DNA of 64,000 nucleotides from Candidatus Poribacteria bacterium (lineage in GTDB: Bacteria; Poribacteria; WGA-4E; WGA-3G): the NCBI GenBank assembly GCA_965197475.1, contig CBDANF010000003.1, positions 4,032,001 through 4,096,000 of the forward strand. The letters are read 5' to 3'. Below the pieces are notes generated by a model. That model was not told the origin of the DNA and searched no databases. It worked only from the letters and a program-made list of their open reading frames with translations. This document shows, in pieces, positions 1 to 64,000 of the stretch (positions within the stretch are counted from its first letter, which is position 1; each line of letters starts with the position of its first letter). Made by a program: the position numbers and the translations under genes.

Positions 1-701
1 CGCAGCCGATCTTCAGTCAAATTTGGCAGTGCCTTGTGGATGGTCAAAGCAGGAAATATCAATGTATCGCCAATTTCATAGTTCGTGGAATGCCATTCAT
101 CCGACAACTCGTCCGCATTTACACACAGACCACCAGCTCCAAGCGAGAAATGATGTTCCATTACTTTATCGACTTTATGCGAACCGGGAAGCACCGCTAA
201 ACCTCCCAATTCTATCGGGCAATTGCCAACGGGTGCCCAACAAGTATAGGTTTGGAAATTTCCTTGAAAGTGGACAAAATCTTGGTGTATCGGTGTGGTA
301 TGGGCGGTATACTTTGGGTACCAGAGGCGTGCAATCTTTTGCGGATGCGGCAGCACTGCGCTGCCGATGATTTTTTCCACCATATCTACAACTTCATCCC
401 AATGTCCAGAACGGTGGAACGCTTCTAACTTATAGACTTCATGGTATACATCGGTGTACTCCGCATCTCCTTCGGTACACTGTGTGGAAATATCTGCGAT
501 GCCATCCATCGGATCGGTACCTGCTATGAGCCAACTGCCTTCTTGCATGGTCGTTAGCATCTCTCGCCGCAATGCCCAGAGTTTGTCAGGGTCTTGCAGT
601 TTCTTGAAGAAAAGATACCCCGCTTCCGACATCCTGGCACGTAACTCCTCAGAATCGTTCATCGCATCGTTCGATACGCGAAGTTCTTTTAATTCCTCCA
701 T
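1..701 (-). CDS. Phytanoyl-CoA dioxygenase (PhyH) family protein, 3' end cut by the window edge
   Basis: Absent from the ORF track because no stop lies in the window. AAGGAGA RBS, then ATG at 701. Translates MEELKELRVSNDAMNDSEELRARMSEAGYLF...TPIHQDF...LAVLPGSH...GDTLIFPALTIHKALPN, with the HxD...H Fe(II)/2OG triad. Confidence 0.85.
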   Translation of the reverse strand, partial: MEELKELRVSNDAMNDSEELRARMSEAGYLFFKKLQDPDKLWALRREMLTTMQEGSWLIAGTDPMDGIADISTQCTEGDAEYTDVYHEVYKLEAFHRSGHWDEVVDMVEKIIGSAVLPHPQKIARLWYPKYTAHTTPIHQDFVHFQGNFQTYTCWAPVGNCPIELGGLAVLPGSHKVDKVMEHHFSLGAGGLCVNADELSDEWHSTNYEIGDTLIFPALTIHKALPNLTEDRL

Positions 702-754
702 GTCGGCTTCTCCTTGGGTTTACCCAACATAAGGTCTGTAACTGATCATATTTT

Positions 755-1303
755 TTATTTCTCATCTGAGAATTCAGGGAAGATGAATTTCTTTAGAAAA
801 GAAGTCCTTGCATAAAAAGCTCTTGAGGTGCTTCCATGTCCAGCACCTTTTGTTCTCGGTTGAATGTATACACCCATTTTGCCAGTAAGAGCAGAAAACC
901 CTTGCGTGCAGATAGTTTCTCTAACTAAGTCATAATCTTCTTTTACTTGACTGTAGACTTCTGGATCATCTAAATCGAAAGTTGTTACACGGTGTAAAAT
1001 TGATCTTTCTTCTTTTTGACTTTCCCAAATTCTTGCAGCTACTATCATTCGTCTTAATTTGATTAACAAATGACTATTTTCAAAATCAGTTCGTTCAACA
1101 TTATATGGATCAATCATTGTTACAGCCATTGTCTCTTTAACCGTCAACTTGCCGCTTTTCAGGTATTTCAAGGGAATTGTTTTTAGTTCCCAAGATCCGA
1201 AGTTAGGTGATTGTGATGAATTGATTGGCAGACCTAAATGTCTCTCAAGTACCTGTCCTGCCCAACCTTTATTAATCTTTTTGCCCTTACATACTGAAGT
1301 CAT
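755..1303 (-). CDS. MutH/Sau3AI-like PD-(D/E)xK endonuclease, possibly 5'-truncated by the adjacent IS
   Basis: NKGWAGQVLERHLG...SPNFGSWELKTIP...KETMAVT and YIQPRTKG...RAFYARTSF match MutH/Sau3AI motifs. No clear RBS; the start abuts the IS upstream region. Confidence 0.7.
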   Translation of the reverse strand: MTSVCKGKKINKGWAGQVLERHLGLPINSSQSPNFGSWELKTIPLKYLKSGKLTVKETMAVTMIDPYNVERTDFENSHLLIKLRRMIVAARIWESQKEERSILHRVTTFDLDDPEVYSQVKEDYDLVRETICTQGFSALTGKMGVYIQPRTKGAGHGSTSRAFYARTSFLKKFIFPEFSDEK

Positions 1304-1393
1304 ATTGAGTAAAACATAAGGATGTGGTAGAATAGGGAAAGAAAAGGATATAGTTTATGTCCCTTTTTTTCACTGGACATCCACATTTACTTT

Positions 1394-2277
1394 ATGAAAG
1401 GTTTTATTATGGCAGACGAAACTCAAAAGGTTCCGAGATACAAAGGTATTCCCAAGCAGGTTTCCCGCAAGGATTTTAATCGTTATATCTTGCCCCATCT
1501 AAAGAAACGAGTGAAAGGGCCAAAGCCCAAACTCTCCTTCTATAAGATATTCAACTATATCCTCTATGTTTTGCATACTGGCATTCAATGGGAGCGGCTC
1601 CGCACACGGCATCCTGAACTCCATTGGTCTAATGTCTATAAATGGCATAATAGATGGTCAAAAGACGGCTCTTATCAGAAACTTTTTGAAGCGTCTATCA
1701 TACATCTGCTTGATACCGATCAACTTGACACCTCTCAACTTCATGGTGATGGGTCAAATACCGTCGTAAAAAAAGGGGCAATGGCATCGGCTATTCGGGA
1801 CACAAACATCAGAAAGGTGAAAAAGAGTTGACCATCACCGACAATCAAGGGTTCATCGTCAGTCCGATAACCACCAAACCGGTCAATCACCATGGGACAA
1901 CGATTTTGCCCGAAGCATTCGCAGATTTTATCACCTTTACCCATCGCATTGGGATGGATCTCAGCGCATCTGCGCTAACGCTGGATTCCGGTTTTGATTC
2001 CAAAGAGGATCATAAGATTATCAAAGAACAAGGGATTATCCCAGTGATCTATCCGAACCGACGGAATGCCAAAGAACCTATTGTCATCGCTCGCAAGTTC
2101 CGGTGGTTTAGCAAAGATATGGACAAAAACCGATATAAAGTAGAGCGAACTTTCGGTTGGCAAGGGACTTATCGGAAACTCGCTCTTAGCTACGATAAAC
2201 TTAAAGAAACCCGTTTAGGTTTTCGTTATTTAGCATATTCAATGATAAACTTTCGGGGGACTTTCAACGATGCTTAG
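1394..2277 (+). mobile_element. IS5-family transposase in two ORFs (1394-1831 and 1828-2277) joined by a probable -1 frameshift
   Basis: ORF A has ILYVLHTGIQWERL...WSNVYKWHNRWSKDG...DGS. ORF B has LDSGFD...RYKVERTFGW...YRKL. A7G4 run at 1768-1778; the -1 frame reads KKRGNGIGYSGHKHQKGEK into ORF B. Termini not confidently located. Confidence 0.85.
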
Positions 2278-2489
2278 CTCGTACTCGCTATGAGTTCGAC
2301 TCTAATTTCAGAGGCAAAGGTTGCATAAAGTTACGCGATTTATGCAAAATTTAACAGAAAATAGAGGAAAAACTGGGTTGATCTGAATTAGGTGTAATTT
2401 GTGTTTGGGTAAAGTGACTTTTGTTGTGAGATTATAGCATGCTTTAAGTATTATTTGCAGTGTCTGAATTGAACAAACGCGAAAAATAA

Positions 2490-2518
2490 TTGACAAATTA
2501 TAGACATGATGATACCAT
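2490..2518 (+). promoter_or_regulatory. Sigma70-type promoter for the dgoD operon
   Basis: TTGACA, 17 bp, TACCAT with an extended -10 TG; about 56 bp upstream of the ATG at 2575. Confidence 0.6.
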
Positions 2519-2574
2519 AAAATAAAAATAGAGGCACGCTTGTAGTGTCGTAACATGTTCAAGGTGAACCCTCC

Positions 2575-3678
2575 ATGAAAATAACGAAATTAGAAACTTT
2601 TCTTGTACAGCCACGTTGGCTCTTTCTAAAAATACACACCGATGAAGGATTAGTTGGTCTCGGAGAACCGATTTTAGAAGGACGCGCGAAAACGTGTGCA
2701 CAAGCCGTTGACGAGCTTGCACCTTACCTTATTGGCGAAGATCCAAGACGTGTAGTCCATCATTGGCAGGCGATGTATCGTCATGCATTTTACCGTGGGG
2801 GTCCCATTCTTACGAGTGCACTGAGCGGCGTTGAACAGGCACTCTGGGATTTAGCAGGGAAATCACTCGGTGTTCCCGTTTACCAACTTTTTGGTGGACC
2901 AACCCGAGATCGTATTAGGTTGTATAAAGGTGGAGGTGACCCACAAGGGATTCAAGAGTGGATAGACAAAGGATTTACCGCATTTAAAACTGGTGTTGCT
3001 GGTGGTAGACCCGCACGGATCATCGAAAACAAGGCATTCATAGACAGAGCCGTCAATCACTTTGCAGCATTGCGTGAAGCTGCAGGGACAGAGGTTGATT
3101 TGGCAATTGACTTTCACGGTGCTGTGAGTCCACAGACAGCGAAGGTGTTGATTAAGGCGTTGGAACCGTATCAACCGATGTTTGTTGAAGAGCCGATTCA
3201 GTGTCAAAATGTAGATACACTCGCAGAGATCGCGCGTAGCACACATTTACCGATTGCAACAGGTGAACGGGTTTTCACCAAATGGGGATTCCGTGAGATC
3301 TTGGAGAAACAGGCAGCATCTATTCTGCAACCGGATTTATGTCATGCGGGTGGCATCAACGAAGTGCGCATCATCGCTGGCATGGCAGAAGCTTATTACG
3401 GTGGTATCGCACCGCACAACCCGCTCGGTCCTATTTCGTTAGCTGCGTGTATTCAGCTGGATGCTTCTATTCCTAATTTTGTGATGCAAGAACATACAAC
3501 CCTCGGTGAAGGGTATCTCAAAAATCCGTTTGTATTCAAAGACGGATTCGTTGAACTACCTACAGGTCCAGGATTAGGGATTGAACTTGATGAAGACGCT
3601 CTTGAAGATAAAATTGACCACGATTGGCGAAATCCTGAATCTTACCATCCAGATGATGGTTCTGTGGTGGATTGGTAA
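2575..3678 (+). CDS. dgoD: Galactonate dehydratase (mandelate racemase/enolase superfamily)
   Basis: MKITKLETFLVQPRWLFLKIHTDEGLVGLGEP, FYRGGPILTSALSG, DFHG, FVEEP, IATGER, APHNPLGP. Confidence 0.85.
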   Translation: MKITKLETFLVQPRWLFLKIHTDEGLVGLGEPILEGRAKTCAQAVDELAPYLIGEDPRRVVHHWQAMYRHAFYRGGPILTSALSGVEQALWDLAGKSLGVPVYQLFGGPTRDRIRLYKGGGDPQGIQEWIDKGFTAFKTGVAGGRPARIIENKAFIDRAVNHFAALREAAGTEVDLAIDFHGAVSPQTAKVLIKALEPYQPMFVEEPIQCQNVDTLAEIARSTHLPIATGERVFTKWGFREILEKQAASILQPDLCHAGGINEVRIIAGMAEAYYGGIAPHNPLGPISLAACIQLDASIPNFVMQEHTTLGEGYLKNPFVFKDGFVELPTGPGLGIELDEDALEDKIDHDWRNPESYHPDDGSVVDW

Positions 3679-3704
3679 GGTAGTAGGTGTACTCCAACTA
3701 CATT

Positions 3705-3725
3705 GGACTTACAAAGTCCTCCTAC
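3705..3725 (-). repeat. GTAG-type REP palindrome
   Basis: Minus strand reads GTAG-GA-GGACTT-TGT-AAGTCC; intergenic. Confidence 0.6.
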
Positions 3726-3746
3726 AATTTTGAAACAGACTAAAAT

Positions 3747-4547
3747 ATGAAATTTATAATGTTCACAAAACATCTGGAAGGTTTAGAAATTCCAGACATT
3801 ATCACTGCATTACAAGCAGTGGGAGTTAAAGGTGCCGACCTTTGTGTTCGTCCCGGTTATCCAGTAAATCCCGAAAATGCAGAAAAGGAATTACCCGCAG
3901 CCGCGAAACAGTTTGCGGAAGCGGGTTTGTCTATTCCGCTTGTGACTACCCCTGGAGATTTTTTAGACCCCTCTGAAGAAGAGACAGTCCGCGTTTTTGC
4001 TGCTGCGGGTGAAGCGGGTGTTGAAAATATCAAATTAGGATATTGGCATTGGCACGCAGGGGATGGCGGTTACTGGGCACAGGTTGATTTTATCCGTAGC
4101 CAGCTTGACAGATTTGCCAAACTCTCTGATAAATATGGACCCCGCACGTGCATTCATAACCATTCGGGAACTTCTATGGGGCTTAACTCGTGTGCAGTGA
4201 TGAACCTTGTGAAGGAGTTTGACCCACAACATATTGGCGTTTTTGCTGACACGGGACACCTGTCAATTGTTGGTGAACCGATTAACATGGCACTTGATAT
4301 TGTCAGCTCACACCTCGCTGTGATTGCCTTCAAAGACCTCGCGCGTTCACCCGGAATGCGAGGCGGTAAGGTCGTCCGTATCGGAAAAGGCTTTGTTGAT
4401 TGGGAAACAGCACTTGACACGTTGAAAACAATGGAATTTTCAGGACCCGTTAGCTTTCATAGTGAATACAGTGGCGAACCCGTGGACAGTGTGATTGATC
4501 TTGCTCGTGTAGATGTGCGATTCATTCGCGCTTTGATGGACAAATAA
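3747..4547 (+). CDS. Sugar phosphate isomerase/epimerase (xylose isomerase-like TIM barrel)
   Basis: HNHSG, DTGHL, FKD and SFHSEY metal-site-type motifs; sugar catabolism context. Confidence 0.75.
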   Translation: MKFIMFTKHLEGLEIPDIITALQAVGVKGADLCVRPGYPVNPENAEKELPAAAKQFAEAGLSIPLVTTPGDFLDPSEEETVRVFAAAGEAGVENIKLGYWHWHAGDGGYWAQVDFIRSQLDRFAKLSDKYGPRTCIHNHSGTSMGLNSCAVMNLVKEFDPQHIGVFADTGHLSIVGEPINMALDIVSSHLAVIAFKDLARSPGMRGGKVVRIGKGFVDWETALDTLKTMEFSGPVSFHSEYSGEPVDSVIDLARVDVRFIRALMDK

Positions 4548-4556
4548 GGAGATAGA

Positions 4557-5369
4557 ATGGGACAATTTCAGTTAGGGTTAAATACAAGTACGATTCGTCC
4601 TGCCGATTTGATGGATAAAATTCGGATTGCAGGAGAAACTGGGTATACAGCAATTGAGTTGTGGAATAACGATCTGTCTGATTATGAGGAACAAGGTGGT
4701 TCGCTCGCTGATGTAAAAAAAGCACTTGATGATCAAGGGCTTACCGTGCCTACCGTCATAGCGTTGCACGGATGGCTCAATGCAACTGGTGCGGAACTTC
4801 AGAAAGCGATGGAAGACGCTAAAAAACGGATGGCGCAAGCCGCCGCTGTCGGTGCAACCTATATCATCTCAAGTCCACCGCGTGAAGTAGCAGACTTGCA
4901 GTTAGGCGGTGAGAATTACCGTAAACTACTTGAACTCGGACGAGAATTTGGTGTTAAACCTGCGATGGAATTCCTCGGTTTTGTTGATGGCGTTAATCAG
5001 GTGAAACATGCGTGGGAAGTGATAGAAGTCGCTGACCATCCAAATAGCACAATTGTGCTTGACCCGTTCCATATCTATCGTGGTGGCGGAGAAATAGAGG
5101 ATATGGAAGGCATTCCTGGTGATAAAATCGCAGTGTTCCACTTCAACGACGCGCCTGCCGAACCTGAACGTGCAGAACAATCTGATGCTGATAGGGTTTA
5201 TCCGGGTGATGGTATTCTCGATCTAAAGCGGATGATCTCTATTTTGAAAGATGCAGACTATTCGGGTGTTATCTCGTTAGAACTGTTCAATCCGAGTTAT
5301 TGGGAGGAAGACCCTGCAGAGGTTGCTCGGATTGGGTTGGAAAAGATGAAATCTGTTCTAAACAACTAA
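4557..5369 (+). CDS. Sugar phosphate isomerase/epimerase (IolI-like TIM barrel)
   Basis: AMEFLG, LDPFH, FHFNDAP, DRVYPGDG, SLELFN; AGGAG RBS. Confidence 0.8.
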   Translation: MGQFQLGLNTSTIRPADLMDKIRIAGETGYTAIELWNNDLSDYEEQGGSLADVKKALDDQGLTVPTVIALHGWLNATGAELQKAMEDAKKRMAQAAAVGATYIISSPPREVADLQLGGENYRKLLELGREFGVKPAMEFLGFVDGVNQVKHAWEVIEVADHPNSTIVLDPFHIYRGGGEIEDMEGIPGDKIAVFHFNDAPAEPERAEQSDADRVYPGDGILDLKRMISILKDADYSGVISLELFNPSYWEEDPAEVARIGLEKMKSVLNN

Positions 5370-5387
5370 AAAATAAGGAGGCAGCAA

Positions 5388-7135
5388 TTGCAAGACGGAC
5401 AAAAAACAATTAAAACTTTGTTTGATAGTAGCACAATTTTCAACATTCCCAAATATCAACGGGCTTATGCCTGGGAAAAAGAACAACTTGATGCCTTTGT
5501 TGAGGATCTAGAAAATCAAGATACCAACAAAGATCATTTCTTCGGAACTATTCTGCTTCAGAAACAGGAACCAGAGGGCGAATTTAACATTATAGACATT
5601 GTTGACGGTCAACAGCGTATTACAACGATCATAATCTTTATGAAACTGCTTTTAGCACAACAGGAAGAATGTAACAATGTCAAACTGTTAAAACGTATTT
5701 ACATCCAAGATTTTGATATATATAAACTTCGAGTTTTGGACATTGATAACGACTTTTTTGAATCTTGTATTTTGGAAGATAACGGGTCTGGTGACAATGA
5801 CGCGGAAACACCCTCGCAATTCCGATTGCTTAAAGCGAAAGAGCTCCTCAATGACTGGATAGAAGCACACCCAGATAAAGTCGAGGATTTCATAGAAAAG
5901 ATTGGGGGAATGAAAGTCTTAACTTATTCAGTAGAAGATGATTCTGCTGCCGCATTAATGTTTGAGACAACCAATAACCGGGGAAAATCGCTGACTAGTT
6001 TAGAGAAAGTCAAAAGTTTCTTGATGCACAAAACCTACCTTACATCGGAAAACCCAGAGAATCGCTTGGAAAATCTTCAAAATCGGTTTAGCAAAATTTA
6101 CCGAGATTATGAGGAAATTGAAGATTCTGGAAAAATTAGAGGTGAATTCGGCAAGACTGCTGAAGATTTAATTTTGCAGTACCACTCCATCGCTTTTGAA
6201 AAATGGAAGGACAAAGAATACCAAGACTCTGTTCGGATGGTTAATCAACAGTTAAATGACCTGATTAATGAGGATAGGAAGACAGTTGCAGCGAATTTCA
6301 TCAGTAGGTATAGTAAGGTACTAAGACAGAGTTTTAAATTTATGAAAAAATTGCTTCTGAATCGCGACTCTTATCTCCTTGACATACCCTCAATCGCCCA
6401 GCGGCGTTTTATCCCTTGCTCATCAAAAGCTATAAACTAGACGATTCGGATAAAATGCAGTATTTCAAACGTGTTACACAATTAGTAGAAATTATTGGAT
6501 TCCGTTTCGGTATTACTAAATCTCGGTCTGATAAAGGAGTTAGTCAACTGTACCGGTTATCAAGGGATTTTAATGGGGATTTCGATCAACTCATCATAGG
6601 CCTTCAAGATTTTGTAAAATCGTATTGCAACGATTCTGAATTTGAGCGATCTCTACGCCAACCCAGATTTTACGAGGTTGTTGATACTGGCGATTTGCGG
6701 TATTTATTCTGGAAGTACGAGAACCATCTCAGATTGACAGAACGCCCACTTTTTCCTGAAATGTCCCATGAGACGTTTATGAATACGCACACGCGGACAA
6801 AATTTACAATTGATCATATCATCCCACAAAACCCTAGAGACAGTAAGAAAGTTGTTGTAGATGACTCAATCTTGTCTATTGCCGATTTCGAGGAGAATTA
6901 TCTCCACAGTATCGGAAATTTGGTGCTAGACTCGCGTTCAGCAAATGCTAGTAAATCGAATCAGGATTTTGATGACAAAGATGATCAGTATAGTAAAGCC
7001 CCGCTCAAAACACAGCTTGAATTGAGAAAGTATTGGAATCCGAAAGCAGATCGATGGAATCATGTTTCCATTAACCAAAGAGCAGACAAGATTGTAGAAT
7101 TTGCTTTGAAACGTTGGAACCCCCAGAATGTCTAA
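5388..7135 (+). pseudogene. GmrSD-like DUF262 plus DUF1524/HNH modification-dependent restriction endonuclease, frameshifted near 6385-6389
   Basis: IPKYQRAYAW, DIVDGQQRITT and FETTNNRGKSL (DUF262) in ORF 5388-6440. TIDHIIPQ...SIGNLV...NASKSN (HNH) in ORF 6416-7135. One added base gives a continuous ...LLDI(P)LNRPAAFYPLLIK. Confidence 0.8.
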
Positions 7136-7294
7136 ACTATGAAAATACTCTTCTCTTATCGTAGGATTGTATTATGATTCGGAAAGTATTTAGAAAATTG
7201 GATATTCTTGTGTTATAATTGATTTGAAAACAGCAGTTTATAACTTTTAATTCGCTTGAAAATAGCGTAAAGGACTTGTATAGGAATTAAATTA

Positions 7295-8443
7295 ATGAAC
7301 TATGTTGATGGAATATTGGCATCGTTGACGCGTGTGAAAGATGCGCGGTCTGGACGCGCCTCCTCGTGGGATACCACAGGGCGAAATAACGATGCATGGG
7401 ATATTGCTCCCGGTGAAACTCGCGTCCTTGCCGATATTAGAGGTCCGGGATGTATCAATCATATCTGGATGACACAACCGAACGGTTATCGGAATGTTCT
7501 AATTCAGATGTTTTGGGACGATGAGGAACATCCGAGTGTTTTGTGTCCGTTAGGCGATTTTTTTGGTCTTGGAAACGAAATCGTTAACTCTTACGATTCA
7601 ATTCCCTTGTCAGCATCTACGCATAGCAACAACAAATTTAATACGGGGTGTGCGTTGAACTGCTACTTACAAATGCCGTTTAACCGTGCTGCCCGAATTG
7701 AACTTGTCAACGAAGGTGAGACACCGCACCGTCAATACTTTTATGTTGATTATGAACTATATCCCACAGAACACGGTGAGGATGTTGCCTATTTTCATGC
7801 GCAATTTCATCGCGAAAATCCTTGTGATGGGTGGGGACATGAAATCAAAGTTAACACAGCGGAAGCGAATATCATAAATGCCGAACGTCTTGCATGGGAC
7901 AACAACTATCTTATTTTATCCGCAGAAGGTAGAGGACACTACATTGGGTGTAACCTTTCTGTCAGCAACTTCCAAGGCACGTGGTGGGGCGAAGGCGATG
8001 ATATGATTTGGATAGATGGTTATAAGTGGCCTCCCGATTTGCACGGCACTGGGTCAGAGGATTATCTCAATCAGGCGTGGGGCATGCAACAGAACGCGTT
8101 CGCACATAACGGTTCGTCTATTCACGAAAACAATACCAATGGTTACCAGACATCCTATGTGTTCCACTTAGAGAACCCTATCCGTTTTGAGAAGGAGATT
8201 CGGGTGACAATTGAACACGGACACGGCAACCATCTTAGCAATGAGATGTCCTCTGTTGCATATTGGTATCAGATAGAGCCGCATAAACCGTTTGATGTGT
8301 TACCTGTTGGACAACGTAAACCTGTGCTGAAAGATGAAGATGGCACTTGGATCATTGACGAGGCGAACCAAACGCCATCATCTGACCTCGTTATCAACGA
8401 TGAAATGAAACAGAAAAAACAGCAGTGGCAAGAGAAGCAATAA
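7295..8443 (+). CDS. DUF2961 / glycoside hydrolase family 172 protein
   Basis: GPGCINHIWMT, PLGDFFG, WWGEGDDM, GTGSEDY, IEHGHGN. Confidence 0.85.
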   Translation: MNYVDGILASLTRVKDARSGRASSWDTTGRNNDAWDIAPGETRVLADIRGPGCINHIWMTQPNGYRNVLIQMFWDDEEHPSVLCPLGDFFGLGNEIVNSYDSIPLSASTHSNNKFNTGCALNCYLQMPFNRAARIELVNEGETPHRQYFYVDYELYPTEHGEDVAYFHAQFHRENPCDGWGHEIKVNTAEANIINAERLAWDNNYLILSAEGRGHYIGCNLSVSNFQGTWWGEGDDMIWIDGYKWPPDLHGTGSEDYLNQAWGMQQNAFAHNGSSIHENNTNGYQTSYVFHLENPIRFEKEIRVTIEHGHGNHLSNEMSSVAYWYQIEPHKPFDVLPVGQRKPVLKDEDGTWIIDEANQTPSSDLVINDEMKQKKQQWQEKQ

Positions 8444-8483
8444 ATACCATTTTCTGTCCTAAATAGACCAGAGGAGATATAAA

Positions 8484-11400
8484 ATGCTGACGTTTTTCCA
8501 ACATTTTCTTATCGGAAAAATGGAAGAAGAAACACATAATGACGAAGAGGTAGTTGATCAAGAACAACCGGAGTCTGAACATCAACATGAGACTCCTAAT
8601 CCTGATTCTCCAGAACCTGTTGAAGAAATGGCAGGGGAAGAAACCTCTGATGACGCACAGCCGGAATCTGATTCGGATGCTTCATCAGAAGAGGCAGAAA
8701 CACCTCACTCCGAAGAAACACCTGAACCTCAAGAAACATCTGAAGTTGAAGGGACACCAGAAGTTGAGATGATGCCTGAAACTGAAGATATGTCTGAGGC
8801 AGATCATACATCCGAGTCTGAAGATACACCAGCGGAAGATATGCAATCTGAAGTTGAAGTAATGTCTGAGACCGAACAAGCATCAGAGGAAGATAAAAAA
8901 CCTGAAACTGAAGAAGCACCAGGGGAAGAAGCGGCACCTGAAGTTGATGAAACACCCGCTCCAACCGAACCGCAAATCCCCTATTCTCTCGGAGAGAATG
9001 AGGAATTGTTTGATTTCGTTGCGATGTTTGAGGAAAGCCAGCACTCTGGTGCCGAACACATATCAGCAAGCATGGCAGATTCAGCAGGAGGTGTTACCAA
9101 ACCTGCACTCTTTGAACACCCATCATCGACCGGTTCTGCACGAATTGTCTATGAATTAGACCTGCCTTCAGTTGAGGATAACGAGAACCTCTGTCTATAT
9201 TTCAGTATCGGTCTAAGAGATGGTGTCGTGTTTGATGATCCGCAAAGACAACCCGGCGGTGTTAAATTTTCTATTGAAATTTCTAGTGAACAATGTTTTG
9301 AATCTGTTTCAACAGAATGCAATTGGACCCAAAACGGCATAGATTTGACTCGTTCCGCTGGTGAAAAAGTTGAACTTGTTTTTATCACGCAATGTAATGT
9401 TGAGGGTAATAGCAGCTTTGCATGGGCACTATGGGGACAACCAAAACTTCTCAAACTCACTCGGACAGAAGCTGCCTCAACGAAAAAGGGTGCTAAGGAT
9501 CCACAAGCACTGCCTTCAGAAATACAATGTGGACTTGCGATTGCGAAATTGCCTGAGGATCGCACAGCTCTATTTGAATTCAATCGTGACGGTTTTACAC
9601 CTGCACATGAAATTGCTGCTGAAATTTATAACCAATTAGATATTGAACCAATTGATTTAGTGCTTTACGCTGCACAACCGAAATTAGAAATCGTGAGTGT
9701 GGGACCAACAGCAGCGGTCGTTGGCACAGGAGAAGCGTTTGAAGTCCAATGCACTATCAAAAACGTTGGTGCGGGACCTCTCGGAAAGGATAGTAAAACG
9801 CGACTTAGCATCAGCGATCTTAAGTTGCGACGCGGTCGATCCGCACATAATGTGAAGACAATTGCCCCCGGTGACACATCAACTTTTGTATGGTATGCAC
9901 GTGGAGTTCCACATCAAACTGACCTCAATTTTTCTGTTTCGCTTAAGTCTCACACTCCCAAAGTAGGTGAACGGATGAAGGGAGTTGTTCACATCTGCCC
10001 GGCATTGCCGAAGCTCGAAACGCAGGTCGTTCCGGAACTCCATACCTACATGCACGGTGAACATGTGGTACTTGGAAATAAAAATCTCCGTATCGTTTTT
10101 GTTCATAGCAGTGAACAATCCAAGTCAAACAATCGAAAATCTAATAAGGGTATATCCTCACAAATAAAAACAGAGGTTGGTTTCGAATATTACGCGATTT
10201 TCGTGGCGAAAGGCAGTAGCTATCAGCAGGTAGCGACCTCCAAAATGATTGCTGAGGCAACCTATCTTTCTGATGATGTCATCCACAACCTAAATTTTGT
10301 TCCAAACGATGTCCAATTAGCAGGTAATAGCCTTGGTGAATCCATTGTCCACCTAACAAGTGAACACAAAGATTCGGATGAGGTTACCTGGACGCTTCAG
10401 TTACAGTTGATCCTCACGGAAGATGCAAAACGCATCAAAACGACATATCGATTAACGACTGATAGGGAACGTGAACTTCTCGCTTTCCGAGGTACAGAAA
10501 TTTACGCTGGACATAAGAGCAGCCGCGAAAAGAAAACTGCAGCTCTATTTCCCGGTCTCGAATTCCTTGAAGGTGGTGAACCCTCTTCAAATACCCGTGA
10601 CGCGGCACCACCGCTTAACAATCGATTGGTCCCGCATCCCTATAAGATCACTGTTCCTGTGATGGTAGTTGAGATTCAGAAATCGGTTGTCGGGATCGCT
10701 TGGAATCCATTGCAAAGTTGGGATGGTGAAGCACAAAATGTTTCTGCTGTATTTGCTTCACCCAATTGGCATCATCAAGAGAGAAATCATCTAATGGGTC
10801 TCTTTCTTCCGACTGTGCTGGAATGGGTGCAGGAGAATACACTTGTTGCTGAAACTGCTTATCAGTTAACGCCGGAACGTCCAGTCACAATGGACTGTGA
10901 GATTATTGCTGATGGAAACGCCTCTATCTTAGATGGAATTGCACATTGGACAGACGCGTACGGCACTCCTGAACGACTTGAACCTCCTCGCAATGATGAA
11001 GAGGAGATTATGCTATCGCGGCACGGATTCATGCACACGGTTTGGGATGAAGAGACAAGACAATCCAGACACTGCGTTGATTGGGCTTCCCATAACGAAC
11101 CCGGATTTGCTACCTTACTTTGGTACGATTATTTAGTGACGAAATCTGAAGATGTTAAGGGGCGGGTTAAGGAAATAGCAGAAAAAACAATTGCTGACGT
11201 TGGTGCTAGCGGTTTGGCTGCTCGTGGATCGTGCCATATTCTAAGCGGAGAGTTTCCGTTCTATTTCGGACACTTAGATGCTGCGTTGGGATACTATGAA
11301 GCTGAGGTGCAGCCCATAATTGAGTCTCAAGCCGAAGATGGTAGTTGGGGTTTTAATCCGACATCTGAGAAAACACAAAACCTTGGGAAAGCGGGTGATG

Positions 11401-12371
11401 TCGTTCTTGGCACGTGTGCAGCAAAGGCACTCAAACTCCTAAAACATGCCCGCATCACGGGTAACAGTGCTTCGCTGGAAGCAGGCAAGAAAGCACTCTC
11501 TTTCATGGATCGTTTTTCCGTGCCGCGAGGCGCACAAGCGTGGGAATGTCCACTATATGAGCCGGATATCCTCGCTGCCGCACATGCAATCGGTGTCTAT
11601 GTGGAAGCACATGAAGTTATCGGTAATAAATCATATCTAAAACGTGCTGAATATTGGGCAGAGACGGGGCTGCCATTCTTATATCATTGGCATCTCGCTG
11701 ACCGACCCGGCATGCAGTTCGCTTCCATACCGGTTTTCGGAACAACCTTTTATACCCATTCTTGGCTTGGTGTGCCGGTACAGTGGAACGGTTTGGTATA
11801 TGCCTACTATTTGCAAAGACTGAATCAACATACACGGGACGAAAGATGGCGGAAAATTGCTGAAGGCATTACAATAAGTGCAATGTATCAGCAGTGGACG
11901 GATGGTGAACTGAAAGGCACGTATCCTGATGGATTTTACGGGTTCTGCACCGAAGGTAAAGGTCCACATCTCAATCCTGAAGATATTATGGCCAATGTCT
12001 ATATGCTCCGTGGACTTGACCCAGGCGTTAAGACTGCAATCTCAGGTTCAATCCATTTGAGTTCTGGTGCGAATCCCGAATCTGTTACCATATCCCGGAA
12101 TGGTGAATTAAAATGGACTCTTAACTATGCGGAAAATGAAATAAGCCACACCCTGATTACCGGTTATGAACAAGCCCCTTCCCTCATGCGTGCGCAAATC
12201 GCAGAGAGTGGTGGCGATAAAGATGATGCTCCTTTTGATATTCCTCAAGTTGATTCCTTAGAAGAGGTCACATCTGGATGGCGTTATCTTGAAGAAAAAG
12301 ACGCAATCCTGATTAAACAGATTCATACTACTACAGAGATGCAGTTTCAACTTCTTAAAAAGGTTGAATAA
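8484..12371 (+). CDS. Large protein with an acidic low-complexity N-terminus, a CARDB/Ig-like segment and a probable alpha/alpha-toroid glycosidase-like C-terminus
   Basis: 1295-aa ORF with GAGGAG RBS. First ~165 aa are E/P/T/S rich. VQCTIKNVG...IAPGDTSTFVW is Ig-like. Helical repeats QAEDGSW and YLKRAEYWA. Confidence 0.55.
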   Translation: MLTFFQHFLIGKMEEETHNDEEVVDQEQPESEHQHETPNPDSPEPVEEMAGEETSDDAQPESDSDASSEEAETPHSEETPEPQETSEVEGTPEVEMMPETEDMSEADHTSESEDTPAEDMQSEVEVMSETEQASEEDKKPETEEAPGEEAAPEVDETPAPTEPQIPYSLGENEELFDFVAMFEESQHSGAEHISASMADSAGGVTKPALFEHPSSTGSARIVYELDLPSVEDNENLCLYFSIGLRDGVVFDDPQRQPGGVKFSIEISSEQCFESVSTECNWTQNGIDLTRSAGEKVELVFITQCNVEGNSSFAWALWGQPKLLKLTRTEAASTKKGAKDPQALPSEIQCGLAIAKLPEDRTALFEFNRDGFTPAHEIAAEIYNQLDIEPIDLVLYAAQPKLEIVSVGPTAAVVGTGEAFEVQCTIKNVGAGPLGKDSKTRLSISDLKLRRGRSAHNVKTIAPGDTSTFVWYARGVPHQTDLNFSVSLKSHTPKVGERMKGVVHICPALPKLETQVVPELHTYMHGEHVVLGNKNLRIVFVHSSEQSKSNNRKSNKGISSQIKTEVGFEYYAIFVAKGSSYQQVATSKMIAEATYLSDDVIHNLNFVPNDVQLAGNSLGESIVHLTSEHKDSDEVTWTLQLQLILTEDAKRIKTTYRLTTDRERELLAFRGTEIYAGHKSSREKKTAALFPGLEFLEGGEPSSNTRDAAPPLNNRLVPHPYKITVPVMVVEIQKSVVGIAWNPLQSWDGEAQNVSAVFASPNWHHQERNHLMGLFLPTVLEWVQENTLVAETAYQLTPERPVTMDCEIIADGNASILDGIAHWTDAYGTPERLEPPRNDEEEIMLSRHGFMHTVWDEETRQSRHCVDWASHNEPGFATLLWYDYLVTKSEDVKGRVKEIAEKTIADVGASGLAARGSCHILSGEFPFYFGHLDAALGYYEAEVQPIIESQAEDGSWGFNPTSEKTQNLGKAGDVVLGTCAAKALKLLKHARITGNSASLEAGKKALSFMDRFSVPRGAQAWECPLYEPDILAAAHAIGVYVEAHEVIGNKSYLKRAEYWAETGLPFLYHWHLADRPGMQFASIPVFGTTFYTHSWLGVPVQWNGLVYAYYLQRLNQHTRDERWRKIAEGITISAMYQQWTDGELKGTYPDGFYGFCTEGKGPHLNPEDIMANVYMLRGLDPGVKTAISGSIHLSSGANPESVTISRNGELKWTLNYAENEISHTLITGYEQAPSLMRAQIAESGGDKDDAPFDIPQVDSLEEVTSGWRYLEEKDAILIKQIHTTTEMQFQLLKKVE

Positions 12372-12500
12372 ATTACCAAAATTTCGTAAAGTGTATAAAG
12401 TTGTATAAATTTAGAATAGAAATGAAATCTATCGTTCTTACAAACTTTTGCACATTTTCAAACTTTTGTAACGGGGCGTTTTGTCCCAATTGGAGGAACC

Positions 12501-12842
12501 ATGAAAGCGCAAAGAATCGTATCAACAACATTCTGCTTAGTTATGGTGTCACTGTGCGTCTTCGCTATATTTTCAACGCAGGTTAGTGCACAGGATGATG
12601 GTGCTGCGGCAGAAAATATCTCAATGTTTAATTGGCAGATGATTGCACGAGATATTATTTTAGTGGCAGTCTTTAGCATTGTTGGCTTAATCATTTTAAT
12701 GATCGGATATAAGGTCTTTGATATGGCAACGCCGTATGACCTCAACCGGCAAATTGCTGAAGAGAATAACACTGCTGCGGGTATTGCCGTTGCAGGTGTC
12801 CTTGTTTCACTCGGTATTATCGTTGCGGCTGCTATGGGGTAA
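12501..12842 (+). CDS. DUF350 family membrane protein
   Basis: FDMATPYDLNRQIAEENNTAAGIAVAG signature; GGAGG RBS. Confidence 0.8.
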   Translation: MKAQRIVSTTFCLVMVSLCVFAIFSTQVSAQDDGAAAENISMFNWQMIARDIILVAVFSIVGLIILMIGYKVFDMATPYDLNRQIAEENNTAAGIAVAGVLVSLGIIVAAAMG

Positions 12843-12877
12843 TTTACCCGTTATAGCTGCGATCTGACAATCATATT

Positions 12878-12901
12878 TAGGCGGGGTATGAGCTCCGCCT
12901 A
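12878..12901. terminator. Intergenic hairpin (terminator or REP-like)
   Basis: TAGGCGGGG-TATGAG-CTCCGCCTA stem-loop. Confidence 0.4.
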
Positions 12902-12925
12902 TTTCGGATTACGAAGGGGTATTTT

Positions 12926-13736
12926 ATGTATGAGACGCTTTATTGGTCGGAGCAGGATGTCAGTCCAGAGCAAATTCAGGAATGGGTTGAAACCTTCCAC
13001 CGTGACGGATGCCTATTCCTTGAAGATGTGTCGACTCCGCCACACTGTGCGGAACTTCGGCAGGATTTGGATTGGTCACTTGAAAATAATCCAAACGGTT
13101 TAAATGGTGGAAATCACGAATCAACGATGCACTTGTGTCATCGCATGTTTGAACATAGCAAGGCAAACCTGAGGTTATTTGACCTTGAACCAATTGCATC
13201 GTTTGCTGAAGCACTTGTAGCGAATAATTGCCACGTTATACACAATAACTCCTTTCAAACACGCCCCGGCGGTGGAATTACGAGCTGGCATCAAGACGAT
13301 GCACTACACTACATCGTCACAGAGGGGGAACCACCTACAAATGTCAAACTTCCAGTGCTACTCTTCACCGCAAATTACTACCTCACCGATGTCACCAAGA
13401 TTGAACATGGCGGAACAGAGGTTATTCCGGGTTCGCATCTTTTCGGTGCATCCCCTCCGAATCCGGTAGAAGGGACGGAGTGGGAAGAGAAAATCCGTTA
13501 CAACCTTGGCCAAGCGGGCAGCGTTGCTATGTTCAACAATCAGGTATGGGCACCGTGGCGGTCCGAATCGTAGCCAACGCACTCGATACATTACGCAGGT
13601 GACCTACGCGCGCCGACTTGTTGGTCATAAATACTATCCGTTTATGAATTACACAATGTCAGAATCGGTTTATCGGGACGCAAATCCGAGGTTACGCCGA
13701 TTGCTCGGGTTCCTCAACCATGGTGCTTACGGTTAG
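12926..13736 (+). pseudogene. PhyH-family dioxygenase with a +1 frameshift at the G run 13548-13550
   Basis: WHQD and IPGSH in the first frame. Removing one G gives QVWHRGGPNRSQRTR, which restores the third Fe ligand His and the 2OG Arg and reads to the stop at 13736. Confidence 0.8.
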
Positions 13737-13808
13737 GGACGCTATCCGTACCATAGATTTGATTCACCATAAGAGCACGGAATGTATCGATTCAGATTGG
13801 ATGTGAGA

Positions 13809-14852
13809 ATGAAAACAATTGCGTTTTCAGAACAAGGTGAAATTGACGTATTGCAGTATCAAGAGGTCGCCGTACCTACTCTTGGCCCCGAGGAAATCCT
13901 TGTCAAGGTTAAAGCGTGTGCTGTCAACTATCTTGATATCCACGCGCGGCGCAACCGCCCTGAGATAAAGCAGAAACTTGAAGAAACTGGCACACCCCAC
14001 ATTTTAGGATCTGACATTGCTGGTGAAATTGCCGAAATTTCTGGAACACATCCCGAACTCGCTATCGGAGACCGTGTGCTCCTTGCGCCATGTATTCCGT
14101 GCGGTATCTGTAACGACTGCATCAACGGTTATGAAAATCTATGTGACACACAGCAGCTGCTCGGATTCCAAACCGATGGCGGTTATGCCGAGTTCGTCAA
14201 AGCACCAACCAAAAATGCGATTCAGATAGCGAATACATTGTCTTTCGTTGAAGCATCAGCACTGCCGATTGCTTACCTGACAGCATGGCACATGCTCATC
14301 ACGCGTGCACAACTCCGCGCGGGAGATGATATATTGATACTGGGTGCTGGCGGAAATGTCGGAAGTGCGGGCTTACAAATCGCCAAACTTGTCGGGGCGC
14401 GCATCTTTGCGACAGCGAGTACGGATGAAAAATTAGCACGCGCCAAACAATTCGGTGCTGATGTTACCATTAATTATACTGATATTGATTTCTCAGAAGT
14501 AATACTTGAGGAGACAAACGGTCGTGGTGTTGATGTTGTTCTGGAACATGTAGGTGCTGCAACATGGGAACAGAGTATCAGTAGTCTCGCCAAAAACGGC
14601 AGGCTCGTGTCTTGCGGTGTAACAACGGGCAACATTGGGGAAATAAACATCCGAAAAATGTATCAAAAACAACTCACCATCATGGGGTCTGCGTTAGGCA
14701 CTCCGACTGAACTCCGAACCCTTGTCCGCCTTGCAGAACAGAGACGGTTAATCCCCATCATTGATCGAACACTACCTTTAGAGCAAGCGGCTAAAGCGCA
14801 CCAACTGCTGGAGTCGCGTAAGAACTTTGGAAAGGTATGTCTGCTTCCCTAA
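13809..14852 (+). CDS. Zinc-binding dehydrogenase / quinone oxidoreductase (MDR family)
   Basis: HILGSDIAG, structural Zn motif CGICNDC...C, GAGGNVG, FGKVCL. Confidence 0.85.
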   Translation: MKTIAFSEQGEIDVLQYQEVAVPTLGPEEILVKVKACAVNYLDIHARRNRPEIKQKLEETGTPHILGSDIAGEIAEISGTHPELAIGDRVLLAPCIPCGICNDCINGYENLCDTQQLLGFQTDGGYAEFVKAPTKNAIQIANTLSFVEASALPIAYLTAWHMLITRAQLRAGDDILILGAGGNVGSAGLQIAKLVGARIFATASTDEKLARAKQFGADVTINYTDIDFSEVILEETNGRGVDVVLEHVGAATWEQSISSLAKNGRLVSCGVTTGNIGEINIRKMYQKQLTIMGSALGTPTELRTLVRLAEQRRLIPIIDRTLPLEQAAKAHQLLESRKNFGKVCLLP

Positions 14853-14871
14853 AGTTTGGAAAATACGTGGA

Positions 14872-15765
14872 TTAGGATCCGAGAGGTCCCTGTGTATACA
14901 CAGCGTTCTCACCAAATTGCTCAATGAGCCATCCCCGCAACGGCACATCCTCATCAGTTGGGACATAGCGACCATTATTTCTCACAGCAGCACCAAGCAA
15001 TTGACGGCGGATCGGATCGCAGCGTTCATAGAGGTGTTCAACTGTCATATCGTCTTTAGGACGAATCCATCGGTACCCATAACCGTAAAAGAGAGCCTTC
15101 CGAGTCATCTCTGAGGTATTTGGGCTACGCGAGTGCCAAAGTCGCCTATCAAACAGTACTGCTGTCCCATGTTCCACACAGACCGACATTGCATCTTCGG
15201 GAATACCTGCTGCAGTCTTTTCGCGTGGGTCACGACTGATTTCCAATTCAGGCAGCGGCACATCCGAGAAATGGCTACCGGGACGAATGTAAAAGTTACC
15301 GCGACCGGGTTCGGAGACATCTGTGAGGAAATATGCGACTTTCAAGGATAAGCGGGGACGCGGGTGTGTCTCCATCTCAATATTGACGCGACCGCTATCT
15401 TGATGCCATTCCAACCATCCGTCACCCTCTTGTGCATCTTGCGGGGCAGGTGGTTTAACGTGCATGTGTGCGTGGTAGAGATAGATATTCCATCCCAGAA
15501 TACCCCACACTTTAGGTAGCGTTGTCGGTAGGTCAACAAGGTCTAAAAAAGCATCGTCTACCTCTAAGAAATTTGACATACCCCAGTGATTGTCCGGTTT
15601 TGCCTTGCCAGTTGCAAGCACATCGCTATGAAGTTTATCTATAGCGTTCGTAAGATGTTCCACCATCTCCGATGATAGCGCGTTCGACACGTAAAGGTAT
15701 CCCTGTTCTTCGAAATGATTTCGCTCTTCTTCTGTTAATAAGTGAGAAAGGCATTCTTCGTTCAT
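14872..15765 (-). CDS. PhyH-family dioxygenase (intact)
   Basis: WHQD, RPGSH, FDRRLWH...R. The AAGGAG RBS favours the ATG at 15765. Confidence 0.85.
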   Translation of the reverse strand: MNEECLSHLLTEEERNHFEEQGYLYVSNALSSEMVEHLTNAIDKLHSDVLATGKAKPDNHWGMSNFLEVDDAFLDLVDLPTTLPKVWGILGWNIYLYHAHMHVKPPAPQDAQEGDGWLEWHQDSGRVNIEMETHPRPRLSLKVAYFLTDVSEPGRGNFYIRPGSHFSDVPLPELEISRDPREKTAAGIPEDAMSVCVEHGTAVLFDRRLWHSRSPNTSEMTRKALFYGYGYRWIRPKDDMTVEHLYERCDPIRRQLLGAAVRNNGRYVPTDEDVPLRGWLIEQFGENAVYTQGPLGS

Positions 15766-15786
15766 AATTAGCACTCCTTGTCCTGA

Positions 15787-16590
15787 TTACCTTTTGTCGC
15801 TTTCTCTAAGATGTTTTTGTAATTCTACAAGATACTCTTCTATCGGTGTTGCGTTCCAGTTTGGCAGGAGTTTATCGGGTCTCGCTACAAGACTTTCTCG
15901 GATAGGACATTCATTCACAATTGTAGGTTTCGGGTGCTTGTATTTTTTTCCGTGTTGGTACAACTGATCAACTAATGTTGCTATATTCGTCGGCTGCGCA
16001 GTACCGATATCAAATACACCATGTTCCCAATCATTCACTACGCGTTGTACCGCGTTAGCAACATTAGACACATGAACAAAATCACGGAGACATCCTTTAT
16101 ATGCCCTCTCCAGTTTCCCTGTCAAAATCTTGAATACAATACTTGGACTCTCTTTTCCGAACTCGTCATAATCCCAAATATTGAAAGGTCGCAGGATACA
16201 TAGATTCATTCTGGTAACAGTTTGGGAGATATAAAACTCAGCACAGTGTTTGCTCCATCCATAAGGAACATCAGGATCAATCGCTGCTGCCGACGAAATA
16301 AAGATCAATTTTGTATTGGTCTGTTCGCAGTAATCCGCAAATTCTGTGCTGGCTCTGTAGTTGAGTTGCCAAAGTAAGTTGTCTGTTACTTGAGAATTGC
16401 TGATAGCACCGCTGTGAACTACTAAATCAAATTTAACGCCATCACACTTCAATTCCCGAAACATGTCAACAAACACACTATATTTGGAATCGCAATCAAG
16501 TCCGTAAACGTCATGTTCGTCATTGAATTTGAGTATCTTATGGATGTGTCTGCCGAGGAAACCCTTATGTCCTGTTAGAAGAATTCTCAT
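15787..16590 (-). CDS. NAD-dependent epimerase/dehydratase (extended SDR, ADP-heptose 6-epimerase-like)
   Basis: ILLTGHKGFLG, SSAA, YGWSK, RDFVHV; AAAGGAG RBS; AT-richer than neighbours. Confidence 0.75.
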   Translation of the reverse strand: MRILLTGHKGFLGRHIHKILKFNDEHDVYGLDCDSKYSVFVDMFRELKCDGVKFDLVVHSGAISNSQVTDNLLWQLNYRASTEFADYCEQTNTKLIFISSAAAIDPDVPYGWSKHCAEFYISQTVTRMNLCILRPFNIWDYDEFGKESPSIVFKILTGKLERAYKGCLRDFVHVSNVANAVQRVVNDWEHGVFDIGTAQPTNIATLVDQLYQHGKKYKHPKPTIVNECPIRESLVARPDKLLPNWNATPIEEYLVELQKHLRESDKR

Positions 16591-16755
16591 AACGTTTTAC
16601 TCCTTTAGATAGTCTGTATAGTGTTTAAATAGCACATGACACTGTGGGATATGGTATCACATCAATACGCTGCTAACCTGGATATAACTGTGCATGACAC
16701 CGTTTACATCCACAGGATGTGGGTTGAATCGCACGCAGAGCAATATACCAATAAT

Positions 16756-16906
16756 TATGAAGTTTATTGACAACATTCGTTAGATGCTCCACCATCTCTG
16801 ATGATAGCGCATTCGGCACGTAAAGGTATCCCTGTTCTTCAAAATGATTTCGCTCTTCTTCTGTTAATAAATGAGATAGACATTCTCCGTTCATAATTAG
16901 CACTCC
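16756..16906 (-). repeat. 151-bp truncated copy of the phyH 5' end including the RBS (matches 15627-15777)
   Basis: Ungapped alignment by eye, about 15 mismatches in 151 bp. Explains ORF 16673-16903. Confidence 0.9.
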
Positions 16907-17012
16907 ACATCCCTAATTTTTACAACGACTTTTGTATCTGAATCTTCTTTAGCATAATTTATTTGTCCATACTTAACCATATATGAAATAATATAGAGTA
17001 TATCCATCTCTT

Positions 17013-17042
17013 ATTATATCTTATAACATACTGATATGTCAA
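17013..17042 (-). promoter_or_regulatory. Sigma70-type promoter facing the phyH fragment, epimerase and phyH
   Basis: Minus strand TTGACA, 18 bp, TATAAT. Confidence 0.6.
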
Positions 17043-17061
17043 AAAGAACACATAATTTTGC

Positions 17062-17090
17062 TTGACAAACTATAAAAATAAAGGTACAAT
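17062..17090 (+). promoter_or_regulatory. Sigma70-type promoter, probably giving a leaderless transcript
   Basis: TTGACA, 17 bp, TACAAT; the ATG at 17097 follows 6 nt later with no RBS. Confidence 0.65.
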
Positions 17091-17096
17091 TGTGAT

Positions 17097-17516
17097 ATGG
17101 AAAATCAAAGTGAATACGTATCGTTAGTCCGAATCCGAAAAAATTGGTTTTATGTATTCATTGTTACGTTTTCAACCCTAATCATTATCAGCACTATTCT
17201 TGACTTAACACTTGATTGGTACATAAAAGATCTAGGCGATACAATACTAACACGAACCGCAGTCCTTATGACGTTAATAATAGGCTGGTTCTTTATAATA
17301 TCTAACATTTGGGAGGGCATCATGTACGGATGGGCAAAAATATACAAAGACAAAATTAGAGAAGAAGCTAAGGATGAAGTATTATCTGTATTAGAAAATG
17401 CTATAAGTGAAGGTATACCGGTTGAAACAATACTTACTGAACTTCGCAACAATAAAGCTGTTCCTCTCACAAGAGAAACTAAAAATCCAAACCAATTAGA
17501 CTCTGCAATAAAGTAA
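17097..17516 (+). CDS. Hypothetical membrane protein with two TM helices
   Basis: 139 aa, two hydrophobic stretches then a charged helix; very AT-rich; has its own promoter. Confidence 0.6.
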   Translation: MENQSEYVSLVRIRKNWFYVFIVTFSTLIIISTILDLTLDWYIKDLGDTILTRTAVLMTLIIGWFFIISNIWEGIMYGWAKIYKDKIREEAKDEVLSVLENAISEGIPVETILTELRNNKAVPLTRETKNPNQLDSAIK

Positions 17517-17555
17517 ATTGTAGTCAAGGCAGAAAGGGTACGGTTATCCTCATTG

Positions 17556-17639
17556 AAAGGTATCCCTGTTTTCAAAATGGTTTCGCTCTTCTTCTGTTAA
17601 TAAATGAGATAGACATTCTCCGTTCATAATTCGTGCTCC
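17556..17639 (-). repeat. 84-bp truncated copy of the phyH 5' end including the RBS
   Basis: AAAGGTATCCCTGTT...AATGAGATAGACATTCTCCGTTCATAATT matches the 16756-16906 copy, with a 1-bp deletion. Confidence 0.85.
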
Positions 17640-17684
17640 GTAGATTTTATATTATCCGATAAACATATTTGCAAACCTTAGGAC

Positions 17685-19154
17685 CTAACAACCTTGTAAC
17701 AATGCGCCTATCAGTCCAAGAATACTGAAGATGATAATTTGTAAAAGGCATCCGGTTCCACCTCTTGGCCATCCTTGTTTAATCATAATTAATTCTGCGG
17801 TATCATCAACTAATTGCTTGTTTATCTTATCCATCCCAGGTACACCATCCTTAAAGAGTAGAGTGAGTGAAAATGTTATCTGAATGGCGAATTCAAGTTT
17901 TTGATGTTCATTCCAAAGATGAAGGGCAATGTTTCTCACAACAATTGCTACTGTGCTATTTGCCTCAATAGGTTGTGTAGAGGTATCCCATGTTTTGACA
18001 GTTTGTATGAGTTGGTTGACCATAGGAGTTAAAGTATAATCAGGTTTTTTGGCATCTGCTGCTTCCTTAAGCTTTTCAACTTGTGTGCTAATTTCTTTAA
18101 ATTTTTTTACCCCAGTAACAAAAGGTATTTGTTCCTTTAATAGCTTTAAATCTCTATCAATCCCTTCAACAATTTCGGGCACTTCTGCAAATACTTCCTT
18201 GATCATATTTAGGATTTTCCAGGAGAATTCAAACTTACCATACTCATTAATTGGATCATCACTAAATATTTTGAATAGGTCAGCACCCAATATTCTGAGG
18301 TGACTTGCAATTTCAAAGCTGGCGGCATGTCGTTCACCTCTACTTCTTTTACTCAGTTGGATCGGTTGTGCAATGGTGTCCCAATCTTTAACGGCTTCAA
18401 TTAGTTGATTCACAATCGGTTGCAGCGTAGTATCTGGATTTTTTGCATCTGCCATTGATCGAAGTTTTTTGTCTTGTGCTTCAATTATTTTCTGTTTTTT
18501 TTCTAAATCATTCCCGACCTCAACTTCATACGACTGAATTAAGTCATCAATCAATATAGGATATCGGTTGTTATCATTGCCTATTACTGTCTCAAGTGTT
18601 AAAGTTAATATTCTTGCACGTTCAGCTACGGATAGATTGTTGATTACAAAGGAGAGTGTTTGACTATAATAACGTCTTTGGTTTTGAATTTCGGCAGTTA
18701 TCACTGATAAATCCGCAATTTGGGGAAAGCCCGATAAATTGCGTTCTTCGTTAAGTGTTCCCCTAACTTCTTCAGGATCAATTCTTTCATAAGCGTGAGA
18801 AATTGCAAGAATCCACTCTACAATGTTTGCAGAAGCAATATTTGTAAGACGTGACAATCCAGCCGTAAAGACATTAGCACTTGCAATCGATGACAGTCCT
18901 ATAATGTTGAGTAGGTATTGACTTGGAGAAACTAACTGCTTTAACACTGATTCTATATGTTCTGGATTAACTCCGGGCAGCCACGCTACTTCAGCTGAAA
19001 TACGGTTACGCGGGTTAATCAGCACTGCACGTGCAGCAGCACATTTATTTGGATCTGATAACAGACTCTGTTCCTCCGCGAGTTCCATTATTCTTTGGCG
19101 GTTATCTCGCGGCGTGGCACCTAAAATATGAAAAGGATTTTTTAATAGATCCAA
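17685..19154 (-). CDS. Hsp70-associated protein with a degenerate J-like N-terminus, a repeated helical segment and a C-terminal TM helix
   Basis: NPFHILGATPRD...ARAVLINPRNRI resembles J-domain helices I and III with no HPD. Internal repeat ADAKNPDTTLQPIVNQLI / ADAKKPDYTLTPMVNQLI. Hydrophobic tail. TTG start after GGAG. Confidence 0.55.
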   Translation of the reverse strand: MDLLKNPFHILGATPRDNRQRIMELAEEQSLLSDPNKCAAARAVLINPRNRISAEVAWLPGVNPEHIESVLKQLVSPSQYLLNIIGLSSIASANVFTAGLSRLTNIASANIVEWILAISHAYERIDPEEVRGTLNEERNLSGFPQIADLSVITAEIQNQRRYYSQTLSFVINNLSVAERARILTLTLETVIGNDNNRYPILIDDLIQSYEVEVGNDLEKKQKIIEAQDKKLRSMADAKNPDTTLQPIVNQLIEAVKDWDTIAQPIQLSKRSRGERHAASFEIASHLRILGADLFKIFSDDPINEYGKFEFSWKILNMIKEVFAEVPEIVEGIDRDLKLLKEQIPFVTGVKKFKEISTQVEKLKEAADAKKPDYTLTPMVNQLIQTVKTWDTSTQPIEANSTVAIVVRNIALHLWNEHQKLEFAIQITFSLTLLFKDGVPGMDKINKQLVDDTAELIMIKQGWPRGGTGCLLQIIIFSILGLIGALLQGC

Positions 19155-19174
19155 ACCTGCTCCAGTAATCGAGG

Positions 19175-20416
19175 TTAGTTTTTCTGTTCACGTTGGTCGG
19201 CTATTTTATTTAGTGTTTCAAGGTCAGCGGTGATGCGTTCGGTAATTGTGGGTACCTCCGCGAACACTTCTCGTAACATACACAAGATTTGTTGAGAAAT
19301 ACCAAGTTTATCATGTTCATTATAAAGGTATATAGCCAATTGTCGGACCTTCATAGCGACACTGTGACTTGCATCATCATGAAAGCCCATTCTTTTTTTC
19401 TTGAGTAAGATTGGTTGTGCCATATTGTGCCAGTTTTTAACAGCTTGAATGAGTTTATCCACCAGTGGGGCTAAAGTTGTATCAGAAGCTATTATATCTG
19501 CAGCATATCGCAGTTTCTGATCTTGTGTATTAATATTCTTTTCTTCGTTTTCAAGAATTGGTGTAGCCTTCACTGCATAGGCATCAATGGTGTCGTCTAT
19601 CAAAAGTGGTTTACGATTCTTTTTATGAACAATTGTAGATTCATCAACTATCATCATAATAGCATTCAAACGTTCTTTAGCAGAATGTATATTACTCAAT
19701 ACCGATTTAATAACCTGTTGATAATAATATCTACGATTCTGGATTTCTACTGCTACAGATGAAACGTCAGTAATTTCTGGGAAACTTGCCTCTCTACGTT
19801 CTATGTTGAGTGTTGCACACACCGTTTCTGGATCAATATCCTCAAATGCTTGGGCAATTGCAAGTATCCATTTAGCGATATCGTCGGGCATGTAGTTTGG
19901 TAAACGGCACATCCTAGCAGCAAGTATGTTTGATCGTGCAATAGAGTTAAGTTTCTCTATGCAGAGGTACTGACGAATTTGCTTTAGAGTATCTATTTTA
20001 TTTGAATGTCTCTTAGGTTGAAATATGCTTTCAAGTAAAAAATGTTCCTCCGATAGTTTCAATAAATCTAACACTTCGTCAGCAACATTATATGTTTCAG
20101 CACAAGGCAAACGGGATAGTGCAGCGGCAAGCGAATCAACTGGAATTATAGATGTTAACTTATCACGGCAACGGTGGCTCCCTGCTGATGCCTCTAACAA
20201 CATTAGCATTTCATCTGCGCGATTTTGGTTGACACCTGGCAGCCATGCTACCTCAGCAGAGATGCGCTTGCGCGGGTTTGTTAGTATAGACCTTGCCTTC
20301 ATACAAGCGTCAACATCAGATAACAGACTACGTTCTTCAGCTGATTCTTCAATTCTACGTATATCATCTCGCGGTGTCAAGCCAAGAATATGAAAGGGGT
20401 TATCAAATAAATCCAT
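19175..20416 (-). CDS. Hsp70-associated J-like protein, paralog of 17685-19154 without the TM tail
   Basis: Shares NPFHILG.TPRD, ISAEVAWLPGVN, WILAI, EVFAEVP. Confidence 0.55.
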   Translation of the reverse strand: MDLFDNPFHILGLTPRDDIRRIEESAEERSLLSDVDACMKARSILTNPRKRISAEVAWLPGVNQNRADEMLMLLEASAGSHRCRDKLTSIIPVDSLAAALSRLPCAETYNVADEVLDLLKLSEEHFLLESIFQPKRHSNKIDTLKQIRQYLCIEKLNSIARSNILAARMCRLPNYMPDDIAKWILAIAQAFEDIDPETVCATLNIERREASFPEITDVSSVAVEIQNRRYYYQQVIKSVLSNIHSAKERLNAIMMIVDESTIVHKKNRKPLLIDDTIDAYAVKATPILENEEKNINTQDQKLRYAADIIASDTTLAPLVDKLIQAVKNWHNMAQPILLKKKRMGFHDDASHSVAMKVRQLAIYLYNEHDKLGISQQILCMLREVFAEVPTITERITADLETLNKIADQREQKN

Positions 20417-20437
20417 TCTCAATAATTATTCTGTAAA

Positions 20438-23023
20438 TCATACCTTGAATATATTGACAACAATATCACGTTCAGTTGTTTTGTCATCCTCAAAGCGAGG
20501 TATTAACATCATCTGCCTTACAATCTCACGTAGTTCTTCAATAGTTCCATCGTCAATAATCGCAGTTTGATATTTCTCTGCTGGCGAGAGCTCTTCATAT
20601 CTACGAATGAGATCACTGCCTAAAAGTTGCTTTCCTTTCAATGCAAGTTCCTCAAAACGAGCACTGTCTGTAAAAAACTGAGGAGTACTGATCAGGCGTT
20701 TGAACCTTTCAATTATAAACCAGGGCTGCCTCCAGAGAATTTCAAAAATCCTGGCTCTAAGTTCATCCAAATGCTCATCAAAGTCATTATCGTTATTATC
20801 AATGGAACGCTGAGCAGTTGCTACAAGACTGTCAAACGCTCTTTCCTCCGAGGGACGTGAATGCTGTCGACAATACATATCAAAAAATGTGAGTTCACTA
20901 TTCAGTTCAACCTGACAGATTCCCTTCCGATTTTTTCTTTTCACTTCCTCAAGGAGTTCCTTAGCTTGTGTGATACACTGATCTGCTTCTTTTACCTTAT
21001 CAGGATCAGATTCATCGGAATCAAGTGAGAGAGGTGTTTCAAGTTTTTGTAGTGCCTGATCTAACTTTGGATCATCCACAACGTCTTTAATCTCGTTTAT
21101 ACTGTTGCGTACAACGATTCCCTTTTCAATTATCTCATTGGCGATTAAAGTATAATTGCGTTTTCCTTCATCAGGAGAATAGTGATCTGTTTTGCATAAT
21201 TCAAATATGCCACGGATATCTGGCACTTCTAACTTTAATTTGATTTCTGCCGAGTTCTTTATCTCAAAATTACATATTAAGTCCGCGCTTTCGGGAATAA
21301 CACCTTCATAAAAATCGGTGCCCTTTATTTTGAATTCACCGATATTTTCATTGGCATAAATATCTTCCTTAAATTCACCCTCCAGTAGGATAAAATTTAG
21401 GAATTCAGATGAACCAGCTTCAAGTGCTTTGCGAGCTTTTAGCCCAGGAACGCTGACCTTTTTAGGTAGCGTATCTCCCTTTTCTATCAACGGAACAAGA
21501 ATATCTTTACCAATAGATTTGTCATGAACTACTAAACTTATTGATGATGGAGATGGAATAGCTTCAACAATAGCAGTAGTTTTTGTGATGACAATTTCGT
21601 GCTGTTCTATAGGTTCTCCGACAGCGTCATATACAACTACTTTAAACGTATTCTCCCCTGGCTTTGTCAAGTTAACGTCTACGGTTGTCCCATGTTTTAG
21701 CGGAATCCTTCCAGATGTCGATGCAGTATCAAGACTATCAATTTGGAATTCAAAACCCAAGGGAACCTCTCCTCCTACTTGCACAGCAATCTTTGATGTA
21801 TCGCTTGGTGTTCGTGCTGTGTAATTAAAACTTAATGTTAATTCATCAGAAGATATTTGACCGCGGGTAGGTTTCATTTTATAATCTTCAGAACTCCAGT
21901 CAATAGATTCTGCAAAAAGACTCGCGCCTTCAGCTACAGCGGTCATGGGTTTGTATTTTGATATTTCAATTTCACCGTTAATTCCAAGTTCTGAAGATAC
22001 TTTGTCCCGCAAAGGTTTGTAATGTGTCGGGCCGCCAACCCAGACGATACGGTCAATATCGTGTGCGTTTACACCACATTCTTCCATTGTTTTACGAGCA
22101 CAATTTATTGTGTCGTTTATTTTCTCTACTATTAGCTTGTCAAAAGTATCACGTCGCAAAGGGAACTCCTGGAAGATTGTTTCACCTTTTAAATCTTTTA
22201 GACAATCAGGTAAAGTGCCCTGTGTAGGAGGAATGGTTATAGTAGATTCTTCACTGCGGGATAATTCTATCTTTGCCCGTTCTGCTGAACGATCGAATAT
22301 AGAAGTAAAATTTTCGAAATCTTTGTTTTTATCTAAATCATCTGGCAAATCGTATTTCTCATATAATTGAGGTAGAATAATATTATCTACAATTAGACGA
22401 TCAAAATCCTCTCCACCGCAAACTTCTATTCCACCGTGTGCAAGAAGGTTTACCTTTCCTCCAGTACTTTGTGCAATGGCCACGTCAAACGTCCCGCCAC
22501 CGAGATCGTAGATTAGAAAGGTGCCATCGGCGTTGTGTGTTCTCATAAAACTCATCACCGCTGCAACAGGCTCTTGCATCAGTTCAACTTTGCCAATTCC
22601 CGCCATTTCCGCAGCTTGTCTTGTCGCGTATCTTGCTTTCTGATTGAATGCCGCAGGTACAGTAATAACTGTGCCTGTTTCAGACGATTTTCTGATTTCC
22701 TCTAGCTCGGGGGAACCAAACAACTCTTTCAATATGTCCACAGAACATTCTTCAGGTGTCACGGTGAGATTCACTGCGGAGAGTTCAATTAAGTGGTCTT
22801 CTCCCATTCTACGTTTGAATGACTTTGCACAACTTTTAGGATATATTGGCCACAACGTATAAGCTGCGTGCCCAATTTGTTTTCTTCCTCGTGGGTCATA
22901 ATAAATGACTGATGGAGTTACATCGTTTCCTTCTCTGCTTTTAATGAGTACTGTTTCTGCGCCGTCGTATACGTAGATGACACTATTTGTTGTACCTAAG
23001 TCGATACCGATAAAATTATTCAT
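20438..23023 (-). CDS. Accessory Hsp70-family protein (861 aa) with a non-canonical C-terminal region
   Basis: GIDLGTTNS, TPSVI, VITVPAAFN, EPVAA, YDLGGGTFDVAI, GGEDFD, VGGPT, AVAEGA. Confidence 0.9.
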   Translation of the reverse strand: MNNFIGIDLGTTNSVIYVYDGAETVLIKSREGNDVTPSVIYYDPRGRKQIGHAAYTLWPIYPKSCAKSFKRRMGEDHLIELSAVNLTVTPEECSVDILKELFGSPELEEIRKSSETGTVITVPAAFNQKARYATRQAAEMAGIGKVELMQEPVAAVMSFMRTHNADGTFLIYDLGGGTFDVAIAQSTGGKVNLLAHGGIEVCGGEDFDRLIVDNIILPQLYEKYDLPDDLDKNKDFENFTSIFDRSAERAKIELSRSEESTITIPPTQGTLPDCLKDLKGETIFQEFPLRRDTFDKLIVEKINDTINCARKTMEECGVNAHDIDRIVWVGGPTHYKPLRDKVSSELGINGEIEISKYKPMTAVAEGASLFAESIDWSSEDYKMKPTRGQISSDELTLSFNYTARTPSDTSKIAVQVGGEVPLGFEFQIDSLDTASTSGRIPLKHGTTVDVNLTKPGENTFKVVVYDAVGEPIEQHEIVITKTTAIVEAIPSPSSISLVVHDKSIGKDILVPLIEKGDTLPKKVSVPGLKARKALEAGSSEFLNFILLEGEFKEDIYANENIGEFKIKGTDFYEGVIPESADLICNFEIKNSAEIKLKLEVPDIRGIFELCKTDHYSPDEGKRNYTLIANEIIEKGIVVRNSINEIKDVVDDPKLDQALQKLETPLSLDSDESDPDKVKEADQCITQAKELLEEVKRKNRKGICQVELNSELTFFDMYCRQHSRPSEERAFDSLVATAQRSIDNNDNDFDEHLDELRARIFEILWRQPWFIIERFKRLISTPQFFTDSARFEELALKGKQLLGSDLIRRYEELSPAEKYQTAIIDDGTIEELREIVRQMMLIPRFEDDKTTERDIVVNIFKV

Positions 23024-23916
23024 GATTCTGTTTTCCTTAAATAAACTTTTCCTCTTTTGATTAAATTTGTTCCCTTCATTATTATTGGTTCAATCATCCA
23101 AGTGACTTCCAAAGAATCGTTAACACCAATGTTCTTCGGTGGATCTACGGGGTCCGCAGCCATTCCTGCATCATAAGCGTGTCCTTCAACATTGACGATC
23201 CGTAAACCTACATCATTAAGGGATTCTTCTGCTTTCTTTAAAAACCATTCTATTCGACTTGTATAACGTCTGGGTTGATCTATTTTAAGCTGTAAAATTG
23301 CATGTTCAAATGTTTTCGCAAGGTACCAAGCTTCAGTTGTTAACTTTATAATGGTCTCTTCATGCTCTTCCACATCATTTTCAGCGGTTACGTTAATTAC
23401 TGCTTCATTTTGTCCCTCCATATCCTTTTCAGGTACATCTTTCAACTTGGCTAACTGATCAAGTACAGGTGGGTAATATTGCATACCAATACACAAAGCC
23501 AATGCAATGGGCAATCTGTATAGATCTATTTTTGTTTTTGGGAACCATATCAATATCGCACAATAACTTGCTCCAAACGCGATAAACATTGCCCATGTAG
23601 TGGATATTAGCGCATATTCTTGGATATCAGTTGATGATACCGTTATTCGGGTTATAAAGTAAATGAGAGCCAAGACTAATATTGTGCCTATACAAATAGG
23701 GGTTATGAAAGAAATAGAATCTAATGATTGTGGTGAGATGAATATCAGTGCTGTAATGATAATTATCTGTGAAATAATTAGAGATAACAGGACACAAAAA
23801 TAGAGAAAATCTAATTTCTTGAAAAGTCCCTTTTTTTTCATAACGTTTACGCAAACTACCATCATAGATACTATGAAGACGTAAACAAATAACTCTATTA
23901 TCACCATTTTTAACAA
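23020..23916 (-). CDS. Multi-pass membrane protein with a C-terminal GrpE-like domain
   Basis: About five TM segments, then LNDVGLRIVNVEGHAYDAGM...VTWMIEPIIMKGTNLIKRGKVYL, resembling the GrpE beta domain. ATGA overlap with the Hsp70 start. Confidence 0.55.
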   Translation of the reverse strand: MLKMVIIELFVYVFIVSMMVVCVNVMKKKGLFKKLDFLYFCVLLSLIISQIIIITALIFISPQSLDSISFITPICIGTILVLALIYFITRITVSSTDIQEYALISTTWAMFIAFGASYCAILIWFPKTKIDLYRLPIALALCIGMQYYPPVLDQLAKLKDVPEKDMEGQNEAVINVTAENDVEEHEETIIKLTTEAWYLAKTFEHAILQLKIDQPRRYTSRIEWFLKKAEESLNDVGLRIVNVEGHAYDAGMAADPVDPPKNIGVNDSLEVTWMIEPIIMKGTNLIKRGKVYLRKTES

Positions 23917-23985
23917 CCTAAGATCGTTTTATCTATCTTTACATAAATATTCTCTTAATTAAATTTTTGCGTCTAAGTATTATGA

Positions 23986-24816
23986 CTACATATCGCCTTT
24001 CACAGAACGATTAGGATGGCTAAAACCGATACCACGTTTGGACGATTCTATAAACTGGAGTAGATATTCAACTTCTGGATCTGCTGGTAATTCCTCTTTC
24101 ACTTTGCTAACAGCATGTCTCAACGGTAAACCAGAACGGAACAAAATACGGAAAGCTTTTTTTAGGAGGGCAAATGTTTCGGGGGAAAGTTTCGATAACG
24201 GATTGATTTGTGATGTCCGAATACCGATGCGATTTAAGTCTCGGACACGGGCAGGTTGACCAGCCGAAAGCGCGAACGGTGGGATGTCTTGAACAATTTT
24301 TGAACAACCACCCGCCATCGCCATTTTACCGACACGAACAAATTGATGAAGTGCAGCGTAAGCACCGAGGCGAACATCATCTTCAATGGTAACATGACCA
24401 GCAAGTGTGGCAAAATTCGCCATAATCGTTCTGCTGCCGATAATAGAGTCATGAGCAATATTCACCCAATTCATTAAAAGATTATCATCGCCAATAACAG
24501 TTTCGCCATCTTCAAAAGTTGAACGAGAGATAGAGACGTACTCACGCAGGACATTTCGGTTGCCGATGCGGACATAACTCCGTCCACCACTATATTTGAG
24601 GTCCTTTGAGGGATTTCCGACGGTTGCACCGAAAAAGATTTGGCAATCTTCACCAATAGTCGTCCATTTTCCGATCTGAACATGCGGCCCGATCACAGTA
24701 TTAGCACCAATCTGAACATGGTCTTCAACAATGGTATAAGGATCAATGTGAACACCTTCTCCCAATTCGGACTTAGGTGAAATAATTGCGGTTGGATGAA
24801 TGTTTGTCGCTGTCAC
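23986..24816 (-). CDS. lpxA: Acyl-ACP--UDP-N-acetylglucosamine O-acyltransferase
   Basis: IHPTAII, hexapeptide repeats, AHD, LAGHV, HQFVRVG, DIPPF; next to lpxC-fabZ. Confidence 0.92.
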   Translation of the reverse strand: MTATNIHPTAIISPKSELGEGVHIDPYTIVEDHVQIGANTVIGPHVQIGKWTTIGEDCQIFFGATVGNPSKDLKYSGGRSYVRIGNRNVLREYVSISRSTFEDGETVIGDDNLLMNWVNIAHDSIIGSRTIMANFATLAGHVTIEDDVRLGAYAALHQFVRVGKMAMAGGCSKIVQDIPPFALSAGQPARVRDLNRIGIRTSQINPLSKLSPETFALLKKAFRILFRSGLPLRHAVSKVKEELPADPEVEYLLQFIESSKRGIGFSHPNRSVKGDM

Positions 24817-24888
24817 AAGTTTGCCTCTACTTTCTAATTATTTTTGTGTTATCAAAATACATTCACGAGGATGTTGTCATTGTTGAGT

Positions 24889-26199
24889 TTACCCGTTTCC
24901 TGTAGGTGCAAGTGCAATAGACAATTCAGCTTCCGCCGCGAGAGCATCGCCTACATACACCTCCCCAGTGATTCGTGCCAAGGTGCTGCGCCGCTGAACG
25001 ATCTCAACTTCTAATCGAAGTTGATCCCCAGGTATAACCGTTTTCCGAAAAGTTGCTTTGCTGATAGATCGGAAATAACCGAGTTGCTCCTCTTCTCCGA
25101 TTTCCTGAAGCAACAACCATGCACCGAGCTGTGCAAGTGCCTCTACTTGCAAAACGCCCGGCATCACTGGTTGCGCTGGAAAATGTCCTTCAAATATAGG
25201 TTCATTGTACGTTAGATTTTTTATGCCGACAGCGCGTTTTCCGTTCTCAAATTCAATTACTCGATCGAGTAAACACATCGGGTGCCGATGTGGTAGAATT
25301 CGATAAATCTCCTTCGCTTCAACGGGTTGATTTTTCTCACCATCATCCGCCTGTACAAAATCAAGGAACCCTTTTTCTGCCAGAGTCTGAACAAATTCGG
25401 CATGGAATGTGTGCCCACTGCGCATAGCGATGACTCGCGCTTTCGGCAGGTATCCCGCAAGGTAAAGATCACCAATTAGGTCAAGCGTTTTATGACGAAC
25501 AAATTCGTCTTTGAACCTTAACTCCGAACTCGTCTGCCCATCTGGTTTTATAACGACGACGTTCTCATAACTTGCGCCTTTCCCAATTCCCAGCGATTGC
25601 AATGCTTCAATTTCAGCCTCAAAACAGAAACTGCGAGCGGGTGCAATTTCGCGAATATAGGTATCTTCAGTCATCTCCCATGTGACAAATTGTGGGATTG
25701 TATTCGGATGATCATAAGCAAAGGTAACCTCAAAAGTATCGGATGGGAGAAAGATAAGTTGCTTGTTACCATCACAAACAGCAAAGGGGTCGGATACTTC
25801 AATGAAACGACGGGGAGCATCTTGCGCTGCCAATCCAACTTCTTGGATTTTCGCGACATACGGTAGCGCGCTACCATCAAGCCCTGGAGGTTCCTGTGCA
25901 TCAAGTTCCACCCTTGCATTGTCAATCTTGAGACCACCTAAGGCAGACAAAAGATGTTCAATGCTACTTATTGTTGTGTCGCCATGTTGTAAACTAGTAC
26001 AACGCGGTAATACCTCTGCACAATTCTCCGGACAAACTTTCACCTCCGGTGTCCCCGGCTTATCAATCCGCTGAAAAACAATACCGGAATTCGCAGGAGC
26101 TGGCTTTATTGTCAGCGTAACCGGTTCTCCCAGCATCAACCCTTTTCCAGAAATTGTGACTTCAGACTGAAGTGTTTGTTGAGATTCAACATTTCCCAT
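24889..26199 (-). CDS. lpxC: Bifunctional LpxC/FabZ (UDP-3-O-acyl-GlcNAc deacetylase plus 3-hydroxyacyl-ACP dehydratase)
   Basis: IEHLLSAL, DGSA, ARSF, HKTLDLIGDL (LpxC); LPHRHP...FEGHFPAQPVMPGVLQVEALAQ (FabZ). Confidence 0.92.
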   Translation of the reverse strand: MGNVESQQTLQSEVTISGKGLMLGEPVTLTIKPAPANSGIVFQRIDKPGTPEVKVCPENCAEVLPRCTSLQHGDTTISSIEHLLSALGGLKIDNARVELDAQEPPGLDGSALPYVAKIQEVGLAAQDAPRRFIEVSDPFAVCDGNKQLIFLPSDTFEVTFAYDHPNTIPQFVTWEMTEDTYIREIAPARSFCFEAEIEALQSLGIGKGASYENVVVIKPDGQTSSELRFKDEFVRHKTLDLIGDLYLAGYLPKARVIAMRSGHTFHAEFVQTLAEKGFLDFVQADDGEKNQPVEAKEIYRILPHRHPMCLLDRVIEFENGKRAVGIKNLTYNEPIFEGHFPAQPVMPGVLQVEALAQLGAWLLLQEIGEEEQLGYFRSISKATFRKTVIPGDQLRLEVEIVQRRSTLARITGEVYVGDALAAEAELSIALAPTGNG

Positions 26200-26268
26200 A
26201 TATATGTATGACTCCGTTCACTAGTATATGTTTATTTTGTGTGTTGATGTATCGTCCATTTTATTATT

Positions 26269-27321
26269 CTATCGTTTTTCTGAGGAGGCTCTTTTCTGTC
26301 TAATTTGGCGAATCATCCGATTATGTTCAGCAAGCGTCTTTGAGAAATGATGTTGTCCCGTCTCAATAGCGACAAAATAGTAATAAGATGTTTTTTCTGG
26401 TCTCAGCGCACCTAAAATCGAAGCCATTCCTGGATTACCGATTGGACCGGGCGGCAAACCTTTATGAAGATAGGTGTTGTAAGGCGATTCAACTTTTAGG
26501 TCTTCTCTCGTCAATAGACGTTTCGGATCACCCAGTGCGTAAAGCACAGTCGGATCCGCTTGAAGTCGCCAGTTATGCTTAAGCCGATTGTGAAAAACAC
26601 TCGCAATTTGAGGTATTTCTGACTCAGATCCTGCCTCTCTTTGAATAATGGATGCAAGCGTAATTACTTGGTGCCGCGTAAAACCGAATACTTCTGCTTC
26701 TTCTGTCAATGTCTCGTTCCAACGTTTATCAGATTCAGCCAACATCATCTTAACAACTGTTTCGGCTGTACTACCCTTAGCGAATTTATACGTGTTTGGA
26801 AAAAGGTAGCCTTCCGCTGTAGCACTTTCAGGCACGTATTTTTGCAGTAATTCAGGTAACTGCATTGCTGCCCGAAACGCTTCTCCCGTGCCAAATCCAG
26901 AGGTTTCCCAAAGTTCAGCAATTGCTGTTGACGTAATACCTTCAGGGACAGTAAAAGTCTGAAACTCAATTTGCCCTTTCTTGAGTTCATCAAGAATCCG
27001 CGTGAGCGACATATTACGACTGAGTTGATAAGTACCAGCACGCAGTTGAGTGCCTATCCCCCGATACCGTACCGCAACTTTGAAAACAAAAGGACTTCGA
27101 ATTAAATTATTGGTCGCAAGATGTTTCGCAATTGTTGCTGTGCTACTGCCAGGATCAATCGTAATAGACACAATCTCCTCTGATGATGCGGTTGGGGATA
27201 GGTAGTATCCACCAACCAAGACCGCACTGAAGCAGATGATTCCAAGACAGCCAAGCGCGTATAACACAACCGTCTGAACTCGTTTTGAAGTCAATACTGC
27301 TCCTATATTCCGTAGGAACAT
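26269..27321 (-). CDS. mltG: Endolytic transglycosylase
   Basis: TVPEG, EGYLFPNTY, ASIIQRE, VFHNRL, LQADPT, SPYNTY...GLPPGPI. Confidence 0.92.
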   Translation of the reverse strand: MFLRNIGAVLTSKRVQTVVLYALGCLGIICFSAVLVGGYYLSPTASSEEIVSITIDPGSSTATIAKHLATNNLIRSPFVFKVAVRYRGIGTQLRAGTYQLSRNMSLTRILDELKKGQIEFQTFTVPEGITSTAIAELWETSGFGTGEAFRAAMQLPELLQKYVPESATAEGYLFPNTYKFAKGSTAETVVKMMLAESDKRWNETLTEEAEVFGFTRHQVITLASIIQREAGSESEIPQIASVFHNRLKHNWRLQADPTVLYALGDPKRLLTREDLKVESPYNTYLHKGLPPGPIGNPGMASILGALRPEKTSYYYFVAIETGQHHFSKTLAEHNRMIRQIRQKRASSEKR

Positions 27322-27397
27322 GGGATGTCTCCAAATCAACGCTGCCTAATCATATAATTTACAACACTGAGTTGGCGAAAATGTTGGGAACTTATCC

Positions 27398-27820
27398 TTA
27401 CTTTTCGCCTATGTTATCACGCAAATACTCGTCCAAGATTATCACAGCTGAAATTTGGTCAATAACTTTTTTTCGGTCTTTCGGATCCATGTTGACTTGA
27501 TCCAATATTTCTTCTGCTTCCGATGTCGTAAACCTCTCATCCAAAAACTCAACAGGGATCTGAAGTCCTTGCGCTAACCTATTCCCAAATTTTTGCACCT
27601 TCTCTGCTTGTGTGCCAACGGTTCCGTCAAGTGAGATAGGTAGTCCAATCACGATTCGTTCCACCTTGTGGATAGAGACGAGGTCACCTATTGCTGTTAT
27701 ATCACGTTGTCGATTTGTCCGAGTCAGCGTACACAATGGATGTGCACCACTTCCAAGCACATCACTAACTGCCACACCAATCCTTACGTCACCGACATCT
27801 AATCCAAGTAAGACAGCCAT
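27398..27820 (-). CDS. ruvX: Pre-16S rRNA nuclease YqgF/RuvX
   Basis: LGLDVGDVRIGVAVSD, VIGLP, DERFTT, IDQISAVIIL; AGGAG RBS. Confidence 0.92.
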   Translation of the reverse strand: MAVLLGLDVGDVRIGVAVSDVLGSGAHPLCTLTRTNRQRDITAIGDLVSIHKVERIVIGLPISLDGTVGTQAEKVQKFGNRLAQGLQIPVEFLDERFTTSEAEEILDQVNMDPKDRKKVIDQISAVIILDEYLRDNIGEK

Positions 27821-27876
27821 ATTGACTCCTTTTGCGGGGAACCCGTTCAAACTTTCTGATTTTCACATATTTTTTA

Positions 27877-27958
27877 ATTTTACACGAAAAAACAGATATC
27901 GTCAAGATAAATATCTATCGCGAATCCAGTTGATAAATTATACATATTTTGATATAAT
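27877..27958. promoter_or_regulatory. Divergent sigma70-type promoters for ruvX and the methyltransferase
   Basis: Minus strand TTGACG-17-TAAAAT at 27905-27877; plus strand TTGATA-17-TATAAT at 27930-27958. Confidence 0.55.
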
Positions 27959-28029
27959 TTATCCACAAAAAAGTAACCTTGTTTCAAATCTTATAGCGTG
28001 TTTGAAAGCACGAATTAGAAAAGATCCGC

Positions 28030-28893
28030 ATGTCTAAACACCGTCTCTATTATGGGGATAATCTCACAATTCTTCAGAAGTATGTCTCTGATGAGAGTAT
28101 TAATCTAATATATATTGATCCGCCGTTCAACACAGGAAAATACCAATTGCGCACTGAATTGCAGGTTGAACAGGATGATCAAGGTGATCGTATCGGTTTC
28201 CAAGGCAAGACATACAGAACCTATAAAGGCAAAACAAGACACTACTCCGATAAGTTCGAGAGTTCGGATGTCTACTTGCAGTTTTTACGTCCCCGTTTTG
28301 AAGAGGCATACCGGGTAATGCATCCTTATGGAAGTTTTTTTCTGCATATTGATTACCGGGAGGTGCATTACTGTAAAATAATACTTGATGAGATATTTGG
28401 ACGCGACTCCTTTGTCAATGAAATTATTTGGGCTTACGATTACGGTGGACGGTCCAAATCGCGATGGCCCGCCAAGCACGATAATATCCTGTGGTACGCT
28501 AAAACCCCGAAACGTTATACCTTCAATTTTGATGAGATGGATAGGATACCTTATATGGCACCCGGTTTAGTCGGCAAAGAGAAGGCAGCGCGAGGTAAAA
28601 CACCTACCGATGTCTGGTGGCATACAATTGTCAGCACTAATGGACAAGAAAAAACCGGCTATCCGACACAAAAACCGCTCGGAATTCTTAACCGTATTGT
28701 CAAAGTGCATTCATCCTCCGGAGACACACTTATGGATTTTTTTGCTGGCAGCGGATCATTCGGAGAAGCTGCAGCACTACACAATCGTTCCTCGATTCTA
28801 ATTGATAACAATATCCCCGCAATCAGGAGCATTATGAGTCGGTTGGCAATTTTTGGCGTTGAACTTGTCAACGCTAATTACGAGATGTTGTAG
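28030..28893 (+). CDS. Site-specific DNA methyltransferase (N6A/N4C, beta class), orphan
   Basis: YIDPPF catalytic motif precedes YPTQKP and DFFAGSGS SAM-binding motif. Confidence 0.88.
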   Translation: MSKHRLYYGDNLTILQKYVSDESINLIYIDPPFNTGKYQLRTELQVEQDDQGDRIGFQGKTYRTYKGKTRHYSDKFESSDVYLQFLRPRFEEAYRVMHPYGSFFLHIDYREVHYCKIILDEIFGRDSFVNEIIWAYDYGGRSKSRWPAKHDNILWYAKTPKRYTFNFDEMDRIPYMAPGLVGKEKAARGKTPTDVWWHTIVSTNGQEKTGYPTQKPLGILNRIVKVHSSSGDTLMDFFAGSGSFGEAAALHNRSSILIDNNIPAIRSIMSRLAIFGVELVNANYEML

Positions 28894-28930
28894 AAATATC
28901 TTGTTTCCATATTGCGTATTATACACTGCG

Positions 28931-28954
28931 GTAGGCGCGCTTTGTAAGTGCGCT
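28931..28954 (+). repeat. GTAG-type REP palindrome
   Basis: GTAG-GCGCGCTT-TGT-AAGTGCGC. Confidence 0.6.
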
Positions 28955-29167
28955 GTTAATGGTGTCCAAGTAATTATAAACTTTTCTATGGTTTGTACGA
29001 AGAATCAAAAATATTTTTCCTATCTTCTTAAGGTTAGATGTCTCAATTAGTATGAGTGGTATATTCAAGACCAAACCTTCAATACAAGAATACTGAGTGG
29101 TAAATAATCAACACAATTCACAATTATCGTCCGAAATAGGATATAGTAGACACTCGGAGGTATAAAC

Positions 29168-29836
29168 ATGAAAAGGCTAAAGGAAATTTCAGAACAGATA
29201 AAAGAGAGTATCAACCAATTTATAGATGAGATAGAAGGCAACGAATCGCTTCTTGAAAAAACCGTTGTTGATATGAAAAAACGAATCGCTGAGGCGAAAA
29301 AACTTGTTGCCACAGCTATCGCTGAGGAACAAATACTCAAGCAGGCTTATCAAGAAACCGTTGAAGCAGGGCAGATATGGGAAGCAAAGGTAGACGCTGC
29401 TTTAAACGATAGTGACACAGAAAGAGCAACCGAAGCACGACAGCGCAAGCAACAGTATCAGCAACGTGCAAACGATTTAGAACAACAGGTTCATGCACAG
29501 GAAACTGTAGTAGCAAACCTTAAAGCGGCACTTCTCGAATTTTATCAGCAATTTCAAGATGCGTCAAAGCGGGTAAAAACCTTAGCCCGCCGTCAAAAAC
29601 AGGCAGAAACCCGGGCAGAATTTTATAAATTATTGGCAGAGTTTGATCTGCTTGCTGATAATATAACGTTTCAACAGGCAGAACAGGAACTGAAAAAGAC
29701 AGAAGCAAAAGCAAAAAGGTGGGAAGAACGCAATCGGCGCACCACCGTGAAGACTGAAACACGCGAAGATGATTTTAACCTGGACGAAGCACTTGCAGCA
29801 CTCAAAAGCGATGTCCTTGGCAGTAGTCAAAAATGA
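29168..29836 (+). CDS. PspA/IM30 family protein
   Basis: Coiled coil; IKESINQFIDEIE...LEKTVVDM...VATAIAEE and C-terminal LDEALAALK. Confidence 0.75.
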   Translation: MKRLKEISEQIKESINQFIDEIEGNESLLEKTVVDMKKRIAEAKKLVATAIAEEQILKQAYQETVEAGQIWEAKVDAALNDSDTERATEARQRKQQYQQRANDLEQQVHAQETVVANLKAALLEFYQQFQDASKRVKTLARRQKQAETRAEFYKLLAEFDLLADNITFQQAEQELKKTEAKAKRWEERNRRTTVKTETREDDFNLDEALAALKSDVLGSSQK

Positions 29837-30591
29837 TTGAAACCTCAAATTTAACCAAATATTTCGGTGACTTGTGTGCTGTGGATTCACTCATGCTGCA
29901 TGTAGACTCTGGTGAAATATTTGGATTTCTCGGACCCAATGGTGCGGGTAAGACAACCACAATCAATATGCTCACAGGTTTGCTCCGTCCCACATCCGGC
30001 ACGGCAACACTCGGCGGGTACGATATACAAAAACAGAGTTTACAGGCGAAAGCGATTCTCGGTCTTATGCCAGATACACCACAACTTTATGAAGCGTTAA
30101 GCGGTAGACAGTTCGTGCGGATGATATCTGATTTGTATGAGGTGCCGCCACGACAAGCTGAAAGTGGAATGGGGGCATTGCTTGAACAGCTTGAACTCGT
30201 TGATGCTGCTGATGACCAGATTAAAGGGTATTCCTATGGCATGCAGAAGAAAATTCTGCTCATCTCTGTTCTCATACATCATCCGCAAATTCTTTTTCTT
30301 GATGAACCTACCAGCGGGTTAGATCCGAGAAGTGCACGTACCGTCAGGGAAATTCTGCGAGAACGTTGTGAGCAAGGCTGTACTGTCTTTATGACAACAC
30401 ATATTCTCGAAATTGCGGAAAGGATTTGTGACCGGGTTGGTATTATCAGCAAAGGTCGACTTATTGCTGTTGGGACGCTGGCTGAATTACAGCAGAAGAA
30501 ACGTGAATTGCGTGCACAACCCACAGATATTAACCAGCATCAGGCAGAGACACTTGAGGATATTTTTCTTGATCTTACCGCAGATGTCTAA
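29833..30591 (+). CDS. ABC transporter ATP-binding protein
   Basis: GPNGAGKTT, YSYGM, LFLDEP, TTH. Confidence 0.92.
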   Translation: MIETSNLTKYFGDLCAVDSLMLHVDSGEIFGFLGPNGAGKTTTINMLTGLLRPTSGTATLGGYDIQKQSLQAKAILGLMPDTPQLYEALSGRQFVRMISDLYEVPPRQAESGMGALLEQLELVDAADDQIKGYSYGMQKKILLISVLIHHPQILFLDEPTSGLDPRSARTVREILRERCEQGCTVFMTTHILEIAERICDRVGIISKGRLIAVGTLAELQQKKRELRAQPTDINQHQAETLEDIFLDLTADV

Positions 30592-30681
30592 AAGATATGA
30601 GTTCAATCTGGACGATGCCATACGCGCATTCGGCGTTGATTCACTACGCGTTATAAATTTTATATTCTGTTTGAGAACCGA

Positions 30682-32319
30682 ATGTTAAGAAATATTAAGA
30701 TACTGCTAAAAGCAGATTGCCATGCATGGTTGAACAGTTTTAAACACGATAGACAAGCATGGCGAAAAAGCGTTTTGAAGGGTATCGGATACCTCATTTT
30801 CATCGTTGCATTGTCGGTATTAGGCTATACTCTTTTCTCGCATCTGCGGTTCACAGACGCACCCCCGCAACTTCTTTTGAGTGTGATTAACGGTTTCATG
30901 CTGTTCGGGATTATTATTGTGATGAAGGAATTGATGGAAAGTTCTTTGAAAATACTATATGAGGCACCGGACACACCACTTTTACACGCAGCACCGATTC
31001 AACCTATCGCAATCTTCGGATATAAATTTATCCATATTACTGCCACCCGATTTCTGAGTATACTCTGTTTTTTGGGGCCACCGTGGGTAGTTTTCGGTGT
31101 GATATATGAATTGCCGTGGCATTTTTATGCAGTGTTATTTCCTGTGTCCGTGTGCCTTCTTATCATGATTGCGAGTTATGTTACCATCAGCATGATGGTG
31201 ATTGCCCGATTCTTTTCATCCGCAGGTCTTCTCACAACACTTAAGATACTCGGCACCGTAATAGGCGTGACGGTAGGTTTCCTACTATCCTTCACCTTAT
31301 TTTCTAGGGGTGGGCTATTACCGATAAAACGTGTTCTGCTTGATTGGGCTTCCGCAAGAACAGCAGATACCGTCGCCACGTGGTATCCACACGAATGGAT
31401 AGGGAAACTGCTGTTGAGTTGGGGAACTGAATCTACGGTATGGGTGCGGTTGCGATGGGCACTTGGTGGGTTCGCGATAAGTCTTATCTCAGCGGGGTTT
31501 GCAACACTCACAGCACAATGGATATACCAACGCGGATGGGAAAATATCCGCCAATTGAAATCCAAGCGTAAGTCCGTACGAACGAACGGAAATGCTGCCG
31601 CTTCAGACCTGAGCCGAATTGTTGTTACTTTCGGACGCGGCAAGATACAATCCATGATGTTGAAAGATTTTCTAATCTTCATCAGACATAGTGGACGGGT
31701 GATTGCGATCATCATGCTCACGTTCTTTTTGGCAGTTCACATCGGTTTTTTGCTTGTAGATGGCAGCGGCGCAGATGAAAACGCAGCCGGAATTCTCACT
31801 GTTCAGGTGCTACTTTATAGTTTGCTCATTACATTCGGTATTAGTTGCAACGGTCTTCGCGATGAAGCGAAAACATGGTGGATGTTGAAATCCGCACCCG
31901 TTACACCTAAACTGATATTCACAAGTAAGTTTTTTACAGCCTTGCTATGTGCGTTGGTCTACGCCGAGTTCTGGTCATTAATTGCTATTTACCTGCTCCG
32001 AATTCCGGCAAACAATTGGGTGCTGGTGCTTCTCACACCGTTCATAACGCTTCCTGCAGGTTGCGCATTAAACACAACAATCGGCACATTACCTTGGATG
32101 GCAGAACTGACACATCAACCGAAACCGATTTTACGAGTTTTAACCTTCACCGTGACACTTATTATTGATGTGGCATTCGTCATCGTCCCTATAATAGCAT
32201 GGTATACAAAACACATTGTGCTATTTTTCGTAATGCTGATTCTACTCGCGGGCGCGTTCGTAATGTCTTATAGATACGGCATAGGTAATCTTCGCAAGTT
32301 GTTAGTTGCGCAACATTAG
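30682..32319 (+). CDS. Putative ABC transporter permease
   Basis: Many TM helices in two halves with LHAAPI and LKSAPV...KF motifs; follows the ATPase. Confidence 0.75.
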   Translation: MLRNIKILLKADCHAWLNSFKHDRQAWRKSVLKGIGYLIFIVALSVLGYTLFSHLRFTDAPPQLLLSVINGFMLFGIIIVMKELMESSLKILYEAPDTPLLHAAPIQPIAIFGYKFIHITATRFLSILCFLGPPWVVFGVIYELPWHFYAVLFPVSVCLLIMIASYVTISMMVIARFFSSAGLLTTLKILGTVIGVTVGFLLSFTLFSRGGLLPIKRVLLDWASARTADTVATWYPHEWIGKLLLSWGTESTVWVRLRWALGGFAISLISAGFATLTAQWIYQRGWENIRQLKSKRKSVRTNGNAAASDLSRIVVTFGRGKIQSMMLKDFLIFIRHSGRVIAIIMLTFFLAVHIGFLLVDGSGADENAAGILTVQVLLYSLLITFGISCNGLRDEAKTWWMLKSAPVTPKLIFTSKFFTALLCALVYAEFWSLIAIYLLRIPANNWVLVLLTPFITLPAGCALNTTIGTLPWMAELTHQPKPILRVLTFTVTLIIDVAFVIVPIIAWYTKHIVLFFVMLILLAGAFVMSYRYGIGNLRKLLVAQH

Positions 32320-32584
32320 AAATCAAATTATGCACCCAATGCCATCTAATATTGTGTCTTTAAAATTATGGAAGGTAATTATATACTGCAACTTGTTATA
32401 AAGGCATATTCAAGTGATGACAGATGTGTCTATAGTGCATGTGATGCGATAACCGAGTGAAATAAAAGATCATCACAAATCGTTTAATCTGCTACAATGG
32501 TAAAATCAGAATTGAAGATGCTCAACGCTACTTATAGCGTGGACCGCGCGCCGCAAACTATTTTGATAATCGGGATGAAGAGTC

Positions 32585-34564
32585 ATGGTAACTTATGAAC
32601 AATGGAACAAAGCAATCATTTCCTACTTTTTTGAAGATCGTGAACCTGGGGAAAAAGTCTTTTTACACACAACCTCTGATACACTGCCCGAAATCGCTAA
32701 ACATGCAGGTTTCGATGTAGATGATCCCGAAGAAAGTTTGAAAGAGGTTGTCAGAAAAAAAGTTGTTTTAAATAGAGTTATTCCTACCGATGAGATTTGG
32801 CTACGAAGAATTTCTCCAGCAGAAAAAGATCCCCCACATGTTGCTTTCCTTGCACTTTGTGTACTTGCGGCAAGTAGGATGGAAACCTCTGAAGAAGCAT
32901 TTAATACCAATTACTATATTCAGTTAAATAAACTTCTGTTTAACAAACCCAATAAAGGAAAACCAAAAGGACTCAAGACTAAGGGTTGGGAAGAATTTTG
33001 GATATACCTCAAAGATTGGGTGGAAGATAAGTATGATGTAAAACTCTACCTCACACAAGGTCATCCAAGATATGTTTGGTATCCGATTTCGCAATGCCTG
33101 ATTAGCAAACATGACGAACATATTCTTCAAGCTATCTTCAAGGAAATGGATCTAAAGCAAGGTGCTTACCTTGACGAATCACAACTTCTGGATATAATTC
33201 GTTCATGTCAATCATTTACAAACCTATCATTGAAAATTAAACGACCCATTATGGATCAGAAGACAGCGGAAATTCGACTGATATTAGATCAAATTCAATT
33301 ACTTTTAATAAACTGGGACGGGGAAGTTTGGGAGAAGATACGACGCGGCACAACAAGACTAAGTTCTACATCAATTAGTGTCCAACTGTTCGATATGCCT
33401 GATGAAATTGATGAGGTTTGTTATTGGTTCAGACGTAGGCAAAAAAGCCAAATTACTTTCAAAGAAAACGCTCTCCATATTAAAACTCTACAATCACTCA
33501 ATGAGCAGTGGTTCAAACCAATTGCTGTGCGTGCTGAGCACTTGTCATTTCAGATATTACGAAAAGGTATTGAACTAAATACGACTGATGCAAATCCATT
33601 TACTTATCGGATAAAATCTTCTGATATATGGGTTTTCCGATGGGATGAAGATCTTGCTGACGGTTGGCTAAGCACAAACAACCTATTGTTACATGAAGAC
33701 CACCTTATCGTCTATTGTAAGCAATTAGAATGGGAAGTTACATCATTTTTAGAACAGGTTTGCGACAAAATATCTGCATCGAAACCAATTCGTATCGGAG
33801 GTAAAGGAACAGGTTGGCAATACATCAAGGCAAAACCAACCCGTTTATCTGATTCTTCTCTCTATGGATTTCGGATCACAACATCAGAAACAGATCAAAT
33901 TAAATTTGTGGGCGGATTGCTCTTAGGTGGGCAAAGAAACTCGTATATTGATTTCTGTCTCCCCACCATTGTTATTCCCAATCTTATTTCAGATTCCGAT
34001 GAGCCGTTATATATGAATGAACAACCCGTTGATATTCCAAGTAATCGAAAAATTGAACTTCCAGATAAGCCTGATACGGATAAATATCAGCTTTCATATC
34101 TTGACTGTCTTCAAACCACATTGCACATAATTACACCAAAACGTCCGGAAATGCCCCAAGAGAAAGTGCATACAACCGTACTATCCAAAAACAGAGATAC
34201 TATTCCCACTTATTCTAAAGATACAATAGCCGAAATTACGGAGAAATCTGGAGTGTGGCTCGCCGGTGCAAAGTTGTTCGGGACAGACATCCCCGATACG
34301 ACATGGGAGGACGTGGTTGAAGTTCCAATAGAACCACTGCCCCACAAATATGACAAAGTAGCACCTGCCCAACTCATTTCATCAGTCCTAAAATTGGCAA
34401 TTGAACTCAAAAACAACGGTTCATCAATCCCGGAACGGTTTGACGAAACAATCCAATATTTAGATGAGAACGTTGCTATGCAATCCCTTGTTCAGAAAAA
34501 ATTACAGCAATACAAAGAAAAAGCCCTATCGTATGATGATCTCCGTAAACGAGGAGGTGAGTAG
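32585..34564 (+). CDS. Defence-associated protein resembling the N-terminal part of Druantia type III DruH
   Basis: YEQWNKAIISYFF, PPHVAFLALCVLAAS, NYYIQL, YVWYPISQCLIS; first gene of the helicase operon. Family call is from recall, not a search. Confidence 0.5.
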   Translation: MVTYEQWNKAIISYFFEDREPGEKVFLHTTSDTLPEIAKHAGFDVDDPEESLKEVVRKKVVLNRVIPTDEIWLRRISPAEKDPPHVAFLALCVLAASRMETSEEAFNTNYYIQLNKLLFNKPNKGKPKGLKTKGWEEFWIYLKDWVEDKYDVKLYLTQGHPRYVWYPISQCLISKHDEHILQAIFKEMDLKQGAYLDESQLLDIIRSCQSFTNLSLKIKRPIMDQKTAEIRLILDQIQLLLINWDGEVWEKIRRGTTRLSSTSISVQLFDMPDEIDEVCYWFRRRQKSQITFKENALHIKTLQSLNEQWFKPIAVRAEHLSFQILRKGIELNTTDANPFTYRIKSSDIWVFRWDEDLADGWLSTNNLLLHEDHLIVYCKQLEWEVTSFLEQVCDKISASKPIRIGGKGTGWQYIKAKPTRLSDSSLYGFRITTSETDQIKFVGGLLLGGQRNSYIDFCLPTIVIPNLISDSDEPLYMNEQPVDIPSNRKIELPDKPDTDKYQLSYLDCLQTTLHIITPKRPEMPQEKVHTTVLSKNRDTIPTYSKDTIAEITEKSGVWLAGAKLFGTDIPDTTWEDVVEVPIEPLPHKYDKVAPAQLISSVLKLAIELKNNGSSIPERFDETIQYLDENVAMQSLVQKKLQQYKEKALSYDDLRKRGGE

Positions 34565-34566
34565 CC

Positions 34567-36537
34567 TTGCAAGCAAAACCTTATCCAGAAGCAAAGCGAA
34601 GAATTTTAATTGAACGGAGTGTAGAAGATTTTGTTGCCTTCTTAGAAGAAGTAACAGAAAGTCAAGGGCAGACCTTTATTCGAAATCAATTACTTCCCCG
34701 AACCGTTACAGGATTCCGACCTGGGCATGCTCCACTGACTCTGACGGTTCCAAAGTTGATTTCCAATCTAAAAGATGAACAAGAACTTACTAATCCTAAT
34801 TCTACCGTTTGGAATTTATTCAATAACACTTGGAGGTATTGGGTTGGATCTCACCAAGCACTAAATGACATTCTACTTGAGTTTGACAACAACGCAGATT
34901 TTGATGAAAACCATATCTGTATTACACCTCCGAACAGTGAACTTGATATACAATGTTTCGAAATCTTGCTGGAAGCAAGTCTCAACAATCAGATTGATCA
35001 GGAGACAATACGACGCTTTTACGAATATGGTCATTTTAACGAAGATGAACGGATAGAAGAATTAATTGATAAGGCACAACCTCAAGAGAAGATTGAACGG
35101 AAACAACAAATAGAACAACTACCCAAACATGTTGAAAGACTTCGCCAAGAAATTGAAGAACTTCGCACCCAAATTTCTAACTTAGACCTTATAAGTGAAC
35201 TACAACAAGCATTAGATCAACGAGTTGCAGAAGTCCAACAGTCTTTTGAAGATCAGTTAACACAGTTAAATGTTTCTGAAAATGTTAGTCGATTAAAACA
35301 ATTGATTGAATCTCTCAAATCTCAGATTGGTGAAGTTGAGACATCTCTGAAAACTCGGATTGATGCACTTGAGAATTCACAAAATGACTTCGTTAATCAC
35401 CTTAAGGAGACAACCGCGCAACTTAAACAGCAAATCCAAAACATCAACCAATCTATTGCAGAACGGCTTGGTAGCATGGACAGTGCTATTGCTGAAATTA
35501 AATCTATAGTAGAGGAACAAAATCAAACGAAGGTTCAACGAATCGCACGTCAAGCTATAGAGATCGGGAGACATTATGAATCCAAATTAACCTCGGAAAC
35601 TGGAAGTTACAGCAATGAAGAGGAGTATCTGGAAAAAATGTCCATTTTCCAGCAAAAGTTTGGTTTAACGAATTTGGAAGAAAAGGACGATTCCGAAGAA
35701 ATAGCTGCAGCTGTTCATATTGCTATGAAAGCCTTTCCTGCACTTGAGATTACCGATGACAGATTAATCAAAATTTGGCAGCTGATATGCGGTGATCATT
35801 TACATATCACAAAAATCAATGTGGAAATGGGATGGCTTGGATCGCAGGATTGGTTTCCTGGTCTCTTTTCCGAAGTATGTTTTGATAAACGTCTTGAAAA
35901 AATAGAGCTTGCTATCTCAATTCAGGAAATGCTTAAGTTAGGTGATATGCCTTGGGCAATCCATCTAAACAACTGTGATAAATCGTATCCAGATTCTTAT
36001 TTCCCATCTTTCCTTGATTGGATCAAAAAGACTTGCGATGATGGCATGAAGGTGTTTCTCACCCGTTGTTCAGGAACTAATCGTTGCATAACAAGTGAAG
36101 ACTTTTATGAAAGAGTCGCTCGTTTACCCAAACCAAACGAACAAGCACCAATTAATGTGCGACATTTGGAAGATCTACATGTTATTACTCGGAGTAAATG
36201 GGTGTCTTGGTGTCATCCGGATACGAGTGCAAGTGTGAGTTTTGAAAAGCAGTTTGATTTGCTTAAGAAACTCCAGACGATAATCGAAAATATGGAAGTA
36301 CAACTTCCGGAGAAAATTATTCCCGAAATTTCCCATTTTCTACAACTTTCACACAACATCTTAACGCCTACGCTTGCACTTGATTGGGCATTAACCTTAC
36401 GTCTTTTGCCATGGATTGAAAAACAAACTGAGATCGTTGATAGCATTTACAGTAGAGACAATTGGGAAGAATGGGAATTACCACATTTCTACAAAGGTTT
36501 ACAAAAGGCTCGGGAGAAAAATAATGAATCTAACTGA
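34567..36537 (+). CDS. Coiled-coil protein with a degenerate McrB-like AAA+ C-terminal domain
   Basis: About 160-aa heptad region, then INVEMGWLGSQDWF, AIHLNNCDKSYPDSYFPSFL, SEDFYERV and ALDWALTLRLLPWI in McrB-family motif order. No intact Walker A or B. TTG start after GGAGGTG. Confidence 0.5.
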   Translation: MQAKPYPEAKRRILIERSVEDFVAFLEEVTESQGQTFIRNQLLPRTVTGFRPGHAPLTLTVPKLISNLKDEQELTNPNSTVWNLFNNTWRYWVGSHQALNDILLEFDNNADFDENHICITPPNSELDIQCFEILLEASLNNQIDQETIRRFYEYGHFNEDERIEELIDKAQPQEKIERKQQIEQLPKHVERLRQEIEELRTQISNLDLISELQQALDQRVAEVQQSFEDQLTQLNVSENVSRLKQLIESLKSQIGEVETSLKTRIDALENSQNDFVNHLKETTAQLKQQIQNINQSIAERLGSMDSAIAEIKSIVEEQNQTKVQRIARQAIEIGRHYESKLTSETGSYSNEEEYLEKMSIFQQKFGLTNLEEKDDSEEIAAAVHIAMKAFPALEITDDRLIKIWQLICGDHLHITKINVEMGWLGSQDWFPGLFSEVCFDKRLEKIELAISIQEMLKLGDMPWAIHLNNCDKSYPDSYFPSFLDWIKKTCDDGMKVFLTRCSGTNRCITSEDFYERVARLPKPNEQAPINVRHLEDLHVITRSKWVSWCHPDTSASVSFEKQFDLLKKLQTIIENMEVQLPEKIIPEISHFLQLSHNILTPTLALDWALTLRLLPWIEKQTEIVDSIYSRDNWEEWELPHFYKGLQKAREKNNESN

Positions 36538-37444
36538 AATTAATGTCTTTGATAAACTACTTTATTATTTATCACATGAAGGTGAAGTAAGTTGGACAAA
36601 ATTCAAGGATGCAATTGATAGATTGACCGGTGATCAACGACGTTTTGAATATATCTCTACTTACCTAAAATATCTTGCGAGATTGGGACATCTTGATTTC
36701 GACCCTATGCAATTATCACATGTTACAATTGGTCCTACCGTTCTTTTAGAAACAGCAGTAAAAAATAGATATGTTCTTGTAGGAAGTAGAACCCCTGCCT
36801 TACTTAAGGAAGTAGAAAAATGTGTTTCCGACATTGGTGGGAAACTTCGCTCAGAATCGAATAAAAATGCGCCAGCAACGATTATTATCAGCGATATTGA
36901 TGAAACGCCTTTCACGGAAATCGAAAATTTAGACATTCATATCAGCCTCGAATTTTCCGCGAAATTGTCACAAATACTACCAAAACCAAAACGCTCCAGT
37001 TTCCCTACGAGTGATACACTGCTTTCTGAATCTCGAAAAAAGTTTAATCACAAAACCTTGAAATTTGAACCTTTTAACCAACGACAACGAGGTAATGGAC
37101 TCTATGAAATTCCACAATTCGGTCGCAATATTTACATCTTAAAATCTGGTGATGATCAAAGAAGAGTGCCACGCGATTGGGGCACATGGCTTGCACTTTC
37201 CGATGCCGGTAAAACAACGGGATTTGTATATTATCGGAAAAAAGATTATAAATGGTTTGTAAAGTCTCCGTTGCAGATACCACTAATTTTAGACCGATGT
37301 GTAACACTCTGTTATGGTTCCCCACCAAAATCTGTATTATCTACAAAAAAGGATAAATTTTATCGTTATTCTCATGTTCACAAAGGTATTGCATATCAAT
37401 TAACCAAATCACTATATCAAAACTGGGAGAAAGTTGATGTCTGA
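36524..37444 (+). CDS. Defence-associated protein resembling the C-terminal part of DruH
   Basis: LLYYLSHEGEVSWTKFKDAI...LARLGHLDFD...LVGSRTP. ATG at 36524 after GGAG; overlaps both neighbours. Confidence 0.5.
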   Translation: MNLTEINVFDKLLYYLSHEGEVSWTKFKDAIDRLTGDQRRFEYISTYLKYLARLGHLDFDPMQLSHVTIGPTVLLETAVKNRYVLVGSRTPALLKEVEKCVSDIGGKLRSESNKNAPATIIISDIDETPFTEIENLDIHISLEFSAKLSQILPKPKRSSFPTSDTLLSESRKKFNHKTLKFEPFNQRQRGNGLYEIPQFGRNIYILKSGDDQRRVPRDWGTWLALSDAGKTTGFVYYRKKDYKWFVKSPLQIPLILDRCVTLCYGSPPKSVLSTKKDKFYRYSHVHKGIAYQLTKSLYQNWEKVDV

Positions 37445-40400
37445 TCCTATAAAAACCGATCCTTTTAAAACATACAAACTGCTTTGCGATTCTTACATTC
37501 GTTACATACAAACCATTATGGGTTTCAATAGCGAGAAGTTAGAAGAAGAAAGAGACGAGTTATTACGCAAAAATGGTTTGCTTTTTCAGGATCCTCGTTT
37601 TGAACCAATATTTCCATATCCTTCCTCAAAAAGAACATTAACGGAATTGTGTGATGATCTAAAACTCACTTCTGAACTTGGTGAATTTCTCGCTACTGGA
37701 GGCGAAGAAGGGCTTGCCCCAAAAGATCGCCATCTCTATGAACATCAGGCAGATGCAATTAAAGCATCCGTTTTTGATGGAGAGGATGTCGTTGTTACAA
37801 CTGGCACAGGTTCAGGTAAAACAGAATGCTTTTTACTGCCAATCTTCAGCTATCTTATCAAAGAATCACGAGCTTGGACGAGTTATGGAAAGCGAAATAT
37901 AGACCATCCATGGTGGCGTACTCATGAACGATCAGTAGGAACTCGTATTCCACAACGTAAAGGAGAAACCCGACCCGCTGCTATCCGAGCGTTGATTATG
38001 TACCCGCTCAATGCTCTTGTTGAAGACCAGCTGATGCGGCTACGTCGCGCTTGTGATAGTCCAAAAGCACGCCAATGGCTAAACGATAAACGCGGTAATA
38101 ACCGATTTTACTTCGGACGATATAACAGTTTGACACCAGTGTCAGGCGCGGAAAACAGTAATAGTTTGAGAAGACTCCGAACTAAACTTGATGATCTACG
38201 TAAGCAATTTGAAAAAGTAAAAGATTCACCAAAAAAACGCTATTATTTTCCTTCAACCGATGTTGATACGGCTGAAATGTGGACCCGTTGGGACATGCAA
38301 AACCGCCCCCCTGATATATTAATCACAAACTATTCGATGTTGAACATTATGCTCACACGAGATTTGGAACTGCCAATATTTGAAGAAACCAAAAAATGGC
38401 TGGAACAGCCAGATAGCATTTTTCATCTCGTTGTTGATGAACTACATTCCTACAGAGGCACATCTGGTTCAGAAGTCGCGTTTTTACTTCGGACGCTTTT
38501 TAATAGACTCGGTCTTGACCCCGACTCGCCAAAGTTACGTATCATTGCTTCAAGTGCATCACTTGAAGGGAATAAAGAGCGCGTAAAAGATGAAGGTAGT
38601 GAAGAAGATGAAGCGCGTAAATACCTCCGTCAGTTTTTTGCACGTGGGAAAAGATTTAATATTATTGGTTCGCCTCCACACAGTGAAAAAAGAACTGAAC
38701 TTCGGGAATGCCTAAAACACGCAAAGCATTTTGAAGTATTTAATCGTAATGCTGATTCTACTGAATTGGATAAGATTCCAAAAGATCGCATCAAATCTGC
38801 TGTAGCGCAGCTTTGCTACTGTAAGGGTAAGCTGCACGCCTCAACGGTTGAAGACATGCTTGATGCTGCAAACAAGGTCGCTTCAACACCAATTACCGAA
38901 GAAACAATTCAGGGCTTAATTCGCTATCTAATTCAGCAAAAAGATTCAAAGAAAAATCAAGCATTATTGCCGCTACGCGTACATTACTTTTTCAAAAACT
39001 ATGAAGGACTATGGGCATGTAGCAATCCAAAGTGTCAAGGAGAACACGAAGATGCTACCATCGGAAAACTATTCGCAAATAGACGCGTTTTGTGTGATCA
39101 ATGTGGCTCACGAGTCTTAGAACTGTTAAACTGTGAAACCTGTGGAGATCTCTTTCTGGGAGGATATAAACAGCAGATATCCGAAAAGCCACCAAGTTGG
39201 TACCTAAGCGGGGATTATCAAGAATTAACAAGTTTGCCTGAAAAAGGCGTTAGGGATAGAAACTATGAAACTTATGCTATCTTCTGGCAGAGAAAACAAA
39301 TACCTGAACCAGATAGATCGTGGGAAAAACATGGTATTAAAAGACGGTGGGCACCAGGGCATTTCAAGCATGCCGAAGGAAAACTCACACGCAATTCTGT
39401 GAATTACAACGGTTATTTTTATAACATTGACAAGCCAGAGGATTGGTGTTCAGAAATTCCAAAATATTGCCCCAATTGTGGTGACGCGTGGGATCACACA
39501 AACAAGCCAAAACCAATCAGCGGGAAAGAGGAAACCTATTCACCACTCCATGATATGGGTACAGGTTTGCAGAAGATTATCCAAATACTTACACAAACTT
39601 TGCAAGCGACCGTTAAAGAACAATCCGATCGAAAAACTATTATCTTCTCTGATAGTCGACAAGATGCAGCGAAATATGCTGTTGGGCTACAATGGGCACA
39701 CTATCGAGATATGATTAGACTCATCGTTATTGATACGATGAAAAAACAGACAGAAGAATCTGATTTTACACTACTTCGTGATTTCCAAAATGGACGCATG
39801 ACTCGCGAAGAAGCACGCGATCCAATTAATCGCCTTATCGCTAATTTTCCAGACGAACAATCTATATTTTGGGATATTTACGATGGCAAATCTTTAACAG
39901 AAGATCAAAAAAGTCAATTAATTGCACTTGAGTGTAACTTTCCGTTTACCGTTCTTCAGGAAGAATGTTTTAAAGAATTTATTAACCACGGCATGAATCC
40001 CGGTGGCTACGGTCAAAAAGTTGATAGTTCTTATAACGGTGATAGTTGGTTGAACCTTTGTGATTGGGAACGCGATCCGGCTGTGTTACGCTCAAATAGA
40101 CAACTTGAACCTCACCATAAAACCCTTATAAGGGATATTGAGTCCGAATTTAAAAGAGTAATTGCAGAACGAATCCTGTTTGCAAGAAAAGATATGGGTT
40201 TAGAAGGATTAGGACTCGCATGGTGTGAACCTAAGATAAATCCTGATAAGTGGAGACTTAATAACGTTAATCCTACAGAAATAATGGCTTCAGTTACACG
40301 TATTCTTGGTGAAAGAAAGCGCACCAATATAAATCCCTTTCTTTTTCTTGAGATGGATATGCCAAAGTTTGTCGAAGAATATCTCGTGAAATCGGCAACT

Positions 40401-42881
40401 CCATTAGAGTGTTCTGTCGATGAACTTATAAAAACAATTGGCGAACAGATTGAAGCATCCAGCACCTTTGATGGCTATCTCATACGTGTAGAAGATTTGA
40501 GTATTCGTTTATCTCAAAGCAACACAATCTATCGGTGTTTAAAGTGTAAACGAAAGCACCTTTACAATGCGGGTGGGATTTGCACAAACACGAAATGCCT
40601 TGGAGAATTAGAGGAAATTGATAAAAATTTGGATAAATTAGAACAGTACGGTGGGTACTATACCTACCAAGTTGATCCTAAGGAACTTGGTATTCAGCCT
40701 TACCGTTTTCATTGCGAAGAGTTAACTGCACAAACTGATTCTGAAGAACGACCTACCCGGCAACGGTGGTTTCAAGATGTAATACTTGATGATGAAAATA
40801 AGAAAACGGATGAAATCGACCTTCTCAGCGTAACAACAACTTTGGAAGCTGGGGTCGATATCGGGGCACTTTCAATTGTATTAATGGGGAATGTCCCACC
40901 ACAGCGGTTCAATTATCAACAGCGCGTTGGACGTGCAGGAAGACGCGGTGAACCGATAGCCTACTCCTTAACGCTTTGCCGCCTTAGAACCCATGACGAT
41001 CACTATTTTTCACATACAAATCAGATTACAAATGACGAAACACCGCAGCCATATCTGGATCTCCGGAGTCAGGACATCATTCGTCGGGTATTAGCAAAAG
41101 AAGTTTTATTTAACGCTTTCCCGCACTCCGACACTGAAAATGCTAATGAGAGAAACGTCCACGGTAATTTCGGAAAAGTTTCCAATTGGTCAACTAATCG
41201 TGAAAAACTATCCACATGGATCCAAACACACCAAGAAACGATACCAAAAATCGTTCAAGTGCTTGCAGCACAAACGGAATTAGATACTAAAAACGCAACA
41301 GATGAATTGACACATTGGGTCATCAACAAACTTGAAAATGAAATTAGCAACTGCATAGATAACCATCTATTCAAAGATGATGATTTAAGCCAGGCACTCG
41401 CGGAGTCGGGGCTGCTGCCGATGTTTGGGTTTCCAACAGGTATACGTTTATTGTATCATCAACAACCGCGTAGATCCAATTGGCCCCCGACATCTGGTGT
41501 TGTTGACAGAAACATTGACATCGCTATTAACCAATTTGCCCCGGGTGCTGAAACTGTCAAGGATAAAAAAATCCACACATCTATCGGCATAGTTTCTTAT
41601 ATACCAGATGGCAATACTATGGGAACAGAAAGGGATATTGGACGTGAAAAATCTATAGGGTTCTGTGAAAGTTGTAAAGCCGTTTTCACTGAATCTATTG
41701 AAAACAAAAAGAAATGTGGAATATGTACAGATAGCAAATTTAAGCTAATCCAAGGTATTGAACCCAAAGGTTTCCTGACCAATTTCAAGCCAGATGATGC
41801 TCATGAGAATTTTAACAGGGCACCACGAGCAACATATTCACGCCTTCCATCAGATGTGCCAGCAAAATTGACAACACAACATAATTTTAGGTCGGGAGTA
41901 GAGCGTAAACTAAAACTATTTTCTATTAATACTAACAATGAGGGGTTTTTCAAACTTCGTAAACAGAAAGATAGCAATGCTCTTGTTTCGGCTGAAGTCT
42001 GCAGTGAACTTGCCCAAAAAAGTGGAAGGCACGATTTCAATGAAGATGGACACCTTGAAGGGAAAACGCGAAAATTTGCATTTTATGCATCTACAACTAC
42101 TGATATTTTGTTAATTGAGGTTGACGAAATACCAGAAGGCACTTCAAATAAATTACAAGGAGAATACTGGCGTGCAGCCTCGTATTCCTTCGGTTTCCTG
42201 TTCCGTCAGTTTGCAGCGAAACAATTGGACGTGTCACCAAAGGAATTGCGGGTTGAAATTCGTCCCGTGATAGAAAACGGGATTCCTAAACAACAAATAT
42301 TCATCGCTGATGCATTAGCAAATGGTGCGGGTTACTGCCGTCATCTCGGTGAGACTGATGCTAAAGGAATACCTTTCCGATTAGTTCAATTACTTAAAGA
42401 TATGACTAACCCCGATGATGATTTTGCAGAACGACTGATTGCTCATAGCAAAGATTGTGATTCATCTTGCTACAACAGAGGGTGTATGCGTGATTACTCC
42501 AACATGCCTTATCATCCATTTCTGGATTGGCGATTAGGGCTTGATGTAGCACAACTTTGCCTGAACGAAAACTATCAGATGGACCTCCAAAAAGACTATT
42601 GGTCTACCCTCGTAGACCCAGTAAAAAAGAACCTGGAAAAACTTCCCCAAAGCCTTGAATATAAGGATTACAACGGTGTCCCTGTTTTTGAAGATCAAGA
42701 GCAGCAGCGAGCATTCATTTTACATCACCCATTGGCTGCAACTGGTGATGAGGCTACACTACATATCAAATCAACTGTGGTTGATATTAGAGAATCAAGA
42801 TTTAAGGTGGATTACATCAATATTTTTAATGCTATTCGAAGGGTAAGTGACGTAATGAATACGCTGAATAAGAAACCATGA
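37437..42881 (+). CDS. Large SF2 DEAD/DEAH helicase with Zn-finger inserts and a C-terminal DUF1998 domain (DruE-like)
   Basis: LYEHQ, TGTGSGKT, YPLNALVEDQ, PPDILITNYSML, DELH, FSDSRQDAA, TTTLEAGVDIG, NYQQRVGRAGRR, several CxxC pairs, DALANGAGY, CDSSCYNRGC...LDWRLG. Confidence 0.85.
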   Translation: MSDPIKTDPFKTYKLLCDSYIRYIQTIMGFNSEKLEEERDELLRKNGLLFQDPRFEPIFPYPSSKRTLTELCDDLKLTSELGEFLATGGEEGLAPKDRHLYEHQADAIKASVFDGEDVVVTTGTGSGKTECFLLPIFSYLIKESRAWTSYGKRNIDHPWWRTHERSVGTRIPQRKGETRPAAIRALIMYPLNALVEDQLMRLRRACDSPKARQWLNDKRGNNRFYFGRYNSLTPVSGAENSNSLRRLRTKLDDLRKQFEKVKDSPKKRYYFPSTDVDTAEMWTRWDMQNRPPDILITNYSMLNIMLTRDLELPIFEETKKWLEQPDSIFHLVVDELHSYRGTSGSEVAFLLRTLFNRLGLDPDSPKLRIIASSASLEGNKERVKDEGSEEDEARKYLRQFFARGKRFNIIGSPPHSEKRTELRECLKHAKHFEVFNRNADSTELDKIPKDRIKSAVAQLCYCKGKLHASTVEDMLDAANKVASTPITEETIQGLIRYLIQQKDSKKNQALLPLRVHYFFKNYEGLWACSNPKCQGEHEDATIGKLFANRRVLCDQCGSRVLELLNCETCGDLFLGGYKQQISEKPPSWYLSGDYQELTSLPEKGVRDRNYETYAIFWQRKQIPEPDRSWEKHGIKRRWAPGHFKHAEGKLTRNSVNYNGYFYNIDKPEDWCSEIPKYCPNCGDAWDHTNKPKPISGKEETYSPLHDMGTGLQKIIQILTQTLQATVKEQSDRKTIIFSDSRQDAAKYAVGLQWAHYRDMIRLIVIDTMKKQTEESDFTLLRDFQNGRMTREEARDPINRLIANFPDEQSIFWDIYDGKSLTEDQKSQLIALECNFPFTVLQEECFKEFINHGMNPGGYGQKVDSSYNGDSWLNLCDWERDPAVLRSNRQLEPHHKTLIRDIESEFKRVIAERILFARKDMGLEGLGLAWCEPKINPDKWRLNNVNPTEIMASVTRILGERKRTNINPFLFLEMDMPKFVEEYLVKSATPLECSVDELIKTIGEQIEASSTFDGYLIRVEDLSIRLSQSNTIYRCLKCKRKHLYNAGGICTNTKCLGELEEIDKNLDKLEQYGGYYTYQVDPKELGIQPYRFHCEELTAQTDSEERPTRQRWFQDVILDDENKKTDEIDLLSVTTTLEAGVDIGALSIVLMGNVPPQRFNYQQRVGRAGRRGEPIAYSLTLCRLRTHDDHYFSHTNQITNDETPQPYLDLRSQDIIRRVLAKEVLFNAFPHSDTENANERNVHGNFGKVSNWSTNREKLSTWIQTHQETIPKIVQVLAAQTELDTKNATDELTHWVINKLENEISNCIDNHLFKDDDLSQALAESGLLPMFGFPTGIRLLYHQQPRRSNWPPTSGVVDRNIDIAINQFAPGAETVKDKKIHTSIGIVSYIPDGNTMGTERDIGREKSIGFCESCKAVFTESIENKKKCGICTDSKFKLIQGIEPKGFLTNFKPDDAHENFNRAPRATYSRLPSDVPAKLTTQHNFRSGVERKLKLFSINTNNEGFFKLRKQKDSNALVSAEVCSELAQKSGRHDFNEDGHLEGKTRKFAFYASTTTDILLIEVDEIPEGTSNKLQGEYWRAASYSFGFLFRQFAAKQLDVSPKELRVEIRPVIENGIPKQQIFIADALANGAGYCRHLGETDAKGIPFRLVQLLKDMTNPDDDFAERLIAHSKDCDSSCYNRGCMRDYSNMPYHPFLDWRLGLDVAQLCLNENYQMDLQKDYWSTLVDPVKKNLEKLPQSLEYKDYNGVPVFEDQEQQRAFILHHPLAATGDEATLHIKSTVVDIRESRFKVDYINIFNAIRRVSDVMNTLNKKP

Positions 42882-42962
42882 TATGAAACTCCAACTCAAC
42901 ACGAGACTCTCTCTAAGATGTTTCAGATATTAGTAGTTTAAAAGTACATGAAAGAAGGGTAT

Positions 42963-43478
42963 ATGATAATACAATATGAAGGCATAACACCAAATATACA
43001 TTCCTCTGTCTTTGTCGCCCCAGGGGCAATGATAATTGGAGACGTAACAATCGGTGAAGAATCAACTGTATGGTTTAACACCGTCCTCCGAGGCGACCTT
43101 GAACCGATACGCATCGGGTGCCGCACAAACATTCAGGATGGAACGGTGATACACATGGACAAAGAGATACCGTGTCTTATCGGTGATGATGTTACCGTTG
43201 GACACGGAGCAATTCTTCACAGCTGTTCTATTGACAACGAAGCATTAATCGGAATGGGTGCGATTCTTCTGACAGGTTGCAAAATTGGCGAACGCGCCAT
43301 TGTTGCCGCCGGAACACTTGTACGTGAAGGACAGGAAATCCCTGCTGGATCTGTGGCGATGGGAGTACCTGCAATAGTACGACGGGAGGCTACAGAAGCT
43401 GAACTTGAACGCGTCCGGAACGGCAAAGATGATTACGTATTACGCGGCAAATTAATGCAAGACAGTTTAAAGACATAG
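42963..43478 (+). CDS. Gamma carbonic anhydrase family protein
   Basis: VLRGD, NIQDGTVIH, TVGHGAILH. Confidence 0.9.
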   Translation: MIIQYEGITPNIHSSVFVAPGAMIIGDVTIGEESTVWFNTVLRGDLEPIRIGCRTNIQDGTVIHMDKEIPCLIGDDVTVGHGAILHSCSIDNEALIGMGAILLTGCKIGERAIVAAGTLVREGQEIPAGSVAMGVPAIVRREATEAELERVRNGKDDYVLRGKLMQDSLKT

Positions 43479-43486
43479 TTTATTAT

Positions 43487-43548
43487 CAAATCTAAAATAC
43501 CTGTACATTTTAGATTTGCATTGTTTGTAGTCGCGCAATTCATTGCGC
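43487..43548 (+). repeat. Perfect 12-bp hairpin followed by a GTAG-type REP
   Basis: CAAATCTAAAAT-8 nt-ATTTTAGATTTG at 43487-43518; GTAG-TC-GCGCAAT-TC-ATTGCGC from 43527. Confidence 0.6.
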
Positions 43549-43583
43549 CTCTTACATATCAGTGGTTTTGAAAAGGAGAAATT

Positions 43584-44624
43584 ATGGCAAAACACACATG
43601 TTTGATGATTGGTGGAAGCGGTATGGCTGGCGGTTGGATTCACAACTTCAGAAATAATTTTAGTGACCGCGTTGAGATTGTTGGTTTGGCAGATGTTAAG
43701 GAAGATGTCCTAAAAAACCAGGGTGAGGCGTTAGGGTTAAATTCTTCACAACTTTTCATAGATTTCAACGAAGCGTGTGCGTCTGTCAAAGCAGATTTTT
43801 GTGGTGTTGCAACGCCACCGCAATTCCACAGTCCCGCCGCAATTGCAGCTATGGAAAATGGAATGCCTGTCATCTGCGAAAAACCGATTGCGGATACTTT
43901 GGACGCAGCAAAAGCGATGGTACGCACCTCACAAAAAACGGGATTGCCGTGTGCTATTATCCAAAACTATCGCTATGCGAACAATAAACAAGAATTGGTT
44001 CGCATCCGTAATGAGGGTAGATTAGGGAGACTCCAACACATTGTCGGAAGATATGCTTGTGATTATCGTCGCTATCTCTCATGGGGTGTGGATTGGCGGC
44101 ACGACATGGATTTTAGCCTTCTTTTTGAGGCATCAGTCCATCACCTTGATATGCTCCGATTTCTCTCCGGCGGCGATTGTGAAACTTTGGTTGGATTCGG
44201 ATGGAATCCGAAATGGTCAAGTTTTAAGCACTACTCCAGCGGATACTACTTAATGCGGATGGATAACGGTGTCCACACTTCTTATGAGGGAAACAGTTCC
44301 GCAGCAGGTATCATTAACTGTTGGAATGGTGAACACTACCGCGCTGAATTTGAGCAAGGAGCAGTAGAAATCGCAGGTGGAAACCAGATGACTATTCATC
44401 GTGTCGGTGGTGAGAGAGAGGTATATGAGGCACCAGGTATTCCACACTACGCGCACCATCATCTGTTTGATGAATTTTTAAATTGGCTTGAAGGCGGCAA
44501 ACCCTCTGATACACGGATTGAAGACAATATCAAGAGTTTTGTCCTTGTCATCGCTGCGATGGAAACGACAGTTGATGGTCAACCCAAGCATATCACTGAA
44601 TACCTGAGTGACCTGTCCCTCTAA
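43584..44624 (+). CDS. Gfo/Idh/MocA family oxidoreductase
   Basis: IGGSGMA, ICEKPIA, QNYRY, SVHHLD. Confidence 0.88.
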   Translation: MAKHTCLMIGGSGMAGGWIHNFRNNFSDRVEIVGLADVKEDVLKNQGEALGLNSSQLFIDFNEACASVKADFCGVATPPQFHSPAAIAAMENGMPVICEKPIADTLDAAKAMVRTSQKTGLPCAIIQNYRYANNKQELVRIRNEGRLGRLQHIVGRYACDYRRYLSWGVDWRHDMDFSLLFEASVHHLDMLRFLSGGDCETLVGFGWNPKWSSFKHYSSGYYLMRMDNGVHTSYEGNSSAAGIINCWNGEHYRAEFEQGAVEIAGGNQMTIHRVGGEREVYEAPGIPHYAHHHLFDEFLNWLEGGKPSDTRIEDNIKSFVLVIAAMETTVDGQPKHITEYLSDLSL

Positions 44625-44706
44625 TCCTGAATTTCTTGTTTGAATCTCATGACTATAGCACATAGGTTAGATTGAGCACCGTTAGAATTCGAAAAGGAGA
44701 AAATTT

Positions 44707-45744
44707 ATGGCAAAACAAACATGTTTGATGATTGGTGGAGGTGGTATGGCGGCTAACTGGATCCGCATCTTAACTCATGATTTCAGTGATCGGATTGAAA
44801 TAGTCGGTTTAGTGGATGTGAATACAGATGTTCTCACAGTACAAGGCGAGGCTTTAGGGTTGAGCACCTCACAACGCTTCACAGACTTTAACGAGGCGTG
44901 TGCAACGGTCAAAGCAGATTTTTGTGGTATTGCTGTTCCACCTAAATTCCACAATCCCGCCGCAATTGCTGCCATGGAAAACGGAATACCCGTTATTTGC
45001 GAAAAACCGATCGCTGATACATGGGATGCAGCGAAAGCAATGGTACGCACCTCACAAAAAACGGGATTGCCGTGCACGATAATTCAAAACTATCGGTATG
45101 CGGATAATAAACAGGAATTGATACGTATTCGTGATGAAGGTAGATTGGGAGGACTTCAATACGTTGTCGGTAGATATGGGTGCGACTTTCGTCGCTATTC
45201 CGCGTGGGGAGCGTGGCGGCATGATATGGATTTCGGGCTCCTCATTGAAGGTTCCGTTCATCACTTGGACATGCTTCGGTTTCTCTCTGGCGGTGACTGT
45301 GAAACCTTGATCGGGTTTGGATGGAATCCGGAATGGTCAAGTTTTAAGCATTATTCAAGCGGTTTCTATCTAATGCGTATGGACAACGGTGTTCATACCT
45401 CTTATGAAGGCAACAGCTCGGCGGCTGGCATGGAATACTGCTGGAACCATGAGTACTACCGCGCCGAGTTTGAACAAGGGGCAGTCGAAATCGCAGGCGG
45501 AAACCAGATGACTATCCATCGTGTTGGCGGCGAAAAGGAAGTCTACGTAGCACCGCCAGTTCGCTATGAGCATCATCACCATCTATTTGATGAGTTCCTA
45601 AATTGGCTTGACGGTGGTGAACCATCTAAAACACGGGTTGAGGACAATATAAAAAGTTTCGCACTTGTCATCGCTGCGATGGAAACGACAGTTGATGGTC
45701 AACCCAAGCATATCGCTGAATATCTGAGTGATTTGGATCTCTAA
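44707..45744 (+). CDS. Gfo/Idh/MocA family oxidoreductase, tandem paralog
   Basis: Collinear with and highly similar to 43584-44624. Confidence 0.88.
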   Translation: MAKQTCLMIGGGGMAANWIRILTHDFSDRIEIVGLVDVNTDVLTVQGEALGLSTSQRFTDFNEACATVKADFCGIAVPPKFHNPAAIAAMENGIPVICEKPIADTWDAAKAMVRTSQKTGLPCTIIQNYRYADNKQELIRIRDEGRLGGLQYVVGRYGCDFRRYSAWGAWRHDMDFGLLIEGSVHHLDMLRFLSGGDCETLIGFGWNPEWSSFKHYSSGFYLMRMDNGVHTSYEGNSSAAGMEYCWNHEYYRAEFEQGAVEIAGGNQMTIHRVGGEKEVYVAPPVRYEHHHHLFDEFLNWLDGGEPSKTRVEDNIKSFALVIAAMETTVDGQPKHIAEYLSDLDL

Positions 45745-45794
45745 AATCTGAGATATCGCCTCACGAATAGCTATGCATCAGGTGGGTGCTAATT

Positions 45795-46094
45795 ATGTTC
45801 AATTCAAATCCAGAAATACCAGTCGTTCTTGACGATATTCCAGAATCCGAGCAGCACGCGCTGCTTGAAAAACTGGCACAATGGATTGTACGCCGAAGTC
45901 TAACCACGCCAGCTATCCTTTTTTTAGAGACGGGGAAACCTCTCAACTTTTTAGGGTCCCAATTGCTGATTGCTTTTAGCCCCTTTGTGCAGGCATTTTT
46001 CAAGGGAGATCAATATCATAAAATTGCGCTTATTCTCGAAAAAGATGAAAACGTTGAATTACTCATACAATTTATTGAAGAAACTAAAGGGTGA
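45795..46094 (+). CDS. Hypothetical protein
   Basis: LTTPAILFLETGKPLNFLGSQ; lies in operon orientation. Confidence 0.6.
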   Translation: MFNSNPEIPVVLDDIPESEQHALLEKLAQWIVRRSLTTPAILFLETGKPLNFLGSQLLIAFSPFVQAFFKGDQYHKIALILEKDENVELLIQFIEETKG

Positions 46095-46122
46095 GATGTG
46101 AAAAGAAATTAGGAGAAACTTG

Positions 46123-47490
46123 ATGGCTGTTGAACTGAGAATGCTCCAGATGGACCAGACAATGACAAAAGGGAAAATCGGCAAATGGCTTGTTAAGGAA
46201 GGCGATACCGTGACACAAGGGCAACCCCTTCTGGAAATTGAAACGGATAAAGTTGTCCATGAACAGGAATCTCCTACTGACGGTGTCATCGCACAAATTC
46301 TCCCAGAAGAAGGTAGTAATGTCCCTGTTAATGCGCTTTTAGCGATTATCGCGGCCCCGGGGGAAGAAGTTGAACGCGTTAAAGCAGATACCACAGCAGA
46401 ACCACAGGAGTCTGATAAACCAGAGCAGCGTGCCCCGACACCTGCTACACCAACGAAAATAGAGTCTCAACAGACTACACAAACGACGGAACACATTAAA
46501 GCATCCCCTGCAGCACAACAACTCGCTGAAAAACTCGCTATTGACTTAACGCAAGTAAAAGCGTCTGGTCCTGGAGGTCGTATCCTTGAAAGTGATGTCC
46601 ATCGCTACATTGAAACGAGAGAGCCGACTCCGACTGAATCAACGCGTCTCAAAGCCTCGCCGCTCGCTCGCCGATTAGCAAAAGAATTTGGGATCGATAT
46701 TACATCTATTGCCGGTTCCGGTCCTGATGGCAGAATTGTCCGAGATGACGTGTTGCAAGCCACCGATGAGATACCCGCTCAGGCATTTCGTACTGAACCC
46801 GCTGCTTCAGAAGTTATTGAGCTTAGCGGCATCCGTAAAATCATCGCCGAACGTATGACGATGAGCGTTCAAACGAACGCAAGTGTCACACTTCATACAG
46901 AAGTTGACGCTACAACCCTTGTAGAATTACGCGAACTCTTCAACGAAGAATTACAGAAAAGAGAGGTGAGCCTCACCTACACCGATCTAATTGTGAAAAT
47001 TATTGCTAATGCATTGCGAGAACATCCACGCCTCAACGCGACACTCACAGATGACGGAATTCGCCTATTAGCGGATATCAATATTGGGGTTGCAGTCGCA
47101 TTAGAAGATGGACTCGTCGTGCCGGTCATCCGCAATGTTGATAAAATAGGTTTAGCCGCTATCTCTGAGCAGATAAAAAACTTGGCAGAAAAAGCGCGCG
47201 GTAATCAACTTACCCCCGGAGAACTTCAAGGCGGCACCTTTACCTTGACAAACCTCGGCAATTTTGGAGTCGATGCATTCACACCTATCATCAATCCGCC
47301 TGAATGTGCTATCCTTGGAGTAGGGCGGATTCTCAAGAAACCGGTTGTCTATAACGATGAGATCGCTATTCGGCACATGCTAACCTTAAGTTTGACGTTT
47401 GATCACCGTGTTGTGGACGGTGCTCCTGCTGCACAGTTCTTGCAAACAGTGTCTCAATATATTCAGAACCCGTATCTATTGCTTGTATAA
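46123..47490 (+). CDS. 2-oxo-acid dehydrogenase E2 (dihydrolipoamide acyltransferase)
   Basis: Lipoyl site EIETDKV, two E3-binding domains (KASP...GRI), catalytic DHRVVDG. Confidence 0.92.
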   Translation: MAVELRMLQMDQTMTKGKIGKWLVKEGDTVTQGQPLLEIETDKVVHEQESPTDGVIAQILPEEGSNVPVNALLAIIAAPGEEVERVKADTTAEPQESDKPEQRAPTPATPTKIESQQTTQTTEHIKASPAAQQLAEKLAIDLTQVKASGPGGRILESDVHRYIETREPTPTESTRLKASPLARRLAKEFGIDITSIAGSGPDGRIVRDDVLQATDEIPAQAFRTEPAASEVIELSGIRKIIAERMTMSVQTNASVTLHTEVDATTLVELRELFNEELQKREVSLTYTDLIVKIIANALREHPRLNATLTDDGIRLLADINIGVAVALEDGLVVPVIRNVDKIGLAAISEQIKNLAEKARGNQLTPGELQGGTFTLTNLGNFGVDAFTPIINPPECAILGVGRILKKPVVYNDEIAIRHMLTLSLTFDHRVVDGAPAAQFLQTVSQYIQNPYLLLV

Positions 47491-47500
47491 GGAAATGCAA

Positions 47501-48127
47501 ATGAAAAAATGGATATGTTTACTTCTCATGCTATTGCTGTTTACAGTTGGGTATGCCCAAGAAACAGATTTTGATATCCTGCTTGCCTCTGATGTCAATG
47601 CAGATGGAATAGTGAATATCCGTGATTTGGTATTTGTTGCCTTGCACTTTGGTGAAACACCTTCTGAAGATCAGTATCCCAACCCCGATGTAAACGGGGA
47701 CAGTGCTGTCAACATTGATGACCTTACATTGGTCGCGAGCCACTTTGGTAAGTATTCTGGCATTCCACTTGAATTAACCGATCAGACGTTTGACAACATA
47801 GTGCGTGGCGCAAAACTGCCTATCTTAGTCGAATTTAAGTCCGATTACTGAATCTACTGTTTATTGATGAGACCAGTTGTGTCTGAAATTACCTTAGAAT
47901 ATCGTAACGTTTTCGTCGTAGCAAAATTAGACGTGAACGACAATCCAGTAACAACAGCAGAATATCATATACGAGGAACACCGATTTACCTCCTATTCTA
48001 TGAAGGAAACGTCATAAAAGTAATCGTCGGTGCTATGTCGAAAGAGAGATTGGTAAATCGGATTCTTGAAGGGTTAAGTACGGTGGTAGAACCACCACTC
48101 ACACAAGAGCAGGCAGACAGCGAATAA
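47501..48127 (+). CDS. Secreted dockerin-like plus thioredoxin fusion; putative selenoprotein with in-frame TGA at 47849-47851 (UxxC)
   Basis: Signal peptide, two DVN(A/G)D-like repeats, then LPILVEFKSDY-TGA-IYC-LLMRP...KLDVNDNP...IRGTP. The two track ORFs are in the same frame and the TGA sits at the first Cys of the Trx CxxC. Confidence 0.8.
47870..47884 (+). promoter_or_regulatory. Candidate bacterial SECIS hairpin
   Basis: AGAC-CAGTTGT-GTCT begins 18 nt after the TGA and has GU in the apical loop. Confidence 0.5.
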
Positions 48128-49960
48128 CGCTGTCCATTGCCACACTTCCTGCGAAATAGGCTGTAGTAAATCTTTTTCGTTTACTTGTGTTTGTGTGTTT
48201 AAGTCTGTTTTGGAGGATAAAAGCGCAGATTCCGTTGCATCAAGTAAATTAACGGCGAATCGTCCAAATAGGGAATCTCCTGCAAAGACAGAATAAATAC
48301 CCATTTGGTCTGTTTCGGCAAACACCGAATTCTTAAGTTCAAGCATATTCCCATCAGGTTTTTGCACCCTAATAGTAGATTTCTCCTGCATCGGCAAATC
48401 AATTTTTACATGTTCTCCGGTTCGGAATGTGGGCGTTGTGCTGTTTCTTTGAGCAGTAATAGCCTTGATCGGTACAGCATTAGATTCAAGCCAAGCTAAG
48501 CAGTGATACATAAACAGCGGGGCATCCGGAATAGTAGTGGGGAAAGAAGAAATTTCTGGATTAAACGCATCGAATTCAAATACCAGAAATTGTCTGTCCG
48601 CCTTAGTGCCAAACCATACCAACGTGCCTTTCTCTGTTTCAATAAGCGAATTTCCCCAGAGAGGCAATTCTCTACGCACAGATTCCTTTACTTGTAATCC
48701 CATAATAGATACGTCCCGCATAATCGGATGCGTTTTGTTTTCTTTGATAACGGAAACAAGGGTTGGGACGATTTCAACAGAAGGTTCTGTCATGAAAGGT
48801 AATTCTTGTTGCCAATTAATAAAGATTATGCTCTCTGTGCCGGGAATGTTCAAAAAGTCGTGTGTCGGAAGGATTCCGCCATCAAAAATTATGACATCTG
48901 CATCACTCGTGCCGTGGTATTCATCTGTGGATACTGTCTGTAGTTCAACATAGTCCCCGGAACTCCTCAAAAGTTCCGTCAACAAAGATTGATTCCTATC
49001 GCTAACGAGCAGGATTCGGAGTTGCCGTTTCGCGTTGAGAATTGCCCAAACCTCGTTGTCCAATTCAAAGTCGTCAGCCACATCAACAAGATGGAGACGA
49101 ATCGCAACACCTTCCAGCCTTTCCGCATTGATAGAAAACGGAACAGATTTTACCTCGCCAGCGGGAAGTGTCAAGGTTTTTTCAGCAATTGCTGTTCCAC
49201 CTTCAAGTCCTAACTGGATATCTATTTCCCTTTCTGTATCTGTCCAATTCTGAATACCTGCGAGAACCTTATATTCGTCAGCAATTCTTTCCACACTGAA
49301 TTGCACAATACCTATGTTTTCTGCTGCCCCTCTGACTGAGATTTTGTTGATGGGCACAGATGTAGTCGGCAATTTTTCAAACGAATCGCTAATAAAAAAG
49401 ATTTGATCCTGCGGTGAATCCGCATAGCGCGTCGCATAATCAAAAACTGATGTAAACCCGCCGACTGCGTGTGTTGGCACAATATTTTCCACAGCACGGC
49501 GCAGTTTATCTTTATCTGTCGTAAATGCTTGTTGAATATAAGGCTTGGGGGCATGCGTTGCCATAATCATCATGCCCCCACTGGCAGAAACCTGATTAAT
49601 GTGTTTCAGTACTTCCTGTTTAGCAAGTGCAAGTCGGGTTTCTCCCAGCTCTTTCGACTGCATACTTGCCGAATTGTCAACGATAAAGATTATTTTGCCG
49701 TGAATTATGCCGGGAATTCGCAACGCAGGACGCGCAACGCTAACGATTATAACGAGTAAGAACAGACTTTGTAAAATGAGGAGTAGCAGATTCCGCAGGC
49801 GTTGAAAAGGGATATTCGCTTTCTGGTCCTCAGCATTGGCAAGCCAGAGCATCATACTCGGCACAACGTAACGTTGTCGGCGCAGCCTTAGAAAATGCAG
49901 CGCAATCACGATAGGAATAGTTCCAATCAGGTAGAACGCAGCCGGGTTCAGAAAAGCCAT
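48074..49960 (-). CDS. BatA N-terminal plus VWA domain protein
   Basis: MAFLNP...LHFLR...PSMMLW, MIDAS motif DNSASM, ISD, C-terminal LLLCEWW. Confidence 0.85.
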   Translation of the reverse strand: MAFLNPAAFYLIGTIPIVIALHFLRLRRQRYVVPSMMLWLANAEDQKANIPFQRLRNLLLLILQSLFLLVIIVSVARPALRIPGIIHGKIIFIVDNSASMQSKELGETRLALAKQEVLKHINQVSASGGMMIMATHAPKPYIQQAFTTDKDKLRRAVENIVPTHAVGGFTSVFDYATRYADSPQDQIFFISDSFEKLPTTSVPINKISVRGAAENIGIVQFSVERIADEYKVLAGIQNWTDTEREIDIQLGLEGGTAIAEKTLTLPAGEVKSVPFSINAERLEGVAIRLHLVDVADDFELDNEVWAILNAKRQLRILLVSDRNQSLLTELLRSSGDYVELQTVSTDEYHGTSDADVIIFDGGILPTHDFLNIPGTESIIFINWQQELPFMTEPSVEIVPTLVSVIKENKTHPIMRDVSIMGLQVKESVRRELPLWGNSLIETEKGTLVWFGTKADRQFLVFEFDAFNPEISSFPTTIPDAPLFMYHCLAWLESNAVPIKAITAQRNSTTPTFRTGEHVKIDLPMQEKSTIRVQKPDGNMLELKNSVFAETDQMGIYSVFAGDSLFGRFAVNLLDATESALLSSKTDLNTQTQVNEKDLLQPISQEVWQWTALFAVCLLLCEWWFYHRT

Positions 49961-50123
49961 TTTTCAATGTCGGGAACAAAAGGGATAAGTAAATTATGAA
50001 CGTTTGATTTCAAATGATTTCAGAGTATTCAGTTTTGCTATTTCGGATGGTTAAGAGAATGTTACATCTCTATATACCGCCATTCAAATTCCTATGTTTT
50101 GGCATAGCGGTATATAGATATTG

Positions 50124-50564
50124 TTATTGGTTAGGTTCTTGGTCCGAGGGTGTCGTTTGCGGTTCTGAAGATTCGCCGTTCTCTCTTTCGTTGAGATTCT
50201 TGATAACCTCCTCAGCATCCAGTTTGCCTACTTCGCCGTAGTTTTGCAAACGTTCACAAGCATCACGAACTTTATCGTATTCATCAAGCTCCAAATAGAT
50301 ATTTGCCAAGTTCTTGTGCATCTCACGGAAAACACCGGGCCAATTCCGTTCACCTTCTTTTTCAACAAGGCGCGTGGCGTTTTCTATAGCAATGTTGACA
50401 ATATTATCAAGTTCTGCCCTTTCTGAAGCCGAAAACGAGGCATTTTCCTGTTCCTGTTTTTCATTGTAAGAACGCAAAGCACCCAATGCCTTGTCACACT
50501 GATTATAAGTCTTCTCAATGCTCAAAGCACCTTCAAAGATTTTTGATAAAAACCCAAATTTCAT
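50124..50564 (-). CDS. Hypothetical alpha-helical (TPR-like) protein
   Basis: 146 aa; HKNLANIYLELDEYDKVRDACERL is TPR-like. Confidence 0.6.
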   Translation of the reverse strand: MKFGFLSKIFEGALSIEKTYNQCDKALGALRSYNEKQEQENASFSASERAELDNIVNIAIENATRLVEKEGERNWPGVFREMHKNLANIYLELDEYDKVRDACERLQNYGEVGKLDAEEVIKNLNERENGESSEPQTTPSDQEPNQ

Positions 50565-50602
50565 AAATGGGAGTCTCCGATAGGGACAGATTGCGTTACA
50601 TG

Positions 50603-51381
50603 CTAAAAAGCTGTTTTCAGTTGTCCCCAGGTAACTGCCAATTTGTTTCCCGCTTCCACCGCCAAGGCACCAGCAACTCCCAATTCCATAGAAGCTTTAA
50701 CCTCATCTTCAGTCAACGCTTTTGAATAGATGACGGCTTCATCAATAATCACATTCTCAGCCTTGTGACTGTTTGCGCTTTCACCTGCACCGATATATAT
50801 GAATGCCTCTTTGTACTTGGGAAACTCAAAGTTTTCAGGCTGTTCTCCGATAAAATCACCGTTGACGTATATTTCCCCATCCTTGCCATCAAAGGCTAAA
50901 ACGTAGTGGTACCATTCATTCAGTTCAAATGTGAAGTTGTCAAGACTTTTGTCTTGGTGATGACCTGCATCCCAAAACGGTTTAAAATTGGGGTTCACCA
51001 TCAGACGAAATTCACAACAATCTCCACCAGGCACTTCAATTGAGACGATGCCATCATAATCTGCATGACTATTCAGGTAGAACCAAGCTTCCATCGTAAA
51101 TTGTCCCTTTTCACCGATTGGAACAACAAAATCGTTAGCAGGACTCATTTGGACAACGCCTCCGGTTAAGTGAACCGCTTTACGAACTTGACCGTCAACG
51201 AGTTCGCCATTCCCGGTTAATTCTGCATCGTTACCATTGCCAGAGTTGTCCTTGAATATCTTATCGTCAAGTTTATCAAAAGAGTAGTAAACTAAGATGT
51301 CACCCTCTTCAACAGCGTAAGTGTAACTGACAGCGAATATTAATATCACTGAAATCCTAACAAGATTAGATTTCTAAGCAT
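50603..51381 (-). CDS. Secreted LamG-like jellyroll protein with an apparent 1-nt frameshift in the signal peptide near 51352
   Basis: YYSFD...DNSGNGNDA, FTMEAW, EWYHY, IYVNG, IDEAVIYSKAL, tail AVEAGNKLAVTWGQLK. The AAGGAGG RBS and ATG at 51381 join the ORF if one T is added, giving MLRNLILLGFSVILIFAVS. Confidence 0.8.
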
Positions 51382-51415
51382 TTCAATTCCTCCTTAATTT
51401 TTTATGAATGAAACT

Positions 51416-51444
51416 ATTGTAGCAAAAAAACAGAAAGGTGTCAA
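51416..51444 (-). promoter_or_regulatory. Sigma70-type promoter for the LamG gene
   Basis: Minus strand TTGACA-17-TACAAT. Confidence 0.65.
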
Positions 51445-51465
51445 CAAATTATAAATGCTCCTGCG

Positions 51466-51584
51466 GAGCCATTCAGTTTTCGGTTTTTTGTGCGTTTTAG
51501 CCGTCCAGCCGCGACTAGGAGGTCGCTCCTACAGAGGAGGGACTTTGAGCAGAAGGTTGCAACTACTGGAGAATTGAATGCCCC
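51466..51584. repeat. MITE-like 119-bp element containing a GTAG REP
   Basis: Terminal inverted repeats GAGCCATTCAGTTTTC and GAGAATTGAATGCCCC match at 12 of 16. Internal minus-strand GTAGGAGCGACCTCCTAGTCGC at 51511-51532. Confidence 0.45.
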
Positions 51585-51595
51585 TGGACATCTTC

Positions 51596-51624
51596 TTGAC
51601 ATCAACACACGTTTATACTATACT
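51596..51624 (+). promoter_or_regulatory. Sigma70-type promoter
   Basis: TTGACA-17-TATACT. Confidence 0.65.
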
Positions 51625-51777
51625 TAAAACAAGACACTGAAACCTTAAATCCTGGTGCTGGAGGATGACATAATGCAGAAAAAAACCAGTCTGTTCCGAC
51701 ACCGGACGGTAAATCTATATCAAAAACAGAACTCGCTAAAGTTTTAGCGGGAATTGAACGTCACTAAGCGGAGAGAA

Positions 51778-52620
51778 ATGATTAAATTCAGGTTTTCGGG
51801 ACGTTATGTCCAGAAACCTCGCGCTTGCTTTTTTGTTGTCTACTTCCTGCTGCTTACAATGTCAGCATTGGGACAGACAGAATTTCCGTTTGAAACTGCG
51901 CGTCCGCTTTATGTAGGCGCGCGTGCATTAGCGATGGGGAACGCTTTTACTGCTGTTGCTGACGATGCTACCGCCGGGTTTTGGAATCCTGCGGGGTTGA
52001 TTCAGTGGCAGGGCGTTAAACTTTTTGGTGTCACCAAGTTTCACGATCAACACTATTACCGGTTTGACCCGAAAGGCATTGGTTATAGCTGGCGTGGCTA
52101 CAGTCTCTATTGGGGGAACAAAATAGCCCTTGATGTTGCAAGTGGTATCCCTGATTTCAACTATTACGGTGTCGCACGCCAACTCGGTGCGTATCTTGCT
52201 ATAGGATTAAGCCTCAAGTTCAAACGGCGGCATCCTTCTGATTATTACCAATTCTTTGGTTACCACACCTCTTACGACATCGGTTTGCTCTTTAAACCGC
52301 GTCCAGAACTCAAATTCGGTTGTCTGTTGCAGAACCTTGAAGGGCGCGGTGTTCAGTGGGTGACGCTTGGCACCGCCTACCGTTATGACACATATCAATT
52401 CTCGGCAGACATCGCACTCTCTACCGAGGATGCGGAGCAAGAGTTTTACTTTGGTGTTGAATGGGTGCCGTCATCGTTTTTTTCTATGCGGGTTGGCAAT
52501 TCAAACGGTTTTTTCACTGGCGGCGTTGGTCTGCGGATCGTTGATGTGTATATTAATTATGCCCGAATTTTTGAGGAACGTTTCAAATCGGATTTCATCT
52601 CCGCTGAACTAAAGTTTTGA
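51778..52620 (+). CDS. Outer-membrane beta-barrel, PorV/FadL-like
   Basis: GARALAMGNAFTAVADDATAGFWNPAGL, amphipathic strands, terminal Phe. Confidence 0.75.
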   Translation: MIKFRFSGRYVQKPRACFFVVYFLLLTMSALGQTEFPFETARPLYVGARALAMGNAFTAVADDATAGFWNPAGLIQWQGVKLFGVTKFHDQHYYRFDPKGIGYSWRGYSLYWGNKIALDVASGIPDFNYYGVARQLGAYLAIGLSLKFKRRHPSDYYQFFGYHTSYDIGLLFKPRPELKFGCLLQNLEGRGVQWVTLGTAYRYDTYQFSADIALSTEDAEQEFYFGVEWVPSSFFSMRVGNSNGFFTGGVGLRIVDVYINYARIFEERFKSDFISAELKF

Positions 52621-52666
52621 ATGTTTTTGAATAAGGATTCGCAGGATTATAGTCTGTCTCATAAAT

Positions 52667-53709
52667 TAGACATTATAATGATTTAAATAACAGGAGTTTC
52701 ATAACGCGAGGGTCTAAAGTTTAGTCGGAAGTTGTGTAAACCACAACAAGTTTCCATAACTAAATCACAAAACCCTTTCTTCCAATTCCTGAGTTTATCT
52801 TTGACAATGCGGCATCTTTTGACACCACTAATCGCATGTTCAACGCGTATGCGTATAGACGCTATCTTTCTATTGTTTTCTTTTTCTTCATTCGTCCGTT
52901 CTCTACCTCTCGGTTTTTTCTTCGGTTGAATGATGTTTATATCCGGGAGAACGAAACCCTGAAAACCGGTATCTTGGGACAATGTGCTACCCTGTGGCAC
53001 ACAATAGCCCACCATATCGGCTATGTGTTTGTCATGGTGTCTTCCTTCAAAAGAAGGTGTCAATAGGACGACTTTGCAGGTCTCATTGATAATCAGATTA
53101 TTTTTCACTGTATGGCATTTCTTTTTACCACTATAATACGCCTTTTGAGTTGACGGGTCTTTTGGGCGTCGTATAGGGCGTTCGGTGCTATCATGAAAAA
53201 AATGTTCTCCTTCTTGATTTTGAGTTGATACTTTTGATGGAGCACATATAGGTGCGGGGTCTGTTTCCCGAGATGGCAACTCTCCAAGTTCTGCTAATGC
53301 TTTGTTCAATATCGATAAAAGCAAGTGAATCCATCTATTAGCAAGAGGTTGAGACATGCCAAAGAGCGCACCGAATAGCACTTGTTTCGGTGCTTCACGA
53401 AGGTAAATCAGTATAAATAGCAACATATCTTCAGGTGTATCAAAACGACTATTTTTATACGGTTTATATCTCCGTTTTTTGCGCGGTTTTCCTGCAAGGG
53501 TATGTGTTTGAACATACTCTAAAAAACATTTAGTAAAATAAGGTGATAGTTCAGTCCAATCTTCTAAGGTATATCCGGTGAGGGACAGGAGCGTATCAGG
53601 TTTGTCCCTTAGTTCTTGAAAACTTATCATGAGTTAGCCTCCTATTGTCCGATTGTAATAAGTATAATAGAGACTAACCAAACGGACAACTAATTAGTTA
53701 TAATGTCTA
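52667..53709 (-). mobile_element. IS5-family (ISL2/IS1381-like) element; transposase at 52683-53630
   Basis: Perfect 12-bp inverted ends TAGACATTATAA and TTATAATGTCTA, where the outer TA may be the target duplication. DSTERPIRRP, YYSGKKKCHT, DTGFQG, RIRVEHAI. Confidence 0.88.
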
Positions 53710-53715
53710 TTATGT

Positions 53716-53791
53716 GTAGGTTAAGGTCTTGGGTTCTCCTCGCCATTTCTGGCTAAGAAAACAACGGATGGGCACGGGAACCTGCTGCTAC
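53716..53791. repeat. Degenerate REP doublet (GTAG...CTAC hairpin)
   Basis: GTAG at 53716 and CTAC at 53788, with internal inverted GGTTCTCCTCGCCAT / ATGGGCACGGGAACC. Confidence 0.45.
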
Positions 53792-53968
53792 GATAAAGGT
53801 AGGATATTCTTTTTGAACTGTCCTATTCAATTTCCTCTTCCTAATTTAATAACATTTCTAATTGATAAAATATCAGTTGTTATGCTTGAAGAGACACTTA
53901 TAATCTGATAACATAGTTTCTAAGCGGAAAAGAGGATCCATTGTCCAACATCCTTTCAAAATGTTGTT

Positions 53969-54954
53969 CGCTCATGTCAAGAGTAAGTGCTTTTGACGAG
54001 TTTTGCTATAAAATCAACACTGACAGCTTTTAGATTCATGACGAACTCACAGATTGCGACGTAACCGGCGAGGAACTTTTTATGAACGCCACGAAAGGGA
54101 CGAAGGAAGTTTCGCAGCGTCGTCCAGGCACCTTCAATCGTCCTTGTATGGATCTCGTAAAGACCATCACCGTCTGCGTCTCTTGCCCACTCGCCATCCT
54201 TATGGAGAACAATCTCACGGGCGCGCTGAATACGGTTATAGCCACGCCAACCATCCGTATACACCGTTGAAGTCGGCAACGTCCACTGATGAACGTGTGT
54301 TGAAAGCGTCGCAGAATCGGTGTGCCGCACAACACGTAATCTCAGGAGACCGCTTTCGCGACCTTTCGTCCCAACAATAGGCGGACGATCATTGTCATAA
54401 GTCCCATGTCCCCTGCGTTTATTGCCACGCCGACGCGGCGGATCCGAAGCATCAACGTGCTTATCGCCTTTTTCACCGGCGTTTTGAAACATCTCATCTG
54501 TTTCGACTTCAGCATCAGGTAAAGCAGCTTCGGGTTGTATCTGCTCTGCCGAAGTTTGGAGTTTACGTCTTATAGAAAGAACGGTTTGACGACTTAGACC
54601 CAGTTCACACCCGAGTTGTGCACTTGAAACACCTTGACAGACACCGCGCAAAAGCAGAACGACCTGTGAGGGACGAAACTGCGTGCCAGCAAAGACCGTC
54701 CCGGTATAGAGGTTGTAGATGCTCTCACAGTGTTTGCAGCGATACACTTGTAGACCACTTGTTTCAGTCGGACGGAACTTGCGTGCCTCCGCCACGCTCG
54801 CTTGGCATTTTGGGCAACACAGCCCTTGAAGGTGGAAATGATCCAACACCCACGCTTGAGTTTTTTCTTCATCCAGGAGAGATTGTATTGGAAAGTCCAT
54901 AGGTAACACGCTAACATAACTTTGAAAAAATAGCACTTACTTTTTACATGAGCC
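53969..54954 (-). mobile_element. IS1595-family element, copy 1 (986 bp)
   Basis: Inverted ends CGCTCATGTCAAGAGTAAGTGCT and AGCACTTACTTTTTACATGAGCC; 9-bp flanking repeat AATGTTGTT. Transposase has CPKC/CKHC Zn ribbon, ETDE, YTDGW, TIEGAW. Confidence 0.92.
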
Positions 54955-55096
54955 AATGTTGTTTATTATGAAAGGATAACCTCTTTTCTGCTTTTTAGCA
55001 AAAATAAAATTGTCCAAACTATAGTATTATTATCAGACTCACGTTATTGGTAGTGTATCACACGGTTCACCCACAAAATTGAGAAAATAGATCGCG

Positions 55097-56188
55097 ATGC
55101 GAATTCTTTATGTTATTGATTCCATGACAAAAGACGGTGCAGAATCACAACTATTCAAGACGTTAACACGGTTCGCACCTGACCAATATGAAGTGTCCGT
55201 TGTGCTAAGTCGTGCTGAAGGGGAACGCCTCAGTGAACTTGCCGCGCTTCCTTGCGTTCGAGATGTAACCATACTCACAGGTGAAAGCAAACGGATGAAA
55301 CTGATAGAAAAAGCATTCGCACTCGGTGGGATTGTTAAGGCAGTTGAACCCGACATTGTGCATAGTTGGCTGTGGTATTCTAATTTCCTCTGCGGTGTTT
55401 CCCATAAATTCGGATTGTGGCGAAAGATTCCATTCATTGCCTCACAGCGGGGTGATTACCATGCAAGATACAGCAAATTCCGACTCTGGCTTACGGAAAA
55501 ACTGATTTACAATACTGCGGACTGCCTTCTGACGAATTCAGAGCAGATTGCACGACATCTCCACCAACTGTATCCAGATAAAAAGATTTATAGCATTCCC
55601 AATCTATTGGAACTACCTACCGATGCCTGGACTCAGAAGCGAAAAGATGCAACTGAAGAGAAGTTAATAGTAAGTGTTGGACGCTTTGCACCGGAAAAAG
55701 GTCACCGTTATTTGATAGAGGCATTAAACTTACTAAATCGTAAAAACATTAAGTGGCGATGCACGTTTCTCGGTGACGGTGAACTGGAGTCAGAACTTCG
55801 TGCGCTAACGGCAGTGTACATATCGGATAAGGTCATGTTCCCTGGGTTTTGTGAGGATGTCTTTTCTGAGCTTTTGAAAGCGGATGTCTTTGTGCTTCCC
55901 TCGCTACACGAAGGTTCGCCAAATGCGTTGATTGAGGCGATGGGTATCGGCATGCCGTGCATCGCATCAGATGTTGGCGGGATCAGAGACCTGGTTGAAA
56001 ATAAAAAAAACGGCATCCGAGTTCCATCACAGGATTCGGTGGCGTTAGCAGAAGCATTGCATCGTCTACTGGCAGAACCTGCGTTTGCGTGTGAGTTAGG
56101 TAAAAATGCACGCGCTACCATTCAGCAAAAGTTCGACAGTGCCAAATCTCTCCAAAAATTAGAAGATATTTATCAAAGCTTCTTATAG
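55097..56188 (+). CDS. Glycosyltransferase family 4 (GT-B)
   Basis: GAE, VGRFAPEKG, FVLPSLHEGSPNALIEAM...SDVGG. Confidence 0.9.
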   Translation: MRILYVIDSMTKDGAESQLFKTLTRFAPDQYEVSVVLSRAEGERLSELAALPCVRDVTILTGESKRMKLIEKAFALGGIVKAVEPDIVHSWLWYSNFLCGVSHKFGLWRKIPFIASQRGDYHARYSKFRLWLTEKLIYNTADCLLTNSEQIARHLHQLYPDKKIYSIPNLLELPTDAWTQKRKDATEEKLIVSVGRFAPEKGHRYLIEALNLLNRKNIKWRCTFLGDGELESELRALTAVYISDKVMFPGFCEDVFSELLKADVFVLPSLHEGSPNALIEAMGIGMPCIASDVGGIRDLVENKKNGIRVPSQDSVALAEALHRLLAEPAFACELGKNARATIQQKFDSAKSLQKLEDIYQSFL

Positions 56189-56197
56189 GCAGCAATC

Positions 56198-57100
56198 ATG
56201 TCTTACCGGCTCTCAAACTTTGCCAAAAATGCTGTTTCAACCTTTCTCTGCTTATTTGGCATTCCGTTGTTCATCCGAGAGTGGGTGTGCCGGAACCGGG
56301 TTGCGATCCTCATGTATCACGACGTACCGCCCGACATCTTTGCAAAACATATCGCTTATCTTTCTCGGCATTTTAAAATTATCTCATTAGATACGTTAGT
56401 CTCAGCTATCTACAAAAAAGATTTTTCCGAAATCCCTCCGAAAAGCGTTGTGATTACGATCGACGACGGACACGCTGGTAATATCGCACTCTTGCCAATT
56501 ATCAAACAGTCTAAAATTCGTCCAACAATCTATGTATGCACACAGATAATCAACACATACCGACATTTCTGGTTTAAAATTGCGGGACAGTCTAAAAAAG
56601 AGAAAGAGCATCTGAAAAAACTACCGAATGCAGAAAGGTTAACACTTCTCAAGGATTCGGCTAGCTTTGAACTTGAAAAGGAACATCAAGATAGACAGGC
56701 ATTGAATACCGATGAGATGAAAGAGATGATGCAAAACGTTGACTTTCAACCGCACACCCAATTCCATCCCATCCTGCCACAATGTGCGGAAACAGAATGT
56801 AAACAAGAGATACTTGGCAGCAAAACCGACTTAGAGAAGTTTTTGGGAATTGAATGTCAGCATTTCAGTTACCCAAATGGGGATTATACCGAACGCGAGA
56901 TTGAGATTGTCAAAGCAGGAGGGTTCCGTTCCGCACGCACAACAGATATAGGATGGAACCGGGTTAATACACCACTCTATCAACTGAAAACTATTCCGAT
57001 TTCTGATGATGCTGAACTCATCCGCTTTCGCGCAGAGCTGACGACAATTCCACAGCGAATTGGCAGATGGATAAGAAATTTACGCTCATGTCAAGAGTAA
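56198..57100 (+). CDS. Polysaccharide deacetylase; last codons supplied by the IS
   Basis: ILMYH, ITIDDG, HTQFHP, FSYPNG. Confidence 0.88.
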   Translation: MSYRLSNFAKNAVSTFLCLFGIPLFIREWVCRNRVAILMYHDVPPDIFAKHIAYLSRHFKIISLDTLVSAIYKKDFSEIPPKSVVITIDDGHAGNIALLPIIKQSKIRPTIYVCTQIINTYRHFWFKIAGQSKKEKEHLKKLPNAERLTLLKDSASFELEKEHQDRQALNTDEMKEMMQNVDFQPHTQFHPILPQCAETECKQEILGSKTDLEKFLGIECQHFSYPNGDYTEREIEIVKAGGFRSARTTDIGWNRVNTPLYQLKTIPISDDAELIRFRAELTTIPQRIGRWIRNLRSCQE

Positions 57101-58068
57101 GTGCTTTTGACAAGTTTTGCTATAAAATCAACACTGACAGCTTTTAGATTCATGACGAACTCACAGATTGCGACGTAACCGGCGAGGAACTTTTTATGAA
57201 CGCCACGAAAGGGACGAAGGAAGTTTCGCAGCGTCGTCCAGGCACCTTCAATCGTCCTTGTATGGATCTCGTAAAGACCATCACCGTCTGCGTCTCTTGC
57301 CCACTCGCCATCCTTATGGAGAACAATCTCACGGGCGCGCTGAATACGGTTATAGCCACGCCAACCATCCGTATACACCGTTGAAGTCGGCAACGTCCAC
57401 TGATGAACGTGTGTTGAAAGCGTCGCAGAATCGGTGTGCCGCACAACACGTAATCTCAGGAGACCGCTTTCGCGACCTTTCGTCCCAACAATAGGCGGAC
57501 GATCATTGTCATAAGTCCCATGTTCCCTGCGTTTATTGCCACGCCGACGCGGCGGATCCGAAGCATCAACGTGCTTATCGCCTTTTTCACCGGCGTTTTG
57601 AAACATCTCATCTGTTTCGACTTCAGCATCAGGTAAAGCAGCTTCGGGTTGTATCTGCTCTGCCGAAGTTTGGAGTTTACGTCTTATAGAAAGAACGGTT
57701 TGACGACTTAGACCCAGTTCACACCCGAGTTGTGCACTTGAAACACCTTGACAGACACCGCGCAAAAGCAGAACGACCTGTGAGGGACGAAACTGCGTGC
57801 CAGCAAAGACCGTCCCGGTATAGAGGTTGTAGATGCTCTCACAGTGTTTGCAGCGATACACTTGTAGACCACTTGTTTCAGTCGGACGGAACTTGCGTGC
57901 CTCCGCCACGCTCGCTTGGCATTTTGGGCAACACAGCCCTTGAAGGTGGAAATGATCCAACACCCACGCTTGAGTTTTTTCTTCATCCAGGAGAGATTGT
58001 ATTGGAAAGTCCATAGGTAACACGCTAACATAACTTTGAAAAAATAGCACTTACTTTTTACATGAGCC
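57083..58068 (-). mobile_element. IS1595-family element, copy 2 (986 bp)
   Basis: Same ends as copy 1; 8-bp flanking repeat GAAATTTA; two substitutions seen relative to copy 1. Confidence 0.92.
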
Positions 58069-58078
58069 GAAATTTATT

Positions 58079-58777
58079 ATGGACACTAACAAATTAACAA
58101 AATGGCATCGTGCCTATATTCAGAACGCTTACCGAGAATTGGAACAAGGCACAACACGAAAACAACTTAACACGCTCAACATCAAGGCTGCTGGCAAAAA
58201 AGTATTGGATGTCGGATGCGGACCAGGAAACCTTCTTGCTGCACTATCAGTAGACCATCCGCAGCTCCTAATCGGTGTTGACGTAGATGAGACCTTCTTA
58301 ACTATTGGACGTTCTAAAATCGAAAAATTCATAGCTCTGCTTTCAACATTTCCTGCCTTTATTCGCGGTTCACTCCCGACCTTACCTTTTGCAGACGAAA
58401 CCTTCGATCTCGTAACCTGTTTTCTCGTTTTGCCGCATGTGCCTGATGATAAAATCGCCTTAACTGAACTCACACGCGTTCTAAAACCGGGCGGCACTCT
58501 TGCTATTTCTGGACACGGATTGGGATTTCCGCTCCATTATCTGAAACGTTTCAGGCTAAAACCGTTGCAGATGTATCTCGCCAGTCTAATTTATAGATGC
58601 ACAGGGAAAAAGTGGATCCGTAACACGCTACAAAGCGAAAAAGAAATTTGCGATATATTAGATAGTATAGGTTTGATAGTAGATGTCAAGAACTACAACA
58701 AAAAGGTGTTTGGATGCATCGCCACCTACTGGATTAAGGCGACGAAGAGTGAAATGAGCCCTAACGCAACGCAGTAA
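58079..58777 (+). CDS. Class I SAM-dependent methyltransferase
   Basis: VLDVGCGPG, LPFADETFDLV, RVLKPGG. Confidence 0.88.
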   Translation: MDTNKLTKWHRAYIQNAYRELEQGTTRKQLNTLNIKAAGKKVLDVGCGPGNLLAALSVDHPQLLIGVDVDETFLTIGRSKIEKFIALLSTFPAFIRGSLPTLPFADETFDLVTCFLVLPHVPDDKIALTELTRVLKPGGTLAISGHGLGFPLHYLKRFRLKPLQMYLASLIYRCTGKKWIRNTLQSEKEICDILDSIGLIVDVKNYNKKVFGCIATYWIKATKSEMSPNATQ

Positions 58778-59565
58778 TAGGAAAATAGAGAGAATTTGCC
58801 TCGGTTTAAAATAGCCAGTAGAAATCGCAACGCGATATAACCGACAATAAACGAGGCAAGCATTCCTGCAGCCACAATATAGAAAGGGATGGTGGTGTCA
58901 TCAATATCCCGTATTTTTAGCGCAACGGCACCAAGAATAGCGGGAATTGAAAGCAGGAAGGAGTATTCCGCAGCAGTTTTCGCTGGAATTCCCAAAAATA
59001 GCGCAAGTGAAATCGTTGTTCCAGAACGAGAGATACCGGGTGTAATCGCACATCCTTGTGCAACGCCAATAAGCGGTGCGTGCCACGTTTTGAGTTTCTC
59101 AGTTATAGCATCGGTGCTATCCGTGTCCTCTTTGCGCAGGCGAGGTAATTGAAGAATTATACCAGTGAGAATTAGCATGGTGCTGACAAGCAACGTTTCA
59201 TCAAAGAAGGATTCCAACTCTGTCTTGAACAGCACTGCGACGATACCTGTCGGTATAGTTCCGAGCAGTATCAACCATATAAATCTGAGTTCATGGGACG
59301 CGTTGAGCGTGGCAATCGGTTTCCGATAAAGCTGCGTGTCAACAAGCACAGATAATCCATCGACCATTAATCTTGCTATTGCGTCTCGATAGACGACAAG
59401 GACAGCGACTAATGTCCCTACATGTAACATTACATCAAAAAGGACAAGTGGTTCTTCCAATTCGAGAAACTTTTGTGCTAAAACAAGATGTCCTGAGCTA
59501 CTAACGGGGAGAAATTCGGTTAATCCTTGTAAAATGCCGAGAAAGATCGCTTCAAGAATTGTCAT
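58726..59565 (-). CDS. uppP: Undecaprenyl-diphosphate phosphatase
   Basis: QGLTEFLPVSSSGHL, PGISRSGTTI, YSFLLSIP. Confidence 0.92.
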   Translation of the reverse strand: MTILEAIFLGILQGLTEFLPVSSSGHLVLAQKFLELEEPLVLFDVMLHVGTLVAVLVVYRDAIARLMVDGLSVLVDTQLYRKPIATLNASHELRFIWLILLGTIPTGIVAVLFKTELESFFDETLLVSTMLILTGIILQLPRLRKEDTDSTDAITEKLKTWHAPLIGVAQGCAITPGISRSGTTISLALFLGIPAKTAAEYSFLLSIPAILGAVALKIRDIDDTTIPFYIVAAGMLASFIVGYIALRFLLAILNRGKFSLFSYYCVALGLISLFVALIQ

Positions 59566-59703
59566 AGCGTACATTATAACAATGAACGCCACGACCTGCA
59601 AGTCTATAATTCAAATGAGGGTGAATATTTGTCAAAAATTGTCTATCCTTCCGATATTATTGGGATAGATCCTCAAGATTATAAATTACCTAAAAAATCG
59701 GCA

Positions 59704-59729
59704 GCCCCAGCGGGGCGGAATGTTTATAG
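59704..59729. repeat. REP-like palindrome of a second class
   Basis: GCCCC-AGC-GGGGC followed by GGAATGTTTATAG; GCTCC-TGC-GGAGC near 51457 has a similar shape. Confidence 0.45.
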
Positions 59730-59779
59730 AAACGCGAGCAAACAACTCCTCTTTTATTAGTTAACCAATACTATCCTTT

Positions 59780-59841
59780 AAACAAAAAATGGCAGATGAG
59801 ATAGACAGATACGGCAATCCGCATCGTCTATCTCGCCTGCC
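59780..59841 (-). terminator. Rho-independent terminator of the DUF1549/DUF1553 gene
   Basis: Stem GGCAGATGAGATAGAC / GTCTATCTCGCCTGCC pairs at 14 of 16 and is followed by a U-rich tract on the minus strand. Confidence 0.65.
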
Positions 59842-59865
59842 TAAGAGTTTAATGCTTAGACATAC

Positions 59866-62127
59866 TTACCGATTGAAGAGGAAGGCACGGGAAGAAATAA
59901 GTGCCCAGAGCAGGTCCTCTGTGTCTTCACGTTCTTTTGAACCTTCGGTAAGATATGTCGTAGCCTTTTCAAGTTCCACTTCAGTGGGTAAACGACTCAA
60001 AGTCATTAGATACAACTCCGTCACCAATTCTGCTGGTGGCAGTTTTTCGCCGGACTTCGGTTCAAGAAGCTCGGTAATAGTGCCATTGCCATCCCTCAAC
60101 TTTCCGTTTACATAAGGTGAGTTGATGATGTGAAGTGCTTGGGTAAGCGTCGGTTCAAGTAGCGGATCTAAGTTACCTAAGAATTCCCTATTTGAACGTC
60201 CGAAAAGACTAAGGAAACGGTTACCCACTGGGAGCGGCAACTCTATGGCGCGAGTTCCTTCTGGGTACCTCCCATATTTCTCCGATTTACCCGTTACATC
60301 ATTTAGCACATCAAGCAATACTTGTGCCATCATGGGGCGTGGCATAAAACGAGAGAAAAATCTATCATCTAATTCATTCGTTTCGTTCGGTTTTGCGGAG
60401 AGTTGATAGGTTCGAGAGTTTAACATCAGTTTGATAATATGTTTGGTATCATACCCGCTTCTGATAAACTCTTCCGCTAATGCTTCTAAGAGCCCTTCAA
60501 CACTTGCGGGCGTTGTCGCACGCATATCGTCAACGGGGTCAACGATTCCCCTACCGAAATAGTAACTCCACAAACGGTTGACGGTCGCCTTTGCAAAGTA
60601 TGGATTTGAATCGGCAGTAATCCAATCAGCGAGATGCTGTATCGCATCCTCTCTATATGCCTCTGGAAGCGTTTCACCGCCAAGGAAGGTCGGCTGTGCG
60701 ACTTGTCCCCGATTCCCTTGCACGGATTGGTTAATAACACGTCCTCCGGGGTTGTGATAGACGACCAGTTCTTGGTAGAGTTCACCTCCACGGGTGTTGA
60801 CTTTACCTGTGAATGCGGCGAAGTTCCAATAATCGTCGGTTGTCCACTCGTCAAAAGGATGTTTATGACATCGGGCACAACTGAGACGGATACCGAGGAA
60901 CACTTGCGCTGTGGTTTCGGCTCTGCCTGAAGGTTGACGTTCTATCCGATAATAGTTGGTCGGTCCGTTCTGATAGGTACTACCGGTGGCAGTCAACACA
61001 TCGTGTACAAACTTGTTATACGGTGTGTTTTCAGCAACGGAATCTCGGATAAACTCGTGGAAAATGACAGCGGCACGGTCACCAAATTCACCGTTTCCGA
61101 GTCTTCGCGGGTGTACTCGCAACATATCAGCCATTTTTAATGTCCGCAGATCAACCCATTCTGGTGTTTCCATTAGCGTATCAATTAGACGCGAACGTTT
61201 CTCTGGGTTTGAATCAGCGAGGAACTCTTTGACCTCATCAGATGTAGGCAACTTTCCGACAGTATCCAGATAGATCCTCCGAACGAATTCGGAATCTGAA
61301 GATAGTTCGGAAGCGCGCACATTTAATTTTTTGAGTTTTGCTGCAACGAACTCATCGATAAAATTGTTTGTTAGAATTTCCGGGTACGGTTTTCCATCAG
61401 ATTCTCTCGGTACAGTAATGAAACTGGAGGAGACAACGCCTAAGTATCTTGCTAAGATAGCAGTGCCACCCCAACGCGTACTCGTCACCAGTCCAGATGG
61501 TGTAACCGTAGCTACAGGCTCATCTTTAGATTCATAAACAGCTTGAGCTGTAACATCTTCTATTGACCCATCAGTGAAATAGGCGAGTGCTTTTAGCTGC
61601 GTGGTTTCACCAACAGAAGTAAAAACAGCTTCTTTCGGTTCAAGTTCAAGTTTTTCCAAACGCGGTTCGTCAGGTGAAAAGGGAGCCCCAGCAGATATCC
61701 ATCGCAAGATGGTTTCCGCTTCATCAGAATTAGGATCAAATCTCAATCCACCTGCATGTGGAACTTGTCCAGTTGGTTTTAGATAAAGGAGACTCTGCTC
61801 GGGTTCAAGAAGATTGATACGCCTGCCCCGGCTGTGATGCACAATCGGTTCATAATCACTTTCTGGATTGAGAGTGAGTAAGGACAGATTCAAGCCACCT
61901 TGACCACCGAATTTACCGTGGCAGAGACCAGCAGAACACCCCATTTTATCAAGGATTGGTGCAATATTTTTAAGAAAAAGCGGCGCACCTTCTTTTGTTT
62001 TATTATCAAGTTGTCCTTCGCTGTCTGTATTTCCCCAACAAGATGGGGAAACCAGCATGTATGTAAATGCAGCGATGGCACATACGATGAGGATAGGAAC
62101 TATACTGTTCCATCTTACGCTTTTCAT
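59866..62127 (-). CDS. DUF1549/DUF1553 protein with a cytochrome-c-like motif and a Big_2 Ig domain
   Basis: CSAGLCHG, FVRRIYLD, FLGIRLSCARCHKHPF, VNRLWSYYFGRGIVDPVDD, TQALH; AAGGAGA RBS. Confidence 0.88.
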   Translation of the reverse strand: MKSVRWNSIVPILIVCAIAAFTYMLVSPSCWGNTDSEGQLDNKTKEGAPLFLKNIAPILDKMGCSAGLCHGKFGGQGGLNLSLLTLNPESDYEPIVHHSRGRRINLLEPEQSLLYLKPTGQVPHAGGLRFDPNSDEAETILRWISAGAPFSPDEPRLEKLELEPKEAVFTSVGETTQLKALAYFTDGSIEDVTAQAVYESKDEPVATVTPSGLVTSTRWGGTAILARYLGVVSSSFITVPRESDGKPYPEILTNNFIDEFVAAKLKKLNVRASELSSDSEFVRRIYLDTVGKLPTSDEVKEFLADSNPEKRSRLIDTLMETPEWVDLRTLKMADMLRVHPRRLGNGEFGDRAAVIFHEFIRDSVAENTPYNKFVHDVLTATGSTYQNGPTNYYRIERQPSGRAETTAQVFLGIRLSCARCHKHPFDEWTTDDYWNFAAFTGKVNTRGGELYQELVVYHNPGGRVINQSVQGNRGQVAQPTFLGGETLPEAYREDAIQHLADWITADSNPYFAKATVNRLWSYYFGRGIVDPVDDMRATTPASVEGLLEALAEEFIRSGYDTKHIIKLMLNSRTYQLSAKPNETNELDDRFFSRFMPRPMMAQVLLDVLNDVTGKSEKYGRYPEGTRAIELPLPVGNRFLSLFGRSNREFLGNLDPLLEPTLTQALHIINSPYVNGKLRDGNGTITELLEPKSGEKLPPAELVTELYLMTLSRLPTEVELEKATTYLTEGSKEREDTEDLLWALISSRAFLFNR

Positions 62128-62291
62128 GTCATATCTCCTTCCTTTAACAAGGAATTCATAATGATATTGTGCTACCAATTCAACGAGGCTATTTAATACC
62201 TCGAATTTCGTTCAACATTTAAATTTTATTATGCGGTCAAGTTTTCAACCATTTTCCATAAACGTTTCATGTTTAGAAATTTTCCCACAAA

Positions 62292-64000
62292 TTATACAAA
62301 TACCTCAGAAAAGACTTCGGACATATTTTCAACAAAGTAGAATGCAAGTCCTTCCTGGATATCTTCTGGAATCTCAACAAAATCCTTTTGATTCCCTTGT
62401 GGGACAATGACTTTTTTAATACCCGCCTGTTTAGCAGCAAGGATTTTCTCTTTGATACCGCCAATAGGCAACACCCTGCCTCTCAAGGTCAACTCCCCAG
62501 TCATAGCGATTTCTGGATCAATGCCTCGCTTTGTAGCTATAGAAGCCAGGGCAGCGGCAATTGTGATGCCTGCAGAGGGACCGTCCTTGGGAATAGACCC
62601 CGCAGGCACATGGATGTGGATATCATCTTGTAGTACGAGTGAATCGAATTCAAGTGAAGACGCTTGCGATTTGATATAAGTTAATGCAGTTTGTGCCGAT
62701 TCTTGCATCACACCCCCTATCTGCCCAGTGATAAGGAGGTCGCCCTTTCCACTTTGCTTTTGTGAGGCAGTTGCTTCTACAAACAGGATTTCACCGCCGG
62801 CAGGTGTGACAGAGAGCCCGGTAGCAACACCGACATCAGCAGTTCTACCAGCGATTTCAGAGTCAAACTTTGGGGGACCGAGATAATTCGGTATTTCTCT
62901 AATACCAATCTTAGCACGGTCAGTTTGACCTTCTGCCACGCGGCGTGCGGATTTGCGGCAGAGCTTGCCAAGTTCGCGCTCCAGATTCCGAACACCTGCC
63001 TCGCGGGTATATTTCATGATGACCTTTTCAATCGCTGCACTGGAAATACCTAATTGCTTTTTAGTAATTCCATTTTCCGTAAGTTGACGAGGGATGAGAT
63101 ACTGTTTAGCAATCTGCTTTTTCTCGGTTGAAGTGTAACCCGGCAACTCAATTGTTTCCATTCGATCGCGAAGTGGTGGCGGAATTGTGTGAAGTTGGTT
63201 TGCTGTCGTGATGAACATGATCTGCGACAAGTCAAATGGAACATCCAAATAATTATCAGTGAATGCATGGTTTTGTTCAGGATCGAGCACTTCAAGTAAT
63301 GCAGCCGCAGGATCACCTCGAAAATCGGAACCGAGCTTGTCTACTTCGTCAAGCATAAAGACTGGATTATTGGATTCTGCCTGCCGTAGCCCTTTAATGA
63401 TACGACCAGGCATTGAACCGATATAGGTGCGCCGATGCCCGCGAATCTCGGCTTCGTCGTGCATCCCACCTAAGGAGAGACGGACAAATTTTCTACCGAT
63501 AGCGCGCGCAATTGATCTACCGAGAGATGTTTTTCCCACCCCAGGCGGTCCTACGAAACAAAAGATAGGTCCCTTCATGTCAGACTTGAGAATTCGCACA
63601 GCAAGATGTTCAACAATACGTTCTTTGACTTTCGTCAAATTGTAGTGGTCTGCATCAAGAATCTCCATCGCCTTTGAGAGGTCGATAGAGTCTTCTGTGT
63701 TGACTGCCCACGGTAGATTAAGAAGCCAATCCAAATAATTCCGTGATACGGTTGATTCTGGAGAATAGGATTGCATTTTGGAAAGACGATTCAGTTCTTT
63801 GATAGCTGCTTTGTGTGCTTTCGACGGTAAATTGGCATCTTTCAACTGTTCGCGCATTTCGTTAACATCAGACGCTAAATCATCTGCCTCACCAAGTTCT
63901 GTCTGAATTGCTTTGAGTTGTTCACGTAGAAAGTATTCACGTTGTCCTTTATTGATAACAGCTTGTGCATTGGATTGAATTTTGCTTTCCAACTCATGGA
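62292..64000 (-). CDS. lon: ATP-dependent Lon protease, 5' end outside the window
   Basis: GPPGVGKTS, RGHRRTYIGSMPG, LDEVDK, PKDGPSAG, MTGELTLRG. Confidence 0.95.
   Translation of the reverse strand, partial: HELESKIQSNAQAVINKGQREYFLREQLKAIQTELGEADDLASDVNEMREQLKDANLPSKAHKAAIKELNRLSKMQSYSPESTVSRNYLDWLLNLPWAVNTEDSIDLSKAMEILDADHYNLTKVKERIVEHLAVRILKSDMKGPIFCFVGPPGVGKTSLGRSIARAIGRKFVRLSLGGMHDEAEIRGHRRTYIGSMPGRIIKGLRQAESNNPVFMLDEVDKLGSDFRGDPAAALLEVLDPEQNHAFTDNYLDVPFDLSQIMFITTANQLHTIPPPLRDRMETIELPGYTSTEKKQIAKQYLIPRQLTENGITKKQLGISSAAIEKVIMKYTREAGVRNLERELGKLCRKSARRVAEGQTDRAKIGIREIPNYLGPPKFDSEIAGRTADVGVATGLSVTPAGGEILFVEATASQKQSGKGDLLITGQIGGVMQESAQTALTYIKSQASSLEFDSLVLQDDIHIHVPAGSIPKDGPSAGITIAAALASIATKRGIDPEIAMTGELTLRGRVLPIGGIKEKILAAKQAGIKKVIVPQGNQKDFVEIPEDIQEGLAFYFVENMSEVFSEVFV

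Follow-up and report, generated by a model that had tools for sequence, protein, structure and literature searches.

A predicted type IV-branch Druantia operon with a DruC-like gene between DruF and DruL in Candidatus Poribacteria

An inserted operon of four coupled genes

The window, a 64,000-nucleotide stretch of a Candidatus Poribacteria genome, contains an operon of four coupled ORFs, all on the + strand, with products of 659, 656, 306 and 1814 amino acids (Table 1). ORF1 and ORF2 are separated by a 2-nt gap, ORF2 and ORF3 overlap by 14 nt, and ORF3 and ORF4 by 8 nt. These coordinates and junctions agree with the four abutting or overlapping ORFs reported in a preliminary description of this DNA. 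The operon encodes neither a methylase nor a recognisable nuclease; an N6/N4 methylase gene at 28030-28893 lies outside the insert.

Table 1. Position of the inserted block and of its genes in the window, with the assigned protein families
Feature	Position	Strand	Remarks
Inserted block, ~10.6 kb	32332..42945	.	not present at the corresponding site of relatives
Non-coding leader upstream of ORF1	32332..32584	+	no counterpart in empty sites; presumed promoter region
ORF1, assigned to DruF	32585..34564	+	659 aa, ATG start
ORF2, assigned to the DruC family (divergent)	34567..36537	+	656 aa, TTG start
ORF3, assigned to DruL	36524..37444	+	306 aa from ATG, or 342 aa if started at an upstream TTG
ORF4, assigned to DruE	37437..42881	+	1814 aa

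The block is horizontally inserted. Its neighbours are an ABC-transporter gene on one side and a hexapeptide-transferase gene on the other; these two adjoin in all five genomes of the same genus that lack an ORF2 match. The distance from the upstream ABC_tran_2 gene to the downstream GFO/IDH gene is 628-1115 bp in these five genomes versus 11,265 bp here. Two of the empty sites (G017 and G022) define the borders: their first aligned stretch corresponds to window positions 32114-32312/32331, and the alignment starts again from 42944/42946. The GC content, in 1-kb windows, is 0.36-0.42 in the block as compared to 0.42-0.47 in the flanks, a drop that is therefore real but modest. Of the AT-rich insert proposed earlier, the insertion itself stands, with a block of about 10.6 kb of modestly lower GC. 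None of the seven proteins flanking the block recurs next to the other 30 loci.

Consensus promoter-like matches occur in the leader at 32339-32387, at a frequency not above that of shuffled sequence; the same holds for the sites returned by the promoter and terminator scans as a whole. To note, one metatranscriptome run contains contigs that match parts of ORF2 and of ORF4 at ~93% identity. Such libraries may contain DNA, and these contigs come from a relative's copy, not from that of the window.

The DruE helicase

Judged from its sequence, ORF4 is a DruE, i.e., a YprA-like helicase of superfamily SF2 that carries Zn modules and an MZB/DUF1998 domain, the giant protein by which Druantia of any type is recognised. 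Pfam identifies DEAD and Helicase_C domains, and MZB (DUF1998) at 23.6 bits, just below the 24.2-bit cut-off. The DELH motif II, the QRVGRAGR motif VI and six CxxC strings are present. The giant SF2 helicase with Zn fingers and DUF1998 of the preliminary description is therefore retained as DruE, with a marginal MZB match. Among the PADLOC models, DruE4 matches over its full length with 1634 bits, ahead of DruE2 (1534/1481 bits) and DruE1 (671 bits); the DruE3 models (449, 340 and 299 bits) match in pieces only. ORF4 is the sole DruE of the genome. In a quick tree, nine DruEs from four-gene operons form a single clade with a support of 100, nested with the DruEs of three-gene type IV systems and apart from those of types II and I.

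No recognisable nuclease domain was found in ORF4. The single C-terminal string of the HxKxxxxD form, HIKSTVVD at residue 1776, was judged to be a chance match, as it is not conserved even in the closest relative.

DruF and DruL, two ends of a protein fused elsewhere

ORF1 matches the PADLOC DruF4 model PDLC00052 (E 1.2e-34) and eight more DruF4/DruF2 models; the canonical type II DruF models PDLC00018, 19 and 22 do not match it. Its residues 3-450 align to residues 5-466 of a 1013-aa fused DruF (hhalign probability 97.7%, E 2.4e-12). ORF3 matches the DruL4 model PDLC00056 (E 2.9e-23) and, in addition, the long DruF2 model, of 1030 positions, over positions 740-1027 (E 1.1e-12); it aligns to residues 720-1011 of the same 1013-aa fused DruF (hhalign probability 74.7%, E 2.6e-5, 277 columns). 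On these alignments, ORF1 and ORF3 are assigned as the N- and C-terminal parts of the 1010-1030-aa fused DruF proteins. Their fused counterpart is the long DruF, represented by the PADLOC DruF2 models PDLC00016 and PDLC00023.

General databases add little: Pfam and NCBIfam return zero matches for ORF1 and ORF3, both are absent from the protein atlas searched, and the PDB sequence search with DruF is without match. PDB sequence searches with the ORF2, DruL, DruF and DruC alignments yield only coiled-coil or chance matches. The predicted structure used for DruL has a pLDDT of 84.5, although the other four models reached only 56-62. Residues 1-126 of this model have only winged-helix structural matches, with Z scores of 5-6; for residues 127-306, a part that the structural comparison barely tested, no fold was identified, and Foldseek on the PDB returned nothing at E<=0.001. 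ORF3 is thus modelled as a DruL made of an N-terminal winged helix followed by alpha/beta domains. The string ALSDAGKT was considered as a Walker A motif of ORF3 and attributed to chance: the model places it within a helix-loop-strand element, and the columns conserved at >=90% do not include its residues G-K-T.

These matches bear on the earlier assignment of the operon to type III, in which ORF1 and ORF3 were the two parts of a DruH split around an inserted gene. The overall layout, in which a giant helicase of the DruE family with an MZB domain comes after large partners, does resemble the DruH-DruE pair of type III, and ORF1 and ORF3 do form the non-overlapping ends of one protein fused elsewhere. 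The split-protein idea is thereby kept; the protein, however, is DruF and not DruH. None of the DruH models matches ORF1, ORF2 or ORF3 at E<=10, a threshold at which the HMMER filters may hide very weak matches, and on ORF4 the DruE3 models come last among the four DruE types (449 versus 1634 bits for DruE4). Furthermore, type III DruE is described, in the accessible text of PMC12458937 and 10.64898/2026.05.12.724681, as carrying two PLD domains, whereas ORF4 possesses neither C-terminal PLD nuclease domains nor a conserved PLD motif. A type III-like system with a split DruH is thus highly improbable.

A divergent DruC-family protein

ORF2 is assigned, by profile comparison, to the DruC family known from type I Druantia, as a divergent member. 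It matches the PADLOC DruC1 model PDLC00006 over residues 8-337 (E 7.9e-17), and hhalign against the DruC family alignment gives a probability of 100% (E 1.2e-45, 507 columns). With the same family alignment, the canonical DruC of a type I system, that of Ralstonia pUW163a, is found at 1e-81, and 26 of the 28 distant ORF2 relatives scanned are DruC1. Pfam and NCBIfam provide coiled-coil noise only for ORF2, and a tblastn search of plasmids gives zero matches.

The protein assembles a helical N-terminal domain, a clear coiled coil and a C-terminal domain. Its model is confident at residues 1-200 and weak elsewhere, with a pLDDT of 30-65 for residues 340-550; Foldseek on the PDB gave nothing at E<=0.001. 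The large-domain matches of the C-terminal domain (residues 349-637) are exclusively MoxR/RavA, MCM and ORC proteins, with Z scores of 6.1-8.0 obtained on a low-confidence part of the model. The best are the MoxR/RavA ATPases 2r44 (Z 8.0, a value at the comparison tool's own limit of meaning; rmsd 4.4, 216 residues aligned) and 3nbx (Z 7.3), and no McrB chain is among the structural matches listed. No GxxxxGK[ST] string occurs in ORF2. The modelled C-terminal domain is therefore probably AAA+-like, devoid of Walker A.

Conservation of the gene order and the variable DruK

The order DruF, DruC-like, DruL, DruE was found in 10 of 10 loci and in 19 of 20 further loci, i.e., after removal of one duplicate, in 28 of 29 distinct related loci. 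All of them come from one phylum (named matches being Candidatus Poribacteria) or from metagenomes, which were the scope of the survey; a separate related-locus search found just one genome locus and two metagenome loci. Among the 28 other DruL-positive genomes of the phylum, 27 were examined and 26 contain an ORF2 homologue. The preliminary description had proposed looking for the same four-gene order in other genomes, and had admitted that ORF2 might never accompany the other genes elsewhere; the order does recur, and ORF2 with it.

ORF2 could still be a passenger or an independent module within a standard three-gene type IV operon, with no role in the system. Indeed, three-gene DruF-DruL-DruE loci on Nostoc, Oscillatoria and Deinococcus plasmids and in one further genome (G063) are without a DruC-like gene, and two related loci (L016 and L056) retain only the C-terminal half of ORF2. 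Conversely, its position and coupling are constant in the 28 of 29 loci, which lie in differing genomic contexts, its junctions with its neighbours are tight, and in type I Druantia the DruC family belongs to the core genes and immediately precedes DruD-DruE. A mere passenger is accordingly very unlikely.

The second variable of the family is a PD-(D/E)xK nuclease, DruK in PADLOC terms, which is coupled to DruE in 13 relatives, about half of the related operons; in two of them (L019 and L020) it starts 2 nt downstream of DruE. DruK is not in the window, and one protein query found none in its genome, which is 92.7% complete. The functional unit might therefore be the five-gene form, the copy in the window being a decaying remnant that no longer defends. 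Decay is common in the family: two relatives have a DruE split by IS elements, and five loci (L012, L013, L054, L063 and L065) have a split or interrupted ORF1 or ORF2. However, all four ORFs of the window are intact and tightly coupled, and the 11 other DruK-less loci with enough downstream sequence keep four full-length genes, the closest relatives (DruE identity 87%) among them. The three-gene type IV plasmid loci are likewise without a nuclease gene adjoining DruE. A decaying remnant is thus an unlikely reading, albeit less so than a passenger ORF2.

Comparison with the known Druantia types

All four proteins match catalogued families (PADLOC DruF4, DruC1, DruL4 and DruE4), in line with the Druantia defence operon centred on DruE that had been proposed from the outset. 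The core of type IV is present, DruF (DruF4, E 1.2e-34), DruL (DruL4, E 2.9e-23) and DruE (DruE4, 1634 bits) being co-localised, and ORF1, ORF3 and ORF4 score best or near-best against the type IV models. The four proteins do not match DruM, and the only DruG match is that of the DruG2 model to the coiled-coil region of ORF2 (E 0.033). Type IV is described, in the accessible text of Payne et al. 2021 (PMC8565338), as DruE, DruF and DruL only; the window differs from this three-gene composition by the 656-aa DruC-family gene between DruF and DruL, and many of its relatives add DruK. By family matches, the operon belongs to the catalogued type IV branch, with this extra DruC-like gene.

In type I (DruA-DruB-DruC-DruD-DruE, as in Ralstonia pUW163a and P. 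putida pKF715A), the DruC family is shared, and DruC is likewise located two genes upstream of DruE with a gene of ~300 aa in between. However, among the type I families the four proteins match DruC1 and DruE only, without DruA, DruB or DruD, ORF4 reaches only 671 bits with DruE1, and the type I DruEs form a separate clade. DruF shows no similarity to type I DruB, nor DruL to type I DruD (hhalign probabilities of 0.5% and 0.2%), so the link to type I lies in DruC and DruE alone.

Type II (DruM-DruF-DruG-DruE, as in Agrobacterium pusense pR76) is close in its helicase, since DruE2 scores 1534 bits on ORF4 versus 1634 for DruE4, and its DruG resembles ORF2 in having ~700 residues and a central coiled coil. 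The window operon nevertheless lacks the DruM cytosine methylase and DruG; ORF2 and the canonical DruG of Agrobacterium are not detectably related (hhalign probability 0.5%). A further form, found on an Alisedimentitalea plasmid, pairs DruE with a fused long DruF that corresponds to ORF1 and ORF3 in one protein.

In the accessible text of a preprint by Bell et al. (PMC12458937), Druantia I and II are described as containing an inactivated McrB-like CnuB homologue and are viewed as "Type IV CoCoNuT". The operon likewise combines a YprA-like helicase with a coiled-coil protein that may resemble an inactivated AAA+/McrB-like NTPase. That text contains zero occurrences each of DruF and DruL and does not treat type IV Druantia; the four-gene architecture may nevertheless figure in its figures or supplementary tables.

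In the text of the searchable literature, neither the DruF-DruC-DruL-DruE composition nor an experimental test of type IV Druantia was found. The operon thus combines catalogued parts in an arrangement that is conserved but undescribed, and it is not a new kind of system. The undescribed subtype proposed in the preliminary description holds as regards an arrangement that is conserved and was not found described; it falls short in that all four parts are catalogued and sit in the type IV branch.

Proposed function

The block is probably an anti-phage Druantia operon from the type IV/II branch that was acquired horizontally, with its genes in the order DruF, DruC-like, DruL, DruE. The family membership of the four proteins, the insertion and the conservation of the gene order are established; the rest we infer. 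Since no published mechanism was found in the literature for Druantia types I, II or IV, this applies to every mechanistic step below.

DruE is the probable motor, given its homology to helicases of the YprA/MrfA group and to the type III DruE that has been studied (background on the latter in the accessible text of 10.64898/2026.05.12.724681). On the same grounds, it would load onto single-stranded stretches within phage DNA intermediates, and translocate or unwind. DruF, DruL and the DruC-like protein probably form a joint non-enzymatic sensing or scaffolding module that would recruit or license DruE. Within it, the DruC-like protein resembles a pseudo-ATPase with a coiled coil, comparable to the inactivated McrB-like CnuB homologue of Druantia I/II as described in the accessible text of PMC12458937. 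With no nuclease in the operon and DruK in about half of the relatives, this copy may interfere through the helicase alone, or pass the DNA to a nuclease encoded elsewhere. As DruK is absent from the window and none was found in the genome, an effector is missing from this model.

A broader reading can be put forward tentatively, as possible rather than probable: DruF-DruC-like-DruL-DruE, with or without DruK, would be a distinct, unnamed subtype linking type I with types II/IV. The DruC-like coiled-coil pseudo-ATPase would be an ancestral core subunit lost by three-gene type IV, DruF and DruL would be sensor halves assembling around it, and the Cas4-like DruK would be a detachable effector. 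The copy of the window would then defend by its helicase alone or with a borrowed host nuclease.

Significance

Druantia systems are widespread. To our knowledge, a mechanism has been proposed for type III only; the proteins that make up types I, II and IV are without known domains. As published, type IV is defined by three genes, and this definition overlooks a fourth component that is conserved in at least one phylum. This lineage offers a natural dissection of the system, with DruF and DruL separate here and fused elsewhere, a DruC family in common with type I, and DruK in about half of the operons, and is therefore a convenient set for sorting out the sensing, scaffolding and killing parts of Druantia.

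Operon Layout and Insertion

The four ORFs of the Druantia operon were confirmed at the coordinates and lengths first assigned to them (see table), with 2 nt between ORF1 and ORF2 and overlaps of 14 nt (ORF2-ORF3) and 8 nt (ORF3-ORF4). They occupy, as described, a lower-GC block (GC 0.36-0.42 inside vs 0.42-0.47 in the flanks) whose neighbours are ordinary: genes for a hexapeptide transferase and GFO/IDH oxidoreductases, along with PspA and two ABC components. From ABC_tran_2 upstream to GFO/IDH downstream the distance is 11,265 bp in the window and 628-1115 bp in five of five same-genus genomes lacking an ORF2 match. The block is a true insertion; its limits were set from two empty sites, whose alignments with the window stop at 32312/32331 and restart at 42944/42946. 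It comprises a 253-bp leader, the four genes and a tail of about 60 bp. None of seven flanking proteins of the window accompanies the system at any of 30 further loci examined, many with flanks of just 1-2 kb, which fits a mobile block inserting in varied contexts.

Coordinates of features in the window and in related loci (L0xx)
Feature	Location	Strand	Remarks
Insert	window, about 32332-42945
ORF1 (DruF)	window, 32585-34564	+	659 aa
ORF2 (DruC-like)	window, 34567-36537	+	656 aa, TTG start
ORF3 (DruL)	window, 36524-37444	+	306 aa counted from ATG
ORF4 (DruE)	window, 37437-42881	+	1814 aa
N6/N4 DNA methylase	window, 28030-28893		outside the insert
Hairpin repeat	window, 43527-43549		23 nt, within 43522-43557
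Metatranscriptome matches	window, 35850-36229, 37619-39160, 41063-42873		parts of ORF2, ORF4
Split DruF	L012, 1972-3995		two ORFs
Split DruF	L013, 2018-4043		two ORFs
Short ORF2	L016, 4001-5095		C-terminal half alone
Short ORF2	L056, 4362-5477		C-terminal half alone
DDE-transposase IS	L058, 9725-10735		cuts DruE
DDE-transposase IS	L060, 9146-9943		cuts DruE
Long DruE	L062, 6346-12777		2143 aa
DruK	L019, 18374-19477		2 nt past DruE
DruK	L020, 18318-19433		2 nt past DruE

The operon is preceded, at a distance of 3.7 kb, by the methylase gene (Pfam N6_N4_Mtase, E 1.3e-43), with PspA and two ABC genes in between, and no link to Druantia was seen. The palindromic hairpin between the hexapeptide-transferase and GFO genes looks like a REP-like dispersed repeat: allowing <=2 mismatches, the window's genome has 46 copies (24 forward, 22 reverse), against 0 for the reversed control, and its depth in contigs of sponge metagenomes is very high. 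Contigs ~93% identical to parts of ORF2 and ORF4 occur in one metatranscriptome run and come from a relative's copy; DNA carry-over is possible, and they give only a weak hint of transcription.

DruE and System Type

ORF4 is, as proposed, a Druantia DruE helicase with DUF1998. It scores 1634 bits against PADLOC DruE4, 1534 and 1481 against DruE2, and 671 against DruE1; its helicase motifs are intact and its Pfam domains are DEAD, Helicase_C and a near-threshold MZB/DUF1998, the NCBIfam scan adding nothing beyond Pfam for the operon's proteins. The type III affinity advanced in the preliminary description is not supported, DruE3 scoring weakest of the four (449 bits or lower, in pieces only). 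The PADLOC paper describes Druantia type IV as DruE, DruF and DruL in the absence of DruM and DruG, and counts 168 instances across 11 phyla (PMC8565338). Judged by its DruE, DruF and DruL, the window operon is a type IV system. A quick IQ-TREE run on 21 DruEs, with long branches flagged, places nine four-gene DruEs in a single clade (support 100), whose sister is the Nostoc DruE (support 89). The three-gene systems fall in the same wider group (support 81), and the clades of types II and I stand apart.

Plasmid relatives of DruE (28 records) are all below 60% identity, the best at 33.7%. Nostoc pC052_B encodes a DruM-like methylase, DruF (664 aa), DruL (302 aa) and DruE; the Oscillatoria PCC 7112 and Deinococcus aquaticus plasmids carry DruF, DruL and DruE. 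Type II is represented by Agrobacterium pR76 (DruM, DruF2, DruG, DruE, Vsr), and type I by Ralstonia pUW163a and P. putida pKF715A (DruA, DruB, DruC, DruD, DruE). The window's DruL and DruF show no similarity to DruD and DruB of type I, respectively.

DruF and DruL, Two Ends of One Protein

ORF1 and ORF3 had been read as the two parts of a split DruH. They do correspond to the two ends of a protein that is fused elsewhere, but this protein is DruF: DruH identity is not supported for ORF1, ORF2 or ORF3, none of which matches a PADLOC DruH model even at E<=10. Nine DruF4/DruF2 models hit the first 400-500 residues of ORF1 (best E 1.2e-34). ORF3 is hit by DruL4 (E 2.9e-23) and by the C-terminal part (positions 740-1027) of the long, 1030-position DruF2 model (E 1.1e-12); neither ORF has a Pfam or NCBIfam match. 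The fused form, 1013 aa long, is encoded immediately before DruE on an Alisedimentitalea plasmid; it matches long DruF2 models at 1e-105 and, via residues 754-1004, DruL4 (1.7e-11). In family alignments, ORF1 corresponds to residues 5-466 of this protein (probability 97.7%, E 2.4e-12) and DruL to residues 720-1011 (probability 74.7%, E 2.6e-5, 277 columns); the last 200 residues of ORF1 and residues 466-720 of the fused protein gave no alignment. DruF and DruL are thus joined by a Rosetta-stone link, demonstrated at the level of sequence.

One of five structure models of DruL is good (pLDDT 84.5, pTM 0.79; the others 56-62) and shows an N-terminal winged helix. Residues 1-126 resemble MarR-type regulators, cullin WHB and MukF (Z 5-6), and no structural match covers the remainder. 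Residues 224-231 (ALSDAGKT) fit a Walker A motif, probably by chance, given their helix-loop-strand context in the model and the position of G-K-T outside the >=90% conserved columns.

ORF2, a Divergent DruC

ORF2 matches PADLOC DruC1 over residues 8-337 (E 7.9e-17), its other matches being coiled-coil noise. It has numerous full-length unnamed relatives: 191 at E<=0.001 among 8000 candidates scored, and, when 1.84 billion representatives were searched exhaustively with HMMER, 85 at E<=0.001, of which 49 reach <=1e-10 and 16 reach <=1e-30. DruC1 is matched by 26 of 28 relatives scanned, distant ones (23-35% identity) at full length with 1e-44 to 1e-66. Since the ORF2 family aligns with 22 DruC1-matching relatives (probability 100%, E 1.2e-45, 507 columns), and this set matches DruC of the canonical DruA-B-C-D-E operon of Ralstonia pUW163a (1e-81), ORF2 is a divergent DruC, a part that the operon has in common with type I. 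Comparison of ORF2 with a canonical type II DruG gave no similarity (probability 0.5%). The DruC profile found no match on the whole Nostoc, Oscillatoria, Deinococcus and Agrobacterium plasmid records.

The ORF2 model (mean pLDDT 64) is confident for the helical N-domain (residues 1-200) and the last 100 residues only. In residues 349-637, where it is mostly weak, the sole large-domain matches are AAA+ proteins: MoxR-like 2r44 (Z 8.0, rmsd 4.4, 216 residues aligned), RavA 3nbx (Z 7.3), and MCM and ORC (Z 6.1-6.4). MoxR, MCM and McrB are members of the same AAA+ clade. The weak Foldseek list includes dynein, RFC, ORC, RavA and ClpC. No GxxxxGK[ST] string occurs in ORF2, which is likely a pseudo-ATPase.

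Conservation and Decay of the Four-Gene Operon

DruL4 was detected in 29 of 176 genomes from the phylum and in none of 14 control genomes. Related loci were gathered in two ways, by ORF2 and, without recourse to it, by the DruL4 model; flanks were fetched, and one genome-contig locus and two metagenome loci added. The same gene order, sought in other genomes, is kept in 10/10 loci of one set and 19/20 of another, or 28 of 29 distinct loci (L051 repeats L009). ORF2 does co-occur with the system elsewhere, in 26 of 27 examined among the 28 other DruL-positive genomes (G123, with only a 2.3-kb contig, was left out). The coupling of the four genes is conserved. The exception, G063 (L068), has DruF (794 aa), DruL (437 aa) and a broken DruE, without an ORF2 homologue. 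Named homologues carry the label Candidatus Poribacteria, and parts of the stretch occur in sponge metagenomes.

Single-gene decay is frequent in this family. DruF is split in two loci, ORF2 is split or interrupted in L054, L063 and L065, and IS elements cut DruE in two genomes (G065, G086). The short ORF2 of L016 and L056 (364-371 aa) still abuts DruF and DruL; the N-domain and coiled coil have been deleted naturally. The L062 DruE extends ~330 aa beyond the others, to the end of the fetched sequence; it scores lower against the window's DruE, and its extension has no DruK match.

DruK and a Possible Mechanism

In L019 and L020, a PD-(D/E)xK protein of 368-372 aa follows DruE and matches PADLOC DruK models (E 1.7e-31 and 6.7e-28) and, more weakly, Cas4. 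By tblastn, DruK lies directly 3' of DruE in 13 of 28 four-gene loci (L011, L014, L017, L018, L019, L020, L054, L056, L057, L061, L063, L064, L065). It was not found in the other 15, of which 11 have 1-2.7 kb past DruE and four (L058, L060, L062, L067) are too short there to judge. Distant homologues lie 3' of DruE on Rubrobacter and Meiothermus plasmids. The window has no DruK, the hexapeptide transferase coming 66 bp past DruE; one query found no DruK in its genome (92.7% complete), which has one DruE copy.

The gene families are all catalogued, as is type IV, for which no experimental test was found in the searched literature. No paper text among those searched describes a DruC-family gene within DruF-DruL-DruE; one may appear in the PADLOC supplement or among the figures and supplementary tables of PMC12458937. 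A sequence look-up with ORF2 likewise gave nothing. The four ORFs include no methylase and no recognisable nuclease. An ssDNA-loading helicase action is reported for type III DruE and YprA/MrfA relatives (10.64898/2026.05.12.724681; PMC12458937). By analogy with these, DruE may be an ssDNA-loading helicase; DruF, DruL and the DruC-like putative pseudo-ATPase would form a sensor or scaffold, and DruK would be the nuclease in the loci that carry it.

Follow-up and report, generated by a model that had tools for sequence, protein, structure and literature searches.

A stretch of 64,000 nucleotides from a Candidatus Poribacteria bacterium (contig CBDANF010000003.1; called the window in the following) contains at positions 47501-48127 a reading frame that encodes a dockerin followed by a thioredoxin domain, and this frame is interrupted by an in-frame TGA inside the thioredoxin domain. 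The question raised by this locus is whether the TGA terminates the synthesis of a short dockerin protein or is read through and, in the latter case, which amino acid is inserted. We conclude that 47501-48127 is very probably one gene with a genuine UGA read-through, most likely encoding a selenocysteine-containing protein. That the UGA at 47849-47851 is not a terminator at this site is strongly supported, as the codons beyond it are kept open, are under purifying selection, and complete a thioredoxin fold. The locus is made up of the following features:

46120..47490, + strand: gene of a 2-oxoacid dehydrogenase E2 acyltransferase (Pfam), directly upstream
47490..47493, + strand: Shine-Dalgarno-like AGGA, 7 nt 5' of the ATG and 0-3 nt past the TAA of the E2 gene
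47501..48127, + strand: whole coding sequence of the probable dockerin-thioredoxin selenoprotein, 208 codons including Sec, then TAA
47501..47557, + strand: N-terminal leader MKKWICLLLMLLLFTVGYA, a putative signal peptide cleaved before QE, recognized by inspection
47588..47740, + strand: dockerin type I with two Ca-binding repeats (DVNADGIVNIRD and DVNGDSAVNIDD), Pfam PF00404
47768..48064, + strand: thioredoxin domain (Pfam, AlphaFold, Foldseek)
47849..47851, + strand: in-frame TGA, the U of U-I-Y-C, read as the Sec codon on the basis of the TGA/Cys column of the orthologs, the PDB alignment, and contigs
47858..47860, + strand: TGT, resolving Cys of UxxC (C122, invariant in 20 of 20 sequences)
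47981..47983, + strand: CCG, cis-Pro codon of HIRGTP, aligned with IRGIP of Escherichia coli thioredoxin (P163, invariant)
48125..48127, + strand: terminal stop codon TAA, read from the sequence

On the + strand, positions 47501-48127 form one frame whose sole interruption is the TGA, and the list of open reading frames accordingly contains two same-frame ORFs, 47399..47851 and 47864..48127. The likely start codon is ATG 47501; the orthologs begin with MKKW, and an alternative in-frame ATG at 47495 is located merely 1 nt downstream of the AGGA. Database entries of 116 amino acids correspond exactly to the segment from 47501 to the TGA. Residues are numbered as in the protein model, which was made from ATG 47495 and comprises 210 residues with the TGA read as U; for the start at 47501, 2 has to be subtracted.

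The leader, as judged by eye, consists of KK, 14 hydrophobic residues, and G-Y-A followed by Q-E; it is conserved in the orthologs and was modeled by AlphaFold as a low-confidence helix. Residues 32-82 matched Dockerin_1 (PF00404) with 33.1 bits at a cut-off of 22.9. The two dockerin repeats, each D-x-N-x-D-G-x(5)-D, are conserved in the ortholog alignment, and residues D33, G38, D44, D65, D69, and D76 are invariant across 27 sequences. The match to Thioredoxin (PF00085; residues 92-190, 66 bits at a cut-off of 23.5, E 3.4e-18) spans the TGA, around which the read-through product reads LPILVEFKSDY-U-IYC-LLMRP...HIRGTP. When searched with phmmer against the PDB, residues 92-187 aligned with E. 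coli thioredoxin (E 8e-20), where the TGA residue coincides with the first active-site Cys, C122 with the second one, and RGTP with RGIP of the cis-Pro loop. An AlphaFold model based on 20 sequences (mean pLDDT 80.0, pTM 0.67) showed the strand and helix order of thioredoxin, the TGA residue 119 directly preceding helix 120-135, and the best Foldseek matches in the PDB were thioredoxins (TM ~0.8, target-normalized; ~40% identity). The scores against the NCBIfam TrxA equivalogs NF006898 and TIGR01068 were 74.3 bits (cut-off 138) and 60.7 bits (cut-off 96.8), respectively. As these cut-offs were not reached and the motif is Y-U-I-Y-C rather than WCGPC, the protein is, judged by its sequence, a member of the thioredoxin family but not a TrxA ortholog; the NCBIfam search returned no dedicated model for the dockerin-thioredoxin family. 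These results agree with an earlier note made from the letters of this DNA, which had described two same-frame ORFs split only by a TGA, the location of this TGA at the nucleophilic Cys position of a thioredoxin fold, and a cis-Pro motif downstream of it.

To collect orthologous loci, 176 genomes from the phylum were searched in all six frames; orthologue-level matches occurred only in the taxonomic family of the window. Among the 106 matches with E <= 1e-56, 94 contained a TGA by hand count. We examined 90 of the loci (30 plus 60 fetched) and left out 16 further rows, each of which was listed with '1 TGA'. The catalytic codon was TGA in 78 of the 90 loci and TGT or TGC in the other 12, so that the column holds either TGA or Cys, the pattern that the earlier note had named as a check of its proposal. 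The TGA orthologs belong to two genera, share 55-84% protein identity, and show neither a second stop codon nor a frameshift, and in all 78 of them 78-91 codons are open past the TGA. Purifying selection was assessed by the method of Nei and Gojobori for the 75 codons after and the 60 codons before the TGA; the median dN/dS was 0.16 past the TGA (2136 pairs with usable dS; maximum, 0.65) and 0.12 upstream of it (1457 pairs). For many distant pairs dS was near saturation (median, 1.38), and close pairs are therefore more reliable; the window and its three nearest relatives gave values of 0.11-0.21 past the TGA. Two kinds of search rows were considered as further recoding events and rejected. 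Rows with '2 TGA' do not represent UxxU, since in these the gene itself ends with the second TGA (6 of the 90 orthologs end in TGA), and the TAG in rows with '1 TAG' is the terminal stop of C-terminal WCPFC thioredoxin domains.

A protein search revealed how such genes are represented in public databases. Among the 120 clusters listed, 19 comprised ~170-223 amino acids with both domains and 101 comprised 115-134 amino acids with the dockerin only, so that gene callers do truncate the gene, which the earlier note had expected them to split in two. Some of the short clusters are labeled 'dockerin type I domain-containing protein [Candidatus Poribacteria bacterium]', and seven short homologs in the alignment end exactly one residue ahead of the Cys column, where the full-length homologs carry C-I-Y-C, C-F-Y-C, C-G-F-C, and similar motifs. 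In a quick maximum-likelihood tree of the 90 orthologs and two Cys outgroup proteins, at least five Sec/Cys changes were required; Cys is found in the outgroups, in a basal genus, and in four groups that lie within the Sec forms. All genomes with a Cys form possess selB, showing that the switches do not result from loss of the pathway. The terminal branch of the window copy has a length of 0.17, compared with a median of 0.077.

The genome encodes the complete machinery for selenocysteine insertion, as the earlier note would require. A tRNA-Sec was found with 75.1 bits (cut-off, 47) and the anticodon tca according to ARAGORN; it is adjoined by selB (349.8 bits), and selA (610.8 bits) and a Sec-type selD (370.4 bits) are also present, the latter with one TGA of its own at the expected position KCAG-U-ASK. 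The matches of tRNA-Sec, SelA, SelB, and SelD were all above the curated cut-offs. Within the family, a selB match above the cut-off was obtained for 108 of 112 genomes, including all 88 of high quality; the four genomes without a selB match are 81-83% complete. TGA is an ordinary stop codon in this genome: of 2402 open frames with 300 or more codons, 555 terminate with it, and it is thus not reassigned genome-wide.

A SECIS element would be expected directly downstream of the UGA, and the following candidate was considered:

47853..47898, + strand: candidate SECIS, formed by a lower interrupted helix (47853-47865 / 47887-47898) and an apical hairpin (47870-47884)

The earlier note had reported a short hairpin starting 18 nt after the TGA. 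This hairpin, AGACC-AGUU-G(U)GUCU, is present as described, with the stem 47870-47874 / 47879,47881-47884, the loop AGUU at 47875-47878, a bulged U, and a model spacing of 23 nt from the UGA, but it is weak, no better than shuffled sequences, and among the weakest of the family. The 19-nt hairpin had a folding energy of -2.8 kcal/mol, and 41 of 200 shuffles folded as well; for the 46 nt including the lower helix the energy was -4.1 kcal/mol, and 146 of 200 shuffles were as good. The z-score of the 62-nt fold was +1.09. Across the genome, 175 TGA sites combine a Cys at -3 or +3 with a minimum of 60 open codons upstream and 40 downstream, and by fold energy the dockerin-thioredoxin site ranked 155th among them. 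The bare TGA/Cys pattern together with the hairpin in the window is no more than expected by chance; the site is raised above chance by the homology that extends over the TGA and by the comparison with relatives rather than by the hairpin.

The orthologs gave a different picture when they were compared with the bSECIS model, which asks for a loop of 3-9 nt, a G among its first two nucleotides and then G or U, a distance of 16-37 nt from the UGA, and a minimum free energy <= -7.5 kcal/mol (PMC13188914, Fig. 2 legend); a subset of bacterial SECIS elements lies outside this model according to the same source (PMC13188914). At <= -7.5 kcal/mol, the model fitted 72 of the 78 TGA forms (median, -12.1) and 5 of the 12 Cys forms (median, -5.4). 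When the codon order of the Sec forms was shuffled, 36 of 156 sequences fitted (median, -2.05). The window belongs to the six TGA forms with a fold weaker than the energy threshold of the model (L021, L024, L025, L031, L040, and L099): its loop AGUU and the spacing of 23 nt conform to the model, and its energy of -4.1 kcal/mol does not. With respect to the conserved hairpin and the SECIS model, to which the earlier note had referred, the proposal is thus supported by the family, as nearly all TGA forms and only a minority of the Cys forms fit, and not by the window's own hairpin. Two observations on other selenoprotein genes soften the latter result. The hairpin of the genome's own selD, with the loop GGGUG 16 nt past the UGA, has an energy of only -6.7 kcal/mol, and in a Sec paralogue from another genus the apical C-AGUU-G recurs, there with GGCG/CGCC as its stem.

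The 70 nt from the TGA onward align without gaps across the orthologs, and pairing was counted over 73 distinct sequences. For the upper helix (columns 20-26/30-36, with the GGU loop in columns 27-29) 80.2% of the cells were paired, compared to 35-60% when the partner was slid by 1-3 columns, and for the lower interrupted helix (columns 5-17/39-50) the value was 82.6%, compared to at most 55% when slid. Pair 23:33 occurred as GC (27), AU (12), GU (3), and CG (2), pair 22:34 as AU (29), CG (16), and GU (2), and the pairing score of the upper helix was reached by none of 500 shuffles. The stem-loops fall into at least three registers: GAGACC-GGU-GGUCUC and variants of it with the loop GGU (41 of 78), the type found in the window, AGACC-AGUU-G(U)GUCU with the loop AGUU (9 of 78), and CUGU-GGUC-ACAG or a neighboring register with the loops GGUC/GUCA, which occurs in one subclade (18 of 78). 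These registers turn on an invariant GUGGU/GUUGU rather than on one conserved helix, which explains why RNAalifold gave no consensus structure for all 78 post-UGA stretches. G28-U29 was present in 78 of 78 Sec forms and in none of the 12 Cys forms; these two bases begin the first Val codon of P-V-V, in place of which the Cys forms have Ile or Thr codons.

The weight of these counts is limited by relatedness, the covariation being phylogenetically shallow. Independent-pair covariation tests on the tree were underpowered, with at most three supported contrasts (p = 1), and pair 16:40 of the lower helix was unsupported, 7.7 of 8 contrasts being without a change on the other side. The association of Sec with G28-U29 had the same direction in 3 of 3 contrasts (p = 0.25). 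A search of positions 47400-48300 against Rfam in evalue mode yielded no family and only a chance match to a snoRNA (E 7.9).

If the TGA were a true stop codon, the product would be a leader-dockerin protein of 116 amino acids, and the downstream part would be untranslated or made as a separate fragment from TTG/ATG 47864/47867. Public annotation reads the gene in this way, as seen in the 101 of 120 listed clusters that contain the dockerin only; the weak hairpin of the window fits with it, and so does the generally low efficiency of Sec insertion. Termination only nevertheless appears improbable, given that the next 78-91 codons are open in each of the 78 TGA forms with a dN/dS of 0.16. Moreover, a separate downstream fragment would lack both the leader and the nucleophile, and the upstream product would end one residue ahead of the catalytic residue, leaving a dockerin with one third of a thioredoxin fold, for which we know of no precedent as a functional unit. 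Since Met125 does not vary in the Cys forms either, it is a residue of the fold and not a start signal. Partial termination is a different matter: since Sec insertion is generally inefficient, a certain amount of terminated product is likely even if the gene encodes a selenoprotein, and in view of the weak stem-loop a considerable fraction of the ribosomes may terminate at the UGA and yield the 116-residue dockerin-only product. Somewhat less probable still than termination only is a read-through with an ordinary amino acid (Trp, Cys, or another one) inserted by near-cognate suppression or through a local recoding signal. The inserted residue is not distinguishable by sequence analysis, and the stem-loop in the window is weaker than the SECIS energy threshold, both of which leave room for this explanation; it conflicts with the complete Sec pathway of the genome, with the occurrence of selB throughout nearly the whole family, with the function of TGA as an ordinary stop elsewhere in the genome, and with the fact that the UGA is at the redox-active column and alternates there only with Cys codons, the classical Sec/Cys signature. 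In addition, UxxC thioredoxins are an established selenoprotein family (PMC13188914, PMC1088965).

In a single sequence, an in-frame stop codon within a conserved domain looks like a nonsense mutation, and the long terminal branch of the window copy might likewise be taken as a sign of a thioredoxin gene that was recently inactivated. We regard a pseudogene as very unlikely, since the same TGA is shared by 78 of 90 loci in two genera at 55-84% identity without further stops or frameshifts, the dN/dS past the TGA is low in the family (0.16) and also between the window and its nearest relatives (0.11-0.21), and the divergence of the orthologs excludes that they are assembly copies of one sequence. 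A sequencing or assembly error that turned TGC or TGT into TGA, for which we found no supporting point, has a negligible probability. A contig from a second sample (run X3) covered 47817-48112 at a depth of 119 with zero differences, and a contig of a diverged relative (run X5) covering 47753-47915 had 15 differences, none of them at the TGA. No alternative letter was present at 47849-47851 in the four runs compared, and the TGA occurs in 78 independent genomes. Run X1 was identical throughout but was left uncounted, as it may be the source of the window itself; runs X5-X10 had small shares only. Independent runs thus show TGA and not TGC or TGT, the outcome on which the earlier note had made its proposal depend, and its central claim, a selenoprotein with Sec in the UxxC active site of a thioredoxin, is supported by the machinery, the TGA/Cys column, the selection past the TGA, and the stem-loops of the family.

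For the favored selenocysteine read-through, we propose the following mechanism. SelB with Sec-tRNA(Sec) would bind the mRNA stem-loop ~23 nt downstream of the UGA, whose apical loop carries G-U (AGUU here and GGU in most relatives), and Sec would be inserted at the UGA to give the active site U-I-Y-C. The leader would send the protein across the cytoplasmic membrane, and the two-repeat dockerin may then fasten it to a cohesin-bearing protein of the same genome, where the thioredoxin module could serve as an extracytoplasmic thiol-disulfide oxidoreductase. In this function Sec would attack the substrate disulfide and Cys122 would resolve the selenenylsulfide. By general selenoprotein chemistry, Sec would provide, in an oxidizing compartment, a more reactive nucleophile that is harder to over-oxidize irreversibly.

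Export and cohesin docking are predicted from the sequence with a confidence clearly lower than that for the read-through. A leader alone carries a protein only to the periplasm of a diderm cell. The genome has 20 cohesin matches above the cut-off and 66 further dockerin matches, and one of its frames combines three cohesins with a dockerin of its own. Other dockerin cargo includes a family-5 solute-binding protein, WD40 propellers, a Cu-monooxygenase-like protein, and an LDL-receptor-repeat/cohesin protein. A complex prediction for the first cohesin of the three-cohesin protein, two Ca, and the dockerin gave a score of 0.15 (mark, 0.32) without controls and is no evidence either way. No NCBIfam sorting domain was found on the fragment of the three-cohesin protein, the C-terminus of which is cut off in the examined locus; a putative T9SS-like motif 'NYPNPFNP' was noticed by eye in this fragment. 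The genome also encodes one DsbD-type membrane electron carrier, which nothing ties to the dockerin-thioredoxin.

All 30 loci of the genus have the E2 gene as the immediate upstream neighbor in the same orientation, with a gap of 9-16 nt in 28 of them and of 10 nt in the window. Because no promoter-like or terminator-like site was found between the E2 gene and the selenoprotein gene of the window and the arrangement is kept in all 30 loci, the two genes are likely co-transcribed, as judged from their arrangement. A functional link to the E2 protein is not evident, since the compartments differ. A 221-nt contig of an RNA run (X4) was identical to 47454-47674 only and stops short of the TGA; it does not show transcription of the whole gene.

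Dozens of related Poribacteria-like species have retained this TGA. The genome abounds in cohesins and dockerins, and the Sec active site belongs to a protein with a leader and a dockerin tag, which suggests that its cohesin-dockerin assemblies carry redox chemistry besides hydrolases or binding proteins. A further-reaching idea, which we put forward as speculative and rather unlikely to hold in all its parts, is that a selenocysteine redox module is plugged by its dockerin into an extracytoplasmic cohesin scaffold as part of a wider exported selenoproteome, with a SECIS whose register shifts about an invariant GU(G/U)GU; protein (Pro-Val-Val) and RNA would then be co-constrained only while the codon is UGA. 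If true, the protein would be the first selenoenzyme component of a cellulosome-like assembly. Other candidates for exported selenoproteins in the lineage are a second dockerin-Sec-thioredoxin paralogue, Sec-type HMA lipoprotein candidates, and a Sec-type Prx-like protein; an AhpC/TSA-type (Prx-like) candidate with a leader and T-U-TVC is encoded in the same genome. For annotation, the results imply that at least about a hundred clusters of 116-134 amino acids named "dockerin type I domain-containing protein" or "hypothetical" represent the N-terminal half of a selenoprotein, and Sec-aware gene calling in Poribacteria can be tested cleanly on this family. With 78 Sec and 12 Cys forms and at least five switches in one small tree, it also offers a view of the gain, re-registering, and loss of a SECIS within a coding sequence and of what Sec buys over Cys in an oxidizing compartment.

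Sec-thioredoxins with UxxC are already known, and what sets the present protein apart is the architecture with leader and dockerin. The known Sec-thioredoxins resemble the protein described here in belonging to PF00085, in having Sec as the first residue of a CxxC-type motif with Cys homologs alongside, and in a SECIS directly downstream in the coding region. Their dipeptide is G-P, whereas it is I-Y here and P-F, I-F, V-F, or others in the relatives. The characterized Sec-thioredoxin is cytosolic. According to a 2026 review (PMC13188914, citing Kim et al. 2015), Sec-containing thioredoxin (Trx, PF00085, UxxC) is an experimentally characterized prokaryotic selenoprotein, and 11 Sec-thioredoxin sequences were counted in the Sargasso Sea set (PMC1088965). 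In the available parts of these sources they are described as plain thioredoxins, whereas in our case a leader and a dockerin precede the domain. E. coli thioredoxin 1 (TrxA; PDB 2trx, 1txx) has the same fold (TM 0.8) with ~40% identity over ~96 residues, and its columns Cys32, Cys35, and cis-Pro76 all align with the dockerin-thioredoxin. Unlike TrxA, the latter has no WCGPC, carries Sec in place of Cys32, is fused to a dockerin and putatively exported, and does not reach the equivalog cut-off.

Exported thioredoxin-fold UxxC selenoproteins (DsbA-like, DsbG-like, thiol-disulfide isomerase-like, and Prx-like) have been predicted since 2005 (PMC1088965, Table 3; PMC13188914). They share with our candidate the thioredoxin-fold UxxC and a presumed action outside the cytoplasm and differ in subfamily, and in the available text of the two papers none is described with a dockerin (PMC1088965, PMC13188914). 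The words 'secreted' and 'periplasm' do not occur in the text of PMC13188914, so localization is not treated there. In the one paper collection covered, the combination of leader, dockerin, and Sec-thioredoxin was not found in print: the titles and abstract beginnings on Poribacteria and selenocysteine apparently contained nothing on this gene, dockerin together with selenoprotein retrieved unrelated papers only, and nothing relevant appeared for dockerin/cohesin in Poribacteria, dockerin/thioredoxin in sponge symbionts, or exported bacterial selenoproteins.

Compared with the consensus bSECIS model, the window agrees in loop and spacing and deviates in energy, and 72 of the 78 orthologs agree in every respect; the family uses at least three registers, compared to the one conserved helix of the model. 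The protein resembles the components of cellulosome-type cohesin-dockerin assemblies in its type I dockerin with two Ca-binding repeats, and the genome has multi-cohesin proteins as such assemblies do. Unlike in the cellulosome, the cargo of this presumed docking is a redox protein and not a glycoside hydrolase.

The gene for the putatively exported dockerin-thioredoxin (window 47501-48127, + strand) is directly preceded on the same strand by a gene for a 2-oxoacid dehydrogenase E2 component (lipoyl acyltransferase; window 46120-47490, + strand). Because the E2 gene adjoins it upstream on the same strand in all 30 loci of the genus (L021-L050), 28 of which have 9-16 nt between the two genes, the gene of a cytoplasmic dithiol enzyme is tightly coupled to that of a putatively exported thioredoxin. 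At the other end, the convergent BatA/VWA gene (48074..49960, - strand) has an ORF that overlaps the 3' end of the thioredoxin gene by 54 nt (48074-48127). The C-terminal tail encoded there, EPPLTQEQ(A/T)D(S/G)E (window 48086-48124), hardly varies within the genus, whether the form has Sec or Cys, and could be a motif for sorting or for binding; orthologs of the neighbouring genus carry ...GILGIEETE in its place.

A genome of the neighbouring genus encodes a further Sec paralogue, 705 aa long (L134:1140-3257, - strand), located directly upstream of the ortholog of the dockerin-thioredoxin gene in the same genome (L134:496-1104). It consists of a leader, a dockerin, five or six repeat modules of ~80 aa, and a C-terminal thioredoxin domain with DG-U-PFC. 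Many more long frames of this kind, with one TGA each, were found in the neighbouring genus by a six-frame search of the phylum genomes.

The genome to which the window belongs (G000) contains the following further candidate selenoprotein genes.

G000:C3 about 1876420-1877335 (L137:121-522 and 653-1036), - strand: a tandem pair of small HMA proteins, each with an in-frame TGA
G000:C3 about 1881609-1882289 (L138:310-990), + strand: AhpC/TSA (Prx-like) protein, Pfam 103.5 bits
G000:C3:3099237-3100163 (L133:239-1366): selD, with one TGA at ...KCAG-U-ASK

Both tandem proteins combine a lipoprotein-like leader with an HMA (heavy-metal-associated) domain, which scored 29.5 and 36.4 bits against Pfam HMA when the TGA was read through. 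The TGA takes the position of the first Cys of GMxCxxC (GMV-U-GAC and GMT-U-GAC), and the two are candidate exported metal-binding selenoproteins. The AhpC/TSA protein has a hydrophobic leader and a T-U-TVC motif encoded through TGA, and probably belongs to the known Prx-like thiol:disulfide oxidoreductase type of selenoproteins. SelD, too, is a selenoprotein, and a hairpin with a GGGUG loop lies 16 nt downstream of its TGA. Identical QCG*YLC frames at 14 places in this genome (e.g., C2:349901 and C3:773605) reflect a repeated element with at least 14 near-identical copies, in all likelihood an insertion sequence or another kind of repeat and not a selenoprotein.

The same genome has a large cohesin-dockerin repertoire (e.g., at G000:C3:52200-54400, L131), with 20 cohesin matches and 66 dockerin matches besides that of the thioredoxin; one protein combines three cohesins with a dockerin. 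The dockerin cargo includes a solute-binding protein, WD40 propellers, and a Cu-monooxygenase-like domain, and differs from cellulosomal enzymes.
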